Source: a virus (Duplodnaviria > Heunggongvirae > Uroviricota > Caudoviricetes). Taken from it: a DNA stretch of 64,000 bases. Numbering within the stretch: position 1 is the first letter of the stretch; each line of letters begins with the position of its first letter. Shown here piece after piece: positions 1-64,000 of this stretch. The notes under the pieces were generated by a model. It was given only the letters and a program-made list of their open reading frames with translations, was not told the origin of the DNA and ran no database searches. The stretch is from IMG/VR virus record IMGVR_UViG_3300042922_001018; one strand, written 5' to 3'. The translations under genes and the position numbers were made by a program.

Positions 1-95
1 GACGGTTCCACACCTCGACATCCTTGTCGTCTTCGATGCGGTTCCAGTTGATAGCCTGCGTGGTCAAGAGTGATTCTCCAAGTCAAAGGTGGGGG

Positions 96-1571
96 TTACT
101 GCTCGAAAGAGCGACCGTCTACCAGTGTAGCAGGCTCCTCCGGCTTAGGCGTGACCAGTGGGATACGGACACCCTTCCACATGCTCCAGAGCCGCAGAGC
201 GCCCCACGCAGCGGCAGCAATGCCCAGTCCGAATACCGACCACATGATGATGTCCACCGGCACTTCGCCAGCTCGAACGTAACGTGCGTCAGTCCCCGTG
301 TTCGGAGCGTAGTAAACGGTCACGGACTCGCCCACCTTCACCGGGCATGCTGTATTCAGTTCGTGAAGCTTCAAGGCGAGCACCTCGAATGACCCGAAGC
401 CCGTAGCAACTTCGACTGTGGGATGGCAGTAACCGTCCACGTCCATGTTCAGCTCACGGACAACAGCCGCTGCCCGCTGCTCGCCGGATTGGACTGCTCC
501 CCCGGCAGGAGTCGGGTCGAGAAGCGCGGGGACCGCGAACAACCCGCTGAGGGCTAGGACGAGACCCACCGCGACGGCGATGAGACCAGACCTCGCGCCC
601 CTCTGCGTCAAGCGTGCGACCCAGGTGCCGCTCTGGAGACTCTTCGCTGCCCGCTCGCGCGGCTGCCTCTCTTCGACGTTCCGTTCGAGCAGCGGTTCAG
701 TGGAACGCGCCTTCGTCTTCTCGCGCTTGACCCGCTTCGGCTTCCGAGTCGGCTCTTTCACGCCGAGCACAGTATCGAAATCGTCATCGGGTGGTGTGTC
801 AGCCGTCGGCGTGTCCCATACCGACGTGTCTACGAGAACCGAGTCTTCCATGTCCGGCTTCGGCATCCTGAAAGCGGGAAGCTCTTCTGACGGGAAGGTA
901 GGCGCCTGCGTCGCAATCGGCTCGCTGACGGTCGGGATTGGCGCCAAGACAGTCGGAAAAGCATCTGTCTCAGTCGGCGTGGGAGGGGCTACAGTCGGGT
1001 ACGTCGGAGCTGCCGTAGGCACCGCTGGAGTCTCAACTACCGGTGCTGCCATACGCGCCGCCTCGTCTGCGAACACCTGGCTAGCGGCAGCGTGGACAGC
1101 CTTCGCATCGTCCGACCATCCCTCGCGCGCCTCTGCGGCGACTTCTGCGAAGGGGCGAGCGCCGGTAACTTCTCGCTCTTCCGGGGTCACCTGGAGAGCG
1201 GCGTAGAGGTCATCTACCGGCGCCGGAGTCTCCGGTTCCGGGCTGTCGAAGACATACGGGTGGGGCATGTCCTGCGGGTCAACCGGCTCTACTAGAGTCC
1301 CGTCCCCGAGCGCGAATCCTCCCTCATCGGCTCCCGCCTCGATTGAGGTCTCAGGCGCCGGAAGATGCGTGGGACGCTCCTGCCGTGCATCCCACAGAGG
1401 TGCTGCCATCGCAACGCCTTCATGCTGACGAGCGCGGAGTTCACGGCGCGACAAAGGCTGCTCCGGCTGTGCGACAGACTTCTCCATCGTCTCGCCGGTC
1501 CAACGCGCGCCATCCCAAAACGCCAGCTTCGAGGGGTCGTCAGGGGAGGGATACCATCCAGGCTGGGGCAT
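96..1571 (-). CDS. DUF2510-like N-terminal motif membrane protein
   Basis: N-terminal PGWYPSPDDP..FWDGARWT motif, long Pro/Thr/acidic linker, two hydrophobic TM segments. Paralogous to the adjacent gene (DxDGYCxP motif). Confidence 0.7.
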   Translation of the reverse strand: MPQPGWYPSPDDPSKLAFWDGARWTGETMEKSVAQPEQPLSRRELRARQHEGVAMAAPLWDARQERPTHLPAPETSIEAGADEGGFALGDGTLVEPVDPQDMPHPYVFDSPEPETPAPVDDLYAALQVTPEEREVTGARPFAEVAAEAREGWSDDAKAVHAAASQVFADEAARMAAPVVETPAVPTAAPTYPTVAPPTPTETDAFPTVLAPIPTVSEPIATQAPTFPSEELPAFRMPKPDMEDSVLVDTSVWDTPTADTPPDDDFDTVLGVKEPTRKPKRVKREKTKARSTEPLLERNVEERQPRERAAKSLQSGTWVARLTQRGARSGLIAVAVGLVLALSGLFAVPALLDPTPAGGAVQSGEQRAAAVVRELNMDVDGYCHPTVEVATGFGSFEVLALKLHELNTACPVKVGESVTVYYAPNTGTDARYVRAGEVPVDIIMWSVFGLGIAAAAWGALRLWSMWKGVRIPLVTPKPEEPATLVDGRSFEQ

Positions 1572-1596
1572 GAGACATATCTTAGCCTATCGGTGA

Positions 1597-2406
1597 CTAC
1601 TCGACGGAACTCTCCTGCTCGCGCTCACGCGCTTCCTGGGCCGTCTTCCGCTTGCGTAGACCCAAAACGAGTAGCACGCTGCCGCCCGCAATGACGCCCA
1701 GCTTCATGAGAAGTTGGAAGACGCCGCCGATAGCAAGAAGGACACCAGCCCCAACGAAGACCCACCGGAACAAGTCAATCATACCCGCGGCGGACTGCTT
1801 CATTTCATCGGCGGAAGCCGTGGACAGTCGCACCGAAGAAGGGAACCCTGGCGCGTAGTAAACCCCGACCGTTTCGCCGACGGCAAACTCGCACGGTTGG
1901 CTTTTCACAGGCAAGGGCAGAGAAACAATCGTCTCCTCCACAGAAACGTTCGGCTGGCAGTATCCATCCGTGTCGTAACTCATCTCAACAATCTGAACCT
2001 GAGTCTCACGCTCATTCGCTCGTTTCTCGGCTACGTCCATAGCAGAAGCGAACATGCCTGTGATGTTCCATCCGATGAGCGCGAAGACGATACCGAAGAT
2101 GATGCTAGTGATAGCCGACCCGATACCCGGTCGTCGGCCGATGCCTACAACACCGTCAGCGATAGCGGCACCGCCTGCCACTGCCATTGCAGTGCCCTGG
2201 TTCTTCTCATCCGCAGCGAACTCTTTCGCTCGACCGATTAGGCCGTCGATAAGTCCTTCGCCCCCACCAGAGTTCCATACCGAACCCGGCTGCGGCATGG
2301 GGACAGATTGGGGTGCAGCGACAGGAGAACCAACCCACTGCACACCGTCGTAATACATCAGCTTCGTTGGGTCAGACGGGAGTGGGTACCAACCGGCTTC
2401 GGCCAT
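1597..2406 (-). CDS. DUF2510-like membrane protein
   Basis: AGWYPLPSDP..YYDGVQW N-terminus, TM helices, shares DTDGYCQP / VGExVxVYYAP with 96-1571. Confidence 0.7.
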   Translation of the reverse strand: MAEAGWYPLPSDPTKLMYYDGVQWVGSPVAAPQSVPMPQPGSVWNSGGGEGLIDGLIGRAKEFAADEKNQGTAMAVAGGAAIADGVVGIGRRPGIGSAITSIIFGIVFALIGWNITGMFASAMDVAEKRANERETQVQIVEMSYDTDGYCQPNVSVEETIVSLPLPVKSQPCEFAVGETVGVYYAPGFPSSVRLSTASADEMKQSAAGMIDLFRWVFVGAGVLLAIGGVFQLLMKLGVIAGGSVLLVLGLRKRKTAQEAREREQESSVE

Positions 2407-2509
2407 GCTAATCCTTTGTTCGCGAGCGTTCCCGCCCAGGGACTATCGTACCGGATACGGCGTCCGCGCTTGATTTGCTTTCTGGGAGTAACCTGTATAC
2501 ACTGAGGCT

Positions 2510-3412
2510 ATGCTCAGATTACTCGCTGCCATCGCGTGCTCCTTCGTGACCGTCCTGGTCCTCGGAGTCACGGCACCGCTGCCCATCAACCCCGAGACCA
2601 ACATCGTCGTGGCCGACCCGTACCTCGCCGCTGAAGAAGAAATTCAGACCTACTTCGACGCAGCGCAGGATGGATTCGCTGCGTCGGTGCAGACCGAACT
2701 CGCGAAGCTCGACGGAGACAAGGGAAAAGCGAACACCGCCGTTATCGACGAGCTGGCTGCCAATGCGAGAACGGCTGCCGATGCAGCGGAGCCTTTCGGC
2801 CCGTTCGACCACATGTATATGACTACTGTGGCGCACCCCATGAACTCGGCTCCATCCATCGTCGAGCAGAAAGCCGCCATCGACGCGAAGGTCGATGAAG
2901 CACTGAAGCCGGTCGTTGATGCGGTCGCCGCATGGCAGACGGAAGTTGCCGCCGAGAACGAGCGTATCCGTGCCGCGGAGGCGGAGACCGCTCGCGTAGC
3001 TGCGGAGGCAGAAGCAGCCCGAGTTGCCGCAGCTCAGCGCGCAACGTCTTCACCGAGTCCTTCCGGCCGCTCCGGAGGAACGAGTCAGTCCACTGCTCCA
3101 GCACCGCAGGCATCTGGTGGCGAGTCGGCAGACGCACGCATCCAGCGTCTCATGGGGCGTGCCGGGGTTTCCTTCAGCTACGCCATCGCTGACTGCGGTA
3201 TCGCGAATGCTCTCGGCTGCTACAACAGCAACGGCATGATTTACTTCACGCAGCGTGGTCTCCGCGACGACTGCACCATCATGCGCGTCATCACCCACGA
3301 GTACCGTCACCTTCAGCAGCACCGCCAGGGTCTCATCCAGGTGGACGCTAACGGCCAGGTCACGAACCGTGACTGGCTCGAAGCGGACGCGAACGCCCAT
3401 ACCTACTGCTAG
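2510..3412 (+). CDS. Secreted protein with C-terminal zincin-like HExxH domain
   Basis: Signal-like N-terminus, Ala-rich coiled region, Ser/Pro linker, HEYRH plus downstream E. Leaderless TACACT-N6-ATG at 2498-2503. Confidence 0.7.
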   Translation: MLRLLAAIACSFVTVLVLGVTAPLPINPETNIVVADPYLAAEEEIQTYFDAAQDGFAASVQTELAKLDGDKGKANTAVIDELAANARTAADAAEPFGPFDHMYMTTVAHPMNSAPSIVEQKAAIDAKVDEALKPVVDAVAAWQTEVAAENERIRAAEAETARVAAEAEAARVAAAQRATSSPSPSGRSGGTSQSTAPAPQASGGESADARIQRLMGRAGVSFSYAIADCGIANALGCYNSNGMIYFTQRGLRDDCTIMRVITHEYRHLQQHRQGLIQVDANGQVTNRDWLEADANAHTYC

Positions 3413-3419
3413 GAGTGAG

Positions 3420-4241
3420 TCAGGGGAGCGCTGCCGAGGACAAGTTGACCTCCGGCGGCGCTCCCGTTTTCGGGGCGAACGAACCAGACGTAGAAGCGGC
3501 CGTAGTCTTACGACGCTCAGATGCCTTCACGGCGGATGCGGTCGCCGACTTCTTCGGAGCGGGAATCTTCACCCTGTCGATGAACTCCAGTTCTGATGCA
3601 GCACGCGTCGTCGCATCAGAAGCGCGGGTGCTAGGGCGACCCCAACTGAGCCGTGACTCCCGCTGCGCCTGCTCACGCGCTTCTTCTACACGCTTGGCGC
3701 CCTGGTCGATGACCTTCTGGCGGCACTCCCGCGCGTACTCCGCTAGTTCGGGGCGACGTTTCAGAACCTCAGCGACATCCTTCCTCTCTGCCGCGTCATG
3801 CGTAGCAGAGAACGTCGATACCTTCAGCGTCTTAGAATCGTAAGGGCGCTGCGTGAAGTAGAACCGGGAGATTGTCGCGCGGTCCTTGTAGTCGGCGATT
3901 GCCGCCGCAGACACACCACGGGCATACCCTCCGCCAGCGGCACAGGCGACAGCCATCTCATCGAATCGCGGAGCGATAGGCGCCTCGTCCGCCCATGCGC
4001 TCGAACCGAACGGATACGTGGACTGACCGCCGGGATTGGCACCGTTCCATGCCCGCTCCGCTTCCTCTTCGGTAGCGTGTCCTACCGAGACCCAGTTGAA
4101 GCTGTCCTGGTCGTACTCGACATCCCATTCATCGTCGTAGTCCTCATCGCTGGGGTCACCCGTCGAATAGAACGAGTAGAACCCTCGGCCCCACGTACCG
4201 TCCTCGGACTGCCATACGACGTTCTCGCGATTCTTGGACAT
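3420..4241 (-). CDS. Hypothetical protein with C-terminal copy of the leader tag (GSFAPKTGAPPEVNL)
   Basis: Start MSKNREN lies 7 nt after CCGCCTACA. C-terminus matches the second half of the family tag. Confidence 0.75.
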   Translation of the reverse strand: MSKNRENVVWQSEDGTWGRGFYSFYSTGDPSDEDYDDEWDVEYDQDSFNWVSVGHATEEEAERAWNGANPGGQSTYPFGSSAWADEAPIAPRFDEMAVACAAGGGYARGVSAAAIADYKDRATISRFYFTQRPYDSKTLKVSTFSATHDAAERKDVAEVLKRRPELAEYARECRQKVIDQGAKRVEEAREQAQRESRLSWGRPSTRASDATTRAASELEFIDRVKIPAPKKSATASAVKASERRKTTAASTSGSFAPKTGAPPEVNLSSAALP

Positions 4242-4248
4242 ACCTGCT

Positions 4249-4257
4249 TGTAGGCGG
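4249..4257 (-). promoter_or_regulatory. CCGCCTACA element (N7 to ATG 4241)
   Basis: Exact motif, fixed spacing. Confidence 0.8.
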
Positions 4258-4305
4258 AATGACGAAGGCCCACACACCAGAACAGTGTGCGGGCCTTCGT
4301 CATTC
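4257..4305 (-). terminator. Hairpin downstream of nrdE
   Basis: 15-bp inverted repeat gaatgacgaaggccc/gggccttcgtcattc. Confidence 0.65.
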
Positions 4306-4310
4306 GATGC

Positions 4311-6473
4311 TCAGAGCGTGCAGGAGACGCACTCCGAAACGTCGGTGCCTTCCAGAGCCATCTGGCGCAGGCGGATGTAGTAGATGGTCTTGATGCCCTT
4401 CTTCCACGCGTAAATCTGTGCGCGGTTGATGTCACGGGTCGTAGCCGTGTCCTTGAAGAACAGCGTCAGCGAGAGACCCTGGTCCACGTGCTCGGTCGCC
4501 GCCGCGTACACGTCGATGACCTTCTCGTATCCCAGCTCGTACGCGTCCTCGAAGAACTCCAGGTTCGTGTTGTCCATGCCCGGCGCCGGGTAGTAGACAC
4601 GACCCAGCTTGCCTTCCTTGCGAATCTCCACCTTCGAGGTGATGGGGTGAATCGAGGAGGTGGAGCCGTTGATGTACGAGATGGAACCCGTCGGCGGGAC
4701 GGCCTGGAGGTAGGCGTTGTAGATGCCGTGCTCCATGACCGAGTCCTTCAGGGCCACCCAGTCAGCCTTCGACGGCAGCTTGACACCGTGCTTCTTGAAG
4801 ACTGCCTTCGCCTCGTCCGTCTTCGGCGCCCACGAGCGAGTCGTGTACTTGTCGAAGAACGTACCGTCCGCGTACTGCGACTTCTCGAACTCGAAGAACT
4901 TGACCCCGCGCTCGATGGCCAGCTTGTTCGAAGCCTTGATGGCATAGAACGCGATGGCCGCGAAGTACGAGGACACGAAGTCGATGGACTCCGGGGAGCC
5001 GTAGTGGATGCGCTCGCGTCCGAGGAAGCCGTGCAGGTTCATCTGGCCGAGGCCGATGGCGTGGCTTGCCTCGTTGCCCTTCGCGATGGAAGGTACCGAC
5101 TCGATGTCCGACATGTCGGACACTGCCGTGAGAGCGCGGACCGACGTGTCCACGACCTTCTCCAGGTCACCGAAGTCCATCGCCGCGGCGATGTTCAGCG
5201 AGCCGAGGTTGCAGGAGATGTCCCGGCCGATGTGCTGGTAGCCGAGGTTCTGGCGGTACGTCGAAGCGGTCGAGACCTGAAGAATCTCCGAGCAGAGGTT
5301 CGACTGGATGACACGGCCCGCGATGGGGTTCGCGTTGTTGACGGTGTCCTCGAACATGATGTACGGGTAGCCCGACTCGAACTGAAGCTCCGCGAGAGTC
5401 TGGAAGAAGCCGCGCGCCTTGCCACGGAACTTCGTCTTCTTGATGCGGTTGTCGTCCACCATCTCGCGGTACTTCTCGGTCACCGAGATTTCCGAGAACG
5501 GCTTGTTGTAGACCTTCTCCACGTCGTACGGCGAGAAGAGGTACATCTCCTCGTCGTTCTTCGCCAGCTCGAACGCGATGTCCGGAACGACGACGCCGAG
5601 CGACAGCGTCTTGATGCGGATTTTCTCGTCCGCGTTCTCACGCTTCGTGTCGAGGAAGCGCTCGATGTCCGGGTGGTTCGCGTGCAGGTAGACCGCGCCC
5701 GCACCCTGACGCGCACCGAGCTGGTTCGCGTAGCTGAAGCTGTCTTCGAACAGCTTCATGACGGGGACAACGCCGGAAGACTGGTTCTCAATCTTCTTGA
5801 TGGGGGCGCCCGCCTCGCGGAGGTTGGTGAGCGCGAACGCGACACCGCCGCCACGCTTCGAGAGCTGGAGCGCCGCGTTGATGGAACGCGAGATGGACTC
5901 CATGTTGTCTTCCATGCGCAGCAGGAAGCAGGAGACCAGCTCACCGCGCTGCGCCTTGCCCGCGTTCAGGAACGTCGGGGTCGCGGGCTGGTAGGCGCCG
6001 GAGACCATGATGTCAGCGATGCTCTCGGCGAGTTCCTGGTTGCCCTCAGCGAGGTACAGAGCGGCGACCGCGATGCGGTCCTCGTAGCGCTCCAGGTAGG
6101 CTTCGCCGTCGAACGTCTTCAGCGCGTAGCTCGTGTAGAACTTGAACGCGCCGAGGAACGTGGAGAACCGAGGCTTCGCGGCGTAGACGCGCTTGTACAG
6201 GCTCTTGACGAACTCGAACGGGTACTGGTCGAAGACCGCCCGCTCGTAGTAGTCGTTGTCGAAGAGGTAGTTGAGCTTCTCCTCCAGCGAGTACGTGGTG
6301 TACAGCTTGCGGTTGACGTGCTGAAGGAAATACTGGCGGGCAGCTTCCTTGTCCTTCGCGAACTGAATCTTCCCGTCCGTGCCCCAGAGGTTCAGCATCG
6401 CGTTCAGCTCATGGAACGACTGCTCCGAAACGCGCATTGACTCTTGGGTCGGCACCTGGGTAGAGGTGGTCAT
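4311..6473 (-). CDS. nrdE: Class Ib ribonucleotide reductase alpha subunit
   Basis: [37 protein letters not shown] and C-terminal CVSC motifs. RBS AGAAAGGA before ATG 6473. Confidence 0.97.
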
Positions 6474-6493
6474 GGTGTCCTTTCTCGTGCTCA

Positions 6494-7177
6494 TCACACT
6501 GTCTTCTTCGTGGTTGTCCGACGTTTGGCCGTCGAGGTCTGGGTTTGTCCGTCCGGCCCGTCAGGAGCCTGGAGAGGCGACACTGTCACTACCCCGGAGA
6601 CGAGAATCCCGTGAGAATCATGGTCTCCTGACGCTACGAAGTAACTCGGAGCGGTGAGTACCTGTAGGCGGCTGTCCGTCTTCTTCGGAACGTACGGCGC
6701 GACCTTCATCACAAGTTCAATCCACCGCAAGCGAGGCTTCGGTGGAGCACTATTCTCGTCTTCGTCTACCCTACCACTGACCTCGCCAGAGCCGAACTCA
6801 GGTGCCCAGAAAAGCCCGTCATTCCACCGAAGTTGGCCAGCAGGAACCCATCCAGCGGCGTGACCGGCACCTTTGAGGTCCAACCCGGTGCCCACTATCC
6901 GTGGGTCTGGGTCGGGCACCTTGACAACGCCGGATACTGCAACAGGCATCGTAGCGGGAAGCAGATAGGTCGCGCGATTGGTGGTGACCGCAACGATGTC
7001 CGACTCCACCTCCTGCACGGAATACTGCTCACACTCCGCCGGACCGTCCTCATCGAAAGATAGCACCGGCTGCCCGCCCAACTCGTCAATGAGAACTGGG
7101 GTACCGATTGACTGCCGAGTCAGCCCCATCTCCTCCGACTCTTCTTCAGCTACCGGCACGAGAGCGTAGTGAGACAT
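6494..7177 (-). CDS. Hypothetical protein between nrdI and nrdE
   Basis: Translationally coupled to nrdI (TGATG overlap). Confidence 0.6.
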
Positions 7178-7578
7178 CAGGCTCCTTCATCCAAGCCGAT
7201 AGACGCGAGGAACCGAGCAAGCCCCTGGCGGACATTCGCCACGTCTTCAGGGGTGCCCATCAGCTCGAACTTGTAGAGCAAGGGAACGCCGTACCGCATC
7301 GAAATGCTCTTCGCTGCCTTGCAATAGTCCTCGCCGAAGTTCGTGTTCCCCGCACCGATGACACCACGAATGAGCGAGGCGTTAGCTCCCGTGTCGAGGA
7401 ATCTCTCTACCTGCTTCGGCAGCTCCCCTCCACCGTACGAGGGAGTGACCAGGACGTACTGCTCAGCCATCTCCGGCTGGGTACCACGAAGGGCGACGGC
7501 GGTTGATGGCAGACCGACTTTCTCCATGAAGCGCTTGGTGTTCTCCGAAGCGCTGGAGAAGTAGACGACGGTGGGCAT
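7177..7578 (-). CDS. nrdI: Flavodoxin-like NrdI
   Basis: VYFSSASENTKRF, TPSYGGG, GAGNTNFG, FELMGT motifs. Leaderless TAGGCT-N7-ATG. Confidence 0.95.
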   Translation of the reverse strand: MPTVVYFSSASENTKRFMEKVGLPSTAVALRGTQPEMAEQYVLVTPSYGGGELPKQVERFLDTGANASLIRGVIGAGNTNFGEDYCKAAKSISMRYGVPLLYKFELMGTPEDVANVRQGLARFLASIGLDEGA

Positions 7579-7614
7579 GAGGACTAGCCTACCACCGGCT
7601 ACGTAGAACAGGGG

Positions 7615-7866
7615 TCAGACGACGACAACCTGCGGAGAGATGAGTGAACGAAGTTCGTCGAGGAGGTTGTCCACGACGCTCAGGAGGTCCATCTCCCGAT
7701 ACTGCGCCCCGTAGTCGGCGGGCACATCTCGATAGTCGGACATGTAGTCGGCGAGTCGAGAGTCGTCATCGAAGATGACCGTCATGTTGTTCGACTCGTC
7801 CACCACTGTGTACATGCCCAGTTCAATCTCGGGCGCGCTGCTCACGCTGATGCTCATGTCTCCCAT
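7615..7866 (-). CDS. Small acidic hypothetical protein
   Basis: ORF fills the gap with coding-like codon usage. Confidence 0.55.
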   Translation of the reverse strand: MGDMSISVSSAPEIELGMYTVVDESNNMTVIFDDDSRLADYMSDYRDVPADYGAQYREMDLLSVVDNLLDELRSLISPQVVVV

Positions 7867-7884
7867 GATACCGGCGACCTTCCG

Positions 7885-8958
7885 TTAAGCCGACTCAGGA
7901 GAGACCAGCGGGGACTTCACGTTTCGCCAGCGCCGAGAACCGAGCAGCTCACGCACTGTACGCGCAACCTTCTCACCCGTTTTCTGGACGACCGTCGGGT
8001 CATCCTTCTGGACGTTGGCCCACCCCGCGACGTAACGGCCGCTGCGGTCACCACCGGCAGCCTGCATACCGTTCGAGCGCATGAGGACATAAGCGATGGA
8101 CTCGGCCTCAACCTCCATCGCGCCACGCTGGCCTACGCCGCCGTGCTTGCTGCCCGTGTGGTACTCGTCCATGCGGTCTTCGTGTCCGGCAGCGATGTGG
8201 CCGAGTTCGTGAGCCAGGGTGCGCGCGCGTTCAGCCGGGGACAGTTCTTCGCTGATTTCGACGGTCTTGCCCCTGAAGCTGGTTGCCCCTTGCACAGAGC
8301 TGAGGCGATGCTGCGGGACGTAGGAAACCTTGAAGCCACGGCTTTCGATAGCGGCGGTCAGGTCTTCGGAGAATCCCTCTGGGGCATCTTCGGACAGCTC
8401 GGTGTACACGTCGAGGTTGAGCGGCTCGCCGGAAGTCTGCTTGATGTCGAAGGTCGGTACAGGCTTGAAACCGATGACTTGGTCGCGCGTCACAGGCTTG
8501 CCCTTCGCATCGCGCTTCACATTACCGGCGGCGTCCTTGTCTTCCACCTTCTTGATGAGGGGCGCCTGGATGCGGTAGCCAGTCGAACCTTTGCGAGGGA
8601 ATCGGCCCAGCTCCTTCCACTTCGACGCCGCCATGCAGAACTCAGCGGTGCCCTTGGACTGGATGCCGATGAGAAGCTGGTTCGTGAACGAGTAGTTGGG
8701 CTGTCGGGAGACCGCTTCCAGGTACCGGTTCCACTCCTCGTCGTTTTCGAGACGCTTCACTGCGCTCTCGATTTCGGAGACGTAGACCTCGGTGCGGTCC
8801 TTGAAGGTCTCGTACTTGACGACGAACTTGTTGTCCGGGCCGAGCTGAATCTCCTCCAGCGGAACGCCAGTGTCCAGCGTTACTTCGGGGGCGGCGCCGA
8901 GCTTCTCAGCGAACTTGCCATCGGTGGCACGTGGGTGCTCAATCTCTTCGAAACTCAT
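7885..8958 (-). CDS. Tagged ArdC-like ssDNA-binding / zincin metallopeptidase protein
   Basis: Leader tag, then YSFTNQLLI..W..LGR..RKG..I.AP (ArdC-N) and HELGH..EVEAES (zincin). Confidence 0.85.
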   Translation of the reverse strand: MSFEEIEHPRATDGKFAEKLGAAPEVTLDTGVPLEEIQLGPDNKFVVKYETFKDRTEVYVSEIESAVKRLENDEEWNRYLEAVSRQPNYSFTNQLLIGIQSKGTAEFCMAASKWKELGRFPRKGSTGYRIQAPLIKKVEDKDAAGNVKRDAKGKPVTRDQVIGFKPVPTFDIKQTSGEPLNLDVYTELSEDAPEGFSEDLTAAIESRGFKVSYVPQHRLSSVQGATSFRGKTVEISEELSPAERARTLAHELGHIAAGHEDRMDEYHTGSKHGGVGQRGAMEVEAESIAYVLMRSNGMQAAGGDRSGRYVAGWANVQKDDPTVVQKTGEKVARTVRELLGSRRWRNVKSPLVSPESA

Positions 8959-8965
8959 GCCCGGC

Positions 8966-8974
8966 TGTAGGCGG
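8966..8974 (-). promoter_or_regulatory. CCGCCTACA element (N7 to ATG 8958)
   Basis: Exact motif. Confidence 0.8.
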
Positions 8975-9006
8975 TAGCACCTAACCGGGCATGAGTTCGA
9001 TGAAGC

Positions 9007-10065
9007 TTACGCGCCGTAGACGGGTGCGGCCGGAACCTCTTCGAGAGAAAGCTCTGCGAACGCACCATCCCATGCTTCACGGAACGGCGCGTACTCCGAG
9101 GCGACAGCGTTCAGCACGACGCTCAGGTCATCGGCGATGGTCTCGACAGCTACCCACGCATCTTCCGGAGCCAGCTCAGCGTCCCCTTCGACAATCTCGT
9201 CGATGCTGTCCCGTGCATCCTGCACGATATCGACGACCTGCTCCGCCGGAGCGGGAAGCTCGGCCGCGCCCAGCAGAAGCAGCGACAGCGTAGCGATTTC
9301 GTCTACCTGCTCGATACGGGATGCGAGGTTAGCCTCGTTGTATACCGTGACCTGCATCCGTTCCATCAGACACTCGGCGAAGGAGCAGAACTGCGCTGTC
9401 GTGGCGAGGGGTGTTGCATCCAGCGCGAACTGGAGGGCTTCCGAGTGGAGGTCGATGGCGTTGCCCGCCTCATCAGTGAGTGCGAAGAGAGGGGACAGGT
9501 CGATGTTGTCGAGCACCGGGTCCGACTCCCCTTCCAGCCACGCTCCGAGACGAAGCACCGTGTCAGGCGCTTCGATGTCGATGCCGTGAGCTGCCAGCAC
9601 ATCCATCCAGGAGCCGGTCTCCGGGTCGTACAGACCAGCGGCCCCCAGCTCGGATGCGACGCGCAGTGCCCATTCGTCATCAGTCTCGATGCGCTCTTCG
9701 CCGGGGATACCGTTGTCGATGAGGAAACGAGTGAGAACCATCTCTGGCAACCAGAAGATAGGAAGCCACAGGAGTTCGGAGTTCATCTCGGAGGGCCAGC
9801 GCTGCAACAGGCCCAGGTCGTCTCGTACCGCAAGCGGGAGGGGAACTGCGCACAGAGGCGATGAGACGATGCGGTCACCCGCGAGACCGGTGACTTCCTG
9901 GAACCAGCGCTCGCGTTCGAAGAACGTCACGGGGTCAGCACCCCGGAAGAGAACCAGCGGCTCGCCGGGGTTACCGAATGAGTCGTCGAAGTCCGAGTAC
10001 ACCTCGTCAGAAGCGTTCGGGAACGAGATGGAGACTGTGCGGTAGAGGAAGCCTTCGTGTTGCAT
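9007..10065 (-). CDS. Acidic hypothetical protein adjacent to putative origin
   Basis: Long ORF with coding-like composition. Start uncertain (10065 or 10074). Confidence 0.7.
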   Translation of the reverse strand: MQHEGFLYRTVSISFPNASDEVYSDFDDSFGNPGEPLVLFRGADPVTFFERERWFQEVTGLAGDRIVSSPLCAVPLPLAVRDDLGLLQRWPSEMNSELLWLPIFWLPEMVLTRFLIDNGIPGEERIETDDEWALRVASELGAAGLYDPETGSWMDVLAAHGIDIEAPDTVLRLGAWLEGESDPVLDNIDLSPLFALTDEAGNAIDLHSEALQFALDATPLATTAQFCSFAECLMERMQVTVYNEANLASRIEQVDEIATLSLLLLGAAELPAPAEQVVDIVQDARDSIDEIVEGDAELAPEDAWVAVETIADDLSVVLNAVASEYAPFREAWDGAFAELSLEEVPAAPVYGA

Positions 10066-10074
10066 ACCTTTCAC

Positions 10075-10729
10075 CTTGCGGCACTTTTTGCTGCTACCCG
10101 ACGGCCGTCAACAACTCGCGATGAAGTGGGTGTTCTTAGTGACTCTCCTACAATCAGGAATCGCTGCGTCAGCGCGGCTGTGTCCGCGGGGAACACCCCC
10201 TACTAGGACTCCCCTTCTCTATTGCAATGAATAAAGCCCTTGTGCATTAACGAGGGATGCATACCGGGACGCAGTGACACACGGTCCCCTACTACTACTT
10301 AATTCTGTGGATAACTGAATTGGATAGTAGTAGTACAGGGGGTGCAGTTACCAGTCAGAATAGGGGTTCTCCCCGTTCCACAGCCTGTGGAGAAAGTTAT
10401 CCACAGGCTGTGGATAACTCGTGTCCCGGTTGAGTTAAGGTGGGACGCACCCTAACTAAAACCCCAGGTCAGAGGGCGAAAAAACGGGACGCAAGGTCCG
10501 AAAACACGTTTTACCGTCTGACCTGGGGTTTTCTTGAAACGGCCCTTTCCCTCCGATGCCCCGTGCGTCCCGAGGCCTGTTTCACCAGGGTTATCCACAG
10601 GCTGTGGATAACTTTTGGGCTGTGCACAACGAGGGAAGACACCTGTTCTGCGATGCTCCTTGCACGCAAAACGCCTTCGGGACGCACATTTTGCTTCATG
10701 TGCGTCCCGAAGGCGTGATTGTGGGGTTC
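10075..10729. other. Putative oriC-like replication origin (DnaA-box cluster)
   Basis: Non-coding and less GC-rich. Perfect TTATCCACA boxes at 10306, 10397, 10409, 10591 and 10603, plus degenerate ones. (CTA)n/(TAG)n tracts at 10289-10299 and 10325-10335. Six GGGACGCA 8-mers. Confidence 0.7.
10668..10716 (-). terminator. Intrinsic terminator of CCA-enzyme gene
   Basis: 19-bp perfect inverted repeat (10671-10689 / 10698-10716) followed by a short T-run on the minus strand. Confidence 0.7.
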
Positions 10730-12250
10730 CTACAAACTGAGGCGGTTCCGGAGCCAGGCAACGGCTCCTGCCTCATCCGTGAACTCGCCATCGTCTTGCG
10801 CTTCACGGGCAGCATCCATGATGGGACGGAAATCAGGTCCGGGCTTCATCCCTTCCGCCATCAGATGCTCCCCTCGAAGAAGACCCGGCGCCGGACGCTC
10901 AGCAGAAATCTCGCGAGACCGAGCAACCCAGTCCCATGCCGGAGTCTGAGGGACCGCGTCCTGGTCGAAACGCTTCTGAGCGCTCTCCAGGGCGCCGCTG
11001 CGGCCCCGAACGTCGGCTTCGGCGACGAGCGCCCACTCTTCCAGTGTCGCTGGCTCCAGGCGCCTTACAAGGCGTCGCAGTGCCGCATCCCCTGTCTTCC
11101 CGGCCTTCTGCCACGAGTGCAAGAACATGTGTTCTCCGACCAGCGGTGCCACACGAGCCTGTACCACTTGCGGGAACCCGGAACGCTTCAGGAGTTCGAC
11201 GGCCATCGGGGTGCCGTCCTCCGCATGCCCGGCCGAAGTGATACGACCATCGTCGTGTGTGATGGTAGTAGTCGCCTTGCCGACATCATGCAACATCGCG
11301 GCCATCACGACAACCGTTCGGTCGTACCCTTCCAGCCCTCGCTCCGTGGCCAGCCGTGCCGCCACATCAGCGGCCTGCGACTGGTGCTCGTACACATCAG
11401 CCTCAGGGTGCCAGCGTACGTCCTGTGGCAGACCGATGGTTGCGTTCAGCTCGGGGAAGTGCTCCACCCAGCCGGTCTCCTTCAACACACGAAGACCGGC
11501 GGACGGCTCGTCCGAGCTGATGAGCTTCACGAACTCACCGTAGACACGCGACGCGGGCAGCTCGTCGAAACGGTCCTTGATGCCCCGACACAGAGCGACA
11601 GTATCCGGGTGCATCGTCATACCGAACCGTGCTGCGAACTGCATACCTCGCAGCACCCGCAGCGGGTCATCGTCGAACGCGTCTGAGGTGTGGCGCAGGA
11701 TGCCGTCTTCCAGGTCGCGCTCACCGTTGAACGGGTCGATGACCTCTCCGGTATCCGGCTCCCACCCGATAGCGTTGATGGTGAAGTCGCGACGTGCGAA
11801 TGCGTCATGCGCGTTCATCGTCGGGTCCACAACTACCTCGAAGCCTCGGTGCCCGGCGCCGGTCTTGGACTCCCGTCGCGGGACCGAGACATCGTAGTCC
11901 TCATCGCCGACAGTGACCTTCAGCACGCCGAATGAGGCACCCACTTCAGAGACGTTGCCGACCTTCGCCAGATGCGGGATGAGGTCACGGAGTCCCTTCA
12001 CTTCGTGGACCTCAATGTCGATGTCGTGCCCTGCTCCTCCAGCGTCACCCCGAAGAGCGTCACGGACGGCACCTCCGACAATGAGCGGCTTCCCTCCGGC
12101 AGCTCGGCACGCCTGAAGGATGTCTTGTGCCACAGGGGTCAGTGGGACAAGGTTCTGCTCGTATCGAGTGTTCATGAGGCTCACTTCTGGGCCGGTTCCG
12201 CTCTTATGAGAGAATCGGCCGTTCTCTTCGCGCGGCTGGATGGTGTTCAT
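10730..12250 (-). CDS. cca: Tagged tRNA nucleotidyltransferase (CCA-adding/poly(A) polymerase family) with HD domain
   Basis: [36 protein letters not shown] motifs. N-terminal tag variant [21 protein letters not shown]. Start may be GTG 12265. Confidence 0.9.
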
Positions 12251-12286
12251 GTGCTCGTTGTCCACAGTACAGTGTAGGATGTTGGT

Positions 12287-12778
12287 GTGCAACCCTTCAT
12301 CCCGCCTGCTGTCACCCAGTTCGAACCCTTCACCGCTCTCGCGTGGGGTCTGATGCTGGCGGCGGTCCCGCTGTTCTTCCTGGTCGTGACCGCGCTGATG
12401 CGACGGAAGCTCGCTTTCGTCACCGCTCTCGGGTTCGTGGCAGTCACGTTCGCGGCAGGAGCTTTCCTGGTGTCGCCTCTCGACGCTGAGCGTCAGACCA
12501 CTGCGACGCGCAACAGCGTCGTCAGCGAGTGGCTGGACGAGAACTACCCTCAGTACGGTGGCGCCGAAGCTCTGCTTTCGCACTTCAACGACGGGTCAAC
12601 CTTCAAGGCGACTGCCGATGACGGCAAGCAGCGCACGATGCACTTCTCGTTCTCCCCTGAGTCCGGGTATCGTCTCATCGCGCTCACCGACAGCAAGCCC
12701 GCTGATGTGGTCGTGAAGGACGACCGTCTCGATGTTGCGGGTCAGCTCGCTGAGAAGGAAGCCGCAGCTCAGGGCTGA
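12287..12778 (+). CDS. Membrane protein
   Basis: Two TM helices. TAGGAT-N6-GTG leaderless promoter. Confidence 0.7.
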   Translation: MQPFIPPAVTQFEPFTALAWGLMLAAVPLFFLVVTALMRRKLAFVTALGFVAVTFAAGAFLVSPLDAERQTTATRNSVVSEWLDENYPQYGGAEALLSHFNDGSTFKATADDGKQRTMHFSFSPESGYRLIALTDSKPADVVVKDDRLDVAGQLAEKEAAAQG

Positions 12779-13620
12779 CGGGCCATCCGAGCAACGGATT
12801 CCACCGACATGCGGTAGAGCTTCCCGTTGCTCGCGCGCATGATGATTTTCGTGGTGCCTGGCTCATGGATGCTCAGTCGTCCGTACTGGCGGTGGACGAA
12901 GATGTCGCCGTACACGACGTACAAGCCATGCCGCGGGTAGTTCTTCCGCGCTACCTTAGTCGGGTCCGCCTCACGTGGGCGTTCTGCCTTGATGAGGTCT
13001 GCGATGGCATTCAGGTCGCCGAGCGATTCTTCGCCGTCCTGGTCGGTGAGGATTGCGGTGCTACGTCGGATGTTGCCCACTGTGTACCGCTTCATCCCGT
13101 TGGCGAACTTGTCGCCTGAGTAAACGGGGGTGCCGTCCGTGGCGTATCCGACTTGACGCTTCATCCCGTTCTCGCGCTGGACTTGGCGAATAGCGGCTGT
13201 GGCTTCGACAGTGGTCTTGCCCTCGTATCCGAGACGCTTGGCCATCGCTTTCCAGCGTGGACCATGCTGCGCGCCGGGGGTGAGAGCGTGCGCAATCTCG
13301 TGGAGCATAGTCTGCCGGAACTCTTCACGGCTGCGGTGTTCGAGAACGGGTCCAGAGTAGGAGATGACCTTCTTCGCGTAGTGGCACTGGCCCTCGCGAG
13401 TCGTGGCACGGTCGAAGGCGAAGGTCCAGCCCTCCGCGGTAAGCCCGTAATGGTCGAGCATGTCCTCAGCAAGGGCAGCCGCTCGCGCGCGCGAGATAGG
13501 CGCGTCTGTCTTCAAACTTGCGTCGCCTTCGTAGCGCAGCGAGACTTCGGGTGTGCCGCCGGTCTTCTCGGAGAAGCGACCATCGTCATCCCGGCGCACA
13601 TCTGTTTCGGAGAAGGTCAT
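12769..13620 (-). CDS. Tagged SprT-like zinc metalloprotease
   Basis: Leader tag. F.FD.A..R.G.C....K.I and LHEIAHAL..GAQHGPRWK motifs. Confidence 0.85.
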   Translation of the reverse strand: MTFSETDVRRDDDGRFSEKTGGTPEVSLRYEGDASLKTDAPISRARAAALAEDMLDHYGLTAEGWTFAFDRATTREGQCHYAKKVISYSGPVLEHRSREEFRQTMLHEIAHALTPGAQHGPRWKAMAKRLGYEGKTTVEATAAIRQVQRENGMKRQVGYATDGTPVYSGDKFANGMKRYTVGNIRRSTAILTDQDGEESLGDLNAIADLIKAERPREADPTKVARKNYPRHGLYVVYGDIFVHRQYGRLSIHEPGTTKIIMRASNGKLYRMSVESVARMARQP

Positions 13621-13627
13621 GCCTTCT

Positions 13628-13636
13628 TGTAGGCAG
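13628..13636 (-). promoter_or_regulatory. CTGCCTACA variant element (N7 to ATG 13620)
   Basis: One mismatch, same spacing. Confidence 0.7.
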
Positions 13637-13758
13637 ATGGTTTCGAGCGCACGCCTACTACGGCTTCGGCCCCGCGATACGAGATGGTGGCTCGGGACCG
13701 AAGCCGCGACCGCGCTGCTCTACGTTCCGAGAGCTTGGCTCGGATACGTTCCGCGAGG

Positions 13759-14022
13759 TCAGGCGGAGACGCGGATGAAGACCTTGTACGCGTCACCGAA
13801 TGTACGGTTTCCGGTCACAGCGACACCCGAACGGAAACGCTCGCTGGCGAAGAGGCTGTTGATGAACTTGGCCGCTTCGTCCTCTTCGCGCTGCTCCGCG
13901 ACCGAGATGGTCACGTCGATGTTGTCGCCGGGGTGAGCCAGGCGGCGGATGAGCTTGTAGGCATCGTCCGCGGTGGAGATGCTCTCGGGCCGACGGTCTG
14001 CGGTGGTGACGTTGATGGTCAT
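13759..14022 (-). CDS. Hypothetical protein
   Basis: TATGCT-N6-ATG leaderless start at MTINV. Confidence 0.6.
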   Translation of the reverse strand: MTINVTTADRRPESISTADDAYKLIRRLAHPGDNIDVTISVAEQREEDEAAKFINSLFASERFRSGVAVTGNRTFGDAYKVFIRVSA

Positions 14023-14136
14023 GGGACCAGCATAGCATAGGGCGCCGACACCTCGAATACGACGATGCGCCCCACGACGTAACATGTCGTGGGGCGCATC
14101 GTTTCGCTTACAGACCGTGTGGCCTGCGTGCGTGGG

Positions 14137-14739
14137 TCAGGCCTGAGCGCCCTGCGTGGCAGCCGCGCGGGCCTCCTTCAGCTTGGCGAAGGAGCCGTTG
14201 TAGCGGAGCTTCTTCGTGTCGAGCTTCGACACGTCGGGCTGGTACTCCTCGGCGTTCTCGTTGTAGTTCTCGTCGAGGCCGCGGTCGGAGATGCGGGTCA
14301 CGACGCGGTTCTTGCCCGAGTCCGAAACCTGGACCTCGACGGTCAGGGCGACCTTGTGGCCGATGAGGCGTCCGGCCTCCTTCAGGAGGGGACGGCCCAG
14401 CTCCTTGCCGTCGATGCGCTCGGTGCGGACGTGCTCCTTGCCGAGCGGGTTCCAGCGCTCGTGCGCCTTGTCCGACTTCAGGAAGAAGACACCGCGCTGC
14501 GACGACTCCTCGACATCGACGAGGAGGAGCGTGCCGAGCACGGTCTTCGTGGCTTCGACGTTCTCGGAGCGCTTCTCGAACGAGTCGAACGCGTAGATGA
14601 TGGGCGAACCCTCGCCAGTGGCGTTGAGGATGCGCGTCACCTCGTCGGCGATGGCCTGGTCGGTCGCGCCCGGCCCAGCAATCTGGAACGCGAGTGCGAT
14701 GGTCTGTGCCTTGTTCAGGATGGGGGTGTTCTCAGTCAT
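14137..14739 (-). CDS. Hypothetical protein (strong codon bias)
   Basis: Purine-rich RBS-like tract and strongly biased codons. Follows the nuclease gene. Confidence 0.75.
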   Translation of the reverse strand: MTENTPILNKAQTIALAFQIAGPGATDQAIADEVTRILNATGEGSPIIYAFDSFEKRSENVEATKTVLGTLLLVDVEESSQRGVFFLKSDKAHERWNPLGKEHVRTERIDGKELGRPLLKEAGRLIGHKVALTVEVQVSDSGKNRVVTRISDRGLDENYNENAEEYQPDVSKLDTKKLRYNGSFAKLKEARAAATQGAQA

Positions 14740-14826
14740 TGCTCACTTCTTTCTGCCTTGCGGCTGTCATTGTTTTCGCCTCTAGGAGGCTGAGTCGCCC
14801 ACCCTGGGTGGGACGTAGTTGGCCTC

Positions 14827-16929
14827 TTATGAGGTCTTCGCGGTGAGAGGAGCGTACGGCTCCTGGACATTGGCGAAGTCCGTGTTGTAGAGGGAGTAGG
14901 AGGTCTCTGCGAGGAACTGAAGCTGACCAGCGACGCGGTCAGCCCATGCGGACCATGCAGCGGTGGGCTGATTCAGCGTAGGCGAAGAGTTCTGGATGAT
15001 GCTGAACAGGAACCCGCGCAGGCGGGTGTTCAGACCGTGGTGCCACGAGAACGCGTCTACCAGTTCTGCCTCTGCGCGCCAGATGACGTGGCCGAGGGTC
15101 GCGGACAGCGCGATGAGGTTGCTGGCGGTGTAGTCCAGTTCGTTGCTCTCGTGGAGCAGACGATACGCCTCCGAGACGATGCCGGACGCTCCGGCGAAAC
15201 CGTGCGAGTTGATGTTGGGACGGCTGCCGTCGGGGTACAGCGCGCTCTCGTCGTAGACCTTGCCTTCGACGTACGCGACGCCGTCCGGAAGGAACCGGCG
15301 CGGAAGGTCCACGTGAGGGGCCATGTCGCCGTCGGAAGCGAGGTATGCGTACGCCCGCGTGTCGTTGTTGAAGTCCGTCTCAACGAGCTGGTAGGTCACG
15401 ACGAGGAGGTCGGTCATGTGGTCTGCGGCGAGCGCAATCCACGTCTTCCAGTCCTCGTCCGTACCGTTCACCGGCAGCGGGTGCTGTGCGATGAACGTAC
15501 GGAGGTCACCGCGCAGGCGAGTGTGGAGACCGTGGTTCCAGTTGAAGGCGCTGTTCGCGACGCGGCGTTCGACGAGCCAGATGAGCTTGCCGAGCGTGAC
15601 GGAGAGCGAGATGATGCGCTGGCTGCTCACAGCGTTCTGCTCCGAGAGCAGCTCGAACGCGAGGGAGGTGAGACCGGTTGCGCCTCCGAACCCGTAAGAG
15701 TTCAGGTTGGGGCGGGCACCGTCGGGGTAGTTGACGAACTCCTTGTAGGAGGAGTCTTCGGCGTAACGCGCGCCGGAGGGCAGGAGTGGCATCTTTCCTT
15801 CTTTCTGCACCGCGGTACGCGGCGCGCTCACACTAGTTCCGTTACTGACGGGCACACTTTCCGTCTTCTTCGATTCTACCACATTCGCAGGCGTTCCAGA
15901 AGGGCGAACGGTCGGAATCCCGAGCATCACAGCGGTCGGCTGAGTGGCCGCAGCGTCACGCGCTTTGTCGGTCTTGACGGTCGCGACGGGGCACGAGTTG
16001 GCGAGCGGGCACCAGCCGCAGAGGGCACCAGGGGTGGCCTTGAACTCGCCCGCTTCGCCCGCCGCCTGCATGGTGTCCCAGGAGCGCGCGAAGCCGTCCA
16101 TGGTGACATCCAGAGCGCGGCGGTTGATGTCGATGGTGCGCTCCTTGCCCGCTGCGATGTAGAGGAGCTTGGCGTCGTCCACCGAGTAGTGCCCGGCTTC
16201 GTCGAGACGCATGAGCTGAGTCTCGTTGAAGTGCTCCTCGCGCAGTTCGGGGTCTTGCAGCACGGTCTCAGCAGTCACCGTGTAGATGCGGAGCTGGTCG
16301 CCGTAGTCGTCGGAGAAGCGGGGGTTCGGCGCCTTGTACTTGCCGCTCTTGTAGTCGCGGATGGCGAGCTTGCCCTCGGGCGTGAAGTCCGTGCGGTCGA
16401 TGAAGCCAATCATCGGAATGACGCGGCCGTCGGGCACCGGGAGGAGAACGCCCTTCAACGCCCACTCGGGCTGGAACACGTCCACCTTCGTCGGGTCTTC
16501 CAGGACAAGGTCACCGAGCGCCATCGCGCGAACACGCTGTTCCCACTCCTGCTTGACCTGACCGTTGACGCTGTTGGTCGAAACGGTGTGGCGGGAGAGC
16601 TTGTCCGGCGTCCATTCCTTGTCGGCAAGTTCGAGCGAGAGACGGATGATGTTCGCCTCGGTGCGCTCCGCTTCAGGAAGCGCGTACAGCTCTTCGAGCA
16701 CGGCGTGGGCGCCGGTACCGAGTTCGGCCGGGGAGAAAGGGTCGTCCATGCGCGGGAGCACGGAGTCAGCAGCGAAACGGGCGGTGCAGCCGCGAAGAGA
16801 GTTGGACGCCGATGCCGAGAGGTTCTTGCGAACAATCTTCTTGATTTTCGCTTCATCGGTGGTGGTGAGTCGGTCACCGTCCCACGCGAACTCAGGCATG
16901 AGCGGCGTGATGGTCTCTTCGTTTGGCAT
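14827..16929 (-). CDS. PD-(D/E)XK (RecB/Cas4-like) nuclease fused to a duplicated C-terminal domain
   Basis: LSAS..C, GTxxH, GFIDR, DYKSGK, QLRIY, CGWCP..C motifs. C-terminal half has two ~160-aa repeats (YPDG.RPN.NS.GF.GA.G ... HGL.TRLRG). Confidence 0.85.
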   Translation of the reverse strand: MPNEETITPLMPEFAWDGDRLTTTDEAKIKKIVRKNLSASASNSLRGCTARFAADSVLPRMDDPFSPAELGTGAHAVLEELYALPEAERTEANIIRLSLELADKEWTPDKLSRHTVSTNSVNGQVKQEWEQRVRAMALGDLVLEDPTKVDVFQPEWALKGVLLPVPDGRVIPMIGFIDRTDFTPEGKLAIRDYKSGKYKAPNPRFSDDYGDQLRIYTVTAETVLQDPELREEHFNETQLMRLDEAGHYSVDDAKLLYIAAGKERTIDINRRALDVTMDGFARSWDTMQAAGEAGEFKATPGALCGWCPLANSCPVATVKTDKARDAAATQPTAVMLGIPTVRPSGTPANVVESKKTESVPVSNGTSVSAPRTAVQKEGKMPLLPSGARYAEDSSYKEFVNYPDGARPNLNSYGFGGATGLTSLAFELLSEQNAVSSQRIISLSVTLGKLIWLVERRVANSAFNWNHGLHTRLRGDLRTFIAQHPLPVNGTDEDWKTWIALAADHMTDLLVVTYQLVETDFNNDTRAYAYLASDGDMAPHVDLPRRFLPDGVAYVEGKVYDESALYPDGSRPNINSHGFAGASGIVSEAYRLLHESNELDYTASNLIALSATLGHVIWRAEAELVDAFSWHHGLNTRLRGFLFSIIQNSSPTLNQPTAAWSAWADRVAGQLQFLAETSYSLYNTDFANVQEPYAPLTAKTS

Positions 16930-16997
16930 CGTGTTCCCGTCTGAAAGTCTATCTAGCTACCGCGATAGTCTACCACGCGGTTCCGACAATGAACGGG

Positions 16998-17237
16998 TTA
17001 GCTCAACGTCGGAAGGACGGAGAGCGCCCGGCTGTGCGCCTTCAAGACGCGGCGCAGTACGACTGACAGGATGCACGTGACGATGATGCCCAGAATCGTC
17101 AGCGCTGTCACATCGGTTCGAGTGACGAGGCTGTAGCCGAGGCTGATGAGTGTGAAGATGGCGGCGATGACCTCAACGGAGAAGACCACAATCATCGCGA
17201 TGAAGAGCGCCCGCTCTTTGTACAGAGATGTGTTCAC
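16998..17237 (-). CDS. Small membrane protein
   Basis: Two TM segments. TACGCT-N6-GTG. Confidence 0.6.
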   Translation of the reverse strand: MNTSLYKERALFIAMIVVFSVEVIAAIFTLISLGYSLVTRTDVTALTILGIIVTCILSVVLRRVLKAHSRALSVLPTLS

Positions 17238-17321
17238 GCTCCTAGCGTACACCGCGAAACTACTGGTGTCAACGGCGCCCTCCACCTTGCGCCTGGTACT
17301 CGCGCGTGGTACACTCAGGGC

Positions 17322-17990
17322 ATGGACACCACGCGACTCGCACTGAAGGACATGACTCCTGAGCTGCTCCTTCACGAAATCGTGCAGACGTTCCCGGACG
17401 TGTACGAGGCAGCAGTGTTCGCGGCCTACTACCACCGCCACGACACCCGCGGCCCCCGTGGAAAGCTCCCGGCTGACCCGTACATCGCTCACCCCTACCG
17501 CGTGACACTTCGTCTTCTTCGCGGCGGCATGCTCGACGAGTTCACCGCGAAGGCGGCTCTGCTGCATGATGTGTTCGAAGACCACGCCGAAGACATCCAC
17601 CGTGAAGAAGGAATGCCCGCAGACCTCTATCTCCCGGCAACCTTCGGCGATGACACCTGGAACGTCATCTTCGCGGTCTCCAACCCGCCGGGTAAGCTCA
17701 CCCCCGAGCAGTACGCAGAGCATGTCCTGGAAATCATCGAGGACGGTGACATCCGCGCCTTCGCCGTCAAGAACAGTGACCTGAGCGACAACGCCCTCTC
17801 GCTCCACCACACCCCCGGCCCGCGCCGCGGCCGTCTGGCTCGCAAGTACCTTCCAGTCGCGGAGCCAGCCATGGCCCGTCTGCGTACCGCCGATGCCCGA
17901 GCTTTCCTCAGCCCGCGCGGTGCCACCGAGTCGCTGGAGATGTGGGAGCGAGGGCTTCCGAAGCTTCGGGAGTTCGCGCAGGAGCAGTGA
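17322..17990 (+). CDS. HD-domain hydrolase, SpoT/MESH1-like (p)ppGpp hydrolase family
   Basis: H....R....PYIAHP, ALLHDVFED, FG, VKNSDLSDN motifs. TACACT-N6-ATG. Confidence 0.8.
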   Translation: MDTTRLALKDMTPELLLHEIVQTFPDVYEAAVFAAYYHRHDTRGPRGKLPADPYIAHPYRVTLRLLRGGMLDEFTAKAALLHDVFEDHAEDIHREEGMPADLYLPATFGDDTWNVIFAVSNPPGKLTPEQYAEHVLEIIEDGDIRAFAVKNSDLSDNALSLHHTPGPRRGRLARKYLPVAEPAMARLRTADARAFLSPRGATESLEMWERGLPKLREFAQEQ

Positions 17991-18721
17991 TGTTCTACGA
18001 GGCGCTTGCTCTTGTCCAGCCACCCGCTCGCGGGGGCGCCATACCGCAGTGGAAGCCACTGGCGGAACGAATCATGGGCAAGCACGCAGAGCTGCGTCCG
18101 TATCTCCAGTACATTGACACACCGTTCGCTATGGAACGGTTCCTGATGGATGTTGCCGGGGTCGAAGACATCGAGTTGGTCTACGGTATCGACGGGCGCG
18201 CGCTGGAAGGCGTCAAGCATCTCTATTTCCTCCTGCATCCGATGAACGAACTTCCGGCACCGGAAGGCATCGCGAACCTTCCGAAACACTTCATCTCACG
18301 AGCATACGCATTGTCGTTGGGTGTGAATGGCCCCGACCACTTCTACACCTGGCCTAGTCTCATCTCCCAGATTGAACCGGACCACATCTTCTTGAACGAC
18401 GCTGAGAAGCAGAGGGATGAGCAGAACACTCAGCTCCACGTCTTCAGTCGGCTGTTGACTGCGTACTCTCATGCGATAGCTCATGGTGGGGCTTGCAGCG
18501 AGGACCACATGGAAGCATGCTCTGAGTTCCGGAAGATTCTGAATGAGCTGGCACCGGGCAACTCGGAGACCGTTTCGCGAGCGTTGCACATCACATCGGA
18601 GATGCCGCTGGACACGGACCCCATCGCTTTCTGTGAGACCGTCCGCGAGCATGGTCTGCATGTGGCTCGGTCCGTCCATGTCGAAGGCGTCCCGCTGGAG
18701 TACGCGAGAGCAACGGTCTGA
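17990..18721 (+). CDS. G[VI]PxEY C-terminal-motif family protein
   Basis: TGATG-coupled. Ends EGVPLEYARATV. Confidence 0.7.
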   Translation: MFYEALALVQPPARGGAIPQWKPLAERIMGKHAELRPYLQYIDTPFAMERFLMDVAGVEDIELVYGIDGRALEGVKHLYFLLHPMNELPAPEGIANLPKHFISRAYALSLGVNGPDHFYTWPSLISQIEPDHIFLNDAEKQRDEQNTQLHVFSRLLTAYSHAIAHGGACSEDHMEACSEFRKILNELAPGNSETVSRALHITSEMPLDTDPIAFCETVREHGLHVARSVHVEGVPLEYARATV

Positions 18722-19296
18722 TGAGGAACCCGTTCGCGACGGTCCGCCTCCGCGCGCAGGACCGCCCGTGGTATGACAGGCTTCGGCACATCCATCCGGA
18801 GCTGAACCTGAACACGAGTCGGCGCGAGTTCCGTTCCCTCACGCTCGTAGAAGAGCATGTCATGGCGGCGAAGAGTCTGACGCGGGCGGAAGCCTACGAC
18901 CTGCATCCGGATGTCCTCGACGTGCTGTACGGAGAGTCAATGCCGGATGGCTTCGCAACAGCGGACAGCCGTGTCATTCTCTGGTCCCTGGCTCTGGTCC
19001 GCCTGTGGTTTGACCGCCCGCTCCTGGTGGAGTCCGGCGCGGAACGAATGACCGGCGTGGTACTGCACCATCTTCTCGAAACGGGCGGCGACCCGAAGTC
19101 GGTTGCCTTTCAAGGAGCGCTAGCTGAGCACATGGCGCCGACTTATGGGAGCAGTGCCGCCATGGTAGCCGTGTACTGTCCGGACGACATCGACCCGTTG
19201 ACGTTCGTGGCTTACGTGAAGGTGTGCGGACATGCCCACGCCGAGAACATGATTCGCCAGGGTGTCAGCTTGGAGTATGCGGCGGAGATTGTTTGA
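18721..19296 (+). CDS. G[VI]PxEY C-terminal-motif family protein
   Basis: TGATG-coupled. Ends QGVSLEYAAEIV. Confidence 0.7.
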   Translation: MRNPFATVRLRAQDRPWYDRLRHIHPELNLNTSRREFRSLTLVEEHVMAAKSLTRAEAYDLHPDVLDVLYGESMPDGFATADSRVILWSLALVRLWFDRPLLVESGAERMTGVVLHHLLETGGDPKSVAFQGALAEHMAPTYGSSAAMVAVYCPDDIDPLTFVAYVKVCGHAHAENMIRQGVSLEYAAEIV

Positions 19297-19327
19297 CGCG
19301 TCGGCGTCGCTACGCTAAGCTGTTCTC

Positions 19328-19903
19328 ATGACGAACTTCCGCATGCACAAGGCGCTCTCCTGGCTGAAAGACGCTGAAGTGCATCTGGTGACGGTTCACG
19401 GGTCACACCTGTATGGCCTGGCGCACGCAGACTCGGACAACGACATGTACACGGTCGCTGACCTCCCGATGTACCGCCCCGTTCAGTCGGTGGACGGTGA
19501 CGATGACAACACCATCGTCCCGCTCGATGCATTCTTCGACGCGTGCTGGCATGGACAGCCGAAAGCGCTCGAAGCGCTGTGGTCGCCGACGGCCGTGAAG
19601 AGTCCGCTGCTGGTAGAGTTCTCGCGTACGTTCCGTGTGGGTTCAGGGACGGCGCAGGACTCCTTCCGCCGCACGCGTGAGCATCTGTTCCGGGGTGAGA
19701 ACATCAACAAGATGAAGAGCCGTCGTCACGCTCTTCGGCTGGCGGTCCAGCTCCGGTCCATCATGGAGACCGGCCGTTTCAATCCGGTGCTGAACGACCA
19801 CACGAAGTTCTTGCTGACTCGTGTCGCAACTCGATACGACACACAGGAGACGTTCATCCCCGTGATGAACGCATGGTTCGACTGGGCTTCAGACGTTCAC
19901 TGA
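19328..19903 (+). CDS. Pol-beta superfamily nucleotidyltransferase (YcgL/RlaP-like)
   Basis: HGSHLYGL....SDND motif. TTGACG-N17-TAAGCT-N6-ATG promoter. Confidence 0.8.
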   Translation: MTNFRMHKALSWLKDAEVHLVTVHGSHLYGLAHADSDNDMYTVADLPMYRPVQSVDGDDDNTIVPLDAFFDACWHGQPKALEALWSPTAVKSPLLVEFSRTFRVGSGTAQDSFRRTREHLFRGENINKMKSRRHALRLAVQLRSIMETGRFNPVLNDHTKFLLTRVATRYDTQETFIPVMNAWFDWASDVH

Positions 19904-21147
19904 ACTCGGCTCGGCGCGTTCCCGCTGCCCGGCCAGGTGACGTTCTTCTCCAGCTCGCGAGCTTCCCTCGTCATGTACTCGCGCATTCCCCGTCGCTGCA
20001 TGACTGTGTGCACGATAGCTCGGTCCGCTTCGATGAGTTCCTTCATCTTCGCTATCCTGGTCGTCTTCTCTTCGAGCTTCTTCGCGTCGAAAGAGATACC
20101 GAGAGGGGTGTCGAGCGCGCTGGTCAACGCATGCGCGAGGGCTGGAGGAGTCGCCGGGTCGGCAAGAGCTTCGTTGGCTGCGGCAACTGCTTCGGTGGCT
20201 TGGACAGCCTTGACGTACCCTTCCCATTCACGGTGGGGGTTGCTGTACTTGTCGTAGTACCAGACGTTCGTGCTCGCCGCTGAAGTCTGGTCGAGGTCAC
20301 CGTTCAACACGGCGAGCTTCGCATCGAGAGCATCGAGATGCTCCTGGCTGGGAAGTCCGCGGGTCTGGAGTCCGGAGGGGAGCCGGTTGTTGTCCTTCAA
20401 CAAGTCCTCATGGCCGAGCTTCTTGGTCTGCTCGCGCAGCTCTGTGATGCGTTCGACTGTGACCGGGTTCCGAGGGAACACTACCCACGGAGCCGTGTGA
20501 CCTTCGGCGATAGATTTCTGAAGGTTCCGCGCCTGCTCCTGGTTCCGCGCCTGAGCCGAAGTCTCGAACAGCGCTTGGGCTGCGTCACGGTCCACCTTGA
20601 AGGCGAAGTTCGCGTAGGTACTGTCTAACGTGTTGTCTTCATCCACAATGAAAGCGGGATGCTTTTGTAGGTTCTCTACAACGGCGGCAAGACAATCGGA
20701 GTCGTGATTGTCCCCATCGTCACAGTAGCAGTACCGGCCACCGGCTCCATTGCGCGTGTGGACCATGGCAACGGGAGTACGGCCGGTCCAGCTATCTCCT
20801 GCACGCACGGTTGGCCACTTTTCAAGCGGCTTACCAAGGTCGGGCCAGGCTAGCCACGGACCGCTTTCGAGGCGACCGAAGTCCAACTTCAGCTCGTTGT
20901 TGAGATGGTCTTCCATAGTCGTGAGCTGACGCTCACCCAGTGACTCGAACTTCTCCGTCCACCGCCCGATGATGCTCTGCCCTTCATGGTCGAGCGGTAC
21001 GTCATCCACGGTGAGGCCGTATCGCTCCAGTGCAGCCACCAGTTCGGGGGCCGCGGTAGACACGAGTGTTACCTCGGCGGCGGCGCCGGTTCTCTCTGAG
21101 AACCTCCCGGCGGTGTCACGCAGGACAGCAGTCTCGTCGAAGGGCAT
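19897..21147 (-). CDS. Tagged hypothetical protein
   Basis: Start MPFDETAVLRDTAGRFSERTGAAAEVTL, 8 nt after CCGCCTACA. Confidence 0.8.
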   Translation of the reverse strand: MPFDETAVLRDTAGRFSERTGAAAEVTLVSTAAPELVAALERYGLTVDDVPLDHEGQSIIGRWTEKFESLGERQLTTMEDHLNNELKLDFGRLESGPWLAWPDLGKPLEKWPTVRAGDSWTGRTPVAMVHTRNGAGGRYCYCDDGDNHDSDCLAAVVENLQKHPAFIVDEDNTLDSTYANFAFKVDRDAAQALFETSAQARNQEQARNLQKSIAEGHTAPWVVFPRNPVTVERITELREQTKKLGHEDLLKDNNRLPSGLQTRGLPSQEHLDALDAKLAVLNGDLDQTSAASTNVWYYDKYSNPHREWEGYVKAVQATEAVAAANEALADPATPPALAHALTSALDTPLGISFDAKKLEEKTTRIAKMKELIEADRAIVHTVMQRRGMREYMTREARELEKNVTWPGSGNAPSRVQ

Positions 21148-21155
21148 GTCTCGAT

Positions 21156-21164
21156 TGTAGGCGG
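21156..21164 (-). promoter_or_regulatory. CCGCCTACA element (N8 to ATG 21147)
   Basis: Exact motif. Confidence 0.75.
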
Positions 21165-21201
21165 ACTTGACGCGTTGCACAAGCCCGAGTAGACTCATGG
21201 C

Positions 21202-21600
21202 ATGGATGACCGCAGGAACTACCTCGACCTCCCCGAGAACCCGACGTTCAAGGAGGCGCTCGATTACGCGCTCGCCGACATGTTCCGGGGGCCGGAATCC
21301 GCGTTCCCAGTGTATCCGGATGCCGAGCGTTCTACGCACCCGATGTGGAAGGACTGGGATGAGGTGTCCCGGTACCTTCACGCGGTTCGCGACGGCGAGG
21401 ATGTGTCGGGGTACGAAATCGTGAAGGTCTTCTCAGTGAAGACTGTGGACTGGACCGAGTTCCTCGACACGGTGGCAGGCAACTCCGACCACGATGGCCT
21501 CGTTGCGGAGGTGGAGCGCGCCGACGGGTGGACCGGTCGCTACTGCATCGAAATCTCGTTGGCCAAGGCCATCAGCGCGTTGCAGGAGACACTCCGATGA
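21202..21600 (+). CDS. Hypothetical protein
   Basis: TTGACG-N17-TAGACT-N6-ATG promoter. Confidence 0.7.
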   Translation: MDDRRNYLDLPENPTFKEALDYALADMFRGPESAFPVYPDAERSTHPMWKDWDEVSRYLHAVRDGEDVSGYEIVKVFSVKTVDWTEFLDTVAGNSDHDGLVAEVERADGWTGRYCIEISLAKAISALQETLR

Positions 21601-21782
21601 GCGGGTCGGTGATGGCTCGCTCGGTGGGCTTGGAGACATGGCCGTATTGCTCGACCGTACAGTGCATGGAATGTAGCGCGATGCGCGCGGCGGGCATGCC
21701 TGCGTCGCCGGTTACTCCACGTCTTCCGCTCCGTGTACGCCTGCGCCTTGCGTTCGAGCGATTCTCTCGCTAGACTGCTGCC

Positions 21783-22052
21783 ATGATGTACGGCAAGCAG
21801 CTCATGGACGCGTTCGACGCCGAACGTCGGGACTTCCTTCGTCGTGACGAGTTCGCGGCGGCTGAGGTGATGAGCAACATGGAGAGCGCGGTGAACAACG
21901 TCATGCACGGACGCCCCGCTCAGGAGATTCATGACTACGCCGTTGACCACATCGGCCGCGTGCTCGGCGATGGCCGTATCGCGCTCTACCGTGCCGAGAG
22001 GGACGCGTACAAGTACGCCCTCGATGTCATCGACTCGGTGCCGGTGCCGTAG
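21783..22052 (+). CDS. Hypothetical protein
   Basis: TAGACT-N6-ATG. Coding-like codon usage. Confidence 0.65.
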   Translation: MMYGKQLMDAFDAERRDFLRRDEFAAAEVMSNMESAVNNVMHGRPAQEIHDYAVDHIGRVLGDGRIALYRAERDAYKYALDVIDSVPVP

Positions 22053-22060
22053 ACCGGTCG

Positions 22061-22288
22061 TTACTGCGTTGCAGCGACGCGCACAACCCCGGTGGGAAGT
22101 GTAGCGTTGGTCCGCAGCTCGCGCTTCAGCGCGCGCGTGATACGGCGTGCGAGCACCTCGCCTTCCATGCGGTCGGCTGCGTGTCCGATAGCCCGGACAG
22201 CGCCGTTCACTCGTACGACAGCGCGGTAGCCGCCGTCGTAGAGTCCGTAGACGAGGGAGGTGAATGTGGGTCGTGGTGTTCTAGCCAT
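22061..22288 (-). CDS. Hypothetical protein
   Basis: TACACT-N7-ATG leaderless start. Confidence 0.5.
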   Translation of the reverse strand: MARTPRPTFTSLVYGLYDGGYRAVVRVNGAVRAIGHAADRMEGEVLARRITRALKRELRTNATLPTGVVRVAATQ

Positions 22289-22458
22289 CAGGCTAGTGTA
22301 CCACCGCGGTCATCACTCGCGAGCTTCTCCCAGATAGGCATACCACCTTCGTTCTCCCAGCCGAGTTCATCGTCAGCCGCAAGCACTCCTGCGGTCGGGC
22401 TGACCTTCGAGTCGTCCGGCTCTTCGGGATGGCGCTGGTTCTCTGCCATGCCTCCAGT

Positions 22459-22653
22459 CTACACCCGGAGGAAGATGCCCTTGCGCGCGAGCCGGACGAG
22501 CTTCCGGGCGCGGAGCTGCGCAAGCCAGAGCCACGACGCATAGGTCGTGGCTACCACGGAGCCGTTGGCGGTGTCGATGAGCTGGATGACGTAGTCGTCG
22601 TTGATGTAGCTACCGAACCCGATGGCGGTGGTGTACTGCGGAGAGGTTCCCAT
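22459..22653 (-). CDS. Hypothetical protein
   Basis: TAGAGT-N6-ATG leaderless start. Confidence 0.5.
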   Translation of the reverse strand: MGTSPQYTTAIGFGSYINDDYVIQLIDTANGSVVATTYASWLWLAQLRARKLVRLARKGIFLRV

Positions 22654-22839
22654 ACCCTCACTCTAGCAAGTGTTGCGCGATGTCGCAAGCCTGTGATACA
22701 GTGGCACCATGAACAAGTTCTACTAGGTCATCCCTTACCTGGATTCCGGGTGATGCAAACCGTACCACGCTAACCGTAGCTGTACACAGTTTGTTCCAAT
22801 CACCCATAGCCAATCGGCACCAGACAAAAGGAATCCATC

Positions 22840-23439
22840 ATGACCACGTTCACCCGCACCTCCCGCCTCGACAAGCGCGACGCTCACCTCATCGCGAAGC
22901 ACGGCGATGACATCAAGTCTCTCCTCGTAGAGATGCGCGAGCACTCCGCCCGCGCTCCCTTCGACCCGGCCACTGCTTCGTTCGATGAGATGAAGCTTCG
23001 CTTCAACACCATCACTGCGTACGCCGACTCGGTGCTCTCGAAGTTCCCGTACGCTCAGCGTGCCTTCTTCCCGCACAACCTCTCTGGCGTCCCCATCGCG
23101 TTCATTCCGGCTGACTCTCAGTTCATCGAAGTGGTGCTCCGCAAGCGCCCGCACCGCTACGGTGTCAAGCCCGCGGAGACCCCGTACGAGTACCACTCGG
23201 TGCTGCTCCCCGCAGAGCTGTTCGGCGGTCGTATCGGCGCCATCACCAGCTACACGCGGACGACCCTGCGGTCCAACCGTGACGACCAGGCTCGGAAGGA
23301 CCGGGAGGCCGCTGAAGCTGAGCAGAAGCGCCTCGTGGCCGAGCGGGACAAGCTGGACAAGGACATCGCTGCGGCCGAGAAGAAGCTCGAAGCCATGCGT
23401 GAGAAGAAGGAGAAGCTCCCGGTCCCTGCGACGGCGTGA
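22840..23439 (+). CDS. Hypothetical protein with C-terminal coiled coil
   Basis: RBS AAAAGGAA. Strongly biased codons. Confidence 0.75.
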   Translation: MTTFTRTSRLDKRDAHLIAKHGDDIKSLLVEMREHSARAPFDPATASFDEMKLRFNTITAYADSVLSKFPYAQRAFFPHNLSGVPIAFIPADSQFIEVVLRKRPHRYGVKPAETPYEYHSVLLPAELFGGRIGAITSYTRTTLRSNRDDQARKDREAAEAEQKRLVAERDKLDKDIAAAEKKLEAMREKKEKLPVPATA

Positions 23440-23487
23440 TGATGTGATGGGTGAACCGTGCGAGTCACATACGGTTCACCCATCACA

Positions 23488-24012
23488 TCACTCCGATAGG
23501 GAAGATGCTATCGCGTATTCAATCGCGACCCCATTGGCGTGATATTCCTGGATGTCGCTCTCATAAAGCCCCGCGCGGATTAGAGCGGCCGCGTATTCGA
23601 CAGGCACACCCGCGGTATGCAATCTCTCAGAAACTTCTACAGGTGCCGGAAAGCTTGGACCGCCCTCTTCCATCAGGTGCAAGGCATGTGCAGTGTTCAC
23701 CGCGCCGATGTACTCGGGCGGCGTAGAAGATGCCATTGCATACTGGAAGTCTACGTCATCGCCCATGTGAACAGCTAGCGTGACTGCCGCAACCCTCTCT
23801 GGCGTGAACCCATGTTCGTAGGCGTGCTTATATGACCCCGCCCCGTCTCGATGGTCTCCGCCTCCGCTTGAAAGCTGTTCTACTGCGCCCTCGCGCAGTA
23901 GACTCCAGGAGGGAAGGTCTTCTTCGTTCTGTGGCCCGAAGTTATCGGACCACATCCTTTCTTCGGCGCCTCGGGCGTCCCGTAACCACGCGGAGAAAGG
24001 AATCGTGCTCAT
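23488..24012 (-). CDS. G[VI]PxEY C-terminal-motif family protein
   Basis: AGVPVEYA...NGVAIEYA. Confidence 0.7.
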   Translation of the reverse strand: MSTIPFSAWLRDARGAEERMWSDNFGPQNEEDLPSWSLLREGAVEQLSSGGGDHRDGAGSYKHAYEHGFTPERVAAVTLAVHMGDDVDFQYAMASSTPPEYIGAVNTAHALHLMEEGGPSFPAPVEVSERLHTAGVPVEYAAALIRAGLYESDIQEYHANGVAIEYAIASSLSE

Positions 24013-24057
24013 ATCCCGATGTTACCAGCAGCGTACAGCTCTGGTGATTGAAGCTGG

Positions 24058-24591
24058 TCAGTCTTCCATCACCAGCTCTACCGCGAACTCGGCAGCGATG
24101 CCCTGCGTGAACACGTCGATGATGCGCCCCGATACCGGGCCGTACGCCCGCAATAGCACTGCTGCGTACTCCGCGGGTACTCCCGCCGAATGAAGGCTCT
24201 TAGTCGCGAACGTCGGGTACGGGCTAGGGCTGAACCCTTCCTGTATGAGCCTGTCCTGGTAGGCATCATTCACTGTGCGCTGATACGTTGCGGGGATACC
24301 GCTTTCGATAGCGCGGAGAAGGTCGCCATCATTACCTTTCCAGACGGCTCGGGACAGCTCTGCCATCTCCTGTGAGCGGATGCCCAGGTCGAACGCACGA
24401 TGGTAGTGCTTGGCTGCGGTGCTGTGAGGCCAGAGCTGACGTGCATCGAGGTAGTTGTCCCAGTCGGCCAGGCTCCACTTCGGGCGCTGGAAGATGTTGT
24501 GACCTACCTCGCGGTACCAGAGCGCTTTCTCGGCCTCGGACACGAGCGTTGCCCATCGGGCGATAGCGGCTTCTCGCTCCTTCAAGTCCAT
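24058..24591 (-). CDS. G[VI]PxEY C-terminal-motif family protein
   Basis: AGVPAEYA...QGIAAEFA. Confidence 0.7.
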   Translation of the reverse strand: MDLKEREAAIARWATLVSEAEKALWYREVGHNIFQRPKWSLADWDNYLDARQLWPHSTAAKHYHRAFDLGIRSQEMAELSRAVWKGNDGDLLRAIESGIPATYQRTVNDAYQDRLIQEGFSPSPYPTFATKSLHSAGVPAEYAAVLLRAYGPVSGRIIDVFTQGIAAEFAVELVMED

Positions 24592-24592
24592 G

Positions 24593-25030
24593 TCAAGTCT
24601 CGATGACGTTCAGCGCTTCGCGCAGCATCCGGAGTTGGTCTTCTGTGGCTTCGACCGGCGCTTTCGTCTTGTCGTAGAACTGACGCGACGGAATAACGCC
24701 TCGTACACCTCCACGAGGGTCTGCTACGTCCCCTGGGCGCCGTGGGATGAAGTGCCCGTGTGCGTGCATGATGGTCTGCCCGGCAGCGGGTCCACAGTTC
24801 CAGCCGATGTTGAAGTCGGTGACTCCGGCGGCGCGATGAGCGCGAGCGAGAGCGTCGAAGACGCGATGGGTGTCGTATCGCTCCTCTTCGCTCAGTTCGA
24901 AGTAGTCGGAGCGGTGCTCGACGGGGATGACAAGCACGTGTCCAGGTGCGACAGCATACCCGTCGAAGACGACGTAGACGGAGCCGAAGCGCTCTCCCGT
25001 GACGTTGCAGAAACGGCAGTCAGTGCTCAT
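24593..25030 (-). CDS. HIT-family nucleotide hydrolase
   Basis: CRFC, PGHVLVIP, AGQTIMHAHGHFIPR, DPRGGVR. Confidence 0.92.
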   Translation of the reverse strand: MSTDCRFCNVTGERFGSVYVVFDGYAVAPGHVLVIPVEHRSDYFELSEEERYDTHRVFDALARAHRAAGVTDFNIGWNCGPAAGQTIMHAHGHFIPRRPGDVADPRGGVRGVIPSRQFYDKTKAPVEATEDQLRMLREALNVIET

Positions 25031-25042
25031 GCGCTCGCCAGT

Positions 25043-25297
25043 TCAGGAGAGGACCGCTGCGACTTGGAAGGCAGCGGTCAGCAGGAACAGCGCCAGGGCG
25101 CCAATGAAGATGAGCCGGTTGGAGGCATCCGGGTATCGACGCAACATGATGAAGCTGGTCACCGTGAACACTGTCAGGCCGATAAGGACGGAGTACAGAG
25201 GGGCGCCGATGAGTGCCATGATGATGGTGCCGACGGCCGAGCCTAGCTGTACCCAGTAGAGACCGGGGACGCGCGGCTTCTCGTTCTGCTTCTGCAT
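25043..25297 (-). CDS. Small membrane protein
   Basis: Three hydrophobic segments. TACGCT-N6-ATG. Confidence 0.6.
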   Translation of the reverse strand: MQKQNEKPRVPGLYWVQLGSAVGTIIMALIGAPLYSVLIGLTVFTVTSFIMLRRYPDASNRLIFIGALALFLLTAAFQVAAVLS

Positions 25298-25335
25298 AGC
25301 CTCAGCGTATCACATGAGCGCGAGGCTCAGCCGAA

Positions 25336-25863
25336 TCACGATTCGGTGTCGTACCAGCTCTCGATGTGGAAGAGCAGCGGGCCGTCGATACTGGGGACGA
25401 TGAAGCTCTCGTAGTCCTCGTGCCAGATGATGCGGCGTCGGTCGCTATACGGCAGCTCCACATCGGCGTAGTGATACGTGATGACCACGCGCGGGACGTG
25501 CTCACCGCTGGACCACCGGACCGGTCCTTCTTCATCATCGTCCACGTAAGCGGTGTGGTCGAGCGCCTCTTCGTCGTCGCGCGGGATGCCGCGGAACAGC
25601 TCTACTCGTTCCCACCCGAGTGGGTGGGCCTTCAGCGTGCGGTCTTCTTCGTTGGGCAACGGGTCATCGTCCCGGTCGAAGACGAGGGTGATTTCCCAGT
25701 GGTCGGGGTTGAAGTCCAGACTGAACGTCGGCGTATAGATGTAGAGGTAGCCTTCGGCGTTTATCTCCACATGCCCAACGTCCTCGTGCCCCGCGAGCCG
25801 GGGGAGTCCGATGGCCTTGCGGCGGGGGACTTTCGGCAGGCGGGGCACGAGGTCGTAGAACAC
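25336..25863 (-). CDS. Hypothetical protein
   Basis: Coding-like part of the ORF following the upstream stop. GTG start inferred. Confidence 0.5.
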   Translation of the reverse strand: MFYDLVPRLPKVPRRKAIGLPRLAGHEDVGHVEINAEGYLYIYTPTFSLDFNPDHWEITLVFDRDDDPLPNEEDRTLKAHPLGWERVELFRGIPRDDEEALDHTAYVDDDEEGPVRWSSGEHVPRVVITYHYADVELPYSDRRRIIWHEDYESFIVPSIDGPLLFHIESWYDTES

Positions 25864-25870
25864 GAAGCGC

Positions 25871-26539
25871 TTACTCCTCGGTGTCGTCGAGCGGCTTGAT
25901 GATGGGTTCCTGCGTGCCGCTGTCGTAGATGTCCTCGACCTCGGGGGTCGTGATGATACGCGAGGCGCGGTCGAGGGCTGCCTGACCGGTGTAGGTCTCC
26001 CCACCCTCTTCGATGACCATGAGGTCGGTGGGGGTGCCGCCGACGAAGGTGTCGAGCACGAACGAGCGGAACAGGTCAGCGGTCGTCCACGTCTTGTACT
26101 CAGCGACCATGTCAATGAGCTTCGACTGGTAGTTCTTGAAGGACGCGCGGTTCGAGATGACCTCGTCCTGTACCTTCGAGTACATCTCGGTGGTAGCGGT
26201 CAGGTCGGGGTAGGCCTCGGCGATGGCCGAGAACATGGAACCGCCCGTGCCCGGTTCCATAGCGCCGTCGTAGCGCCCCTGAATGGCGTCGGAGAGGATG
26301 TCGTTCAACTTCTCGCTCTGACGGTCAGCGATGCCGAGGGTCTCGTTGATGGTGAGGATGTTTCGCGAGAGTTCGTTCTTGTTGTCGCCGTACTGGGCGA
26401 CGATGCGGTTCTCGCGTTCGATGGCGCCCCCGCGCGCACTGTTCACGGTGCTGTAGCCGATGATGAGGGCGATGATGAGAGCGACGGCGATACCGCCGAA
26501 GATGATGAGCTTCTTGGTGCGGGGCGAGAGAGCAGCCAT
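25871..26539 (-). CDS. LemA-like membrane-anchored protein
   Basis: N-terminal TM then helical domain (ENRIVAQY, AIAEAYPDL, I...R..F...Q..L). RBS GAAAGGAAG. Confidence 0.6.
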   Translation of the reverse strand: MAALSPRTKKLIIFGGIAVALIIALIIGYSTVNSARGGAIERENRIVAQYGDNKNELSRNILTINETLGIADRQSEKLNDILSDAIQGRYDGAMEPGTGGSMFSAIAEAYPDLTATTEMYSKVQDEVISNRASFKNYQSKLIDMVAEYKTWTTADLFRSFVLDTFVGGTPTDLMVIEEGGETYTGQAALDRASRIITTPEVEDIYDSGTQEPIIKPLDDTEE

Positions 26540-26601
26540 GAGACTTCCTTTCATGAGGTCTGTGTGAAGAATAGCACGAGTGCGGCGTCGGCCGCAAGTT
26601 G

Positions 26602-28044
26602 TCAGTGCTTCGCGTGCCAGCGCCGGTTGAGTTCAGCGAGCGGGTCCATCCAGCCGAGCGGCTGAGGGCTGTACGAGCCGTATCCGTAGCGGCCACGCAC
26701 TGACATGGTGGGGGTGTATGCCGCCCAGAAGCCGAACGGTACGAGAAGCAGAAGGCTGAACACGGTCGCGAGGACGTAGAGGAGGGTCTGCTGCCCATCA
26801 TCCGGCTCCCAGCCCGCTCCCAGGTATTCGAAGCCCGAGCCGATGTCATCTTCATCCACGGCGTCCATACTGATACGCGCGAACTTGTTCGGACCGAACA
26901 AGGCATCCTCCAGGAGGCCGTCCGTTTTCGTGACACGTTCGGAGCCGGGCAGGAGCACCGGATGTCCGAGGAAGTTCTCGTCGATGACCTCACCTGTCAG
27001 CGTGCTCTCGATGGCGGTGGCGAGACGCTCGTTGCCGACGGGCATGCCAGTGAAAGCTCGGGTCCACTCAGCGGTGGGCTTGCCGTCCTCTGTCCCCACA
27101 CCGACGATGACGACGACTGCGTTCTTGGGAAGAGCGAACTTGCCCATCTCCGCACTCTGCCAGTACGCCATCAGGGTGAGGCCGTAACGCTCTGCTTCGC
27201 TGGAGGGGACATCGTTCTCGTCGAGGAACACGACTCGCAGGTCTCCCTGGAGTTCGCTGCCGAGCGCGGCGCTCAGGTACATGGCGTCCTGTGAAAGCTG
27301 CTTGCGCTGCTCGTCATCCAGCTTCGGGCCTCCGAGGAACTGCGACTTCTCCATCTGGTAGATGTTGTGGAGGTCTTTGCTGATGGGCATGAGAAGGCCT
27401 TCAGCCTTGTACTCGTCGATGTCGGCTGAGTAGTGCTTCAGGATGGACGACTCGGATGCGAGGAGGTAGTTCTTGTACGAGTTCTGCTTGAACACGCCGC
27501 CCGGCTCACCCGCGTCGATACGGGCCTTGGCAGCGCTCCAGACGGCCGGAGGCTCGGTGACCTGCCCGCCGGGGATGGAGCGGTCGCCGCGGTACTGAGG
27601 GCCGGTCATGAAGGTTCCGACGTGGTAGTCCCCGAGGGTCGTACTGATGGTGTACGAGGTCTCCTCGGTGGAGTACGGGCAGTCGTGGTACCGAGTCTCG
27701 CTTCGGACACGGGTCTGCGTCTTGCCGTCACCGTCGGTGTAGGTCTCGACCCACGTGTACGTGTACGGGTCGCAGTGGTATTCGTTCTGGCACGAGCCGT
27801 CGCGTTCGCAGGGCTGAGTGGAGAGCGAAGTTGCGGCTTCGTAGCCGCCCCAGAACTCCTGGAACGTCTGCTCATCGTTCTTCATGATGGTCGTCCCGAT
27901 ACCCCACGTTGCGGGGCCGACGATGGACGCCACGAGCAGTCCCGAAAGAATCGAGACTGTGAAGTTGACGAGGATGCCGCGGTGGTGGAGGAACCAGCCG
28001 ACCGCGCCAGCGACAGCACCGAAGATGAGAGCGAACCAGAGCAT
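26602..28044 (-). CDS. Membrane protein with large extracytoplasmic (possibly TPM-like) domain
   Basis: N- and C-terminal TMs, Cys-containing loop, W....KNAVVVIVG motif. TTGACA-N18-TAGGAT-N6-ATG. Confidence 0.65.
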   Translation of the reverse strand: MLWFALIFGAVAGAVGWFLHHRGILVNFTVSILSGLLVASIVGPATWGIGTTIMKNDEQTFQEFWGGYEAATSLSTQPCERDGSCQNEYHCDPYTYTWVETYTDGDGKTQTRVRSETRYHDCPYSTEETSYTISTTLGDYHVGTFMTGPQYRGDRSIPGGQVTEPPAVWSAAKARIDAGEPGGVFKQNSYKNYLLASESSILKHYSADIDEYKAEGLLMPISKDLHNIYQMEKSQFLGGPKLDDEQRKQLSQDAMYLSAALGSELQGDLRVVFLDENDVPSSEAERYGLTLMAYWQSAEMGKFALPKNAVVVIVGVGTEDGKPTAEWTRAFTGMPVGNERLATAIESTLTGEVIDENFLGHPVLLPGSERVTKTDGLLEDALFGPNKFARISMDAVDEDDIGSGFEYLGAGWEPDDGQQTLLYVLATVFSLLLLVPFGFWAAYTPTMSVRGRYGYGSYSPQPLGWMDPLAELNRRWHAKH

Positions 28045-28189
28045 GCCCTCATCCTAGGGCTTAGCGACGGCCTCTGTCAAGTCGAGGATGGGAAACGGCC
28101 ACGGTCGAACTCAGCGACCTGCAAGGCGTATCGTTTCTTCATGAGCAGAGCGAAGAGCAGACCGCTCACGGCCAGGCCTCCGAGGAGGT

Positions 28190-28906
28190 TCAGGAAGCCC
28201 AACGGGTTCCGCCTGTGTACCCGTGCTTGTTCTTCTCGGCACCCCACACGTAGTCCGCGTAGCGCTCCTCGCCTACCAGAACCGTGAGGACCGTCTTAGA
28301 CTCGTGTGCGAACGCGAGTGCGGCTTCCGCTTCGGCGTACGGGTGGGGACCAGGCTCCGGCGAGTAGCCGTACTCGCGTGCGAAGTCTTCCACGTCGTCC
28401 ATCGAGAACTCTTCGGCGACCTGAGCGGTCTCGGCGAGCGCGCCCATGGAGTCGCCGACAGAAGGCGTCTCAGTGACTCCGAGGCCGGTGCCGTAGTCGA
28501 TTTCCGCCTGGCGGAGGAAAGGACCGTCCTTCACAGAGAGGCGGCACTTGTAGTCGTAGGACGGAGTGCCGTCATCGAACAGCGTCGCGCCTTCGACACG
28601 TTCAGCGACACCGCGAATCTTGTCCTGCTGGGAGAGGAAGTTCGCACGCTCGAACACGTCATCGAACCCGGTCTCGTCCGCGTTGCTGGAAACACGGACG
28701 GTTCCGTTCGGAAACCTGGATGCGCGCAGTGCCGTCTTGCCGGGGCGCATCGGCCGCTTCTCGCCAATCTCCATGACAGGCTTCTGAGCCTCGCGAGAGT
28801 GCAGCGCATCGCTGAGCGATACCTCGGGCGCAGTGCCGTTCTTTTCGGAGAACCGTCCGCCCTGGTCGCGTACTACCTTCGCTTCTTCGAATGCAAGATT
28901 GGTCAT
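28190..28906 (-). CDS. Tagged hypothetical protein
   Basis: MTNLAFEEAKVVRDQGGRFSEKNGTAPEVSL. Confidence 0.8.
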   Translation of the reverse strand: MTNLAFEEAKVVRDQGGRFSEKNGTAPEVSLSDALHSREAQKPVMEIGEKRPMRPGKTALRASRFPNGTVRVSSNADETGFDDVFERANFLSQQDKIRGVAERVEGATLFDDGTPSYDYKCRLSVKDGPFLRQAEIDYGTGLGVTETPSVGDSMGALAETAQVAEEFSMDDVEDFAREYGYSPEPGPHPYAEAEAALAFAHESKTVLTVLVGEERYADYVWGAEKNKHGYTGGTRWAS

Positions 28907-28913
28907 GTGTGCC

Positions 28914-28922
28914 TGTAGGCGG
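28914..28922 (-). promoter_or_regulatory. CCGCCTACA element (N7 to ATG 28906)
   Basis: Exact motif. Confidence 0.8.
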
Positions 28923-29221
28923 GTCATGCCGTTGCGGGCATTAGTCGTATGACCGGCGACAGCATGTTAGCGTCCCGTCGCATTGCACGAGTTCGATGGG
29001 ATTCGTGAGCGGCCACATTTCGAGACTCTCCTCGGCTGAGGATTTCTTGGGCGCTCGACCGTCTCGCAGCATCTCTGTGGTGATGTAGTTCAACTCTTCG
29101 GGGACAGGACTTTCCGTGAGGTGACTCGCAGAATGCGCAAGCAACGTCTGAGGTTGTACCCAGGTGGGGCGTCTAGAACTACCAGACACCGTTCAGTCTA
29201 CGTCTTCCTCTTCGCGGAGCA

Positions 29222-29935
29222 TTACTCGCGTCCTTCCCCGAGGGTTGCGGTGCGTTCGTTGAGGATGGCGCGGCGTGCAGCGTGAGCGGCGACCTGCTGG
29301 GTGAACGCACGAAGCTGCGGAGAACGCGCTTCGGTCATTCCGTTCTCGTTGAACGTCTTGTCGAGGCTGGTGAGGACGGACTCGACGTTCTGCGAGAGCG
29401 CTGCGGCGTCTGCCTGAGAGAGTTCGACCTCCTCGCCGTCTACCCACCACTCGTCGTTCAGCGGGTCGGAGGAGTCGGCGATGGCCGGACCACCGAAGCG
29501 GGTGAGCTTGCCGTTGCGGTAGTACAGCCCGCTGCCGTCACGGGTGTCGATGATGCGCACGGCGGGACCGTTGCGACGGTTCAGCAGCCCCTTCTTGTAG
29601 AAGCGCTGCTCGCGTGTCGGCTTGCCGTCTTCGGTCGTGGCGTCGTCTTCGTCCATAGCGTCGTAGTCGCCTTCCGCTGCAAGCTCCTCGGGGGTCTTCT
29701 TGTCGTGGCTTTCGCCCCACGCCTGGACGGCTTCAGGACTCGGCTTCGGACCGCTGGTGGCGCCGCAGTTCGGGCACTGGCCGATGAAGACTTCGCCGCG
29801 TTCCTGCTCCAGTTCTTCGAGAGGCTGGTTCTCGTCGAAACCGAGTTCGGGAACCTCGCCTTCCTTGTCGGAGAACTTTCCAACGCCATCACGGCGGACC
29901 TTGGACTCGTCGAACTGGTTCTGTGAGAAGCTCAT
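29222..29935 (-). CDS. Tagged protein with CxxC and MORN-variant-like (G.L.R..GPA) repeats
   Basis: Tag FDESKVRRDGVGKFSDKEGEVPEL, CPNCG, YKKGLLNRRNGPAV / YRNGKLTRFGGPAI. Confidence 0.75.
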   Translation of the reverse strand: MSFSQNQFDESKVRRDGVGKFSDKEGEVPELGFDENQPLEELEQERGEVFIGQCPNCGATSGPKPSPEAVQAWGESHDKKTPEELAAEGDYDAMDEDDATTEDGKPTREQRFYKKGLLNRRNGPAVRIIDTRDGSGLYYRNGKLTRFGGPAIADSSDPLNDEWWVDGEEVELSQADAAALSQNVESVLTSLDKTFNENGMTEARSPQLRAFTQQVAAHAARRAILNERTATLGEGRE

Positions 29936-29977
29936 GATTGTGATTCTACCGTTCCTGTTTGGGCGTGGTGAGCGTGG

Positions 29978-30775
29978 TTACTTGTCGAGTTCGGCAGAGC
30001 GTTCCATCGCCTGCTCGAAGAGGATTCTGCGCTGAAACGGGTCCAGCGGGGTCTCATCGGTGAGAGCAGCGAACTGCTCCGTGATTTCGCTCCGGTTTCC
30101 GCTCTCGCGGAAGGCGTTGCTGTCAGGAAGGCGACTGTATTCTGCGCGCTCACCTTCAGCCCGTAGTTCACGGCTGCGGCGCGCTGCCATGATGGTCGCA
30201 GCCTTCAGGTAGAGCGCTCGCTGGTCAGGTTCGAGCGGCCCTGTCGCCTGCTCACGGATGAGGTTCTTGTACGTCACGTCAACGTCGCGTAGCTCCGACA
30301 CGCGTGCGAAACGTTCGCCGGTCTCGTCCATGTAGTCCGCGGCGCCGTAAGTCCCGTACATCATCCGCGTCTCGAAGTTCGCCGCCTCACGTCGGCGGCG
30401 CTCGGCGTAGTTCAGGTGCGGAAGCCCCAGCGCATCATCGGCGCCTTCGACAGCCATCTGGACAACCTGCGACTCAGGGTCCATGGGCTTGTGGTTCAAG
30501 AAGACGCGGGTGGGGCGTCCTTCACCGTCGATGTCTGCGCTGTACTTCACGGTGCCGTCGTCCTCGATGAACTCTACGAAGCTGTCTCGTCCGGCAGCGA
30601 CCGGCTCGTGGACCGTGTAGTTCGCAACGCCCCACGCCTGGGCGATACCGGCCGCAGCAATGTGTGCGGGCGTCTGTACTTCTGCGGTGTCGAGTGCGAC
30701 CTCCGGCTGCGCGCCGGTCTTCTCGGAGAACTTGCCGGAGGTGTCACGGCGCACCTGTGCTTCGTCGAATGACAT
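29978..30775 (-). CDS. Tagged hypothetical protein
   Basis: MSFDEAQVRRDTSGKFSEKTGAQPEVAL. Post-tag domain resembles that of 32296-33321. Confidence 0.8.
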   Translation of the reverse strand: MSFDEAQVRRDTSGKFSEKTGAQPEVALDTAEVQTPAHIAAAGIAQAWGVANYTVHEPVAAGRDSFVEFIEDDGTVKYSADIDGEGRPTRVFLNHKPMDPESQVVQMAVEGADDALGLPHLNYAERRRREAANFETRMMYGTYGAADYMDETGERFARVSELRDVDVTYKNLIREQATGPLEPDQRALYLKAATIMAARRSRELRAEGERAEYSRLPDSNAFRESGNRSEITEQFAALTDETPLDPFQRRILFEQAMERSAELDK

Positions 30776-30783
30776 GGCGCGCC

Positions 30784-31299
30784 TCAGTCCTGGGTCTCGA
30801 ACGGGCGGTACGCGACTGCCCAGCCCTCTTCGTAGGTCTGACCCGTTTCCGGCTCGTCCTCGTCCGGGTATGAGGCGTAGACGGCTACGTAGTAGCCGGG
30901 GCGTTCCAGGATGTCTCCGGCCATGCGTCCGCCGAGCTGCTCGGAATCATGCATCCAGGGGCCGTCGTAGCCGTGCTGCCCGGTGTACCCGGAGAGCAGC
31001 TCCCACCCTTCGATGCTGCGGTGGTACGGGTCTACGTTGAAGCAGTCTGGGGCGTGCTTGTGCTGTACGCCGTCGTACACGTCGCCGTTGTCGCCGACTG
31101 CGATGACGTGGTCGAACTCCATCAGGTTGGACAGGTTGCCGTCTTCACGAAGGTCTGGACCGTCGTACTTCTTCCAGTCTGAGGAAACTGCGGGAAGCTC
31201 GACAGGAGTATCACCCAGGTTGACCTCTGGGGGCCAGCCGTTCTTCTCAGCGAACTTTCCGCCGTTGTCGCGTGCTACTGCCGTCTCGTCGAATGCCAT
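30784..31299 (-). CDS. Tagged hypothetical protein
   Basis: MAFDETAVARDNGGKFAEKNGWPPEVNL. Confidence 0.8.
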   Translation of the reverse strand: MAFDETAVARDNGGKFAEKNGWPPEVNLGDTPVELPAVSSDWKKYDGPDLREDGNLSNLMEFDHVIAVGDNGDVYDGVQHKHAPDCFNVDPYHRSIEGWELLSGYTGQHGYDGPWMHDSEQLGGRMAGDILERPGYYVAVYASYPDEDEPETGQTYEEGWAVAYRPFETQD

Positions 31300-31738
31300 G
31301 CTCATCTGTAGGCGGCTCCTGCTCCTTCTTCGCAGCTACTTCTGCCCGCATCCATCGCGGGACCAACCGCAGCGGCGGAAGCTTCTCAGAGACAAGCCAG
31401 ATGGCGAAAGCGAGCGGGATGAGCGCGAGTAGGAGAGCGCCGAGTACGTAGAAGAGATGGGTGTTGCCTGTCATCTCGTCCGGACCTTCCGGCCAGAGCG
31501 CTTTGTGCAGCGCGCTCGCGAGGATGAGGATGTAGAACGGTGTGATGAGGTAGATGGTCCCCAGTGGGATACCGGGGAGGCGCAGCAGTCGCTTTGGCCG
31601 AAGGACACCGAACCAGATGAGTCCAGCGAGGATTTGCAGCGCAACAACGCCCCATGTGAGCCACGGTGGCATGGCGGAGATGACTTCAGCGAGCGCTTCG
31701 AGGAAGCGCTGAGCGCGCTCGGTACGTTCCACGCTCAA
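31247..31738 (-). CDS. Membrane protein
   Basis: Three TM helices. GTG overlaps the upstream stop. Confidence 0.6.
   Translation of the reverse strand: MSVERTERAQRFLEALAEVISAMPPWLTWGVVALQILAGLIWFGVLRPKRLLRLPGIPLGTIYLITPFYILILASALHKALWPEGPDEMTGNTHLFYVLGALLLALIPLAFAIWLVSEKLPPLRLVPRWMRAEVAAKKEQEPPTDEHGIRRDGSSTRQRRKVR
31307..31315 (-). promoter_or_regulatory. CCGCCTACA element (N7 to ATG 31299)
   Basis: Exact motif. Confidence 0.8.
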
Positions 31739-32253
31739 TCCTCTTCGTCGGTGACCACCCAGACATCACGGAGATAGTCGTCCTGTTCCCCGTTGCGCTC
31801 GTAGACACCTTCCATCGCTTCAGGTACCTTCAACGCGCGGCAGTGGGCATCGAAGACGGTCACTTCGTCGATGGTGGGCGGCAGCACAGAAGTGGTGCCT
31901 TCCGCATCCGTGCGCTCGACTCCGTAGAGGTCTGCGGAGTACCCGTCGGAGCCGTTGCCTGCGACGACATGCAGTCGGGAGATGCTGGAGTCGAGTGTGC
32001 GGAACACACTGAGAATCTGGTTGCCTTCGTGGCGGACCCGTAGCGCTTCGAGCTTGTAGTACAGGATGTCGAGGCGAGCTTCTTCGCCACGGGACAGCTC
32101 CCGGCCGACTGCGAGGTCCACGAAGGACTCGAACTCGGCAATCTCCTTGGGGATGCCGCGCTTGCTTCGGAGAGCGATTTCTGGCGCGGTGCCCTCCTTC
32201 TCGGAGAACCGGCCGTCTGCTTCGCGAGGCTGCTCAGGGGTCGGGGTGCTCAT
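31735..32253 (-). CDS. Tagged hypothetical protein
   Basis: MSTPTPEQPREADGRFSEKEGTAPEIAL. TAGGAT-N7-ATG. Confidence 0.75.
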   Translation of the reverse strand: MSTPTPEQPREADGRFSEKEGTAPEIALRSKRGIPKEIAEFESFVDLAVGRELSRGEEARLDILYYKLEALRVRHEGNQILSVFRTLDSSISRLHVVAGNGSDGYSADLYGVERTDAEGTTSVLPPTIDEVTVFDAHCRALKVPEAMEGVYERNGEQDDYLRDVWVVTDEED

Positions 32254-32295
32254 GGGTGTCATCCTATCGAACACGGTCGTGCGAACCGGGCGAGG

Positions 32296-33321
32296 TCAGC
32301 GGACAGAGCGGGCGGAGCGCATGACATCGAGGACTTCCGCGATGTCATCTGCGGGCACATCACGGTACAGCCAGTTGCGGCCGTACTTGTAGTCGGTCTG
32401 CGGGTCGTTCGGGGTTTCATCGAGGCGTTCGGCGGTCGTCAGCTTGCGGCCGAGTTCTTCTTCGCGCTTCGCAATCCATGCGTCCTGGAACGGGGTACCG
32501 GCGTTCAGGCCGTTGAGGTGGTTCTTGTCCCACAGCTCGGCGACGCGGGTGGGGTCAACATCGACGGAGGCGGAACCCTTCTTGAACGGCTCTGCACCGT
32601 AGAAGTAGTCGCCGACCTGGCCGCTGCCTTCCCAGGCACCGCTCTTGCTGCGGATGTCGCCGGTCATGCTGAAGTCGTAGCGCTTGTTCACGGTGACACC
32701 GTTGATGTCGTTCGCGAGCTTGGAGACGCGTTCGAGGGAGACGGCCGCGTACAGACGCTCGCCGTTCGGTCCGGTGGCGAGGCGCATCAGGTCCGGGGTG
32801 CTGTACGACCAGTCTCCGGAGTCCTTGTCGCCGTTCATGAGCGGTCGGGGCACGAGAACGCCGTCGCGGATTGCGCGCTCTGCTTCGATTTCGATGTGGC
32901 GGTCGTTGCGCTCACGCTCGTCCTTGAATGCGCCCATACCGAGCGCTGCCTGCGCGGCGTCCTCGGCTGCGCGGAATGCCTCGCTGTCGTAGCGGACGGC
33001 TTCGCCTGCAACGTAGACGCGTGCGGGGACACCAGTTGCGTCGGGAGTGAACTTGTAGTGGATGGCGCCGTTCTCTTCCATGAGACCGATGCTGTAGCCG
33101 TCCGACTCCATGACCTTCGCGATGCCGAGAGTGCTGTTCGGGGCGAACGCCTTCGCGACCGCCTGGGCGGCGGTGATTTCGTCGTCGGTGAGGTCAGCGG
33201 TCAGTGCATCGTAACGGTCTGCAAGCGCGTCCGTGTCGAGGGACAGCTCGGGTGCGGAGCCGAGCTTCTCGGCGAACTTGCCGTCGTTCTCGCGGGGGTG
33301 GTCAGTCTCAGAGAAAGTCAT
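32296..33321 (-). CDS. Tagged hypothetical protein
   Basis: MTFSETDHPRENDGKFAEKLGSAPELSL. Confidence 0.8.
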   Translation of the reverse strand: MTFSETDHPRENDGKFAEKLGSAPELSLDTDALADRYDALTADLTDDEITAAQAVAKAFAPNSTLGIAKVMESDGYSIGLMEENGAIHYKFTPDATGVPARVYVAGEAVRYDSEAFRAAEDAAQAALGMGAFKDERERNDRHIEIEAERAIRDGVLVPRPLMNGDKDSGDWSYSTPDLMRLATGPNGERLYAAVSLERVSKLANDINGVTVNKRYDFSMTGDIRSKSGAWEGSGQVGDYFYGAEPFKKGSASVDVDPTRVAELWDKNHLNGLNAGTPFQDAWIAKREEELGRKLTTAERLDETPNDPQTDYKYGRNWLYRDVPADDIAEVLDVMRSARSVR

Positions 33322-33328
33322 GCCTCGT

Positions 33329-33337
33329 TGTAGGCGG
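33329..33337 (-). promoter_or_regulatory. CCGCCTACA element (N7 to ATG 33321)
   Basis: Exact motif. Confidence 0.8.
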
Positions 33338-33700
33338 CGTGCGGCTGTTGTCCAGCTCCGGGGAAATCGGGCGAGGAACGCGCACTTGGTATGGGCCAGG
33401 TGAAAACGCACCCGGCGTGGGGCAGATGGAGGGGAGAGGTGGAAAACGGGCATATCTCCGCCATGGGGCTTAGGGGCAATCCGTCCGTGAAAACGGGTGT
33501 GGCGTGGGGTGGCCGAGCGAGTTATTCCACTAAGCGGATTCTCTGCCCCCTGGATACCGATGAGAGGAAGATGAATGATGAGTTACGAAACAAGCCAGCT
33601 ATTGTGCGAGGTACTGGTGGTATTGCTGACCTTGGTATGGCAAGACAGAAGGCCACCACGGTACTAGACACGCGGCCGGTGACCGTGTACGCTGTTCAGC

Positions 33701-34255
33701 ATGACACACGACTTCGATACTCGTGACGAGTACATGGCAAGTCGTGCAGGGCGGTACGAGCATCGGGCTGTCCGCTACCGTGCCGCAGCGGACTTCTTCA
33801 CCAGCCTTCAGCTCGATGACACGAGCACCGTCTATGACCTTGGCGCCGGGTGGACCGAGTTCGACTACACGCTGCGCGCCGAGTACGGGTGGCGCGGTCG
33901 CTACATCCCGGTGGATGCGGGCATCGCCGAAGTGGACTTGAACCATTGGGTGCCGGAGCGGCCGGTCGAGTTCACCGCGGCGCTCGAAATCATCGAGCAC
34001 CTGTACGACCCGATGCGTCTGGTCCGCGCGATGCAGAAGGTCACGACCCGTGGTATTGCGGTCAGCGTGCCGAACCCGCGGACGGTGGATGTGCTGGCCA
34101 TCGACGAGACCCATGTCGCCATCATCACGCCGGAGATGCTGGAAGCTGAAGGATTCCAGGTCGAGGAGCGGACGTTCTACGGCGGGGTCTACTCGAACGG
34201 TGAACCCGACGCGCTGTTCGCTACTTGGACGGCTCAGCCGCCCGCGCGAATGTAA
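33701..34255 (+). CDS. Class I SAM-dependent methyltransferase-like protein
   Basis: VYDLGAG motif I, YIPVD, LEIIEHL, VSVPN. Confidence 0.75.
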   Translation: MTHDFDTRDEYMASRAGRYEHRAVRYRAAADFFTSLQLDDTSTVYDLGAGWTEFDYTLRAEYGWRGRYIPVDAGIAEVDLNHWVPERPVEFTAALEIIEHLYDPMRLVRAMQKVTTRGIAVSVPNPRTVDVLAIDETHVAIITPEMLEAEGFQVEERTFYGGVYSNGEPDALFATWTAQPPARM

Positions 34256-35052
34256 CCACGGCTGAGGTCGAGAGCGCGTTCGTTCGCGAAAAGGTTCCCG
34301 ACGATGGGGTCGCGCTTGATGCCCTCGCGGGCGAGGGCGACCCGCTCTGCAAGGGTGTACTCAGTCCCCGTGTTCTGGACTACCGCCTTCGCGATAGCGA
34401 GGTCTGTCGAGCTGAGCCGGTCGCTCTCATCCAGGACATCGTCTGGGACAAGCGTCTCGACGTTCTTCATGCGAACACGGTTCGCAACCTCAGAAATCCA
34501 GGCCGAGCTGAAGTCTCGGAGAGCCTCTTCGATGGTGTACTCGTAGAGATAGTCGGGGAGTTCCATCGTCACGCTGTACGTGATTGAGGACGCGTCCACG
34601 TACTCAATGCGGTAGCGTTTCTGCTCGTCGGCGGAGAGCGCCCAGTTGAAGAGGTTCGTGAGCGCTCGCGTGTAGGAGCCTTCGGCCGGGATGGGAAGCG
34701 GGTCCGAGTACGGGACTGTCTGTGTCGCGATAGCCTGGTTCTTCCCACCGACTCGACGGACGATGACGCTCTCCCATTCCCAGTCGGCGACCTGAGCGGT
34801 GTACTCCGTGTCATCCTTCAACACGTATACGGGCATGACGCTCTCGTCTGCGCGCATACCACTGCGGCGATGACGTGCGACGTACGCGCTCATGTCTTCA
34901 GAGCTAGTGGTCTCGGGAAGTGAGAACAGCCGGATGGCGCCTTCAAGCGAGACGACGCGCGGGCCGTCTACGGTGTCCAGGTGGTAAAGGGTCTTCGATT
35001 CGAGTGGCTGAGTTTCCAGCGCCTCGCGCTGTGCCTGCTCGGACTCGGTCAT
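34234..35052 (-). CDS. Hypothetical protein
   Basis: Long ORF. TAAGCT-N7-ATG. Confidence 0.65.
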   Translation of the reverse strand: MTESEQAQREALETQPLESKTLYHLDTVDGPRVVSLEGAIRLFSLPETTSSEDMSAYVARHRRSGMRADESVMPVYVLKDDTEYTAQVADWEWESVIVRRVGGKNQAIATQTVPYSDPLPIPAEGSYTRALTNLFNWALSADEQKRYRIEYVDASSITYSVTMELPDYLYEYTIEEALRDFSSAWISEVANRVRMKNVETLVPDDVLDESDRLSSTDLAIAKAVVQNTGTEYTLAERVALAREGIKRDPIVGNLFANERALDLSRGYIRAGG

Positions 35053-35057
35053 GCGAA

Positions 35058-35402
35058 CTAGCTTACCGGAGAAGGAGCGGGAACCTGATTGCTTGCCGCT
35101 CCGGGATGACGCCAGATTGTCCGTGCGATTCGCGTCGTATCGTCACTCACCGCGACCCATGTGCGTCCTGCGAAATCGGTGAACTCTTCGCCACGGCTAC
35201 TGTCAAGCCAGCGGATTTCTTCAGGCTCGTATGTGTCCACTACGCCATACAGGAATCTGCCTAGGTCGAAGCCTGGACCCTTCGGGACTTCCAGGAGAAG
35301 ACCATGCCCGCTCAGGATGACCTGGCCACGGGCACCGCGCGGGACGGGTCTGTCCAGGTCGCGCGGGTGGACGAGTCGAAAGCGTAGGACAGCGTCAGTC
35401 AT
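35058..35402 (-). CDS. Hypothetical protein
   Basis: ORF in a tight minus-strand cluster. Confidence 0.5.
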   Translation of the reverse strand: MTDAVLRFRLVHPRDLDRPVPRGARGQVILSGHGLLLEVPKGPGFDLGRFLYGVVDTYEPEEIRWLDSSRGEEFTDFAGRTWVAVSDDTTRIARTIWRHPGAASNQVPAPSPVS

Positions 35403-35784
35403 GTGGATAGCTTACCGAGTCCGGACCTGGAGGATGCTCAGACCCGGACACCAGAACGAGCAGCGCGAGTTGCCCGATGAGAGGAACGGTGGCTAGCAGC
35501 GTTAGCCATGGGGAACGCCCGGCACCTCGGAGCCGTCGTGCGGTCAAGGAGATGAGAGGGAGCTGGAGCAGTACGATGACGACGAAGGCGAGTTCGAACG
35601 GCGCCATGCTGAGAAGGAAGAAGCCCACTCGGTCCTCGTAGAAAGAAGCGAGAACGAAGACGGCTATGGCGATGGGCACGCTGAGGAGCGTGATGCTGAT
35701 GAGGTACGTGTAGAACTCGGCACGGCTCGTAACGCCTCTGAACTCGAAGAGGTTCAGCCAGGGCGTAAAGAAGTGCCGGAGCAT
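35395..35784 (-). CDS. DUF805-family membrane protein
   Basis: F.G..SRAEF, ISLTARRLR.AGRSPW, PLIG motifs. Confidence 0.8.
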   Translation of the reverse strand: MLRHFFTPWLNLFEFRGVTSRAEFYTYLISITLLSVPIAIAVFVLASFYEDRVGFFLLSMAPFELAFVVIVLLQLPLISLTARRLRGAGRSPWLTLLATVPLIGQLALLVLVSGSEHPPGPDSVSYPHD

Positions 35785-35866
35785 CGAGAGCGCCTTTCTC
35801 GTCGCGTCCTAGGGTACCAGAAACCCTAGTCCGGATTGCGAATGAACGCACGGTAAACTCTGGTAC

Positions 35867-36664
35867 GTGAGTGAACTGGAACCAGACGCCCCGTCACCCC
35901 TCTCTGAAATGGTGACGCTCCGTAAGAGCGACTGGGACGAATACAAAGAGTACGTTGCGGGCCTTGAACTGGAGGTCCAGAACAGCCGTATGCGTATCCA
36001 GGCGTACGAGACGACGGAGCGCGAGGAACAGGAGAGGAAGAAACTCGCTCCGGCCTGGGTGAAGGCAGCTCCAGCCCGGAAGCGGAAGTGGAAGTTCCCT
36101 TGGGAGGTCATGGGTATCCTGGCCGTCAACATTCTGCTCTTCGTAGCGAACGTCTACATGCTGTCGCAGACGGTGCCTCTCGTTCCTCACGGTCTCGTCA
36201 TCGTGGGCGTGCTCGTATTCGGCCTCATTGCTCTCATCGTCATCACGCGGGGAACGTTCACGAAGTCGGTGATTCCGGGGACCGTCATGACGCTTCTCCT
36301 CATCGTGGCCACGGTCGTCACTCAGGGCTTGTACGACGGGAAGATTTCTGCCGACCCAGACGAGTACGTTGTTCAGGTGACTACCCCGAAGGGCGGTCTT
36401 CCTCCGTACACGTTGACGATTCTGGATGAGACGGGGACTGAGAAGCAGCGCGTGGAGCATACAGGTATCGAAGCGTACTACCGGGTGCTACCGAGTGAGG
36501 TGGAGCCGCAGGACACTATCGTGATTCAGACGAGCGCACCTGACTCGACATGCTCCGTCCAGCTTGATGGGAAGAAGCTGCTCGAAGCCGCGTACACGGC
36601 TCCTGGACCGCTGGAATGCCGCTACACGGTCCTGGAAGCGGCTCCTGCTACTCCGACGCCGTAA
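35867..36664 (+). CDS. Membrane protein
   Basis: Coiled coil, three TM helices, beta-rich C-terminal domain. Confidence 0.7.
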   Translation: MSELEPDAPSPLSEMVTLRKSDWDEYKEYVAGLELEVQNSRMRIQAYETTEREEQERKKLAPAWVKAAPARKRKWKFPWEVMGILAVNILLFVANVYMLSQTVPLVPHGLVIVGVLVFGLIALIVITRGTFTKSVIPGTVMTLLLIVATVVTQGLYDGKISADPDEYVVQVTTPKGGLPPYTLTILDETGTEKQRVEHTGIEAYYRVLPSEVEPQDTIVIQTSAPDSTCSVQLDGKKLLEAAYTAPGPLECRYTVLEAAPATPTP

Positions 36665-37114
36665 TCAGCGCGTGCACGCCTCCACGAGGCGCACAGCGAC
36701 CTCCTGAGCATCTTCATCGGTGTAGGCACCCTGCCCCTGGCCGCGGATAGCGTCCTCGTAGTCGAGAACCGGCGCGAGGAGACCGTCGCCGTCAGCCCAG
36801 TTGGTCTTCAGTTCCTCCGCAGTGTGGATACCGACGATGTCCATGTAGCGCTCTTCGCCAGGGAGCTTCACGACCATGTGATTCCACCCGGTAGGGTCAT
36901 CTTCGGTAGTGACTGCTGTCAGCTCGCCGACACCGAGTTGTTCGAGAGCACGCGCCAGTCGATAGCATTCACCGGCCGTGTATGTGTCCATCTCGTACTC
37001 ATCGAAGGGCCACTCATCCGGCTCCTCGAAATGCGCGAGCGCAAGGTCGGGGGCGCTGCCGAGCTTCTCCGCGAACCTACCGTTCATGGCGCGCGGCTGC
37101 GTGCCGTCGAACAT
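36665..37114 (-). CDS. Tagged hypothetical protein
   Basis: MFDGTQPRAMNGRFAEKLGSAPDLAL. Y..GEC..LA..L...H motif. Confidence 0.75.
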   Translation of the reverse strand: MFDGTQPRAMNGRFAEKLGSAPDLALAHFEEPDEWPFDEYEMDTYTAGECYRLARALEQLGVGELTAVTTEDDPTGWNHMVVKLPGEERYMDIVGIHTAEELKTNWADGDGLLAPVLDYEDAIRGQGQGAYTDEDAQEVAVRLVEACTR

Positions 37115-37116
37115 GC

Positions 37117-38103
37117 TCAGAACCGTTCGCCGAAGCGGTAAACGCGGGCGCTCTCCTGAAGTCCGAGACCCTTGTCCGGGTCTACGAACTCACCCCACTC
37201 GCTGTTGTTGTCGATGAGGACGGTACCGTACTCGTCGAAAAGGCCTTCGTTCTCGAAGCGGGAGAGGTAGTGACTGTAGCCACCCTCCCAGCCGGAGATG
37301 TCCTCGTACCCGTCGATGAGAGGCTTGACGGTGCCGTAGTTTCGTCCGCTCCCCTCTTCGGGCAGGTCAGTCTCGACACCGACAAGGTATGGCTCACCGT
37401 TGTATGCGTCGAAGCTCACAAGGAGTCCACGAACTTCGGGGTGGTTCTCAGCGAGGTAGCTCTCGGCTTCGTATTCGAGAAGACGGTATTCGGCACGGTT
37501 CGCGGCTGTCCGCAACGCGGAGATGTCGTTCAGGGTCACACCGCTGTCGTCAAGCGATTCGACTCGAAGCTTCTCGGTGACTCGGTTCAGTTCCGAAGAG
37601 AGCGGTTCCGGGAGTTCGGCGGCGACGATGTCGAAACCTACATGGAACTGCTGCGCGCTGTCCCATGCCTTCTGGAGAGACTCTCCGCTCAGCTCTTCCG
37701 GGTGCTCAGGGTCGATAGCCACGGAGAGCGTTGCGTTGTTCTCCAGTGCCCAGTCCACCTTCGTCTGCGTGTTCCCGTTCGCGGGGAAGCCTTCAGGGAA
37801 GTTGGGGTCTCCTGCGGGTCTCGGAAGGTCTGCGCCGACGATGTTGAAGCGGTCACCGGGACGCCATCCGTCCCACCACTTCTGCAACCGGGGACCAGCC
37901 AGCTCGACGGTGCCGCTGTCCACCTCCACGCGGAGAGAGGCTCCGTTGACGTATGCCCACTCGATTTTGTCTTCGTTCCGGCCGTTCACCGGGAAGCCGA
38001 TGGGGTACTGTGGGGCGGCGAGCGAAACCTCAGCGGCGGCGCCGACCTTGTTCGTGAAGGTGCCGTCAGTGGAGCGGGGGTGTGCGGATTCAGAGAAGCT
38101 CAT
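37117..38103 (-). CDS. Tagged protein with duplicated domain
   Basis: MSFSESAHPRSTDGTFTNKVGAAAEVSL. Two GFP.NG....K..WA..N.A.L repeats. Confidence 0.8.
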   Translation of the reverse strand: MSFSESAHPRSTDGTFTNKVGAAAEVSLAAPQYPIGFPVNGRNEDKIEWAYVNGASLRVEVDSGTVELAGPRLQKWWDGWRPGDRFNIVGADLPRPAGDPNFPEGFPANGNTQTKVDWALENNATLSVAIDPEHPEELSGESLQKAWDSAQQFHVGFDIVAAELPEPLSSELNRVTEKLRVESLDDSGVTLNDISALRTAANRAEYRLLEYEAESYLAENHPEVRGLLVSFDAYNGEPYLVGVETDLPEEGSGRNYGTVKPLIDGYEDISGWEGGYSHYLSRFENEGLFDEYGTVLIDNNSEWGEFVDPDKGLGLQESARVYRFGERF

Positions 38104-38110
38104 GCCCGGA

Positions 38111-38119
38111 TGTAGGCGG
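38111..38119 (-). promoter_or_regulatory. CCGCCTACA element (N7 to ATG 38103)
   Basis: Exact motif. Confidence 0.8.
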
Positions 38120-38134
38120 TATCGGACGCTGTTC

Positions 38135-38836
38135 TCAGAAGTCGATGCGCCAGACGCCGCCGACCTTGCGTGACGCGATGTCTTCCAGGTCGGACTCCGT
38201 CTCGATGACGTGGCTGCTGTACTGCGAGAGTGACCGTTCGACCTGTTCCAGACCTTCGAAGCTTTCCGTCGGCGCCTCGTTCCAGACGAGCGGCTTCTGG
38301 CCGTCCACGGCGACGAGGGAGATGTCAGCGATGTCGCCGTTCTCCTTGGTTTCCACCTCGAACACGAGAGCGGTCGCGTCCGGGTAGACCTGGCGCGTCT
38401 GCTCCCCTAGAACGGCAGGAAGCTCCTTACGAAGCTGTTCTTGTGCGTCTCGGTACTGAGTCCAGAGAGCGTTGCTGCGCCCGAGGAAACGGTCGGATAC
38501 GGTGGTCTCGCCTTCCGGGTCGCCGGGCATGCGTACAGCGATGACTTCGACGGGTGTCGAGTCAGAGTCGAAGAACTCGCGCGCCAGGCCCAGTCCGTTC
38601 TCTGTGACCTGATGCCGACCGATGCGCAGAGTCACCTCTGCGTCTGTGCGCAACGCCCACGCGACCTGCTCGTGCACGGGACGGTCGTGTGGGAAGTCGG
38701 CGGGGAACTGTGCCCGTAGGTCCGCGATGGTCTCATCGTAGAAGCTTGGCCCGACCGACACATCCGGCGCCGTGCCGACCTTGACCGCGAACGTGCCGTC
38801 CTTCGAGCGGGGGTGGTCTTCGGGGGTGAACGACAT
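38135..38836 (-). CDS. Tagged hypothetical protein
   Basis: MSFTPEDHPRSKDGTFAVKVGTAPDVSV. TGATG-coupled. Confidence 0.8.
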   Translation of the reverse strand: MSFTPEDHPRSKDGTFAVKVGTAPDVSVGPSFYDETIADLRAQFPADFPHDRPVHEQVAWALRTDAEVTLRIGRHQVTENGLGLAREFFDSDSTPVEVIAVRMPGDPEGETTVSDRFLGRSNALWTQYRDAQEQLRKELPAVLGEQTRQVYPDATALVFEVETKENGDIADISLVAVDGQKPLVWNEAPTESFEGLEQVERSLSQYSSHVIETESDLEDIASRKVGGVWRIDF

Positions 38837-39333
38837 CAGAACTTCATCTCCCACTGCGTGTTCGGCCCGCTGTTGCTGCGTACCGTCGCAGCTTCGTGCC
38901 AGTCGGACTCGATGTTTACGGCCTGGCTGCTGAACGTGTCGATGTCGTTCTCGATGCTCTTCAGCTTGCTGAAGTCGCCGCCGATGAAAGGCGCGCTCGC
39001 GAAGTCGAGACGTTCTGGGCCTTCCACTGCGATGAGACGCGTGCCGATGACTGTGCGTCCGTCATCGAGCGTCTCGGTCTCGAACACGAGTCCGGTGGCT
39101 TCGGGGTAGTATTCCCGAGTCCGCTCTGCGAGGACTTCAGGGAGCTGCTTGCGAAGCTCCTCCTGCTCGGTACGGTATCGCGTCCACGCCGAGCCGCTCC
39201 GGCCGAGGAACCGGTCTACGGCTGTCGTGTCGGTCACACTGATGGAGTCCAGTGTGACTTCCGGCATTCCGCCGGTCTTCTCGGCGAACTTGCCGTCGGT
39301 CGCGCGGGGGTGCTCAGATTCAGCGAATGTCAT
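38836..39333 (-). CDS. Tagged hypothetical protein (paralogue of the C-terminal half of 38135-38836)
   Basis: MTFAESEHPRATDGKFAEKTGGMPEVTL. DRFLGRS..WT.YR..QE.LRK.LP.VL. Confidence 0.8.
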   Translation of the reverse strand: MTFAESEHPRATDGKFAEKTGGMPEVTLDSISVTDTTAVDRFLGRSGSAWTRYRTEQEELRKQLPEVLAERTREYYPEATGLVFETETLDDGRTVIGTRLIAVEGPERLDFASAPFIGGDFSKLKSIENDIDTFSSQAVNIESDWHEAATVRSNSGPNTQWEMKF

Positions 39334-39614
39334 GACCTTGTGTAGGCGGAGCGCGTGTTGGCTGCGAGGGCTACCATGCCGGAGCCATCCACAGTTACCT
39401 GGCCGGAGGACTTCGCGTAGGTGAGGCCGTATTTGACCTGAGACATGGGAAGACGGAAGGACTTCGCAACCCGGTCGAAGAAGTCGGTGAGCCGCATCGG
39501 GTGACCGACGGTCACAAGCACTTCGACGATGTTCCCGGCTAGCTCGCCTAGGCGCGCCAATCGTGCTTCGTAGTGCATGTATTCGATGCCGTCAGGTACG
39601 CGGTTTCCCGTCAT
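39330..39614 (-). CDS. Hypothetical protein
   Basis: TACCAT-N7-ATG. ATGA overlap with the next gene. Confidence 0.55.
   Translation of the reverse strand: MTGNRVPDGIEYMHYEARLARLGELAGNIVEVLVTVGHPMRLTDFFDRVAKSFRLPMSQVKYGLTYAKSSGQVTVDGSGMVALAANTRSAYTRS
39341..39349 (-). promoter_or_regulatory. CCGCCTACA element (N7 to ATG 39333)
   Basis: Exact motif. Confidence 0.8.
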
Positions 39615-39641
39615 ACTCCGATGGTATCAGAAGCCTTCGGG

Positions 39642-40667
39642 TCAGTCGTTCTCGGCGACGTTGGTGACCTTGTTGTCGCTGCGGTACGCGCTCTTGACGA
39701 CGCCCGCTACCTCATCCCAGGAGCCGTAGCCACGCTGTGCGTCGAGCCGGACGGGGCTGTCTGGGGAGATGCGGGAGGTGATGGTGCCTTCGAGCTTCGC
39801 GTCCATGCCCCGCCCGTTCCACGGGTCGATGAGGAGGATGTACGGGTCGGTGAGCTGCACATCGCGCGCCGCGTCACGGTACGGCGAAGAGCCGGACATG
39901 CCGTATTCCTTCACGTCGTCGGTGGAGAGGATGCGAAGCTTCCACTGCTCGGATGCCTGGTGCTCGAAGTCGAGGCTGTTCTCGTTGATGAGCGTGGCGA
40001 TGGCTTCACGGTTCGTGTCGTTCATCTCCAGGCCAGCGTCAGTGAGGGTCTTCTCGAAGACGGCCGTGATAGCCTTCCGGCGCTCGTCTTCGTCTTCCTC
40101 ATCGGATGCTTCGCTGAGCGCGACGCCGAAGTCATCGTCATCTGTGACCGGGAACTGCATCAGCTTGCTCCGGGTAGCGCCAATGAGACCGTCCAGGATG
40201 TTGCTGTCGTCGTGCTCACGCACCCAGTCCTTCAGCTCGTCCTGGGTGTCGTAGTCGAGGTCATCCCATTCGTCGCTTCCGACGATGCCCTTGGCCAGCT
40301 CTTCGATGTACTCGAAGTCGTTGTCTTCGTCACCGATGACGTTCTCGTCAAGGGTCTCGTCGTCGCCGGTAAGGTAGGCATCAGCAGACTCATCGCTGAG
40401 TTCCTCGCCCTGGCTGATGTAGCGGATGGTAGGCTTCCACATCGGCGACTCCATGTGCTTCGCGGCGTTGGCCGCAGCGTCCGGGTAGTCCTCCAGAAGC
40501 TCATGAAGCTGCTCGTTCGCAGACTCCCATTCCGCGTTCGGCGCCGGGTTGGCCGCGATGATGGGGATGGGCTGAGTCGGGATGAGAGCGATTTCGGGGC
40601 CAGCGCCGAGCTTCTCGGCGAACTGTCCGTTGGTAGCGCGAGGGTGTGCGGCGGTGTCGAAAGTCAT
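39642..40667 (-). CDS. Tagged acidic hypothetical protein
   Basis: MTFDTAAHPRATNGQFAEKLGAGPEIAL. Confidence 0.8.
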   Translation of the reverse strand: MTFDTAAHPRATNGQFAEKLGAGPEIALIPTQPIPIIAANPAPNAEWESANEQLHELLEDYPDAAANAAKHMESPMWKPTIRYISQGEELSDESADAYLTGDDETLDENVIGDEDNDFEYIEELAKGIVGSDEWDDLDYDTQDELKDWVREHDDSNILDGLIGATRSKLMQFPVTDDDDFGVALSEASDEEDEDERRKAITAVFEKTLTDAGLEMNDTNREAIATLINENSLDFEHQASEQWKLRILSTDDVKEYGMSGSSPYRDAARDVQLTDPYILLIDPWNGRGMDAKLEGTITSRISPDSPVRLDAQRGYGSWDEVAGVVKSAYRSDNKVTNVAEND

Positions 40668-41233
40668 GCCTGCGTGTAGGCGGCGGTACGCACCCGAATC
40701 CACAACGCGATGGTCTCGTAGACCGAGATGAAGCTGCACTCGACGAAGCCGCGCGGGATAGAACTGAGGTCATAGAACAAGCAGGGGTCCATCTCGCCTG
40801 CCCGTGGGCCGCGAGCGACAACACGCTCCATCTCTACGGGCGCTACGTCAGGGAACGCACGGCGCATCGCCCGGATGGACCGCTCGTTGTATGGACGAAT
40901 GAGAGCCGCGAGAGGGAGTCCGAGGTCGCGCGCAGCTTCGGCGACTGCTCGCTTCAATGGCGCGTTGATGCCGGACCCTCGATAGGCGGGTGTGAGGACA
41001 GTCGTCGTCTGGTAGTGGGCGTGGCCGTTCACGGGAGCGAGAGCGAACAGACCGGCGTACTCGTCGCCCACCTGGATGCCCCAGAGACCAGGCTTCTCTG
41101 TTATGTGGTCGAGGTACTCACCGAATGTGTCGCATCCAGCGACCGGAGCGTCGTAGCCGTCTTTCAGACGTGCGAAAAGCGCTTCCTTGTCAGCTTTCGA
41201 GATGAGCGAGAACCGGCGTAGCTTCACTGTCAT
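40664..41233 (-). CDS. GNAT-family acetyltransferase
   Basis: LTPAYRGSGIN (motif A) and I.PYNERSIRAM (motif B). Confidence 0.75.
   Translation of the reverse strand: MTVKLRRFSLISKADKEALFARLKDGYDAPVAGCDTFGEYLDHITEKPGLWGIQVGDEYAGLFALAPVNGHAHYQTTTVLTPAYRGSGINAPLKRAVAEAARDLGLPLAALIRPYNERSIRAMRRAFPDVAPVEMERVVARGPRAGEMDPCLFYDLSSIPRGFVECSFISVYETIALWIRVRTAAYTQA
40675..40683 (-). promoter_or_regulatory. CCGCCTACA element (N7 to ATG 40667)
   Basis: Exact motif. Confidence 0.8.
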
Positions 41234-41240
41234 GAGCGCC

Positions 41241-41249
41241 TGTAGGCGG
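41241..41249 (-). promoter_or_regulatory. CCGCCTACA element (N7 to ATG 41233)
   Basis: Exact motif. Confidence 0.8.
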
Positions 41250-41273
41250 AGAAATCCGCCCGTAACACAGGGG

Positions 41274-41474
41274 TTACGTCGGCGTCACGGTGAGCAGCTT
41301 GCACCCTCGTCCGCACTCGGAGAAGTTCTGGAAGGTCGCTGCGAGAGCGGCGTTTCCACGGTGATGCTGCACGAACCGGTGTACGGGCGTGTCGCTGGGC
41401 AGACCTTGGTCCTTGCAGTGCTTCTCGTACTCTTCGAGGAGCGCGAGGGCGCGCTGGATGCGATGTTCGCTCAT
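41274..41474 (-). CDS. Hypothetical protein
   Basis: Small ORF in cluster. Confidence 0.45.
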   Translation of the reverse strand: MSEHRIQRALALLEEYEKHCKDQGLPSDTPVHRFVQHHRGNAALAATFQNFSECGRGCKLLTVTPT

Positions 41475-41482
41475 GGTCGGCC

Positions 41483-41812
41483 TCAGAGGTTGTTGAACTC
41501 GACGCCGAGGTCCGGGTACCGGACGGTAGCCGGGTTCTCACGCAGCTCTTCATCCGTTTCCAGGCCGAGAGCCTGGCCGAGGAAATACTTCATGCCGTAC
41601 GCCGCGGCCAGCGGGTCGTATCCGTTCCCGAAGGACTTCAGTCGGACAGCGCGTACGGCGCCGATGACTTCGTTGCGTTCCTCGACCATCCGGGAGAGTT
41701 CGGCGACTCGCGCGTCGTTGAACAGACGCGCGACATCTACGGCCTTGTCTGCATCTTCGGGAGAGAGACCGGCCTTGATGAGTTCATCGCGGAGGAAGGG
41801 GACTCGTGGCAT
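41483..41812 (-). CDS. Hypothetical protein
   Basis: TAGGAT-N6-ATG. Confidence 0.6.
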   Translation of the reverse strand: MPRVPFLRDELIKAGLSPEDADKAVDVARLFNDARVAELSRMVEERNEVIGAVRAVRLKSFGNGYDPLAAAYGMKYFLGQALGLETDEELRENPATVRYPDLGVEFNNL

Positions 41813-41827
41813 GGGTCCATCCTAGCA

Positions 41828-42028
41828 TCACTCGTATCGCGAAACAAGCGGGCCTTGCGTGTCATGCTCAGAGGCGTATTGAGGGGCAAGAACTAGTGCG
41901 ACGGGGACCAGCTCGATGACCCCATTCGGCTTGACGGTGACACGGTATGTGTCATGGTCAGCGTAGCGCCCTAGAGAGATGCGCGCACGCTCGTCTAGGG
42001 ACACCACCCCTCTGCTCCGCTTAGCCAC
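41828..42028 (-). CDS. AbrB/SpoVT-like small DNA-binding protein
   Basis: VSLDERARISL...YRV....GVIELVP swapped-hairpin pattern. Confidence 0.55.
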   Translation of the reverse strand: MAKRSRGVVSLDERARISLGRYADHDTYRVTVKPNGVIELVPVALVLAPQYASEHDTQGPLVSRYE

Positions 42029-42059
42029 TGGCTGAGTCTACCATACGCCGAATCGGCGG

Positions 42060-43745
42060 TCAGTCCACGTGGTAGGCAGCGTAAACAGCATACCCGCCTG
42101 CTGTGCCGACGAGAACCTCATCGGTATCGAAACTGAAGTCGTCCTCGTCCTTTTCCTCATCCGGGACTGAACCGTCATCGTTCAGCTTCTTGAAGATGAA
42201 CATGATGTCAACGATTTCGGTGTACGCGGCCTCACCGGCCCAGTCGTCGAAGCAGTAGGGCTGTTCCTCTCCGTGGTCCCGTGCTTCGAGGCTGCCGCGC
42301 TTGGTCTGACGCATGCTGACAGACGGGAACTCACGCTTGCAGAACTCGAAGTCACCGTCCCGGCGCAGTTTTGCGTTGACGACGATGTTCTTCCGGTTGC
42401 TGCTCAGGCGCACGGAGATGGACGCCGGGTCAATCTCCTCGAAGCCCTTGAAGACGGGGGTATGTCCCGCAATCCACATCTCGTGGCCGTCTTCGTGTTC
42501 TTCGATGTCCTCCAGCGGGATACGGTACTCGTGCTCGTACGCGTTGTTCTCGTACGAGCGCACCTGGACGTCCAGGTAGACGTAGTGCTTCTTGCCACCG
42601 TGAGTGAAGGTGTGGACCGGCTTCTTGCCTGCCGAAGAGAACGCCTGAGCGTCTCGGCCTTCCAGCTTGTATTCCGAGACGAGGAGCGCGAACTGATGAT
42701 GAGCGACATCCGAGGCGCCAGGGGCGAACTCCTCATCGGTTGCGGTCAGGCCGTCTGAGATGTCAGGGACCGGCTCGACACGGCGGTATTTGGTCGTGAA
42801 CTGCGGAACCGCGCGCAGAGGCTCGGCCGTGCGGACCGTCTCGAAGTCGATGACCAGCTTCTCGGCTGTCGCATCGAACGTGACGACGGGTTTGCCTTGG
42901 ACTGCGTAGCCGTTCAACGGTATACGACCACCGTGAGTGCGGTGGCCGTTCCCGATGTCATGGGCGATGGCATCGAAGTAGCCCTGGAGGCCGACACGGA
43001 AACGCTGCGAGAACGTGCCGTCTGCGTTCTTACCGAGGTGCTCGACTTCGGGCGCCGATGCGGATTTTGCTTTGAAGTTCGCCGATGCCGGAACGGGAAC
43101 CGGTTCCGAGATGATGACCATGCCGTTTCCCAAGTCGCGTGCGGTGGAACCAGGCGCGAACTGGGACGGGGTGACCGGCGTCAGGTTCTCGTCGATAATC
43201 CCGAGGACGGCTTCGAGAGGCTGGGCGGTGCGTTCCTCGACGTAAGCGTAGAACGCTTTGCCGTCTCGGTAGAACGTCAGCAGCGGCTCCTTGTAGGCGA
43301 AGCCGGGGATTTCTTTCTCTTCGTCCCGGACGACAACGAACAACGACTCGCCCTTCGACGGGGTTGCCGTCGGCTGCCATTCCGCGCTCTGCGGGTCCAC
43401 TCCCTCAGCGATGTCAGGGACAGCCACCATCTTGCGTTCACCGTGCGCGACAGTACGAGCGCGTGACGTGTAGATATCGCCACGGGCGGCGGGCTTCGAG
43501 GGCACGAGGTCGGCATCAGCCACCTCCGCCGGGATGCCGAGGAGCGTGAGCGGTTCATCGGTGCGCTCGACGGTGAACGCGACGTACAGCACCTCGTCCT
43601 TGCGGTCGTACTGCGCGGTGAGACCGCGAAGGTCGGTGTAACCGGTCAGCGGGATGGCTCCACCATACAGCGACTCAGGTGCTTTGTGGCGCGCGCCGAA
43701 GAAGGCGTGCAGCGGGATGCCGAGCTTTTTACCGTAGCGTTGCAT
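42060..43745 (-). CDS. Hypothetical protein with internal repeats
   Basis: Long ORF with repeated GG.IPL.GY......YD/FD...E.L.I.F...RT.EPL segments. Confidence 0.7.
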   Translation of the reverse strand: MQRYGKKLGIPLHAFFGARHKAPESLYGGAIPLTGYTDLRGLTAQYDRKDEVLYVAFTVERTDEPLTLLGIPAEVADADLVPSKPAARGDIYTSRARTVAHGERKMVAVPDIAEGVDPQSAEWQPTATPSKGESLFVVVRDEEKEIPGFAYKEPLLTFYRDGKAFYAYVEERTAQPLEAVLGIIDENLTPVTPSQFAPGSTARDLGNGMVIISEPVPVPASANFKAKSASAPEVEHLGKNADGTFSQRFRVGLQGYFDAIAHDIGNGHRTHGGRIPLNGYAVQGKPVVTFDATAEKLVIDFETVRTAEPLRAVPQFTTKYRRVEPVPDISDGLTATDEEFAPGASDVAHHQFALLVSEYKLEGRDAQAFSSAGKKPVHTFTHGGKKHYVYLDVQVRSYENNAYEHEYRIPLEDIEEHEDGHEMWIAGHTPVFKGFEEIDPASISVRLSSNRKNIVVNAKLRRDGDFEFCKREFPSVSMRQTKRGSLEARDHGEEQPYCFDDWAGEAAYTEIVDIMFIFKKLNDDGSVPDEEKDEDDFSFDTDEVLVGTAGGYAVYAAYHVD

Positions 43746-43772
43746 GGATGTCTTCCGGTTCTCGTCTCAGGA

Positions 43773-43812
43773 AGAGACGGCTTCACGACGAGTGTATCGT
43801 GAAGCCGTCTCT
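43773..43812. terminator. 16-bp inverted repeat overlapping a TTGACA-N18-TACACT promoter
   Basis: agagacggcttcacga / tcgtgaagccgtctct. Confidence 0.55.
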
Positions 43813-43834
43813 CTTGTCAAGCCGTCAGGCAGAC

Positions 43835-44218
43835 TTACCAGGCCTTCTCAGCCGCGCGGACGGTCTTCTTGTAGAGGCGTCCGTTCTTCCCGTACGGGTC
43901 GAGTACGTCTTTCAGCAGCTCGAAGGCGAGGTCGCGGCGGGATGCCACGACTACGTCGTTCTTGGCGAACCACCAGTTGTTCGGGACCGGGATGCTCGCG
44001 GTATCGAGCGAAGCAATCACTTCGTCCGAGACGGAATTCTCTTCCTGGTGTTCAACCGCCCATCGCGAGATGTGCTCGCGGTGAGGTTCGATGTGGACGC
44101 CGAAGATGTAGAGAGACCCGACCCGCTCAACTTCGACGCGCTTCGCGGAGCGGAGCTTCATCAGGTTGCTTTCCTCGAAGTTCGCGCGTGTGGCGAACGG
44201 GAAATCGGTGGTTGTCAT
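43835..44218 (-). CDS. Hypothetical protein
   Basis: RBS GAAGGAG before MTTTDF. Confidence 0.65.
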   Translation of the reverse strand: MTTTDFPFATRANFEESNLMKLRSAKRVEVERVGSLYIFGVHIEPHREHISRWAVEHQEENSVSDEVIASLDTASIPVPNNWWFAKNDVVVASRRDLAFELLKDVLDPYGKNGRLYKKTVRAAEKAW

Positions 44219-44256
44219 CGTTCTCTCCTTCAGTTGTGTGCTGTGCCTGACGGGTG

Positions 44257-44463
44257 TCAGGGCACCGTACCCTGGACCGGAGCGGTGGGCACCGGCTGGG
44301 GGACGACCTGGGGGACGAGCGCGGGGCCGAGTGTGAACGCGAGCGCGAAGATAACCAGCGCGACGATGACCCATACGATGATACGCAGGAGCCTCTGTCG
44401 TGCTGTGTTCTCCTCCCCTTCAGGGGGAAGGAACACTCCGCTACGCTTGCTCTTCTTAGCCAT
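44257..44463 (-). CDS. Small single-TM protein
   Basis: TAGACT-N6-ATG. One hydrophobic helix. Confidence 0.6.
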   Translation of the reverse strand: MAKKSKRSGVFLPPEGEENTARQRLLRIIVWVIVALVIFALAFTLGPALVPQVVPQPVPTAPVQGTVP

Positions 44464-44480
44464 GGCGCCAGTCTACACTA

Positions 44481-45362
44481 TTACTTCGCACGCGAGCTGC
44501 GAGTTGCCGTAGCCGTTTTCTTCCCGGTGGCGGCGGTTGCGCGCTTGGTGGTACCGTTCGCTCCGATAGCCCCATTGGTCCGTTTCGCTGCGGCTCGGGC
44601 GGGCTTCTTGCGGGTAGCGGTGCCGCCCGCCTTGGGAGCGGGCGCTTTGCGCGGTGCACGCGGAGCTTTCGCGCTCTCCTGGGTGGTGCCGATGTGCCAT
44701 TGCGGCTTCGACGACGGAGACAGATAGTCGAGGGGTTCGGAGAGAGCTGCCACCCGAGCGAACTCTTTCAGGTACTCCGCGGCAACGGCCGGGTCATGAA
44801 TCTCGATGGCGTTCTCAATGCTGGACGACGCGTTGACCGTCCAGTTGAATGAGCCGGTCCATACGGCGGTCGGCTTGCCGCCCGTGAGACGTACTGCGAA
44901 CTTGTGGTGCATCAGCGGAGAGTTCTGCACGCGGGCGCCTGTGTGACCGACGCAGCGTACCGGGTCGATGATGTCGCTGCGCGTCTGGTACATCCGGTTG
45001 AGTGGCTCCGGGAAGTCGCGGCGCCGGAGGCCACCGACGAGACGCGTCAGGCTCTCCCGCTGCCGGGCGGCGGAGACGCGGCCGGTCGGCTTCAGGAAGG
45101 GTTCCTTGTTGACGATGAGCGCGACGGGGCGCTGCGAGAGCAGGTCGATGAAGTCTCTTGCCGATACCCAGGCGATGCAGCCGACGATTGCTTCGGACTC
45201 CGCGATGAACTTCATCAGCGCGGGGCGAAGGTCACCGAAGTGGGTGACTACCTTGGCGGGCTTGACGTGCGTGGTGTCGCGGTGCCGCTCGAACCAGTCG
45301 TAGTCACTGCGCTCCTTCGAAGTCGGCGAGACATTGTTCAGGTCGTACATCATGCGTGGCAC
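44481..45362 (-). CDS. Phospholipase D-like nuclease with Lys/Ala-rich tail
   Basis: MHHKF...WTGSFNWT...ENA motif and a basic low-complexity C-terminus. Confidence 0.8.
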   Translation of the reverse strand: MPRMMYDLNNVSPTSKERSDYDWFERHRDTTHVKPAKVVTHFGDLRPALMKFIAESEAIVGCIAWVSARDFIDLLSQRPVALIVNKEPFLKPTGRVSAARQRESLTRLVGGLRRRDFPEPLNRMYQTRSDIIDPVRCVGHTGARVQNSPLMHHKFAVRLTGGKPTAVWTGSFNWTVNASSSIENAIEIHDPAVAAEYLKEFARVAALSEPLDYLSPSSKPQWHIGTTQESAKAPRAPRKAPAPKAGGTATRKKPARAAAKRTNGAIGANGTTKRATAATGKKTATATRSSRAK

Positions 45363-45386
45363 TAGGCCAGCATATCAACCGACCCG

Positions 45387-45719
45387 TCAGGTGCCGGACG
45401 CGGGGAACCGTTCTTCCCACTGTGCGAAGGTGTACCGGTTCACTGTCACCTTGTCCACAGCCTCACGCGCCTTCTCCAGCGCTTCCTCGAACGTGTTCCA
45501 GCGATACTGCCGGAACTGGTACCGCTCGGGCCATGCCCAGTTGCCCGCTCGCGAGAGCCACTGCGAACCGTGCTTGACGGCGTAGCCCCCGGCTCCGTCC
45601 TCCGTCTTGTTGCCCCGCCACTCAACGATGAGAGCGAAGGCATGAGCTTCATGATGGTCGATGGGCATGCCCGTGGGCAGCACCATGTACTGCTTGATGA
45701 TTTCAGCTCGTTCGCTCAT
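45387..45719 (-). CDS. Hypothetical protein
   Basis: ATGA-coupled to the paralogue array. Confidence 0.6.
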   Translation of the reverse strand: MSERAEIIKQYMVLPTGMPIDHHEAHAFALIVEWRGNKTEDGAGGYAVKHGSQWLSRAGNWAWPERYQFRQYRWNTFEEALEKAREAVDKVTVNRYTFAQWEERFPASGT

Positions 45720-46360
45720 AGCAGGCTCGCTCCTAGTTCAGCCGGGATGCCTTCATGGTACAGCCGCACTACGGTCTTCGCGTTCTCTCGGTTCAGGGCT
45801 GCCCTGGGGAGAAGAGATGCGGCGTAATCGCTGGGGACGTTCGCCTCGTTCAACGTCATGACAGCGAGTGCCTCTTCAGGCTGAGCAACGGGGCGGCGCT
45901 GCCAGCTCTCGTGCATCACATCGCAGGCGTACACAGGTGAGACCGTCGCGTTCATCTGGACGTAGAACGCGCGCCAACCCTCGTCTTCGAGCTGCTGCAA
46001 GAGGCCGTACAGTTTGTTCCGACGCTGGCAGAGGCTCTGGTGGAACCGTCGGCCCAGGTACTCAGCCTCCAGTTCGGCTTGCGAAATCCATGACGAAGAA
46101 CTGAGGAATGCTTTCAGCCGCGCAGTCGCAGACCGCACATTCCCGATGGCTGTCGCATCGTCGTGAGTGGGGAGTACCGAGACGACTTCGGGAGCTTCGA
46201 GCAAGCCGTAACCCGCATACCGGCGCGCGACCACGGATAGACCATGTAAGCGTGAGAAGGCGCGCTCGCGTACAGTGTCATTCACCCCGGTGAACGCGAC
46301 GGTGACATCGAGCAGCATCGCGTACCATTCCGCGACGAGGCTAGTGTAGGCCTTGTTCAT
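45716..46360 (-). CDS. G[VI]PxEY family protein (array member 5)
   Basis: ANVPSDYA...EGIPAELG. Confidence 0.7.
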   Translation of the reverse strand: MNKAYTSLVAEWYAMLLDVTVAFTGVNDTVRERAFSRLHGLSVVARRYAGYGLLEAPEVVSVLPTHDDATAIGNVRSATARLKAFLSSSSWISQAELEAEYLGRRFHQSLCQRRNKLYGLLQQLEDEGWRAFYVQMNATVSPVYACDVMHESWQRRPVAQPEEALAVMTLNEANVPSDYAASLLPRAALNRENAKTVVRLYHEGIPAELGASLL

Positions 46361-46995
46361 GCAATGCTCGCAGCGAACTCTGCGGGGATGCCTTCCGCAT
46401 ACATCGCTTTCATCTGAGCGAGCTTCTCTTCGATGACGAGAGACTCGGGCGAGATGACACTGGCGATGTAACCGGCCGGGATACCCGCAGCATACAGGTC
46501 TATGATGGCCTGGGCCTGTCCAGGCGTTGCCAGCGGGCGAGTCTGCGGACTTTTGCCGAGGATGGTGGCGTAGAACTCAGTGGGGATGGTGCCTTCCATC
46601 TCGTATCGCAGCATGTTGACGTGGCGAAGGTCTTTGCGGAGTTGGAAGAGCTTGTTCCAGCGGAGGTCGAGCTTCCGTTGGAAGTCGTATCGGCCAGGCC
46701 CGTGAACGTCGCTGGGGTACTCGACATAGCTTCCAGCGCTGATGACCGCATTCAGCCGTTCCAGGGCGTTAGAAGCCATCTGGGCGGCTCCTGCGGCTGG
46801 AATCTTCCCCATATCCTTCCTCGTTGTGAGAATAGGGGTGTGCAGCTCATCACGGTACTCGTTGCTGAGGCGCCCCAGACTGGCAGCGCGGGCTAAGACG
46901 TTCACGCGCTGACTGTCACTGGCTGAGCCGAAGACCCAGGCCACATGGATGAGCGTGCGGTGGCAGTCGATGAGGTAAGCGTTCAGCTCAGTCAC
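46357..46995 (-). CDS. G[VI]PxEY family protein (array member 4)
   Basis: AGIPAGYI...EGIPAEFA. Confidence 0.7.
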   Translation of the reverse strand: MTELNAYLIDCHRTLIHVAWVFGSASDSQRVNVLARAASLGRLSNEYRDELHTPILTTRKDMGKIPAAGAAQMASNALERLNAVISAGSYVEYPSDVHGPGRYDFQRKLDLRWNKLFQLRKDLRHVNMLRYEMEGTIPTEFYATILGKSPQTRPLATPGQAQAIIDLYAAGIPAGYIASVISPESLVIEEKLAQMKAMYAEGIPAEFAASIA

Positions 46996-47633
46996 ACCAT
47001 CACCCCCGCGTACTCGGCCGGGAGACCTTCCCGGTACGCTGACGTTACACGCTCGGCACGCTCTACGTCAAGCGAATCTGGGTCGATGACCGTGAGGATG
47101 TACTCAGCGGGGACGCCGGACTCGTAGAGACAGGTGAGCGCAGCCAACACCGGTCGGATGTTCTCAGGCGAGATGGAGTGCGACGTGACTGTCAGCGCGT
47201 ACTCATGGGGAACACGCGCCGCGAACTGGTGCGAGTGGAGCGCGGTTTCATGTGACCGCAGCGATGTGTATAGCCTGCCGAGCTGCCGCGTCTGCTGGGC
47301 CATTCCGCGGATGAACTCCACAGTGCCAGGCGTCGGTGCGGCCTCCAGGAACATGGTGTTCGCCCTCTGCCGGAGCGCCACAAGCCGGGCGAAGGCACGC
47401 TCCCCGTTCGCAATCGCTTCTCGCCTATCTGTCTGCGGGAGTACGACTTCTTCGGGGAGAGGCTGGCACCCGAGGACACCAACACTGCGGTTCCCATGAG
47501 CGACCAGCTCTTCGAGGAGCCGGGTGGTTCGCTGCCGGAGGGCGGCATTCACGGGACCGTAGACTGCGAGGACATCCACTAGTGTGGCGTGCCATTCCGC
47601 CAACAGCTCGGAGAACTCTTGGGGCGTGCTCAC
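46992..47633 (-). CDS. G[VI]PxEY family protein (array member 3)
   Basis: GTGA overlap. SGVPAEYI...EGLPAEYA. Confidence 0.7.
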   Translation of the reverse strand: MSTPQEFSELLAEWHATLVDVLAVYGPVNAALRQRTTRLLEELVAHGNRSVGVLGCQPLPEEVVLPQTDRREAIANGERAFARLVALRQRANTMFLEAAPTPGTVEFIRGMAQQTRQLGRLYTSLRSHETALHSHQFAARVPHEYALTVTSHSISPENIRPVLAALTCLYESGVPAEYILTVIDPDSLDVERAERVTSAYREGLPAEYAGVMV

Positions 47634-48310
47634 AGGAGTTCTCGTGCGTATTCGGCGGGGATACCGTCGTTGTATGCATCCAGAACTCGTTTCGCGCTTC
47701 GGAGCGAAGGGTTCTCGGTCCAGGGGACGACCATCCGCATGTAGTCCGCAGGAACACCGGCATGGAACAGTTCGAGGGTCAGACGGCACACGGCGTACCC
47801 GGTGACGCGAGCTGTCTCGTACCCGCAAGTTTCGCGGAAGTCTTCGGGGATGGTCGCGAGAACTTCTGTCCGCCAGGCCTGCGTGCGCGTCTGCATCGCT
47901 TCGCTGTTCAGGCGGCTGAGGTCACTGATACGGGAACTGATGTCGCGGGTGTGTGCTTCGAAAATCTCGAACTGGTCGGGCGAGAGTTCGTCGTACATGG
48001 CGTACTCGAAGTCGGGGTAGAAGTTCATGAGCGCTTGGTGGGTCTTCTCCAAGCGTCGGTATACGCTGTCCGCAGCAGTCCCCAGGCCGGGCAGGGGAGC
48101 CGTAGACGGGCTGCGTACCTGGATGACGGGGAACCCGTAGAACGCGAAACGTTCACAAGTCCCCACGACGCCCCCTGCCATCTTCGCGGCGTTCTGGGAG
48201 AGAGTTGTGCCGCCGCGGACGTTCCTGTACACCTCGCTGGTGTCGATGAGACCGTCATACCAGTCCTGGACGTGGCTAGCTACACTCGCCCACGTAGTCG
48301 CGTCAGTCAC
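47630..48310 (-). CDS. G[VI]PxEY family protein (array member 2)
   Basis: AGVPADYM...DGIPAEYA. Confidence 0.7.
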   Translation of the reverse strand: MTDATTWASVASHVQDWYDGLIDTSEVYRNVRGGTTLSQNAAKMAGGVVGTCERFAFYGFPVIQVRSPSTAPLPGLGTAADSVYRRLEKTHQALMNFYPDFEYAMYDELSPDQFEIFEAHTRDISSRISDLSRLNSEAMQTRTQAWRTEVLATIPEDFRETCGYETARVTGYAVCRLTLELFHAGVPADYMRMVVPWTENPSLRSAKRVLDAYNDGIPAEYARELL

Positions 48311-48942
48311 AGTGTGGCCCTCACGTACTCAGGAGCAATGCCTTCGTGGTGGGCGGCGATGATGGCCTGGGCCACGGACCCGTTGAGCTGGTAGACAGGG
48401 CAGACGGCTTGGGCGTACTCCACCGGAACGCCTGCGGCGGCAAGTGCCTGCGCGGACTTGACAGCTTTGGCGTTGACCTTCTCGTCCCCGAATCCGGCCG
48501 CGTATTCAGGGGTCACAGTCGCATGTAGCTGAACCACACGGGCGCGGCGCGCTAGCTGCCGGGTACGCATTCCGTGCTTCGACCAGCGGTCGTCGAGGTA
48601 CTCCATGTCTTCTCGAAGAGTCGGCGTCAGAAGGTTCATGACCCGCGGGTCTTCGGATGTCAGAGTCGTCTTGAAAAAGTGTCCGGCGACGTTGAAGCGC
48701 TGCTGGATGGCGTCGGCTTCGGCAATCAGGTTCTCGCGGTTGCCGTAGACGGTCGGTGCCCAGTCTTCTCGGCGCACCGGGTACAGTTCGCGGCCGTGGA
48801 GCGTCAGCAAGCCAGCAACCTCACGGGCCGCGGTCGCGTACGGGCGCGCCGAAGCGGCGGAGACTCGGCTGAACGTCTGGGCGGCATCTGCCATCAGGTG
48901 ATGGTACTGCGACAGACCGAAGGCGACGGTGTCCTCCGTCAC
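48307..48942 (-). CDS. G[VI]PxEY family protein (array member 1)
   Basis: GTG 1 nt after the upstream stop. AGVPVEYA...EGIAPEYV. Confidence 0.7.
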   Translation of the reverse strand: MTEDTVAFGLSQYHHLMADAAQTFSRVSAASARPYATAAREVAGLLTLHGRELYPVRREDWAPTVYGNRENLIAEADAIQQRFNVAGHFFKTTLTSEDPRVMNLLTPTLREDMEYLDDRWSKHGMRTRQLARRARVVQLHATVTPEYAAGFGDEKVNAKAVKSAQALAAAGVPVEYAQAVCPVYQLNGSVAQAIIAAHHEGIAPEYVRATL

Positions 48943-48943
48943 G

Positions 48944-49228
48944 TCAGTCTTCTCGCTCGTCGTAGAGGTAGCCGCATTCGACGCAGACTCGTCCGGGGAC
49001 TGTTCGAGCCTCTTCTCGCATCCGTCGCGACCACTCGATGATGCGGTCAGACGCTTCGGAAACATCCCAGTGGACCTCGAAGCCGCACAGGGCGTGCTTC
49101 GTTTCGTAGCCGGTGCTGACCAGCTCTTCACCCGGCTCCAGCCGTCGAATGTGGCGGAGCGACAACTCGGTGGCAAGCCGGTTCTCGGAGAACGCGTAGG
49201 TCTGCGTCTTCCGCTTGCGAGAGGTCAT
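48944..49228 (-). CDS. Small Cys/His (zinc-binding?) protein
   Basis: H..ALCG...CVECG. TAGACT-N7-ATG. Confidence 0.6.
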   Translation of the reverse strand: MTSRKRKTQTYAFSENRLATELSLRHIRRLEPGEELVSTGYETKHALCGFEVHWDVSEASDRIIEWSRRMREEARTVPGRVCVECGYLYDERED

Positions 49229-49267
49229 GCGAGAAGTCTACACCGATATGACAGGTGACGCAAGCTG

Positions 49268-49375
49268 GAAACACAGAACCCCGGCACGAGGCCGGGGCTG
49301 TGAGTGTCGGAGAGTGGACGAACTAATGGATTCTGTAAATGAAAGTTTGGAAGGAAGCTCCTCCTGGGCCGACAC
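49268..49375 (-). ncRNA. Candidate small RNA
   Basis: TACAGT -10 box at 49380-49385, 5'/3' pairing GTGTCGG/CCGACAC, AT-rich core, terminator hairpin 49274-49300, no ORF. Confidence 0.45.
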
Positions 49376-49439
49376 CTATACTGTAGCACACCCTACGGAC
49401 ATCGGGTGCGCATCTCCCCTAAGCGTTACCGTTCTGTTA

Positions 49440-50120
49440 TCAGAAGCACATGCAGGAGCCGTCAACCGACTTCTGCATGAAGCAGTCGGGGCAGACCTCA
49501 GGGGCCGCTGCGACGCGCTTGCTTTCGACCTTCTTCGCAGCCTCGGCGGCGCGCTCGCGGGTTGCGGCGATTTCGTCGGTGAGGTCGAGCATCTCAGCCC
49601 CTTCGACGTGCTTCGCCCAGGAAGCGGCGGTCTGTGCGCGGCGGCTTACAGTTTCACCTGAGTAGCCTCGCTCTTCCAGAAGCTCTTCGACACCGCCGTC
49701 GCCACGGTCGTTGTAGGTCTGGACGATGTCGCTGTCTGCGACCAGAGTGTTCAACATGGCGCTGCGCTGGTCCGGCTCCATCCCGATGAACTGCTCGCCG
49801 AGCGGGGTGAGGCCGTAGTGCTTCGGGTTCTCGTTGATGACATCGACCAGGCCCAGGTATCCTGCGGCATCGCCGTACATGTGACCGTTGCGAGACTGGG
49901 TCATACCGAGGGATTCCGCGACGGCGTCGGGGGTCTCCGCGCCCGCAGCGATAGCGTCCACGGCGACGGCGACCTTGTCGAGACGGTCGGCCTGAGGCGC
50001 GGGGAAACCATTGCCACCTTCGGAGTAGGCGAGAGAGACCTCGGGGTCAGTGCCGAGCTTCTCGGCGAACTGGCCGCTGCCGGTACGAGGGTGAGCAAGA
50101 GGGTCGAATGTCATTGTCAT
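49440..50120 (-). CDS. Tagged winged-helix-like protein with C-terminal Cys cluster
   Basis: MTMTFDPLAHPRTGSGQFAEKLGTDPEVSL, PQAD...Y..AAGYLGL...LT.LG...RRA.T..SW, CPDC..CMC. Confidence 0.75.
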   Translation of the reverse strand: MTMTFDPLAHPRTGSGQFAEKLGTDPEVSLAYSEGGNGFPAPQADRLDKVAVAVDAIAAGAETPDAVAESLGMTQSRNGHMYGDAAGYLGLVDVINENPKHYGLTPLGEQFIGMEPDQRSAMLNTLVADSDIVQTYNDRGDGGVEELLEERGYSGETVSRRAQTAASWAKHVEGAEMLDLTDEIAATRERAAEAAKKVESKRVAAAPEVCPDCFMQKSVDGSCMCF

Positions 50121-50127
50121 GACCGGA

Positions 50128-50136
50128 TGTAGGCGG
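50128..50136 (-). promoter_or_regulatory. CCGCCTACA element (N7 to ATG 50120)
   Basis: Exact motif. Confidence 0.8.
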
Positions 50137-50298
50137 TACGAAGCGTCGTCATCGGGCCTGTAAAGAGAGCAGGCCCGAGCGAACCATAGTTCGCTGGCAG
50201 TGGAGGCTTGCCTCCACAACGCCCCACACACGTGGACACGCGGGTCTCGCCCCTTCAGCCGTTCCAGTTCTGAGACAATCGTCTCGATTTCGGAACGG

Positions 50299-50916
50299 TC
50301 AGTTGCTTCCCATCAGCTCTTCGAGCTGGTCTTCGCCGAAGAAGGCCTCAGCGCTCTGATGCACCTGACGCGCACGGTCGTAATAGGCTGTGGCGCGGGA
50401 GACGCTGCCGAACTCGCGGTAAACTCCGCTGTGCATGTCGAAGAACTCATCGGCGGGATGCTGCGAGCCGACTCGCGCTTCGTACACGGCGTCGTAGAGC
50501 GCGTCGTTGATGGCGATGCCACCCTCGCGCTCCAGGTCACCCTGAGTGTCGTAGTAGTCCACCGCAAGCTTCCGGTCCTCGCCGTAGCCGTCGGTGTAGC
50601 AGAGCAGGAACTTCACAAGCGGATACTCAGCGTCACGGTTGTCCGTATCGTGCTCGTAGTGCTCGTACGGGAGCTTCGCGGCGGGGATGACGCGCACCTT
50701 CGACTTGGAGAGAAGGTCCGGGTTGTCCTCGATGAAGCCGGAGACCCCGACAGCGATGTCGTCGTACTCATCTGGGCTAATGTTCTCGCGCCAGAAGATG
50801 CCGTTCTTGCCGCCCCGGAGCCGGTTGGCAGCGAGGTTCACCTCAGGCGTGGCGCCGGTCTTCTCGGTGAAAGTGCCGTCAGTAGAACGCGGGTGTTCTG
50901 AAGCATCGAAGGTCAT
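50299..50916 (-). CDS. Tagged hypothetical protein
   Basis: MTFDASEHPRSTDGTFTEKTGATPEVNL. Confidence 0.8.
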   Translation of the reverse strand: MTFDASEHPRSTDGTFTEKTGATPEVNLAANRLRGGKNGIFWRENISPDEYDDIAVGVSGFIEDNPDLLSKSKVRVIPAAKLPYEHYEHDTDNRDAEYPLVKFLLCYTDGYGEDRKLAVDYYDTQGDLEREGGIAINDALYDAVYEARVGSQHPADEFFDMHSGVYREFGSVSRATAYYDRARQVHQSAEAFFGEDQLEELMGSN

Positions 50917-50923
50917 GCCCCAG

Positions 50924-50932
50924 TGTAGGCGG
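50924..50932 (-). promoter_or_regulatory. CCGCCTACA element (N7 to ATG 50916)
   Basis: Exact motif. Confidence 0.8.
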
Positions 50933-50966
50933 AACGGTGCCATCCGTACGATACGTCAGGATTGTC

Positions 50967-51094
50967 CTTATCGACTGTAACGATAAGCTACGTTGCTTCT
51001 AATCGCCACAGGGCTGTCGGTAACTCGTCCTTACCGACAGCCCTGTGGCGGCTATGTTAGCCATAATGCGACGTTGTGGCTAACATAGCCGCCA
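50967..51094. repeat. Cluster of three inverted repeats downstream of thyX
   Basis: 7-bp (50967-50987), 20-bp (51004-51050) and 18-bp (51046-51094) stems. Confidence 0.75.
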
Positions 51095-51103
51095 TAGCCT
51101 CGC

Positions 51104-51835
51104 TCAGATGGGGACGCGACCGTGCCGGTTCCAGGCTTCCTGCGTGATGGGCATGTACTCGGCGAAAGAAGCCTCCATCATGTCGGCGACCATCTCGATT
51201 TCGCGCTGCGGGAACGACGGGAACTTCGCCTCATCCAGGGGGCGCTTGGTGCGCAGCGAGAGGAAGTTCGTCAGCGCTCGCGTGTTCATGGTGACGAACG
51301 CCGACGAGTAGATGTTCAGCGGAAGGCCCATACGACTGACCTCGCGAGCGACCTCCGCGTCCAGCATTCGCTGGTACCCGGCGTAGGCGGTCTCGGCAGT
51401 GTTACGCAGCTCCTCGTTCACGATGGCGTGCTGCTCCTCGGTGCCTGCGACGTACTCGTACGCGCCGGGCTTACCCTGCTGCACGAGGTTCCGCTCAGCG
51501 GCAGGCACGTAGAAGATGGGACGGAGAACCTTGTACCGGCCCGACTCCTCGTTGTACGAGGCCATGCGGTGACGCATGATTTCCCGCCAGACGAAGATGG
51601 GAGCCTCGACATAGAAGGTGAACGAGCAGTGCTCGAACGGGGAGCCGTGGCGGTCACGGATGAGGAAGTTGATGAGCTTCTCGATGCCCTGCGCGGCGGC
51701 ATCTTCGACTGCCTTGTCGCCGAGCGTAGAGACGCGTGCCGCCTGGGCGATGAAGGGGTCATCGGCCGCGGCTCGTACGAGCTGCACGGTCATGTCGGAA
51801 CGGAAAGTGAGCGGGATGGGTGCTTCTTCAGTCAT
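51104..51835 (-). CDS. thyX: FAD-dependent thymidylate synthase
   Basis: AARVS, HGSPFEH, RHRMASYNEESGRY, AREVSR, QREI motifs. Confidence 0.97.
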   Translation of the reverse strand: MTEEAPIPLTFRSDMTVQLVRAAADDPFIAQAARVSTLGDKAVEDAAAQGIEKLINFLIRDRHGSPFEHCSFTFYVEAPIFVWREIMRHRMASYNEESGRYKVLRPIFYVPAAERNLVQQGKPGAYEYVAGTEEQHAIVNEELRNTAETAYAGYQRMLDAEVAREVSRMGLPLNIYSSAFVTMNTRALTNFLSLRTKRPLDEAKFPSFPQREIEMVADMMEASFAEYMPITQEAWNRHGRVPI

Positions 51836-51874
51836 TGCTTCAGCCTACCATCGGTGCAAGCCGACGACGGGCGC

Positions 51875-52216
51875 TCAGGCGGGCAGAACGACGCCTGTGA
51901 GGTACTCGTACGAGATACCTGAAGCGTACCCCTCGATGGCCTTGTCGATGGGGACTCCCGTTGAGACGCACTTCGCCAGGTAGCCGCGCGCCATCGGGTC
52001 GCTGACGGCTTCGATGAAGCTCCAGGTCGTCCAGTCGCCGGGACGCCAGTCCTCGATGACATCCTCAGGAATCATGAGGTAAGCGTTGGTGATGTCAGCG
52101 AAACCGGTAGTGCCGGTCGGTGACCCGTCCCAGGCATGGTCGCACCATTCGGCCAGCACCCAGGTGCCTTCTACGAGAAGTTCGACTTCGCCGGAGCGCG
52201 CGTCAGTCAGGTCCAT
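51875..52216 (-). CDS. Divergent G[VI]PxEY family protein
   Basis: TGVPIDKA...SGISYEYL. TTGACT-N17-TACCAT-N6-ATG. Confidence 0.65.
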   Translation of the reverse strand: MDLTDARSGEVELLVEGTWVLAEWCDHAWDGSPTGTTGFADITNAYLMIPEDVIEDWRPGDWTTWSFIEAVSDPMARGYLAKCVSTGVPIDKAIEGYASGISYEYLTGVVLPA

Positions 52217-52247
52217 GACCTCATGGTATCCCGGCTAGCGCCGCGAG

Positions 52248-52559
52248 TCAAGCGGTGACGTACGCGACCGTGTGCTCGTGCGTTTCGATAACGATGACTC
52301 GTTCGTCGGCCCCAACGACTCTGGCGCCGAAATACTCGCGTCGGCCTTCGCCCAGGTAGACTCCGGTCCCCGTGGCAAGTACCTTGCGCGGCCCAGGCGC
52401 CCACAGGCCGGAGGTGCCATCGTTACGGCGCTGGTAGGTGTGTACGACTCCGCCGCTGTGGGCGCGCATCCAGTTCCGGAAGGAGGAGAACTGAATGTCA
52501 GCGGGGAGGTCGGCGTTGTGCTGCTGAATGTCTTCGTTGACGAGTTCGAGCGCGTTGAT
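52248..52559 (-). CDS. Hypothetical protein, probable non-canonical ATC start
   Basis: Open, coding-like frame extends 30 codons upstream of ATG 52469 to an ATC 6 nt after AAGGAG. Confidence 0.5.
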   Translation of the reverse strand: MNALELVNEDIQQHNADLPADIQFSSFRNWMRAHSGGVVHTYQRRNDGTSGLWAPGPRKVLATGTGVYLGEGRREYFGARVVGADERVIVIETHEHTVAYVTA

Positions 52560-52620
52560 GATGTACTCCTTGTGTCGATATTCTGCTAGTGGAGCGGGTT
52601 CAGGCGAAGTCTATCACCTG

Positions 52621-53358
52621 TTACGCACGAGGGAGCTGCGAGGCCCGGTGTGCGTGGCGAGCGTTAGAGACGTTGACGGCATTCGCGCGACCACGAGTTT
52701 CCAGCGCTTCCTTCAGGCTGCGCTCGTTGTTGTCGAGGTACTGGTTGGCGAGCTTGCGGGTGTCACCGCGGTAGCCGGTGCCGATGACATCGCGGGGTCG
52801 AACGTTGCCCTGAACCAGACCGCGGCGCATCGCTTCGTTGCTCTGAAGCATCAGCTCCAGGCTCTCCTTCGAGAAACCCGGAGTCTTGCCTTCGAAGATG
52901 TCATCGAGGTAGGTGTCGAGGTAGTGTGGTTCCCCGGCCTTGAACGCACGCGCCGGGCCGTGCATACGTGCGAGAACTTTGGCGCGCTTCTGCACCTTGT
53001 CGGCCTGGAGAACCAGTTCGTCCCGGACACGCTGGTCATTGACGGAGCGCACTTCCGGCCAGAGCTGGTTCTGGATGTCGATGGCGAGACGCTGTTCCGC
53101 CTCCGTGATGTCTTCGGGGTGGATTTCGTCGTGCTTCGAGTAGTTCGGGTCTTCGACGAGTTCGAGGGGAATGGGGCGCGGTTCGCCGTTGTCGTCGCAG
53201 CACTCTTCGCAGGTGATGTCGGCACCCCAGGGGCCACCGCAGCGTGGGCAGGTCGGTACGGCAATCGTCTCGCCGATGGAAGTCTCCGGTGCCGTGCCGG
53301 TCTTCTCAGCGAACTTGCCGCCCTTGTCGCGGACTACTTCGTTCTCTTGGAAGCTCAT
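52621..53358 (-). CDS. Tagged hypothetical protein with Cys cluster
   Basis: MSFQENEVVRDKGGKFAEKTGTAPETSI, CPRCG..CEEC. Confidence 0.8.
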   Translation of the reverse strand: MSFQENEVVRDKGGKFAEKTGTAPETSIGETIAVPTCPRCGGPWGADITCEECCDDNGEPRPIPLELVEDPNYSKHDEIHPEDITEAEQRLAIDIQNQLWPEVRSVNDQRVRDELVLQADKVQKRAKVLARMHGPARAFKAGEPHYLDTYLDDIFEGKTPGFSKESLELMLQSNEAMRRGLVQGNVRPRDVIGTGYRGDTRKLANQYLDNNERSLKEALETRGRANAVNVSNARHAHRASQLPRA

Positions 53359-53365
53359 GCCACGA

Positions 53366-53374
53366 TGTAGGCGG
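53366..53374 (-). promoter_or_regulatory. CCGCCTACA element (N7 to ATG 53358)
   Basis: Exact motif. Confidence 0.8.
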
Positions 53375-53382
53375 CGATGCGG

Positions 53383-53823
53383 CTACAGGGCGCCACGGCC
53401 GATGGCTCGGTCTAGCGCAGTGAAGATGGAGCGTGTGCGACTAGGATAGCCGGAAACTCGTTCGCCACCGTACTTCTCATCGAGAACCACCTCGTATGCG
53501 GTGCGCTTCTTCAGGTCGCGACGGATGCCTCGTGCCACCTTCACCGACGGTGTGCTCTCGTAGGAACTAACGTAGCCGACGCGCTCACCGTCGAGGTAGA
53601 CGGGCGTGCGAAGGTAGCCTGAGCCAGGCAAGATTTCTTCTTCCTCGCCGATACGGACATCGGCCGTCTCCAGCCGCTTGCCGTAGTAGCTCTCCTTCGA
53701 CTTCGTGACCTTGCGAAGCTTCGGTTTTGGTGCAGCGTTCAGGGTGACTTCCGGCGCGGCCCCGGTCTTCTCGGAGAACTTGCCGCCCTGGTCTCGTTCT
53801 ACCTGTGTTTCGTCGAATGCCAT
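53383..53823 (-). CDS. Tagged basic protein
   Basis: MAFDETQVERDQGGKFSEKTGAAPEVTL. Paralogue of 53823-54257 (RTPVY..G..GYV, DLK.RT.Y). Confidence 0.8.
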   Translation of the reverse strand: MAFDETQVERDQGGKFSEKTGAAPEVTLNAAPKPKLRKVTKSKESYYGKRLETADVRIGEEEEILPGSGYLRTPVYLDGERVGYVSSYESTPSVKVARGIRRDLKKRTAYEVVLDEKYGGERVSGYPSRTRSIFTALDRAIGRGAL

Positions 53824-54257
53824 CAGAGAATCCCGTCGTGAAGTGCCTGGTTGAGTGAGTCGTGGATAGCGGACCCGCGCTTCTCTGAGCGCGAGGCGCG
53901 GGTGCCGTACAGGTTCGGTGCTTCGTCGTCCAGAGCATGCACGTACATCGTACGCTCCTTCAAGTCCTGTCGCAGGCGCCCGCCACGGCCGACGCTCTTC
54001 GACGGCGTGACCGGGAACGCGTAGACGTATCCGGCTGCGTCTCCATTGAAGTAGACAGGCGTGCGTCGCACGCGGCCAGTGAGTTCTTCTGCGACCCCGA
54101 CTTCCACCACGCCGTCTGCGAGCCGTGGATGCGTGTAGGAGTAGTTCGGGAGTGTGGTCTTGCGGCGTGACGACAGAGAGACCTCGGCTGCGGTCCCGGT
54201 CTTCTCCGCGAACTTGCCACCGCCGTCTCGGCTCACCTGGGACTCGTCGAATGCCAT
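53823..54257 (-). CDS. Tagged basic protein
   Basis: MAFDESQVSRDGGGKFAEKTGTAAEVSL. Confidence 0.8.
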   Translation of the reverse strand: MAFDESQVSRDGGGKFAEKTGTAAEVSLSSRRKTTLPNYSYTHPRLADGVVEVGVAEELTGRVRRTPVYFNGDAAGYVYAFPVTPSKSVGRGGRLRQDLKERTMYVHALDDEAPNLYGTRASRSEKRGSAIHDSLNQALHDGIL

Positions 54258-54264
54258 GACAGGA

Positions 54265-54273
54265 TGTAGGCGG
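54265..54273 (-). promoter_or_regulatory. CCGCCTACA element (N7 to ATG 54257)
   Basis: Exact motif. Confidence 0.8.
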
Positions 54274-54275
54274 TC

Positions 54276-54974
54276 TCAGAGGGTCTTGTACTCGCGTGTG
54301 GCAAGCGTCGAGAAGAGGATGAGGTTATCCCAGCTCGCGAAGGAGAAGTCCGGTAGTGCCGCAAGTTCCACGGCCACTCCGTCCCCACCGGCTTTCGGGT
54401 AGACGTTGCGTGAATGGCGAGGTGTCGCATGCTGCCGGTACAGGATGGTCGAGATGCTGTCCTGCTGCTCCTCGGTCCACGGGTCTTCACTCATGGAGAG
54501 GTCGCAGAAGACATGCTCGTAAGCAGCGTCGAGGTCGGTGATGATGCCTACGGGTGCAAGCCTTCGGCTAGGGGACGTTCCGAACATCCGGATGACCTCG
54601 GACTCATCGTAGTCGAGCCACTCGCCTGCGCGGCCGTACAGCAGGTTCGTGTTCTGAAACTCGGGAACCGCGCCGACGTGGTGTGCGAGACTGCGCAACA
54701 GGACCATCGCGGGCGATACCTCCCCTTCCGCACTGAACGCCGGGTCCGCGAGGTACATCTTCCACGAGAAGGCTTGGTCCGCGAGGTAACGCGGTTCAAC
54801 CGCGAGCAGGAGGCGAACGTCTGCCTCGGAGAATGTGCGACCGACTGACTCCAGTTTCTCCAGGGCGTCGATGAGAACACGGATGCCGTAACGCGTTGTG
54901 CGCCCGAGGGTCTCCGGTCGGGGAACGTAGACGGCATCGAAATGCCGAGCGATGAGTCGGTCACGCGATGACAT
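54276..54974 (-). CDS. Hypothetical protein
   Basis: TAGAGT-N7-ATG start at MSSRDR. Confidence 0.6.
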   Translation of the reverse strand: MSSRDRLIARHFDAVYVPRPETLGRTTRYGIRVLIDALEKLESVGRTFSEADVRLLLAVEPRYLADQAFSWKMYLADPAFSAEGEVSPAMVLLRSLAHHVGAVPEFQNTNLLYGRAGEWLDYDESEVIRMFGTSPSRRLAPVGIITDLDAAYEHVFCDLSMSEDPWTEEQQDSISTILYRQHATPRHSRNVYPKAGGDGVAVELAALPDFSFASWDNLILFSTLATREYKTL

Positions 54975-55058
54975 GTTCGCCACTCTATCACGGTTGACAA
55001 CCGCTCGTCCAGGCGCTAGCGTTGTGTCTGTCAGCAAGGCCAACTCGAAGGGAACATC

Positions 55059-55448
55059 ATGTCCACTCCGCTCTCCGCCCCGCGTCCGTACATCGGAACC
55101 GGCACCATCGTCGAGTTCGACAGCGTCCGTTACGTCGTCCTGAAGCCGAACTCGGTGAATCTCCGTGTCGAGCGCGAGAGCGACGGCGTGCAGTTCAACC
55201 TCCCCCGCGCCGCGGCGTTCACCATCGTCGGCCAGAAGCAGTTCAGCGAGATGGTTCAGGCGCCTGACTTCGAGCAGTACAACGTGGTCAAGTACGTCGG
55301 CCCGAAGTTCGAGAACAAGCTCATGGCCGTGGTCAAGGTGGACGTGTTCGGGAAGCGAGTGACGCTCGCCGACCTGGACCAGCCGCGGAACCGACTCAAC
55401 AACGTCCCGTTCAGCAACGTCGTGAAGGTGAACGTCGCCGAGGTGTGA
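55059..55448 (+). CDS. Hypothetical protein (two SH3/KOW-like beta domains?)
   Basis: TTGACA-N17-TAGCGT promoter, RBS GAAGGGA, strong codon bias. Confidence 0.7.
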   Translation: MSTPLSAPRPYIGTGTIVEFDSVRYVVLKPNSVNLRVERESDGVQFNLPRAAAFTIVGQKQFSEMVQAPDFEQYNVVKYVGPKFENKLMAVVKVDVFGKRVTLADLDQPRNRLNNVPFSNVVKVNVAEV

Positions 55449-55454
55449 CGCAGA

Positions 55455-55491
55455 CGGAACGCCCGGCCCTCATGAAGGGTCGGGCGTTCCG
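55455..55491 (+). terminator. Hairpin terminator
   Basis: 16-bp stem right after the stop codon. Confidence 0.6.
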
Positions 55492-55683
55492 CGTTTCCGA
55501 ATGGCGCGCACTTTCCGCCGCTCTTTCCCTGCGGTGAAAGCGGCGAGACCATCGAACGCGGCCATGATGAGATGGGCGATGAACTCGAACACGAGTCTCA
55601 GTCTACTCCATGCCGTGTTATCCTGAAGATGTACCGACAGGTCGTGTTCGTCATGCAGTGCAGACAGCCGACAGGTCACATGA

Positions 55684-55719
55684 TGAAGGGGCACCTCCCG
55701 TTTCGGAGGTGCCCCTTCA
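55684..55719 (-). terminator. Hairpin terminator of TerD-like gene
   Basis: 15-bp perfect stem tgaaggggcacctcc/ggaggtgccccttca. Confidence 0.65.
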
Positions 55720-55755
55720 GTTGTTATGCGTCCATGAGCCGTGAGCGCTCTGCGC

Positions 55756-57921
55756 TCACAACCACTCGGAGAGCAGCTTCTCGACCTGGAACGCCGTGTC
55801 GGGTCCGTAGACCTCCTGAGCGTCCTCAGCCGATGCGACCACGGTCGCTCCTCGCGCCTGAGCGTGCTGGGCGACGAGCTGGCCCACGGTGACCGGCTTG
55901 CGCGTCGCGGCGGCTTCCACCATCCGCGAGAACTGGGAGCGGTGCGCTCCCGCAGCGTTCGTCCCGCGTCCGCGGGAAGACAGGCCGACCCACACCAGCT
56001 CGTTCGTCTCCATGTCGAAAACGAACGGCAGCACGCCATCGGAGTCCTGCGTCAACGAGAACGCCGTCTCGACGGTCTTGCCGTCGAACACTTCGCCCTT
56101 GTCCAGGTTCTCGCGAACCATCACACCCGCTACCGCCTCCGGAATCTCCGAGTACGGCTGGTGCGTGAACGACAGGACAGAGACAGCCGCATAGCGCGCA
56201 CGGCCCGCCAGCTTCCGCAGCCCAGGGCGCGAGATGTCGATGTACTCCGCAGCGCCCTCCGGCGCCGAGGTGATGTCACCGGAGTGAACAGCCATCGCGT
56301 TGCGGAGGTTGTAGTACGCGACCTCAGAGGTAACCTCGAACTGCTCGTTCATGAACGAGAGGGAAAGGTCCAGGTCCACGCGGCCACCCCAAGAGTCGTC
56401 GCTCTGGATGTCCTTCCACCACACGAAGAAACGGAGGTACTCGCCGTCCTCAATGCGGATACGGGAGCCGCGTCCGATGACACGCGTCGCGACGCCCTGC
56501 TCGCGAACCTGGAACGGCACCGCGTAGTCGTAGAGTGCGGGGTCGATGAAGACCTTCGCGTTCTGCGGAACGGGAGACTTCGATGCGTACTGGAGACGGA
56601 GCGCGTTCATGACGACGTTCTGAGCGTCTTCAATGAGGCGCGCGTCCATCGGCGGAAGCGGCTGGGAGGCGAACTGGGCGCGCTGAGCGTTCCCCTTCGG
56701 GAGGAAGACACGGATGCCAGCGTCACGGTTCTCCAGCGCGTTGTACGCGCCCCACAGGGTACGCGCCGACGCACGGTGAGCGACCTTCGCGAAGGAAGCC
56801 AGCGTCTCATACGGCGCGCTGGACGTGCGCAGTGCCCAGTCCAGGTCACGAGCGAACTCACCCGGCTTCTCGGCGCGCAGCATGTTCGCACGAGGCTGCG
56901 ATACCGCGCCCTGCTGGACGAGGCCACGGTTCGACTTCGGCAGCTTGCCACTGCGCACGTTCGAGAAGAACGTGAAAGCGTTCACGAACTCCGTGCGGTA
57001 CTCGCCGACGTGGAGGAGCTTCCCGACGAGCTTCCACAGGCCCAGGCGGCGACGAACGTCGCCGTAGTCCGGAGTACCGGCGAGCATCTGGTTCATGCGG
57101 CCGAGGATGGCGCGACGCCACTCACGAGGAATGTTGCCGAGCTTCTCACCGCCCTGGGCGGGCTTGACGAACTCCGGGTTGCCGCCAGCGACAGCCACGG
57201 CGATACGCAGCACATCGGTGAGCGAATCGGCGTACTTCACGGAGGAAGAGTCGCCGGACACCTTCGCAAACCAACCGAGGTTGGCGGAAGAACCGAAGGA
57301 GACGGCGCTGAGCGCCCCATCGAGGTAGCCCTTACCGTCCAGCGCCGACCGTAGCTGGTTGCGCGCGAGAAGGTAACGGATGTCGTCACGGTCCAGCTCC
57401 GACCATGCCGCCTTCTGGGCGGTGAGGCTGAGGAAGATGTCCACGCACGTCGCATCGAGGTCATCGACGAGGGAGATGACCCGCAGCGGGCGAGTGCTCT
57501 TCGTCTCACCGCGGTCGAGCTTGTCGTACTCGGGCATGATGCGCACACCAGCCCAGGCGCCGAAGTAGTGCGCGATGGCGTTCAGGTACAGCTCTGCCGC
57601 CGATGCCTCTTCCACCTGACGGGGGAAGTTCGGGTACATGGGCTTGACGGGCGCTGCCTTGCCGTTGCGGTCCACGGCACCGACGAGCTGAGCCACGTCC
57701 GTGACGATGTCGTCAGCGTACTGGGCCAGGCGCCCCGCCTCGGAGACGAGCATTGCGCTGATGACCTTGTCGTCGAGCGTGTAACCGAGGCGCTCCAGAC
57801 GGTTCTCCAGGTCGGCGACGACCTTGAAGGACTGACGGCCGACGGTCGGCTGCTCAGAATCGACGGGCTTCACGAAGACCGAAGTGCGGCGACGCAGAAT
57901 GATGCTGATGGGGTTGACCAT
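55756..57921 (-). CDS. Large protein with C-terminal TerD-like domain
   Basis: PMYPNFP.QV..AS..ELY.NAI.HY, KPGEFAR.LD, RVDLDLS, HSGDITSAP.GAAEYIDI. RBS GAAGGGA before ATG 57921. Confidence 0.8.
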   Translation of the reverse strand: MVNPISIILRRRTSVFVKPVDSEQPTVGRQSFKVVADLENRLERLGYTLDDKVISAMLVSEAGRLAQYADDIVTDVAQLVGAVDRNGKAAPVKPMYPNFPRQVEEASAAELYLNAIAHYFGAWAGVRIMPEYDKLDRGETKSTRPLRVISLVDDLDATCVDIFLSLTAQKAAWSELDRDDIRYLLARNQLRSALDGKGYLDGALSAVSFGSSANLGWFAKVSGDSSSVKYADSLTDVLRIAVAVAGGNPEFVKPAQGGEKLGNIPREWRRAILGRMNQMLAGTPDYGDVRRRLGLWKLVGKLLHVGEYRTEFVNAFTFFSNVRSGKLPKSNRGLVQQGAVSQPRANMLRAEKPGEFARDLDWALRTSSAPYETLASFAKVAHRASARTLWGAYNALENRDAGIRVFLPKGNAQRAQFASQPLPPMDARLIEDAQNVVMNALRLQYASKSPVPQNAKVFIDPALYDYAVPFQVREQGVATRVIGRGSRIRIEDGEYLRFFVWWKDIQSDDSWGGRVDLDLSLSFMNEQFEVTSEVAYYNLRNAMAVHSGDITSAPEGAAEYIDISRPGLRKLAGRARYAAVSVLSFTHQPYSEIPEAVAGVMVRENLDKGEVFDGKTVETAFSLTQDSDGVLPFVFDMETNELVWVGLSSRGRGTNAAGAHRSQFSRMVEAAATRKPVTVGQLVAQHAQARGATVVASAEDAQEVYGPDTAFQVEKLLSEWL

Positions 57922-58048
57922 GATGTTTCCCTTCTTCAGCCCCGCGCGTAACACGAGGTCTGCCCTGCTGACAGTAGACCAGCGTACCACACACGCCCGG
58001 CGTCTGGCAACATTGGTGTTTGACGGTTTCTTCTGATAGGCTGTACGC

Positions 58049-58654
58049 ATGGCAACGTCAGACATCGTGCACCGTTTCGTCGCAGAGCTGAAGCAGGAAG
58101 CGGAGGACATCAGCAAGGGCATCGAGAGCGAGATGATTTCGGCGGATGCCTCGCCCTCCGAAGTGCTGGAGGCGGTGGCAATCATCCTCGACTCTATCCT
58201 TGAAGCGGTTCCCGCGCCGGAAACACTCGGCGATGCGACCATCATCCTCGACTGCACGGAGCCGTTCGGCGAGGGTGGTCGAAACATGCTCATCTCCGGC
58301 GAGGACAACGAAGACCCGGACAACCCCGGCAGCGTTCTTCCGACGCCGGACGCCACCGACGAGGAGAAGCTCATCGCTTACGACTCGGTGCCGATGACCG
58401 CGGTCCTGAAGCTGGCGAAGCTGATGGATGTCCCCGCCTCGCTCGCCACCGATGCAGAGCGACAGTACGTTCGCAACCACCGTCTCGTCAAGGGCGGCAT
58501 CGACTACGACAGCATCGACAGTCTCCTGGAGTACATCCAGTCCCAGGTCGAGAAGGACGCTCTCGCGGACCTGGCGACGGGTGTAGAATGGGACATCCCC
58601 GAGGAACTGCGGGCCGCTTGGAGCGCAGAGGATGGAGAACAGAATGGGTCGTGA
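58049..58654 (+). CDS. Acidic hypothetical protein
   Basis: TAGGCT-N6-ATG. Confidence 0.7.
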   Translation: MATSDIVHRFVAELKQEAEDISKGIESEMISADASPSEVLEAVAIILDSILEAVPAPETLGDATIILDCTEPFGEGGRNMLISGEDNEDPDNPGSVLPTPDATDEEKLIAYDSVPMTAVLKLAKLMDVPASLATDAERQYVRNHRLVKGGIDYDSIDSLLEYIQSQVEKDALADLATGVEWDIPEELRAAWSAEDGEQNGS

Positions 58655-59246
58655 AGCAGGAGTAACGCTCTTCAACGTCGCGGACAACTTCGCGGGCCTT
58701 GCCCAGGCGGCTGCGGCCGGAGCAGAGGGTGTGGACCAGAACCCGCTCATCCAGGCAGGTATCACGCCCGAGCAACTTCTCGTGCTTGCGAACGTCGTTC
58801 ATGGCTTCGGTCACCAGGCCACCATGTTCCCGGACCCGGACACGCTGGGTGCGCTCTCGGACCGAGTCAACTCGAAGCCCGGCGCCTATCCTCTCAACAT
58901 CGTCATCGACCAGCCGGAGCCTCCACAGGAGAACACCTACATGCTCACCGAGATGGTCGAGATGGGTCGTCTCGCTCAGCTCCCCATCCTCCTCTCGACG
59001 CAGGAGCAGAAAGACCGCTTCACTTCGCATCCGCTGGTGCAGCAGGGGCTTCCCTCTTTCGTCTTCATCCAGGTCGCGGCGCAGGAGAAGACGTTCATCG
59101 AGAACGCAGAGTTCTCTGACATCGCGCGGTCCTTGATGGAGGACGAGCCGGGTGTGTTCGGAACGCCCGAGATGCGTGAAGAGTCCCAGAGCACGGCCAC
59201 CCCGCCGTTCGGGATGCCACATCAGCCTCATCGCAGCGAAGACTGA
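58644..59246 (+). CDS. Hypothetical protein
   Basis: RBS GGAG. Overlaps the upstream stop. Confidence 0.65.
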   Translation: MGREAGVTLFNVADNFAGLAQAAAAGAEGVDQNPLIQAGITPEQLLVLANVVHGFGHQATMFPDPDTLGALSDRVNSKPGAYPLNIVIDQPEPPQENTYMLTEMVEMGRLAQLPILLSTQEQKDRFTSHPLVQQGLPSFVFIQVAAQEKTFIENAEFSDIARSLMEDEPGVFGTPEMREESQSTATPPFGMPHQPHRSED

Positions 59247-59250
59247 TACC

Positions 59251-59292
59251 AACGAGTGAAGCCCCGAGAACGTTCTCGGGGCTTCACTCGTT
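59251..59292. terminator. Perfect 42-bp palindrome, likely bidirectional terminator
   Basis: aacgagtgaagccccgagaac/gttctcggggcttcactcgtt between convergent genes. Confidence 0.75.
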
Positions 59293-59433
59293 TCCGGTCA
59301 GTTACCGGCGAGCTTCGTGACGATGCTCAGCGCCTCTCGGAGTGTGCGCTTCTCCTCATCCCACAGGCTGCCATCGTGGCGAGCCAGGACGGACGCGAGA
59401 GCGGACTGGGCTTCGAGCGCTGTGCGCTGAGCG

Positions 59434-59943
59434 TCAGACGCCATCGGTGGAACCGTCAGGCTGCTCTTCGGTCAGCTCGACACGAGGCGCAGGCGGCGCG
59501 ACGACATGCGGGTAACGCAGTCGAAGCTCCAGAAGACGCTCGATGTCACTGAACGCGCCCGACTCGCGGAGGCCGCTCTGGTTGACGCGTTCCTCCAGCT
59601 CTTCCAGCTCGTAGGTCTCGCGCTGGTGCATCCGGCGTCGGATTTCGTCGCGCATCTCGTTGCGGCGGATGACGGCGGCGCCGTCGATGTCATACAGCTC
59701 TGCGAACGTCACGACGGTATCGTTGCGGAGGATGACTTTCTCGTTGTTCAGGTCTACCACAGCGACCTGAGGCGAGTCGTACGCCTGCGGGAACTCCAGG
59801 GCGAGGCGGTCGTACACGCTGCGGTATGCAGCGAAGAGGAGACCGACCTGCTCTTCGAGTCGCCGCTGAGCCTGTGAGAATCCCTGAAGGCTCTCGGTGA
59901 TGCGGGACTCCGAGTAGGGCACGGTCGTTTCCGAGTTGGTCAT
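59434..59943 (-). CDS. Hypothetical protein (paralogue of 60026-60361)
   Basis: LF..Y..VY..LA...P..Y and IL..dT.VT..EL shared. Confidence 0.7.
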   Translation of the reverse strand: MTNSETTVPYSESRITESLQGFSQAQRRLEEQVGLLFAAYRSVYDRLALEFPQAYDSPQVAVVDLNNEKVILRNDTVVTFAELYDIDGAAVIRRNEMRDEIRRRMHQRETYELEELEERVNQSGLRESGAFSDIERLLELRLRYPHVVAPPAPRVELTEEQPDGSTDGV

Positions 59944-60025
59944 GGACTCATCCTAGCACTGGTCTCAGACGTTGCCGAAGACTCCGACCCTCGCGCCTCC
60001 GGCAACAACCGGAACGGGTGCTTCT

Positions 60026-60361
60026 TCAGTCGGCGTCCGCTGCGCGGCGTCGCGCGAGCGCCCCAGCCTGACGGTCGATGTCCTCAGCAAGTCGCGCGAA
60101 GAGGTCGGCAGCGGCCGTGTCGGGGTGCTCCAGCTCGTACAGGGTCACGCGGGTGCCGTCGGCAAGGAGAATGGTCCCTGTGAGACCGTCGAAGTTCGCT
60201 ACGGTCGGGGTCACCATACCCCTGTATGTCTCGGGCGCGTCCATCGCCAGCGAGTTGTACACGGCCTTGTACTTGTCGAACAGCGTGTAGATGTGCGAGG
60301 TGAGCGCCTCGTATCCGGAAACGTAGGCGCCTAGGGCGGCGCGCGGCGAAGGAGCAGTCAT
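60026..60361 (-). CDS. Hypothetical protein
   Basis: TTGACA-N17-TAGACT-N6-ATG. Confidence 0.7.
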   Translation of the reverse strand: MTAPSPRAALGAYVSGYEALTSHIYTLFDKYKAVYNSLAMDAPETYRGMVTPTVANFDGLTGTILLADGTRVTLYELEHPDTAAADLFARLAEDIDRQAGALARRRAADAD

Positions 60362-60370
60362 CTTCGAAGT

Positions 60371-60538
60371 CTACTCTCCCGGCGGAGTGGTGTCAATGGG
60401 GTGAGGCTGCCCGCACCGACCACAGCGATGGGGTGTCGAATGCCCTACCAGCTTGTAGCATGCATGGGTAGTGGCAACGCGGTGACCGGAGCCGTCCGCG
60501 CTCAGCTCGTCCCATGTGACGTGGCATCGCCCGTTCAT
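60371..60538 (-). CDS. 55-aa Cys/His-rich protein (not in ORF track)
   Basis: TACACT-N6-ATG. MNGRCH...HAC...H...HRCGRCG. Confidence 0.5.
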   Translation of the reverse strand: MNGRCHVTWDELSADGSGHRVATTHACYKLVGHSTPHRCGRCGQPHPIDTTPPGE

Positions 60539-60550
60539 GCTCTGAGTGTA

Positions 60551-60883
60551 TCACCGACCGGCCAGCGGAAGGCCTGCGAGAAGGCCTGAGACGCCGTGAG
60601 CGGGAGTGAACGCTACAGCGGTCACCGCATCGTCGAAATCCGGCTCATGGAACGCAACAGTATCGTGCTCAGAGTCTCGGAATGTCTCGATGGTCTCGCG
60701 CGGAGCAGCGAGGGCGATGACGTAGTTCGAGGTGGAGTTCCAATGACGGGCTGCATCCGCCCGTGTCAGGATGAACTCGGCGACAGCGTGAGCCACTTGG
60801 GCAATCTGCTGTCCCGGTCGAAGGGCGGAATCGACGACAACGTGAAGTCGTGCGTCGCGGAAAGGCAGCTAGTTCTCAGTCAT
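60551..60883 (-). CDS. Pth2-like peptidyl-tRNA hydrolase with in-frame TAG at codon 5
   Basis: TACGCT-N6-ATG ACT GAG AAC TAG, then in frame RLHVVVDSALRPGQQIAQVAHAVAEF...FHEPD...TAVAF.P...LAGLPL. Confidence 0.75.
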
Positions 60884-60895
60884 GAGGATAGCGTA

Positions 60896-61192
60896 TCACA
60901 CCGCTCCGACATCGACTGCGCGGTGTGCATTCAACTCCCGAGAACGAGCCGCCCACAGGTCAGTGCTCACATCCGGGACGGGGATGGCGGGAGCTGGCTT
61001 CTCTTCGAGAATCACGAGAGCGTCACCGGCACACACGCGCCTGGTGCCGTGCTTGTCTTCGATGGTGACCTCGCCGCACATCATGTACTCATCGGCGGCG
61101 ACAACCGTGAACTTTCCCGACTTGGCCCGGAGGAAAGTCACTCTGGCCCCGACCCTCATGCGTGGGTCCGGCCACACACTCAGTTCTTTCAT
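60896..61192 (-). CDS. Hypothetical protein
   Basis: ATGA-coupled operon. Confidence 0.55.
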   Translation of the reverse strand: MKELSVWPDPRMRVGARVTFLRAKSGKFTVVAADEYMMCGEVTIEDKHGTRRVCAGDALVILEEKPAPAIPVPDVSTDLWAARSRELNAHRAVDVGAV

Positions 61193-61515
61193 GGGACGAT
61201 GCTCCGAGCGGCACGGCGGGCCAGCTCTCGCAACCGGTCGGGAATCATCCCGAGGCTCTGGTCGTTCATCACCGCAGCGATGTCCTCGTCAGACAGTGGA
61301 CTCCATCCGTGGTCGCGCAGCTTCTTGTCGGCCGCAGATGAGATAGCCTTCACGACATCGTCGGCGACGCGCCATGAGTACACATCAGGGTACAGCCTCG
61401 TTTCCATCGGAATCTTCTCGATGGCTCGCTCGACCACTCGGTCAAGCGGAAGTGCTGGACGACCGTCGGGGCGCCCCAGACGGAATCCGTTCGCTACGGT
61501 CGGCTCAATGTCCAT
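61189..61515 (-). CDS. Hypothetical protein
   Basis: RBS GAGGAG. Coupled operon. Confidence 0.55.
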   Translation of the reverse strand: MDIEPTVANGFRLGRPDGRPALPLDRVVERAIEKIPMETRLYPDVYSWRVADDVVKAISSAADKKLRDHGWSPLSDEDIAAVMNDQSLGMIPDRLRELARRAARSIVP

Positions 61516-61843
61516 GAGGCTCCTCGCTGGGAATCTCTTCCCACGGCCCGTAGGTGACTCGGCGCCGCATGAGCGTGGCGCGCGGCGTGAAGCCGCCTTT
61601 CTTCATGCGGTTGAGCACGTACCGGACAATGCCACGCGCTTCGTCTAGGTCGGCGTATTGGCGCAGCCGCGGGATGTCGGTCAGGTCGTCCATCGAATCG
61701 GGAATCGCTGCGCCGTAATGGTAGTCGGGCGCGGGCGCTTCGTCGATGAGCTGGGGAAGGTCAGGAACCTGCACCGGGGCGTGAGCGGCGAGCCGGGCTT
61801 CCATCTCCTCACGGAGACAACGCGGCTTCGGGAGGTCAGTCAT
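61505..61843 (-). CDS. Hypothetical protein
   Basis: RBS AAGGAAG before MTDL. Confidence 0.55.
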   Translation of the reverse strand: MTDLPKPRCLREEMEARLAAHAPVQVPDLPQLIDEAPAPDYHYGAAIPDSMDDLTDIPRLRQYADLDEARGIVRYVLNRMKKGGFTPRATLMRRRVTYGPWEEIPSEEPHGH

Positions 61844-62153
61844 TGCTCGCAACTTCCTTCTCCTGGAGTCGGTCCCGTTCCACGCGGATGCCGCGCGCCA
61901 CGCGCTCGCCTGTGATTTCGCTTCCGCCGATGTAGCTCCGCGCTTCGGAGAGGATACGGTCGTAGCTCTCGGAGAGCATCTGACGCACCTGGGACTCCGT
62001 TACCGGCGGCTCGTCGAGAACGTCTGCCATGCGGATGAGCAGTTCCCGCACCGCGTCCGTGTGGTAGTGGTCGTCCGCGAGTCCGCGAGCTGCTTCAGCA
62101 AGCTGCTTCGGAGTCTTGCCTTCGAACTCGTTCCAGCCGTCGAGTAGTTCCAT
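61836..62153 (-). CDS. Hypothetical protein
   Basis: RBS AAAGGGAG. Confidence 0.6.
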   Translation of the reverse strand: MELLDGWNEFEGKTPKQLAEAARGLADDHYHTDAVRELLIRMADVLDEPPVTESQVRQMLSESYDRILSEARSYIGGSEITGERVARGIRVERDRLQEKEVASND

Positions 62154-62348
62154 CAGCTCCCTTTCGCGTAGGTGACGGGGACGTGGCCCACCAGCGAAGT
62201 GCTGAGCAGACCAGCGATGTCTCCCAGCATGCCGGAGAGATGCGGGTTCTCAGTGCGGCCGACAAGGTCTTCCGAGAGTGCTCGTGCAACCTCGGTGAGG
62301 TCTACGAGCGGTGTAGTACCAACGAGAGCCATGCCATCCCTTTCGTTG

Positions 62349-62420
62349 TGCCCCTGACAGGAATCGAACCCGTGACGCGAGGATTTAGAGTCCCCCGTTC
62401 TGCCATTGAACTACAGAGGC
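62349..62420 (-). tRNA. tRNA with CUA anticodon (amber suppressor; Lys-like body), no encoded CCA
   Basis: GCCTCTG TA GTTC AATGGCA GAAC G GGGGA CT-CTA-AA TCCTC GCGTC ACGGG TTCGATT CCTGT CAGGGGC A. Full cloverleaf. Confidence 0.92.
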
Positions 62421-62450
62421 AAGACCGCCGAAGCGGCTTGTGGTTACAGC

Positions 62451-62873
62451 TTACACCACCTTGCGCCGACCCAGCAGCTCGTCCGCCTCGAAGTAGAAGC
62501 CGAGAGCGTAGAGCGTGGTGCCGTCGAGAGTGCCTTCCACGACCTCGAACTCCGCCGTCACCTCGTCGTTCTGAGCGACCAGCACATCGCCGAGCGAGAT
62601 GTCGGTGACGCGGATTGGTTCGTACGACTCCTGCGATGCGTCCACGCCCGTGTCCGCCTTCTTCAGGACGGTGAGCTTGTCCGGGAACAGGCCGTGGGCG
62701 TTCGACGCGTTGATACCGATACCGGTCTCCGGGTCGCTCAGCTCGCCGCGCTCGCGGTAGGACGAGGGGACTTCCCACTCGACACGGCCGCGGTACTCGG
62801 GGTCGGTCTCATCGAACCACTCCAGCAGGACGCGGTCGCGGGGGGAGAAAAGGGTGCCATTCCAGCGTGCCAT
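62451..62873 (-). CDS. Hypothetical protein (paralogue of 63351-63830)
   Basis: W.G..F...D.VLLEW...DPE..GR..W.VP shared. Confidence 0.65.
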   Translation of the reverse strand: MARWNGTLFSPRDRVLLEWFDETDPEYRGRVEWEVPSSYRERGELSDPETGIGINASNAHGLFPDKLTVLKKADTGVDASQESYEPIRVTDISLGDVLVAQNDEVTAEFEVVEGTLDGTTLYALGFYFEADELLGRRKVV

Positions 62874-62875
62874 TT

Positions 62876-63115
62876 TCAGTTGCCTTCCTTGTTCTCGGAG
62901 GCTTGCGCTTCCGTTCGTTCTTCAGCCGGGCGGGTGCCCGAGGTCTTCTCCAGCCGTTCTGGCCGGAAATCTTCGATGTAAGGGGTGTTGCCGTAGCCGC
63001 CGTGAGGGAACTCAACGCGGACACGGACGGGCAGGATGCCGATGACCTTGCCCTCGTGCTTGTGCACACGGGTCTTCAGGACGCGGACAGCATCGCCGAT
63101 GATGAACTTCGTCAT
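62876..63115 (-). CDS. KOW/SH3-like small protein
   Basis: F.IGD.VRV......G.VIG pattern. Confidence 0.55.
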   Translation of the reverse strand: MTKFIIGDAVRVLKTRVHKHEGKVIGILPVRVRVEFPHGGYGNTPYIEDFRPERLEKTSGTRPAEERTEAQASENKEGN

Positions 63116-63354
63116 GCGACGCTCCCGTCTACCGCTTCGAGGTACGCGATGCCCTTGCCGGTGAGCAGCACTTCAGGCTCCTCCTCCAGGGTCAGGTACG
63201 CTTCCGCCGTCAGGTACTCGTACGGCGCCTGGTCCACCTTACCCAGAAAACCCTTGACACGGTACTGCGGCACGCCGCGCGGCGGCGCTTTCCGGATGAC
63301 ATTGCCCGCTCGGACGTTACGCAGCGCATTGATGTGCTCGATGTTCAGCGTCAT
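63112..63354 (-). CDS. Hypothetical protein
   Basis: ATGA-coupled. LT.KG..YL. Confidence 0.55.
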   Translation of the reverse strand: MTLNIEHINALRNVRAGNVIRKAPPRGVPQYRVKGFLGKVDQAPYEYLTAEAYLTLEEEPEVLLTGKGIAYLEAVDGSVA

Positions 63355-63830
63355 GATGCCACCTTCCGGAAGAACACAGTGTCGTCCTCGTCGAGCGAGA
63401 AGTCGAGGAAGTAGTAGAGCTGGCCGTATTCCTGACCCTCGATGGAGTCCTCCGTGAGCGTGTGCTCAATGGTGAGGGTCGTGCCGCCCCGAACCAGCGC
63501 AATGACCGTATCGCCGACGTTCAGCTCATCGAGCTTCACCTTGCGGAAGCCGATGAGGGAGATGGGGTCAGCGTCCGGCTCCAAAACCGTCAGCGTAGTG
63601 GGATGGACGTTCTCGTCTCCATTGATGATGAGACCGAGGCCACCCATCTCCTCGTTGTCATCACTCAGCTCTGCGAAGTCAGGGTCTTCCGTGGCACAGG
63701 ACTCCGGAACGACCCAGACGGCCCGGCCGAGCTTCTCCGGGTCTTCAGTCCACTCCAGGAGGACGGTGTCCCCTGCGTGGAAAGGGACACCGTGCCAGAG
63801 GTTCGGGACGCTCACGTCTGCGGCGCTCAC
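63351..63830 (-). CDS. Hypothetical protein
   Basis: GTGA overlap with the upstream stop. Confidence 0.6.
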   Translation of the reverse strand: MSAADVSVPNLWHGVPFHAGDTVLLEWTEDPEKLGRAVWVVPESCATEDPDFAELSDDNEEMGGLGLIINGDENVHPTTLTVLEPDADPISLIGFRKVKLDELNVGDTVIALVRGGTTLTIEHTLTEDSIEGQEYGQLYYFLDFSLDEDDTVFFRKVAS

Positions 63831-64000
63831 TTGTCGAACTCGCAGATGTAGGAGACACGAATCTGCTCCACGTCCCAGACAACGATTTCGTTGTTGAGAA
63901 CGCCGCAGGTACCGCCCTTGATGTTGATGCTGTTGAACGGCTTGCCCTTCGCGTCCACGCTGTTGTGCGCCTTGTTGAGGCTTGCCGAACCAGCCCAACC
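63827..64000 (-). CDS. C-terminal fragment of a PARP-like ADP-ribosyltransferase (truncated by window edge)
   Basis: Translates ...KGGTCGVLNNEIVVWDVEQIRVSYICEFDK*, matching the PARP catalytic-Glu strand pattern (NE..V....Q....Y). Confidence 0.65.
   Translation of the reverse strand, partial: GWAGSASLNKAHNSVDAKGKPFNSINIKGGTCGVLNNEIVVWDVEQIRVSYICEFDK

Follow-up and report, generated by a model that had tools for sequence, protein, structure and literature searches.

Introduction

Does a non-coding region that is crowded with DnaA boxes and located on a mobile actinobacterial replicon serve as an origin of replication, or does it sense or soak up the initiator of its host? The question is raised by a spacer within a stretch of 64,000 nt that was analysed as a whole and is referred to here as the window. 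The original prediction for this spacer had proposed an origin that depends on host DnaA and is equipped with DnaA-trio-like tracts and with short repeats for an initiator of the element's own. To our knowledge, the replication of very large plasmids in soil Micrococcales and related Actinomycetota is essentially unstudied. If the region is an origin, it would represent a plasmid origin that is run by host DnaA without an initiator gene of its own beside it, and, with classical repeats at the corresponding position of a relative, a natural case in which the initiator-binding module was exchanged and the origin slot stayed in place. A control or titration site would instead mean that a mobile element taps the replication-initiation circuit of its host.

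Genomic context of the non-coding region

The window has a GC content of 62% and is gene-dense, with the minus strand carrying 87% of the coding sequence (Table 1). P0001, the protein encoded by the ORF at 9007-10065, is recorded in a large protein collection on a contig of 450,372 bp. The replicon is a soil actinobacterial megaplasmid of ~450 kb and is not chromosomal. Farther to the left of the region, an ArdC-N/zincin protein, NrdI and NrdE are encoded, and farther to the right a SprT-like protein and a PD-(D/E)XK nuclease. The coordinates of the CCA-adding enzyme gene are those of the longest ORF, and the true start may be internal.

As the original prediction had stated, dnaA and dnaN are not adjacent: no domain of either was found among the ten flanking ORFs scanned, and a profile HMM built from seven DnaA proteins detected no DnaA homologue in the six-frame translation of the 64-kb window. 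No Rep family was detected among the neighbors, the flanking genes coding for an acidic orphan and the CCA-adding enzyme, and virion genes are absent from the window. The region had no match in phage and plasmid DNA collections, and an Rfam search of the region gave nothing at the gathering threshold and only noise up to E <= 1. Contigs from three soil runs carry the identical sequence with zero variants; they may be the window's own source and are non-independent. K-mer depths of 333-922 were recorded for the Logan contigs of the deep soil samples. The only true relative among the 21-mer matches listed is L059, a sequence of 6,967 bp that is ~80% identical over positions 4601-11606 of the window, and all conservation figures given for the spacer are comparisons with this one close relative.

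Table 1. Features of the non-coding region and its flanking genes (strand in brackets; a dot marks features without strand).
Feature	Position (strand)	Remarks
Non-coding region	10066..10729 (.)	Flanked by ORF 9007-10065 and the gene of the CCA-adding enzyme; ~660 bp
P0001, acidic orphan gene downstream of the region	9007..10065 (-)	Micrococcales megaplasmid family marker
CCA-adding tRNA nucleotidyltransferase	10730..12583 (-)	PolyA_pol and HD domains; phrog_2244; ends at the right edge of the region
Left CTA/TAC tract	10289..10299 (+)	About 6-7 bp 5' of TGTGGATAA; 7/11 positions kept in L059
Candidate unwinding element	10290..10335 (.)	CTA tract, box and TAG tract; 46 bp
Single perfect DnaA box	10306..10314 (-)	TTGTCCACA in L059
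Right (TAG)3 tract	10325..10335 (+)	10 bp past box 10306; 11/11 positions kept in L059
Degenerate head-to-head pair	10374..10394 (.)	3 and 1 mismatches; abuts pair 1; within the 92%-conserved block 10374-10475
Head-to-head perfect pair 1	10396..10418 (.)	3-bp spacer; one change in L059
GGGACGCA copy	10442..10449 (+)	Sole copy intact in L059; part of the conserved block, after pair 1 and before the hairpin
Long hairpin	10458..10532 (.)	15-bp arms; A4/T4 flanks; midway between the pairs; z = -5.9
Head-to-head perfect pair 2	10590..10612 (.)	Inverted copy of pair 1, flanks included
Degenerate box	10621..10629 (-)	2 mismatches; lost in L059
CCA gene intrinsic terminator	10671..10716 (-)	Perfect 19-bp stem, then TTTT; -26.1 kcal/mol

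DnaA boxes and their conservation

Perfect TTATCCACA boxes occur five times in the 64-kb window, at 10306(-), 10397(+), 10409(-), 10591(+) and 10603(-). They span 306 bp. The expected count is 0.09 per 64-kb window, and none of 100 shuffles reached five. The five boxes of the original prediction are thus the window's full set and lie within the region. The two inverted pairs that it had described are likewise present as identical palindromes of ~23-24 bp (10396-10419 and 10590-10613), and the degenerate boxes that it had placed at 10374, 10386 and 10621 were recovered with three, one and two mismatches, respectively, the first having only its TCCACA core left. In total, five perfect and three degenerate boxes are found in 324 bp.

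Identity to L059 is 69.6% for the whole spacer and 58% for the spacer minus all listed features. The five perfect boxes retain 43 of 45 positions, which differs from the 58% of the unannotated remainder at P about 2e-8, and block 10374-10475 retains 94 of 102. As the change in pair 2 of L059 is confined to the central base, the palindrome is kept. The single box has changed in L059 to TTGTCCACA, the other common actinobacterial DnaA-box form and a classic variant. The box sites are clustered far beyond chance and, judged by this comparison, under purifying selection. The region is a real box cluster under selection on a non-chromosomal replicon, and from sequence the best explanation is that the initiator DnaA of the host docks there.

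Perfect boxes alone are no proof of DnaA binding, and the sites might be bound by an element-encoded protein instead of DnaA, or the segment might be a recently captured, decaying piece of host oriC. In favor of the former, the plasmid has promoter and regulator motifs of its own. Both possibilities are very improbable, as the box that differs in L059 has become TTGTCCACA, a variant DnaA box, and as the boxes are conserved well above background.

Repeats, hairpins and the AT-rich element

The 8-mer GGGACGCA was found at the six positions that had been listed for it (10266, 10442, 10486, 10564, 10679 and 10701). These are all of the copies in the window, and their clustering within 450 bp (10266-10708) is far beyond chance, with ~4.2 copies being expected per 64 kb; their orientations are mixed. 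The further proposal that these 8-mers are initiator-binding repeats was not supported. They drift at the background rate, with 34 of 48 positions kept and one of six copies intact in L059, and those at 10679 and 10701 simply make up the stem of the CCA gene terminator, one in each arm. In L059, both arms of this terminator are altered together in a compensatory manner.

The 15-bp inverted repeat of the original prediction corresponds to the long hairpin at 10458-10532 and was found as described. Its arms are invariant in L059 (30/30 positions) and its loop has diverged, and it looks like a bidirectional terminator.

The single box at 10306 is located in the most AT-rich DNA of the window: the AT-richest 40-mer of the 64 kb, a unique maximum (28/40), lies within 10290-10335. 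On either side of this box, the tracts CTACTACTACT and TAGTAGTAGTA contain the window's only two TAGTAGTAG, and these are inverted around it, in agreement with the original prediction. In the origins of B. subtilis, H. pylori and T. maritima, TAG repeats are the single-stranded DNA that is bound by DnaA (PMC10316083, PMC8235120). The criterion applied here for such an element is the presence of at least three DnaA-trios (3'-GAT-5'; generally NAN) at a distance of 0-16 bp on the 5' side of TGTGGATAA, and the spacer between box and trios typically has 10-13 bp (PMC8287927). Polarity matters because unwinding is abolished when the trios are reversed (PMC8235120, PMC6669920), and TAG-type trios are placed on the same strand, 5' of the box (PMC10316083, PMC8235120). 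The canonical polarity used here was taken from these papers and from E. coli oriC, in which the unwinding element lies 5' of R1, and R1 reads TGTGGATAA on that strand; metagenome loci that carry the head-to-head pair were uninformative for polarity.

The plus strand of the region reads CTA tract, 6 bp, TGTGGATAA, 10 bp, TAG tract, so that the canonical trio slot holds three TAC. This sequence fits the relaxed NAN rule (PMC8287927), is non-consensus and is conserved at only seven of 11 positions. The consensus tracts of three TAG are found on the opposite (3') side of the box on both strands. The TAG tracts have the wrong polarity for the box that they flank (PMC10316083, PMC8235120). In L059, the spacer between box and TAG tract has retained its length of 10 bp and diverged in sequence, and the tract comprises four TAG. 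On the plus strand, the right TAG tract also precedes the four-box block, at a distance of 38 bp on its 5' side. By analogy, this arrangement might resemble the layout termed “ssDUE recruitment” in E. coli and Thermotoga.

The head-to-head pair in other genomes

The 21-mer pair palindrome was found in at least 119 metagenome contigs with GC contents of 29-70%. Among 149 ORFs flanking the pair in the metagenome matches listed, Pfam assignments included DnaA (8), YidC (8), SHMT (8), DUF436 (7), DUF932 (7), terminases (5), SpoU/TrmJ (4), MutS (3) and RNR (2). The pair abuts the start of an RNR gene in contigs L008 and L118, and glyA, mutS/trmJ and terminase genes are other neighbors among these matches. 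In a sample of 401 Actinomycetota genomes, 17 carry exactly one copy of the pair each, and a control pattern was found in none. The chromosomal pair adjoins dnaA and/or yidC, lying between the two genes, in 11 of 12 fetched loci. Nine chromosomal loci share a layout in which a first box is followed by two inverted boxes, with 3 bp ahead of each of these, and then by a conserved block that resembles a promoter. This distribution marks the head-to-head pair as a generic DnaA module.

The flanks of the plasmid pairs have nothing in common with the 119 metagenome or the 12 chromosomal pair loci. Together with the missing third box, this indicates that the plasmid pairs are neither captured host DNA nor a full DARS core, and a captured, decaying piece of host oriC is unlikely, the boxes also being conserved.

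The chromosomal setting speaks for a regulatory role of the region, in which host DnaA would act as a transcription factor and gate transcription at a DnaA-responsive operator. What is gated would be either the operon to the left (acidic ORF, ArdC-like, NrdI, NrdE) or a non-coding RNA transcribed from the plus strand between ~10160 and the hairpin at 10458-10532, and the arrangement would tie dNTP supply or establishment genes of the plasmid to the initiation state of the host. DnaA autoregulation at dnaA-upstream sites has been shown in Streptomyces lividans and in mycobacteria. The identical pair is mostly found just ahead of the promoter-like block in the chromosomes, it is associated with RNR, glyA and mutS/trmJ genes in the metagenome contigs, and nrdI and nrdE are part of the operon downstream of the region. 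DnaA has been described to autoregulate dnaA and to control nrdAB (PMC8203912). In addition, a promoter core of the element's own type stands on the plus strand at 10146-10154, with AT after it, and is conserved in L059. The consensus promoter scan of the region, however, gave no match, the distance of the boxes to the start codon is 240-550 bp, and pair 2 is separated from the operon by a terminator-like hairpin. Furthermore, eight boxes and an AT-rich TAG element exceed what known operators use. We consider an operator to be unlikely, albeit a serious competitor.

The palindromic nature of the pairs allows for a different reading, according to which they fold into hairpins of 10-11 bp on transferred or displaced single-stranded DNA, where DnaA would load helicase and primase for synthesis of the complementary strand. 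Folding as single-stranded DNA yielded stable hairpins for both pairs, at -9.8 kcal/mol for pair 1 and -8.9 kcal/mol for pair 2 (z-scores of -8.9 and -6.9), with a stem that equals a duplex DnaA box. Each pair therefore resembles the A site of the ABC primosome (PMC6127211), and DnaA bound to a box-bearing hairpin is described to prime replication of single-stranded DNA in vitro (Masai 1990, 1995, via PMC6127211). The establishment-type neighbors (ArdC-like, SprT-like, nuclease) would suit an early-entry region of a conjugative element. However, the same palindrome is present in chromosomal promoter regions, where it is necessarily duplex, which makes the hairpin explanation unnecessary, and initiation on single strands has a low probability.

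Comparison with known DnaA-binding elements

The region shares features with several kinds of DnaA-box elements. With the basal unwinding system of oriC (B. subtilis incC, E. coli, T. maritima), it has in common a cluster of consensus boxes, an adjacent AT-rich stretch, (TAG)3 and a 10-bp spacer. It differs from oriC in its location on a 450-kb plasmid, in the lack of a nearby dnaA or dnaN, in the prevalence of head-to-head pairs and in the TAG tracts, which follow the box on its 3' side on either strand; in oriC, the trios precede TGTGGATAA on its 5' side (E. coli R1). Plasmid origins that combine iterons with DnaA boxes (pSC101, P1 oriR, F ori2, RK2 oriV) likewise consist of boxes and an AT-rich stretch in a non-coding region of a plasmid. 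In contrast to these, the region has no adjacent rep gene and a larger number of perfect boxes, and GGGACGCA is short, of mixed orientation and unconserved.

The actinobacterial sites upstream of dnaA contain the identical 21-bp head-to-head pair (17/401 genomes). A third box and a conserved promoter-like block are present at the chromosomal sites, whereas the plasmid carries two pairs, extra boxes, the TAG/AT element and hairpins.

Oppositely oriented high-affinity boxes also form the core of E. coli DARS1 and DARS2. A datA-like titration locus would call for a cluster of high-affinity boxes that lies outside the origin and takes up many DnaA molecules, together with an IHF site, and of these a box cluster is present. 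The region might be used by the element to manipulate host DnaA, either by titration as at datA, the alternative named in the original prediction, or by nucleotide exchange at the pairs as at DARS, and thereby shift when the host, and perhaps the plasmid as well, initiates replication. In genomes with such a high GC content, perfect boxes are found very rarely: a 6.7-Mb Acidimicrobiaceae MAG contains eight, which are scattered and equal in number to a control pattern. Five boxes on one plasmid consequently amount to a sizeable share. Extra plasmid-borne boxes are known to derepress dnaA (PMC8203912), and the orientation within the pairs is that of boxes I and II of the DARS1 core (PMC6868365). 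In DARS1, the plus strand carries box I and the minus strand the other two; 5 bp separate I from II and 3 bp II from III, and box III, which has the same direction as box II at a distance of ~3 bp, is essential for activity (PMC6868365). Such a third box is lacking in both pairs of the region: pair 1 is followed by no box, and pair 2 by a two-mismatch box at a distance of 9 bp that is lost in L059. Moreover, the spacing between the boxes of a pair is 3 bp here versus 5 bp between I and II in DARS1, and the conserved AT-rich TAG element and the hairpin would be left unexplained. A manipulation of host DnaA is accordingly held to be improbable.

In T5-like phages, eight boxes are arranged “in pairs separated by 3 bp” within inverted repeats of a non-coding region that lies far from the origins (bioRxiv 10.1101/866236). 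The injection-stop region of T5 shares with the region studied here the 3-bp-spaced pairs, which are inverted around a spacer, and the placement in a long non-coding stretch of a mobile element. By analogy, paired boxes might hold incoming or resident DNA at membrane-bound DnaA. However, the T5 function is itself only hypothesised, the elements are of different types with no sequence relation or T5 homology found, and no virion genes are present in the window, so that DNA entry or anchoring of this kind has hardly any likelihood. Taken by its sequence features, the region is a variation on the known kinds of DnaA-box elements.

P0001 and the megaplasmid family

The original prediction had named the ORF at 9007-10065 as a candidate initiator, to be checked by structure prediction. 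The encoded protein, P0001, has a pI of 4.05, contains 68 acidic and 15 basic residues and is net negative in every 40-residue window. It has no Pfam or PHROG match, a protein atlas returned nothing for it, and a scan of viral contigs gave no match. The AlphaFold model (pLDDT 55.6) was too poor for a fold search. In the large protein collection, P0001 has only 12 relatives, and one of 10 other close homologues lies on a contig of 394,845 bp. The single match in a genome collection, L120 (an Acidimicrobiaceae MAG), is 44% identical and has no boxes within 10 kb.

With tblastn, homologues of 37-40% identity were found on nine complete plasmids of 149-608 kb from cultured Arthrobacter, Pseudarthrobacter, Paenarthrobacter, Curtobacterium and Glaciihabitans. 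Seven of the complete plasmids were scanned whole for TTRTCCACA and contain 0-2 scattered boxes each, as does a control, and no cluster. The DnaA-box cluster thus characterises the clade of the window rather than the family, whose core replicon has no need of it. The acidity of P0001 and the presence of its homologues on cluster-free plasmids fit poorly with an initiator that binds the region, and P0001 is unlikely to be a sequence-specific DNA binder or initiator.

The spacer at the P0001 locus nevertheless appears to be a site of unusual sequence in this family. On the Glaciihabitans plasmid NZ_CP043654.1, a spacer of 564 bp upstream of the P0001 homologue contains 10 of the 37 GGTAAC and all seven GGTAACT as well as the AT-richest 40-mer of the plasmid (30/40), and it adjoins a strand switch heading 25 co-oriented genes. 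In Curtobacterium D40, the spacer has 649 bp and includes the 40-mer that ranks second in AT content within the 200 kb analysed. P0001 is linked to replication genes in some of the relatives: in Arthrobacter-type plasmids, its homologue comes first in an operon that also encodes a PHP-domain protein and DnaE, and the spacer is short and ordinary. A resemblance of the spacer to the syntenic spacers of its relatives that had been noted by eye was dropped, as blastn-short gave no significant match. The comparison supports a conserved non-coding slot with lineage-specific sites, which would be iterons in Glaciihabitans and DnaA boxes in the window. No other comparative argument speaks as strongly for an origin as such a slot with swapped binding sites.

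Evidence for and against an origin

For the proposed host-DnaA-dependent origin, the selected box cluster, the AT-rich element and the non-chromosomal replicon stood up to analysis, whereas the TAG tracts as trios of the box that they flank, the iterons and the initiator ORF were not supported. In favor of an origin, the boxes adjoin the DNA of the window that melts most easily and occupy a non-coding slot that is conserved in the family. Against it, no initiator gene and no conserved iterons are present, the coding direction is leftward to either side of the region, and the boxes have a head-to-head arrangement, which they share with dnaA-upstream sites and DARS, instead of forming head-to-tail arrays. 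The cumulative GC skew, which had been suggested as a check, has its minimum at 12.7 kb with no clean switch in the 64-kb window, GC3 skew follows the coding strand, and neither a replication-type skew nor a gene-strand switch is seen within the window. In pACHL01 and the Glaciihabitans plasmid, GC skew likewise follows the gene strand and has no extremum at the P0001 locus.

Taken together, a host-DnaA-dependent plasmid origin, vegetative or auxiliary, is the best single reading of these sequence features, and we put it forward tentatively, at somewhat less than even confidence. A role as a control site that senses or soaks up DnaA appears nearly as likely. A more speculative combination, to which we assign only a small probability, is a mobile-element mimic of host DnaA control sites, consisting of the pairs and of the box between mirror-image TAG tracts. 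Such a mimic might reprogram the host initiator by titration or nucleotide exchange, or might fire a Rep-less, DnaA-driven origin that has replaced the iteron module of the relatives.

In the model of a host-DnaA-dependent origin, host DnaA would fill the high-affinity boxes, i.e., the single box, the four-box block and the second pair 170 bp away. The AT-rich stretch of 46 bp around the single box would then melt, and the plus-strand tract of (TAG)3-4, 38 bp 5' of the four-box block, could be held single-stranded by box-bound DnaA. Loading of a helicase, possibly the host DnaB, would follow, and transcription would be kept away from the complex by the two strong hairpin terminators.

DnaA-Box Arrangements in Actinobacterial Chromosomes and Metagenome Contigs

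Nine of the 12 Actinomycetota genomes carry, between dnaA and yidC, a triple of DnaA boxes (a box and two inverted boxes, each step separated by 3 bp) that is followed in these genomes by a conserved block resembling a promoter. Boxes of the same order and orientation make up the E. coli DARS core, with spacings of 5 and 3 bp rather than 3 and 3 bp. The actinobacterial triple may act as the operator of dnaA, as a DARS-like site, or in both roles.

Head-to-head DnaA-box pairs were also observed immediately adjoining the start of the ribonucleotide reductase (RNR) large-subunit gene in two metagenome contigs of approximately 49% GC. This position is consistent with DnaA control of RNR.

Positions of features in the window, its relatives and other loci
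Feature	Position	Strand	Remark
DnaA-box pair, Actinomycetota chromosome loci	L179-L188, ~1501 of each locus
RNR-adjoining DnaA-box pair, metagenome contigs	L008 ~1844; L118 ~141
Candidate iteron-type origin, Glaciihabitans plasmid	L133 5104-5667 (NZ_CP043654.1 121600-122163)
Curtobacterium plasmid spacers	L132 4214-4629; L134 2235-2883		syntenic with window spacer
Plasmids with P0001-homologue/PHP/DnaE operon	L130, L131, L136		Pseudarthrobacter, Arthrobacter, Paenarthrobacter
Promoter core CCTACA (the element's own), then AT	window 10146-10154	+	kept in L059
Mini-ORF, 7 codons, ATG to stop	window 10228-10251	+	second AT-rich patch of spacer
Near-palindrome, 17 bp, two inverted CCTACAA cores	window 10719-10735		overlaps CCA gene stop codon

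Syntenic Spacers and P0001 Homologues on Plasmids

On the Glaciihabitans plasmid, the listed spacer is a candidate iteron-type origin: it contains 10 copies of GGTAAC/GTTACC, a CTACTAC motif and a (TA)n tract which is the most AT-rich 40-mer of NZ_CP043654.1, and the coding strand switches about 700 bp away. Both Curtobacterium spacers contain an (AAG)4 purine tract along with a mirror arm rich in pyrimidines (28 bp, with 89% identity between the plasmids); tract and arm form a long purine/pyrimidine inverted repeat.

In three further plasmids, the homologue of P0001, the acidic protein encoded next to the window spacer, is encoded by the first gene of an operon that also specifies a PHP-domain protein and a DnaE carried on the plasmid. 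Two of the three plasmids additionally encode, divergently from the homologue, a sigma-70-family protein of about 990 residues.

Small Features of the Window Spacer and Replicon Skew

The promoter core in the spacer is directed away from the acidic ORF, and a putative transcript of about 375 nt would run from it through the boxes to a T-run hairpin at 10458-10536. The mini-ORF retains its frame and length in the close relative L059 even though four of its seven residues are changed, a conservation that may be due to chance. At the CCA-gene end of the spacer, the palindrome is near-perfect in the window and perfect in L059.

For all window genes, plus and minus, GC skew at third positions tracks the coding strand, with C3 exceeding G3 on the sense strand. 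Consequently, raw GC skew on this replicon reflects gene orientation, not replication direction. Logan contigs from all three soil runs (3/3) share a break point at about window 8895, in the 5'-terminal part of the ArdC-like gene, presumably caused by assembly confusion from tag-coding DNA common to many genes of the replicon.

What the first reader, a model, noticed from the sequence alone, without database searches (positions are those of the whole stretch)
60551..62420. Amber-gated peptidyl-tRNA hydrolase: MTEN-UAG minigene in frame with Pth2, next to a CUA suppressor tRNA
SEEN: a leaderless promoter (TACGCT-N6) points to ATG 60883. The frame reads M-T-E-N-TAG(60869-60871)-LPFRDARLHVVVDSALRPGQQIAQVAHAVAEF...FHEPD... 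with no alternative ATG/GTG/TTG or RBS before the conserved N-terminal strand and QxxHA helix. The ORF-track start (60796) cuts through that motif. A complete tRNA-CUA lies about 1.5 kb upstream on the same strand. KNOWN: Pth2-family enzymes need the N-terminal beta-strand and QxxHA helix, and very short minigenes (lambda bar) promote peptidyl-tRNA drop-off, which is the Pth substrate. INFERENCE: full-length Pth is made only by UAG read-through. This makes it either dependent on the element's own suppressor tRNA (a timing switch) or a sensor of RF1 shortage or translation stress, analogous to RF2 frameshift autoregulation.
Basis: partly seen in the sequence, partly recalled or inferred. Interest (0 to 1): 0.88.

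Follow-up and report, generated by a model that had tools for sequence, protein, structure and literature searches.

The report
Suppressor-tRNA-gated Pth2-like gene
A giant actinobacterial phage- or plasmid-like element keeps a UAG stop as codon 5 of a small tRNA-hydrolase-like gene and carries its own UAG-reading tRNA; the same lock-and-key pair recurs in lab phages and bacterial chromosomes, so the protein is probably made only while that tRNA overrides the stop.

Summary
Observation confirmed: leaderless ATG 60883, TAG as codon 5, then an intact Pth2 fold (pLDDT 93); the window's only tRNA (CUA) lies 1.47 kb upstream. Not an error, pseudogene or recoded genome: three close relatives keep the TAG with 44-47 synonymous against 5-9 amino-acid changes. 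Of 119 viral homologues picked by protein motif alone, 59 have start-(0-8 codons)-TAG in frame; 42 of 46 well-covered gated loci carry tRNA-CUA. All 22 intact copies found in Nocardia and Micromonosporaceae genomes, the cluster C mycobacteriophages examined and phage pT24 show the pair. The key co-varies: TAA with tRNA-UUA, four-base sites with matching nine-base-loop tRNAs. Best reading: the tRNA unlocks the gene, and the protein then limits or cleans up suppression (inferred). Timing switch and minigene toxicity are not supported. The canonical catalytic Lys is missing, so hydrolase activity is unproven. Re-initiation at the CTG is the main rival here. Nothing is experimental. I found no paper describing it in 10 searches; this scan noted the same system before on other DNA (30 notes, at least 26 genomes).

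The parts
60890..60898 (-). Extended -10 box (TG-N-TACGCT) of a predicted leaderless promoter; overlaps the TGA stop of the upstream ORF
   Evidence: Sequence; same 6-nt spacing in 19 of 77 ATG genes; box kept in L131, L138, L140. Start site not measured.
60869..60883 (-). Five-codon head of the gene: Met-Thr-Glu-Asn-amber
   Evidence: head residues vary among relatives, the TAG does not
60869..60871 (-). Amber gate (TAG, codon 5), followed by CTG
   Evidence: Conserved in L131, L138, L140 and at codons 2-10 in 65 dereplicated homologues
60551..60883 (-). Full read-through ORF, 110 aa, Pth2 fold with remodelled site (G24, Q26, Q29, H32, E80, D82 invariant in 62 gated sequences)
   Evidence: AlphaFold pLDDT 93.3; Foldseek 3erj E 6e-6, TM 0.67; Pfam PTH2 only 15.1 bits, cut-off 23; purifying selection; conservation
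62349..62420 (-). tRNA with CUA anticodon (62388-62386); G1-C72, A73, 5-nt variable loop, no encoded CCA; not pyrrolysine-type
   Evidence: ARAGORN, Rfam RF00005 62.2 bits, anatomy, cloverleaf is the minimum-energy fold
62425..62436 (-). Four-base-pair UUCG hairpin in the tRNA's 5' leader
   Evidence: kept in L131, L138, L140 and with changed pairs in L003, L005. Role unknown.
62448..62453 (-). Predicted -10 box (TAAGCT) of the tRNA's own promoter, overlapping the TAA of the upstream gene
   Evidence: Box kept at the same place in L131, L138, L140, and as TAGACT in L003, L005. Not measured.
60896..62332 (-). Five small overlapping ORFs of unknown function between the tRNA and the gated gene; not a conserved part of the module
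   Evidence: no Pfam or PHROG family for the four scanned; the 61189-61515 ORF recurs only in close relatives

Best explanation
The gene is a real 110-aa Pth2-fold protein read from a leaderless mRNA. Codon 5 is a deliberate amber gate (shown by conservation). Ribosomes pass it mainly when the element's own charged tRNA-CUA beats host RF1 to the A site (inferred from linkage and co-variation), so the protein's level reports how strong suppression is. The residue inserted probably does not matter: it falls in the loose head before strand 1, and the tRNAs' acceptor stems share no synthetase identity. The protein most likely acts back on the suppressor as a safety valve, cutting the ester of tRNA species that suppression produces (dropped peptidyl-tRNA, or the charged suppressor itself), which makes a self-adjusting loop in the logic of prfB (inferred; no activity shown). 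My odds by step: gate is functional 0.93; decoded by the linked tRNA 0.8; protein is a feedback or clean-up hydrolase 0.5.
For: Close relatives keep TAG with 44-47 synonymous against 5-9 replaced codons of 107, and 6-7 against 0 in the 24 codons upstream of the annotated GTG. Motif scan blind to the gate: 59 of 119 viral homologues gated by TAG, 34 of 72 clusters at 70% identity. Gate with tRNA-CUA in 56 of 65 dereplicated loci (42 of 46 well covered) against 10 of 48 for the rest, Fisher p 1.6e-12, not corrected for kinship; on the tree the TAG label needs 12 changes, at least 5 forced by well-supported branches, so this is not one clone. All 9 Nocardia and 13 Micromonosporaceae copies are gated and have the tRNA within about 0.8 kb; two canonical Pth2 genes from the same search have neither. 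Cultured cases: Rabinovish, Bxz1, Myrna, Phabba, pT24. Key follows anticodon: TAA with tRNA-UUA (L102); CATT, CCTT and CTAC four-base sites with matching nine-base loops in 11 loci. Base after the gate is a purine in 63 of 65 against 15 of 28 for terminal TAGs of the AT-rich gated loci (p 1e-6); a 3' purine favours amber suppression (PMC4032126). A neighbouring HD-domain gene carries the same early TAG in 10 of 12 loci.
Against: No experiment: transcription, charging, read-through and activity are all unseen. This window's next codon is CTG, its sister clade has ATG there, and 50 of 65 next codons (ATT, GTA, GTT, ATA, GTG, ATG, CTG) can be weak starts (PMC4032126). The window itself is one of the two cases without a purine after the gate. 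No CUA tRNA was found in two large gated records (L009, L104). About half of the viral homologues have no early TAG, some of them beside a CUA, UUA or UCA tRNA. The canonical catalytic Lys is absent. TAG still ends 6 of 90 window genes, so strong suppression should cost the element too.
Confidence: 0.7

Rival explanations
1. Stop and restart: the ribosome terminates at the TAG and re-initiates on the next codon (CTG here; ATG or GTG in some relatives), or starts there directly; the head is a small upstream ORF that tunes expression and the tRNA is not needed.
For: Start at codon 6 would leave the whole fold. L003-L005 have ATG and cluster C phages GTG right after the TAG. ATT, GTA, GTT and CTG are reported weak starts (PMC4032126).
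Against: Only 5 of 65 next codons are ATG/GTG/TTG; 15 are codons such as GGC, ACT, ACA, AAT, including the window's nearest outer relatives L130, L134, L136. Re-initiation needs neither TAG nor the same frame, yet 68 of 71 in-frame cases are TAG and the other frames show no excess. It does not explain the tRNA link or the four-base keys.
Confidence: 0.1
2. Two-part terminator: tRNA-CUA accepts the chain at UAG and the Pth2-like protein clips it off, so together they stand in for RF1 when it is scarce or disabled; the gate is then the exact counterpart of the prfB stop.
For: Standard-code genomes keep TAG as an ordinary stop; acceptor stems are free to vary; authors found no read-through targets for such tRNAs in XacN1 (PMC5852040); remodelled but invariant polar site.
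Against: A chain passed to an A-site tRNA is normally translocated and extended (general knowledge). Four-base versions cannot serve termination at normal stops. Two gated phages checked encode an RF-1-family domain of their own.
Confidence: 0.1
3. Timing switch: the tRNA appears at a set stage of infection or transfer and switches on the hydrolase together with other amber-containing genes.
For: Proposed for recoded phages (bioRxiv 10.1101/2021.08.26.457843). A second gated gene exists in other phages.
Against: No other gated gene found in this window; both promoters are of the common type; the pair also sits in bacterial chromosomes. Only 64 of 450 kb were examined.
Confidence: 0.06
4. tRNA-independent stress sensor: host near-cognate tRNAs leak through the UAG when RF1 is short, and the suppressor tRNA is a bystander.
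For: Two large gated records lack a detectable CUA tRNA. RF1 level must modulate any amber gate.
Against: Tight linkage (42 of 46; 22 of 22 chromosomal copies) and key-anticodon co-variation.
Confidence: 0.03
5. Sequencing error, recent nonsense mutation, or a genome-wide TAG recoding.
For: Raw reads not seen.
Against: Same TAG in three diverged assemblies under purifying selection; window genes are intact under the standard code, 87% coding, with TAG as a stop in 6 of 90.
Confidence: 0.01

Closest known systems
Peptidyl-tRNA hydrolase 2 (PF01981; PDB 3erj, 2zv3, 1wn2, 1xty, human Bit1 1q7s)
   Same: Same fold (Foldseek E 6e-6, TM 0.67) and the G-x-x-x-x-Q-x-x-H helix.
   Different: 12-20% identity; below the Pfam and NCBIfam cut-offs; G-K becomes G-Y/Q-Q, D-A-G-R-T becomes E-P-D with a shorter loop; canonical genes in the same search are ungated and have no CUA tRNA.
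Stop-codon-recoded phages with suppressor tRNAs (code 15; crAss-like, Lak; bioRxiv 10.1101/2021.08.26.457843)
   Same: An element-encoded CUA tRNA is thought to unlock genes holding in-frame TAG.
   Different: Here the genome uses the standard code, one or two tRNA-related genes are gated at their first codons, no structural or lysis genes; the pair also occurs in chromosomes and with ochre and four-base keys. The word 'hydrolase' does not occur in that paper.
prfB (RF2) autoregulation by an early in-frame UGA (own knowledge)
   Same: An early in-frame stop makes a translation-factor gene report on termination against bypass.
   Different: Bypass is by a dedicated tRNA in the same frame, not by a +1 shift at a slippery site with an internal Shine-Dalgarno; the product is not a release factor.
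Pyrrolysine tRNA / 'tRNA-Pyl' and PTH2-like gene of cluster C mycobacteriophage arrays (PMC5966550)
   Same: That paper lists both a 'pyrrolysine' tRNA and a PTH2-like gene in the cluster C arrays: the same two parts.
   Different: It does not link them; the deposited annotation starts the gene after the TAG. The window's tRNA has an ordinary cloverleaf, not the pyrrolysine one.
Lambda bar minigenes (PMC8012679)
   Same: Very short ORF ending in a stop, connected with Pth.
   Different: Here the mini-ORF is the head of the gene itself; in cluster C it is start-stop with no peptide; no toxicity evidence.

Membership tests
Pth2 (PF01981, TIGR00283) | Pth2 alpha/beta fold | tested here: met
   Model pLDDT 93.3; all 12 Foldseek hits with E up to 0.001 are Pth2-family structures
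Pth2 (PF01981, TIGR00283) | Score above the curated family cut-off | tested here: not met
   Pfam 15.1 bits against 23; no NCBIfam hit for the window protein, relatives 17-29 bits against 82 and 126
Pth2 (PF01981, TIGR00283) | Catalytic Lys, Asp and Thr (K18, D86, T90 in the Sulfolobus enzyme; from my own knowledge, paper not held) | tested here: not met
   Lys position is Q25 (Y, Q or D in relatives); Asp aligns to invariant E80; the Thr of D-A-G-R-T falls in a gap
Pth2 (PF01981, TIGR00283) | Hydrolyses peptidyl-tRNA | not testable with these tools
   Needs an assay; six invariant residues, four of them polar side chains near the canonical site by alignment, suggest an enzyme
Amber suppressor tRNA | Canonical cloverleaf with CUA centred in a 7-nt loop | tested here: met
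   Rfam 62.2 bits, full length; loop CUCUAAA as in 41 of 58 linked tRNAs
Amber suppressor tRNA | Charged by a synthetase and inserts a residue at UAG | not testable with these tools
   Acceptor stems vary widely; A73 in 40 of 58, G1-C72 in 50; amino acid unknown
tRNA-Pyl | Six-pair anticodon stem, 3-nt variable loop, no GG in the D loop, no UUC in the T loop (own knowledge) | tested here: not met
   Five pairs, 5-nt variable loop, GG and UUC present; ARAGORN names it by anticodon only
TAG-recoded (code 15) genomes | Many genes with internal TAG; TAG not used as a stop | tested here: not met
   87% coding under the standard code, TAG ends 6 of 90 genes, no second gated gene found in the window
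prfB-type autoregulation | Conserved early in-frame stop in the regulated gene | tested here: met
prfB-type autoregulation | Bypass by +1 frameshift; product is the release factor for that stop | tested here: not met
   Frame continues unshifted after TAG; product has the Pth2 fold
prfB-type autoregulation | Product lowers its own bypass (negative feedback) | not testable with these tools
   Inferred only

The most novel reading that the evidence does not exclude
A widespread, undescribed class of mobile 'programmable decoder' modules: an odd tRNA (amber, ochre or four-base) that changes how the cell reads chosen codons, paired with a Pth2-fold enzyme of new specificity that acts on that very tRNA and is unlocked only by it, forming a closed RNA-protein feedback loop or, at the extreme, an RNA-guided substitute for a release factor.
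Probability: 0.25. Interest if true: 0.95.

Novelty: new variant of a known kind. Interest (0 to 1): 0.8.

Why it matters
Suppressor tRNAs in standard-code phages are a standing puzzle: authors report them and find no target (XacN1, PMC5852040; Summit, PMC9022506 abstract), and in cluster C mycobacteriophages they are filed as pyrrolysine tRNAs (PMC5966550). This gives many of them a natural target: in a tRNA-first sample, 29 of 102 viral CUA-tRNA loci had a Pth2-family gene in the same stretch and 13 showed the early gate by eye, a lower bound because stretches are partial. The gene is routinely mis-started by annotation. It is testable now in Mycobacterium smegmatis with Bxz1-type phages, could be a stepping stone to full recoding, and offers natural suppressor and four-base tRNAs with a built-in limiter for genetic code expansion.

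Tried and rejected
No whole genome held and the contig was not searchable, so 386 kb of the element are unseen and phage versus plasmid is undecided (no plasmid hit for the protein; a 721-aa neighbour hits large phages). The generic promoter scan misses the leaderless box because there is no -35. No unusual RNA structure after the gate (z 0.48). The helical and HD partner families of other loci are not in this window. Self-avoidance test of a 'poison the host' model: four-base phages do not avoid their key (7.3% against 8.8%, p 0.84); gated and ungated AT-rich loci use terminal TAG equally (28 of 232, 8 of 68); the window uses TAG less than actinobacterial chromosome pieces (6 of 90 against 36 of 167, p 0.002), but gene callers differ and the host is unknown, so I give it little weight. 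Three automatic TGA-gate calls were reassigned by hand as four-base type. A first synonymous-change count was out of register and redone. Partner proteins found no named family. Ten literature searches found no description; most subscription journals are not covered. No complex prediction was run, as no binding is claimed.

Full report
What is there. On the minus strand an extended -10 box (60898-60890) lies 6 nt before ATG 60883. Three sense codons follow, then TAG (60871-60869), then 105 open codons to TGA 60551. The first standard start after the TAG is GTG 60796, which the ORF list and JGI use. The only tRNA of the window has a CUA anticodon and lies at 62420-62349 on the same strand. The window belongs to a 450,372-base JGI contig; three contigs carry the truncated protein. 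It is 62% GC, has ribonucleotide reductase, ThyX and nuclease genes, and 19 of 77 predicted ATG genes have the same box at exactly 6 nt against 1.6% of all ATGs. A leaderless start at 60883 is therefore the expected reading. Whether the element is a phage or a plasmid I could not decide.

The code is standard. My gene calls cover 87% of the window and end in TGA 68, TAA 16, TAG 6; no other start-TAG-long-frame case has both a promoter box and a recognisable protein.

The protein. Read through, it folds with pLDDT 93.3 and matches only Pth2-family structures at E up to 0.001. The GTG start would remove strand 1 and three invariant residues. It is not a canonical Pth2: Pfam gives 15.1 bits against a cut-off of 23, the Lys of the G-K motif is replaced and the D-A-G-R-T loop becomes E-P-D. 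That this Lys, Asp and Thr are catalytic is my own knowledge; the paper was not held. G24, Q26, Q29, H32, E80 and D82 are invariant in 62 gated sequences, which suggests an enzyme with a changed site.

The stop is kept by selection. Three close relatives keep TAG-CTG and a CUA tRNA; after the stop they differ from the window by 44-47 synonymous and 5-9 replaced codons of 107, and by 6-7 and 0 in the 24 codons before the annotated GTG. Relatives at 70% identity have a box, ATG, one codon, TAG, and two of three loci include the tRNA; the third is a 2-kb contig. Cultured phages agree: Rabinovish and Bxz1 have ATG-TAG, Myrna and Phabba GTG-TAG, directly before the annotated gene, with the CUA tRNA just downstream. 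Tenacibaculum phage pT24 has Met-Lys-TAG before a Pth2-HD fusion whose annotated start is internal, and a CUA tRNA 2.6 kb upstream.

How general. A motif scan of viral contigs, blind to the gate, gave 119 real homologues: 59 with start-(0-8 codons)-TAG, one with TAA. With targeted loci added and dereplicated at 80%, 113 remain: in frame TAG 68, TAA 1, TGA 2, with no such excess in the other frames. Gate positions are codons 2-10, mostly 3-5. A CUA tRNA lies in the locus for 56 of 65 gated and 10 of 48 other cases (p 1.6e-12, not kinship-corrected); 42 of 46 where 1.5 kb is held on both sides. One of the four exceptions has the tRNA elsewhere in its genome, one is a small fragment, and two large records showed none. 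On the tree the TAG label needs 12 changes (shuffled mean 34.8; at least 5 forced), and the window sits inside a six-row all-TAG group. In bacteria, 9 of 151 Nocardia and 13 of 201 Micromonosporaceae genomes searched carry an intact gene of this family; all 22 have TAG at codon 5 and the tRNA within about 0.8 kb, with a small helical gene between them in the eight loci where I clustered neighbours; two canonical Pth2 genes and one decayed copy have neither.

The key follows the anticodon. L102 has TAA at codon 3 and a UUA tRNA. In a divergent branch the ATG is out of frame by one base, and the four bases whose reading as one step would restore the frame are the complement of the four central bases of a neighbouring nine-base anticodon loop: CATT in nine loci, CCTT and CTAC in one each. 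This is the strongest argument that the linked tRNA, not chance leakage, opens the gate. The base after the amber gate is a purine in 63 of 65 cases and never T, against 15 of 28 purines and 11 T for terminal TAGs in the AT-rich gated loci; a 3' purine enhances amber suppression (PMC4032126). The window is one of the two exceptions, both CTN; from memory CUN codons are the known exception to that rule, which I could not verify. A neighbouring HD-domain gene has the same early TAG in 10 of 12 loci and is fused to or overlaps the gated gene in the other two.

How it most likely works. Shown: promoter-like box, conserved gate, intact fold, linkage, co-variation. Inferred: the tRNA is charged by a host synthetase and competes with RF1 at codon 5, so the protein is made in proportion to suppression. 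The inserted residue is probably unimportant, since it lies in the loose head and the acceptor stems share no identity set. A gene unlocked by whichever odd tRNA it travels with is most simply one that is needed only when that tRNA is active, so I favour a limiter or clean-up hydrolase acting on the charged or peptidylated suppressor (0.5 for this step). What the element gains from suppression is open; tests for self-avoidance of the key were negative or weak.

Rivals. Re-initiation is real for this window: CTG would give the whole fold, the sister clade has ATG there, and 50 of 65 next codons can be weak starts (PMC4032126). But 15 cannot, and re-initiation explains neither the fixed frame, nor TAG, nor the tRNA. 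A timing switch fits poorly with two ordinary promoters and chromosomal copies. Minigene drop-off cannot be the conserved point because cluster C gates at codon 2. A tRNA-plus-hydrolase terminator is not excluded for the amber form.

Novelty. The parts are in print separately: a 'pyrrolysine' tRNA and a PTH2-like gene in cluster C arrays (PMC5966550), suppressor tRNAs without targets (PMC5852040), tRNA-unlocked genes in recoded phages (bioRxiv 10.1101/2021.08.26.457843). I found no paper that joins them in ten searches of a library lacking most subscription journals. This scan has noted the amber form in at least 26 other genomes and the four-base form three times; these are unchecked AI notes and I reached both patterns before reading them. 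The Nocardia and Micromonosporaceae cassette was not among the notes returned. I class it as a new variant of stop-codon gating, interest 0.8.

Noticed in passing
L018, L032, L050, L053, L055, L064, L067, L123, L187, L028, L062: Same gene family gated by a +1 shift at a four-base site complementary to a neighbouring tRNA with a nine-base anticodon loop (CATT, CCTT, CTAC); by eye also L071, L030 (CATT) and L070 (GTAG, which contains the amber codon).
   Followed up: partly
L165:5269-5860, L262-L283: Three-part chromosomal cassette in Nocardia and Micromonosporaceae: gated gene, an 85-105-aa helical protein of no known family, tRNA-CUA; in Asanoa L165 it lies between a UvrD-like helicase gene and M23-like peptidase genes (by reading the translations).
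   Followed up: partly
L035, L037, L078, L081, L098, L111, L113, L115, L235, L287: HD-domain gene (phrog_14850) beside the Pth2-like gene carries its own early TAG, or is fused to the gated gene (L108, pT24).
   Followed up: partly
L010-L129 (41 loci), L293, L358, L363, L364: A basic helical protein family of no known name often flanks, overlaps or is fused to the Pth2-like gene; in L293 a TAG sits at the fusion joint.
   Followed up: partly
L331, L348, L358, L363, L394: Short frames upstream of that helical gene read Met, few codons, TAG, few codons, Pro-Pro, stop: possibly an amber-gated stalling leader.
   Followed up: no
L020, L038, L041, L060, L091, L097; L048, L052, L095: Ungated members lie beside tRNAs with UCA in an eight-base loop (opal-like) or with UUA (ochre); no matching gate found near the gene.
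   Followed up: partly
L309: A Pth2 that keeps the G-K motif also has Met, three codons, TAG at its head, 3.3 kb from a CUA tRNA.
   Followed up: no
window 53383-53385: The gene at 53823-53383 ends in TAG in frame with the next gene (start 53358, eight codons on); read-through would fuse two proteins that share an N-terminal tag. The second gene has its own promoter-like box, so this may be chance.
   Followed up: no
window 7885-54257: About 20 genes begin with a shared 25-30-residue peptide (R-x3-G-x-F-x-x-K-x-G) behind similar leaderless boxes.
   Followed up: no
L006:2864-2949, L007:2872-2951: In Phabba and Myrna a repeated hairpin and tRNA-like element lies between the gated gene and the CUA tRNA; the records label the CUA tRNA as Arg or Ser.
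   Followed up: no
L016, L046, L077, L390: These homologues have a further TAG inside the domain; L016 and L046 lie beside CUA tRNAs and could be doubly gated or recoded.
   Followed up: no
L002:5594-6970, L003:862-2223: A WGR-PARP gene lies upstream of the tRNA in this element and in its relative.
   Followed up: no
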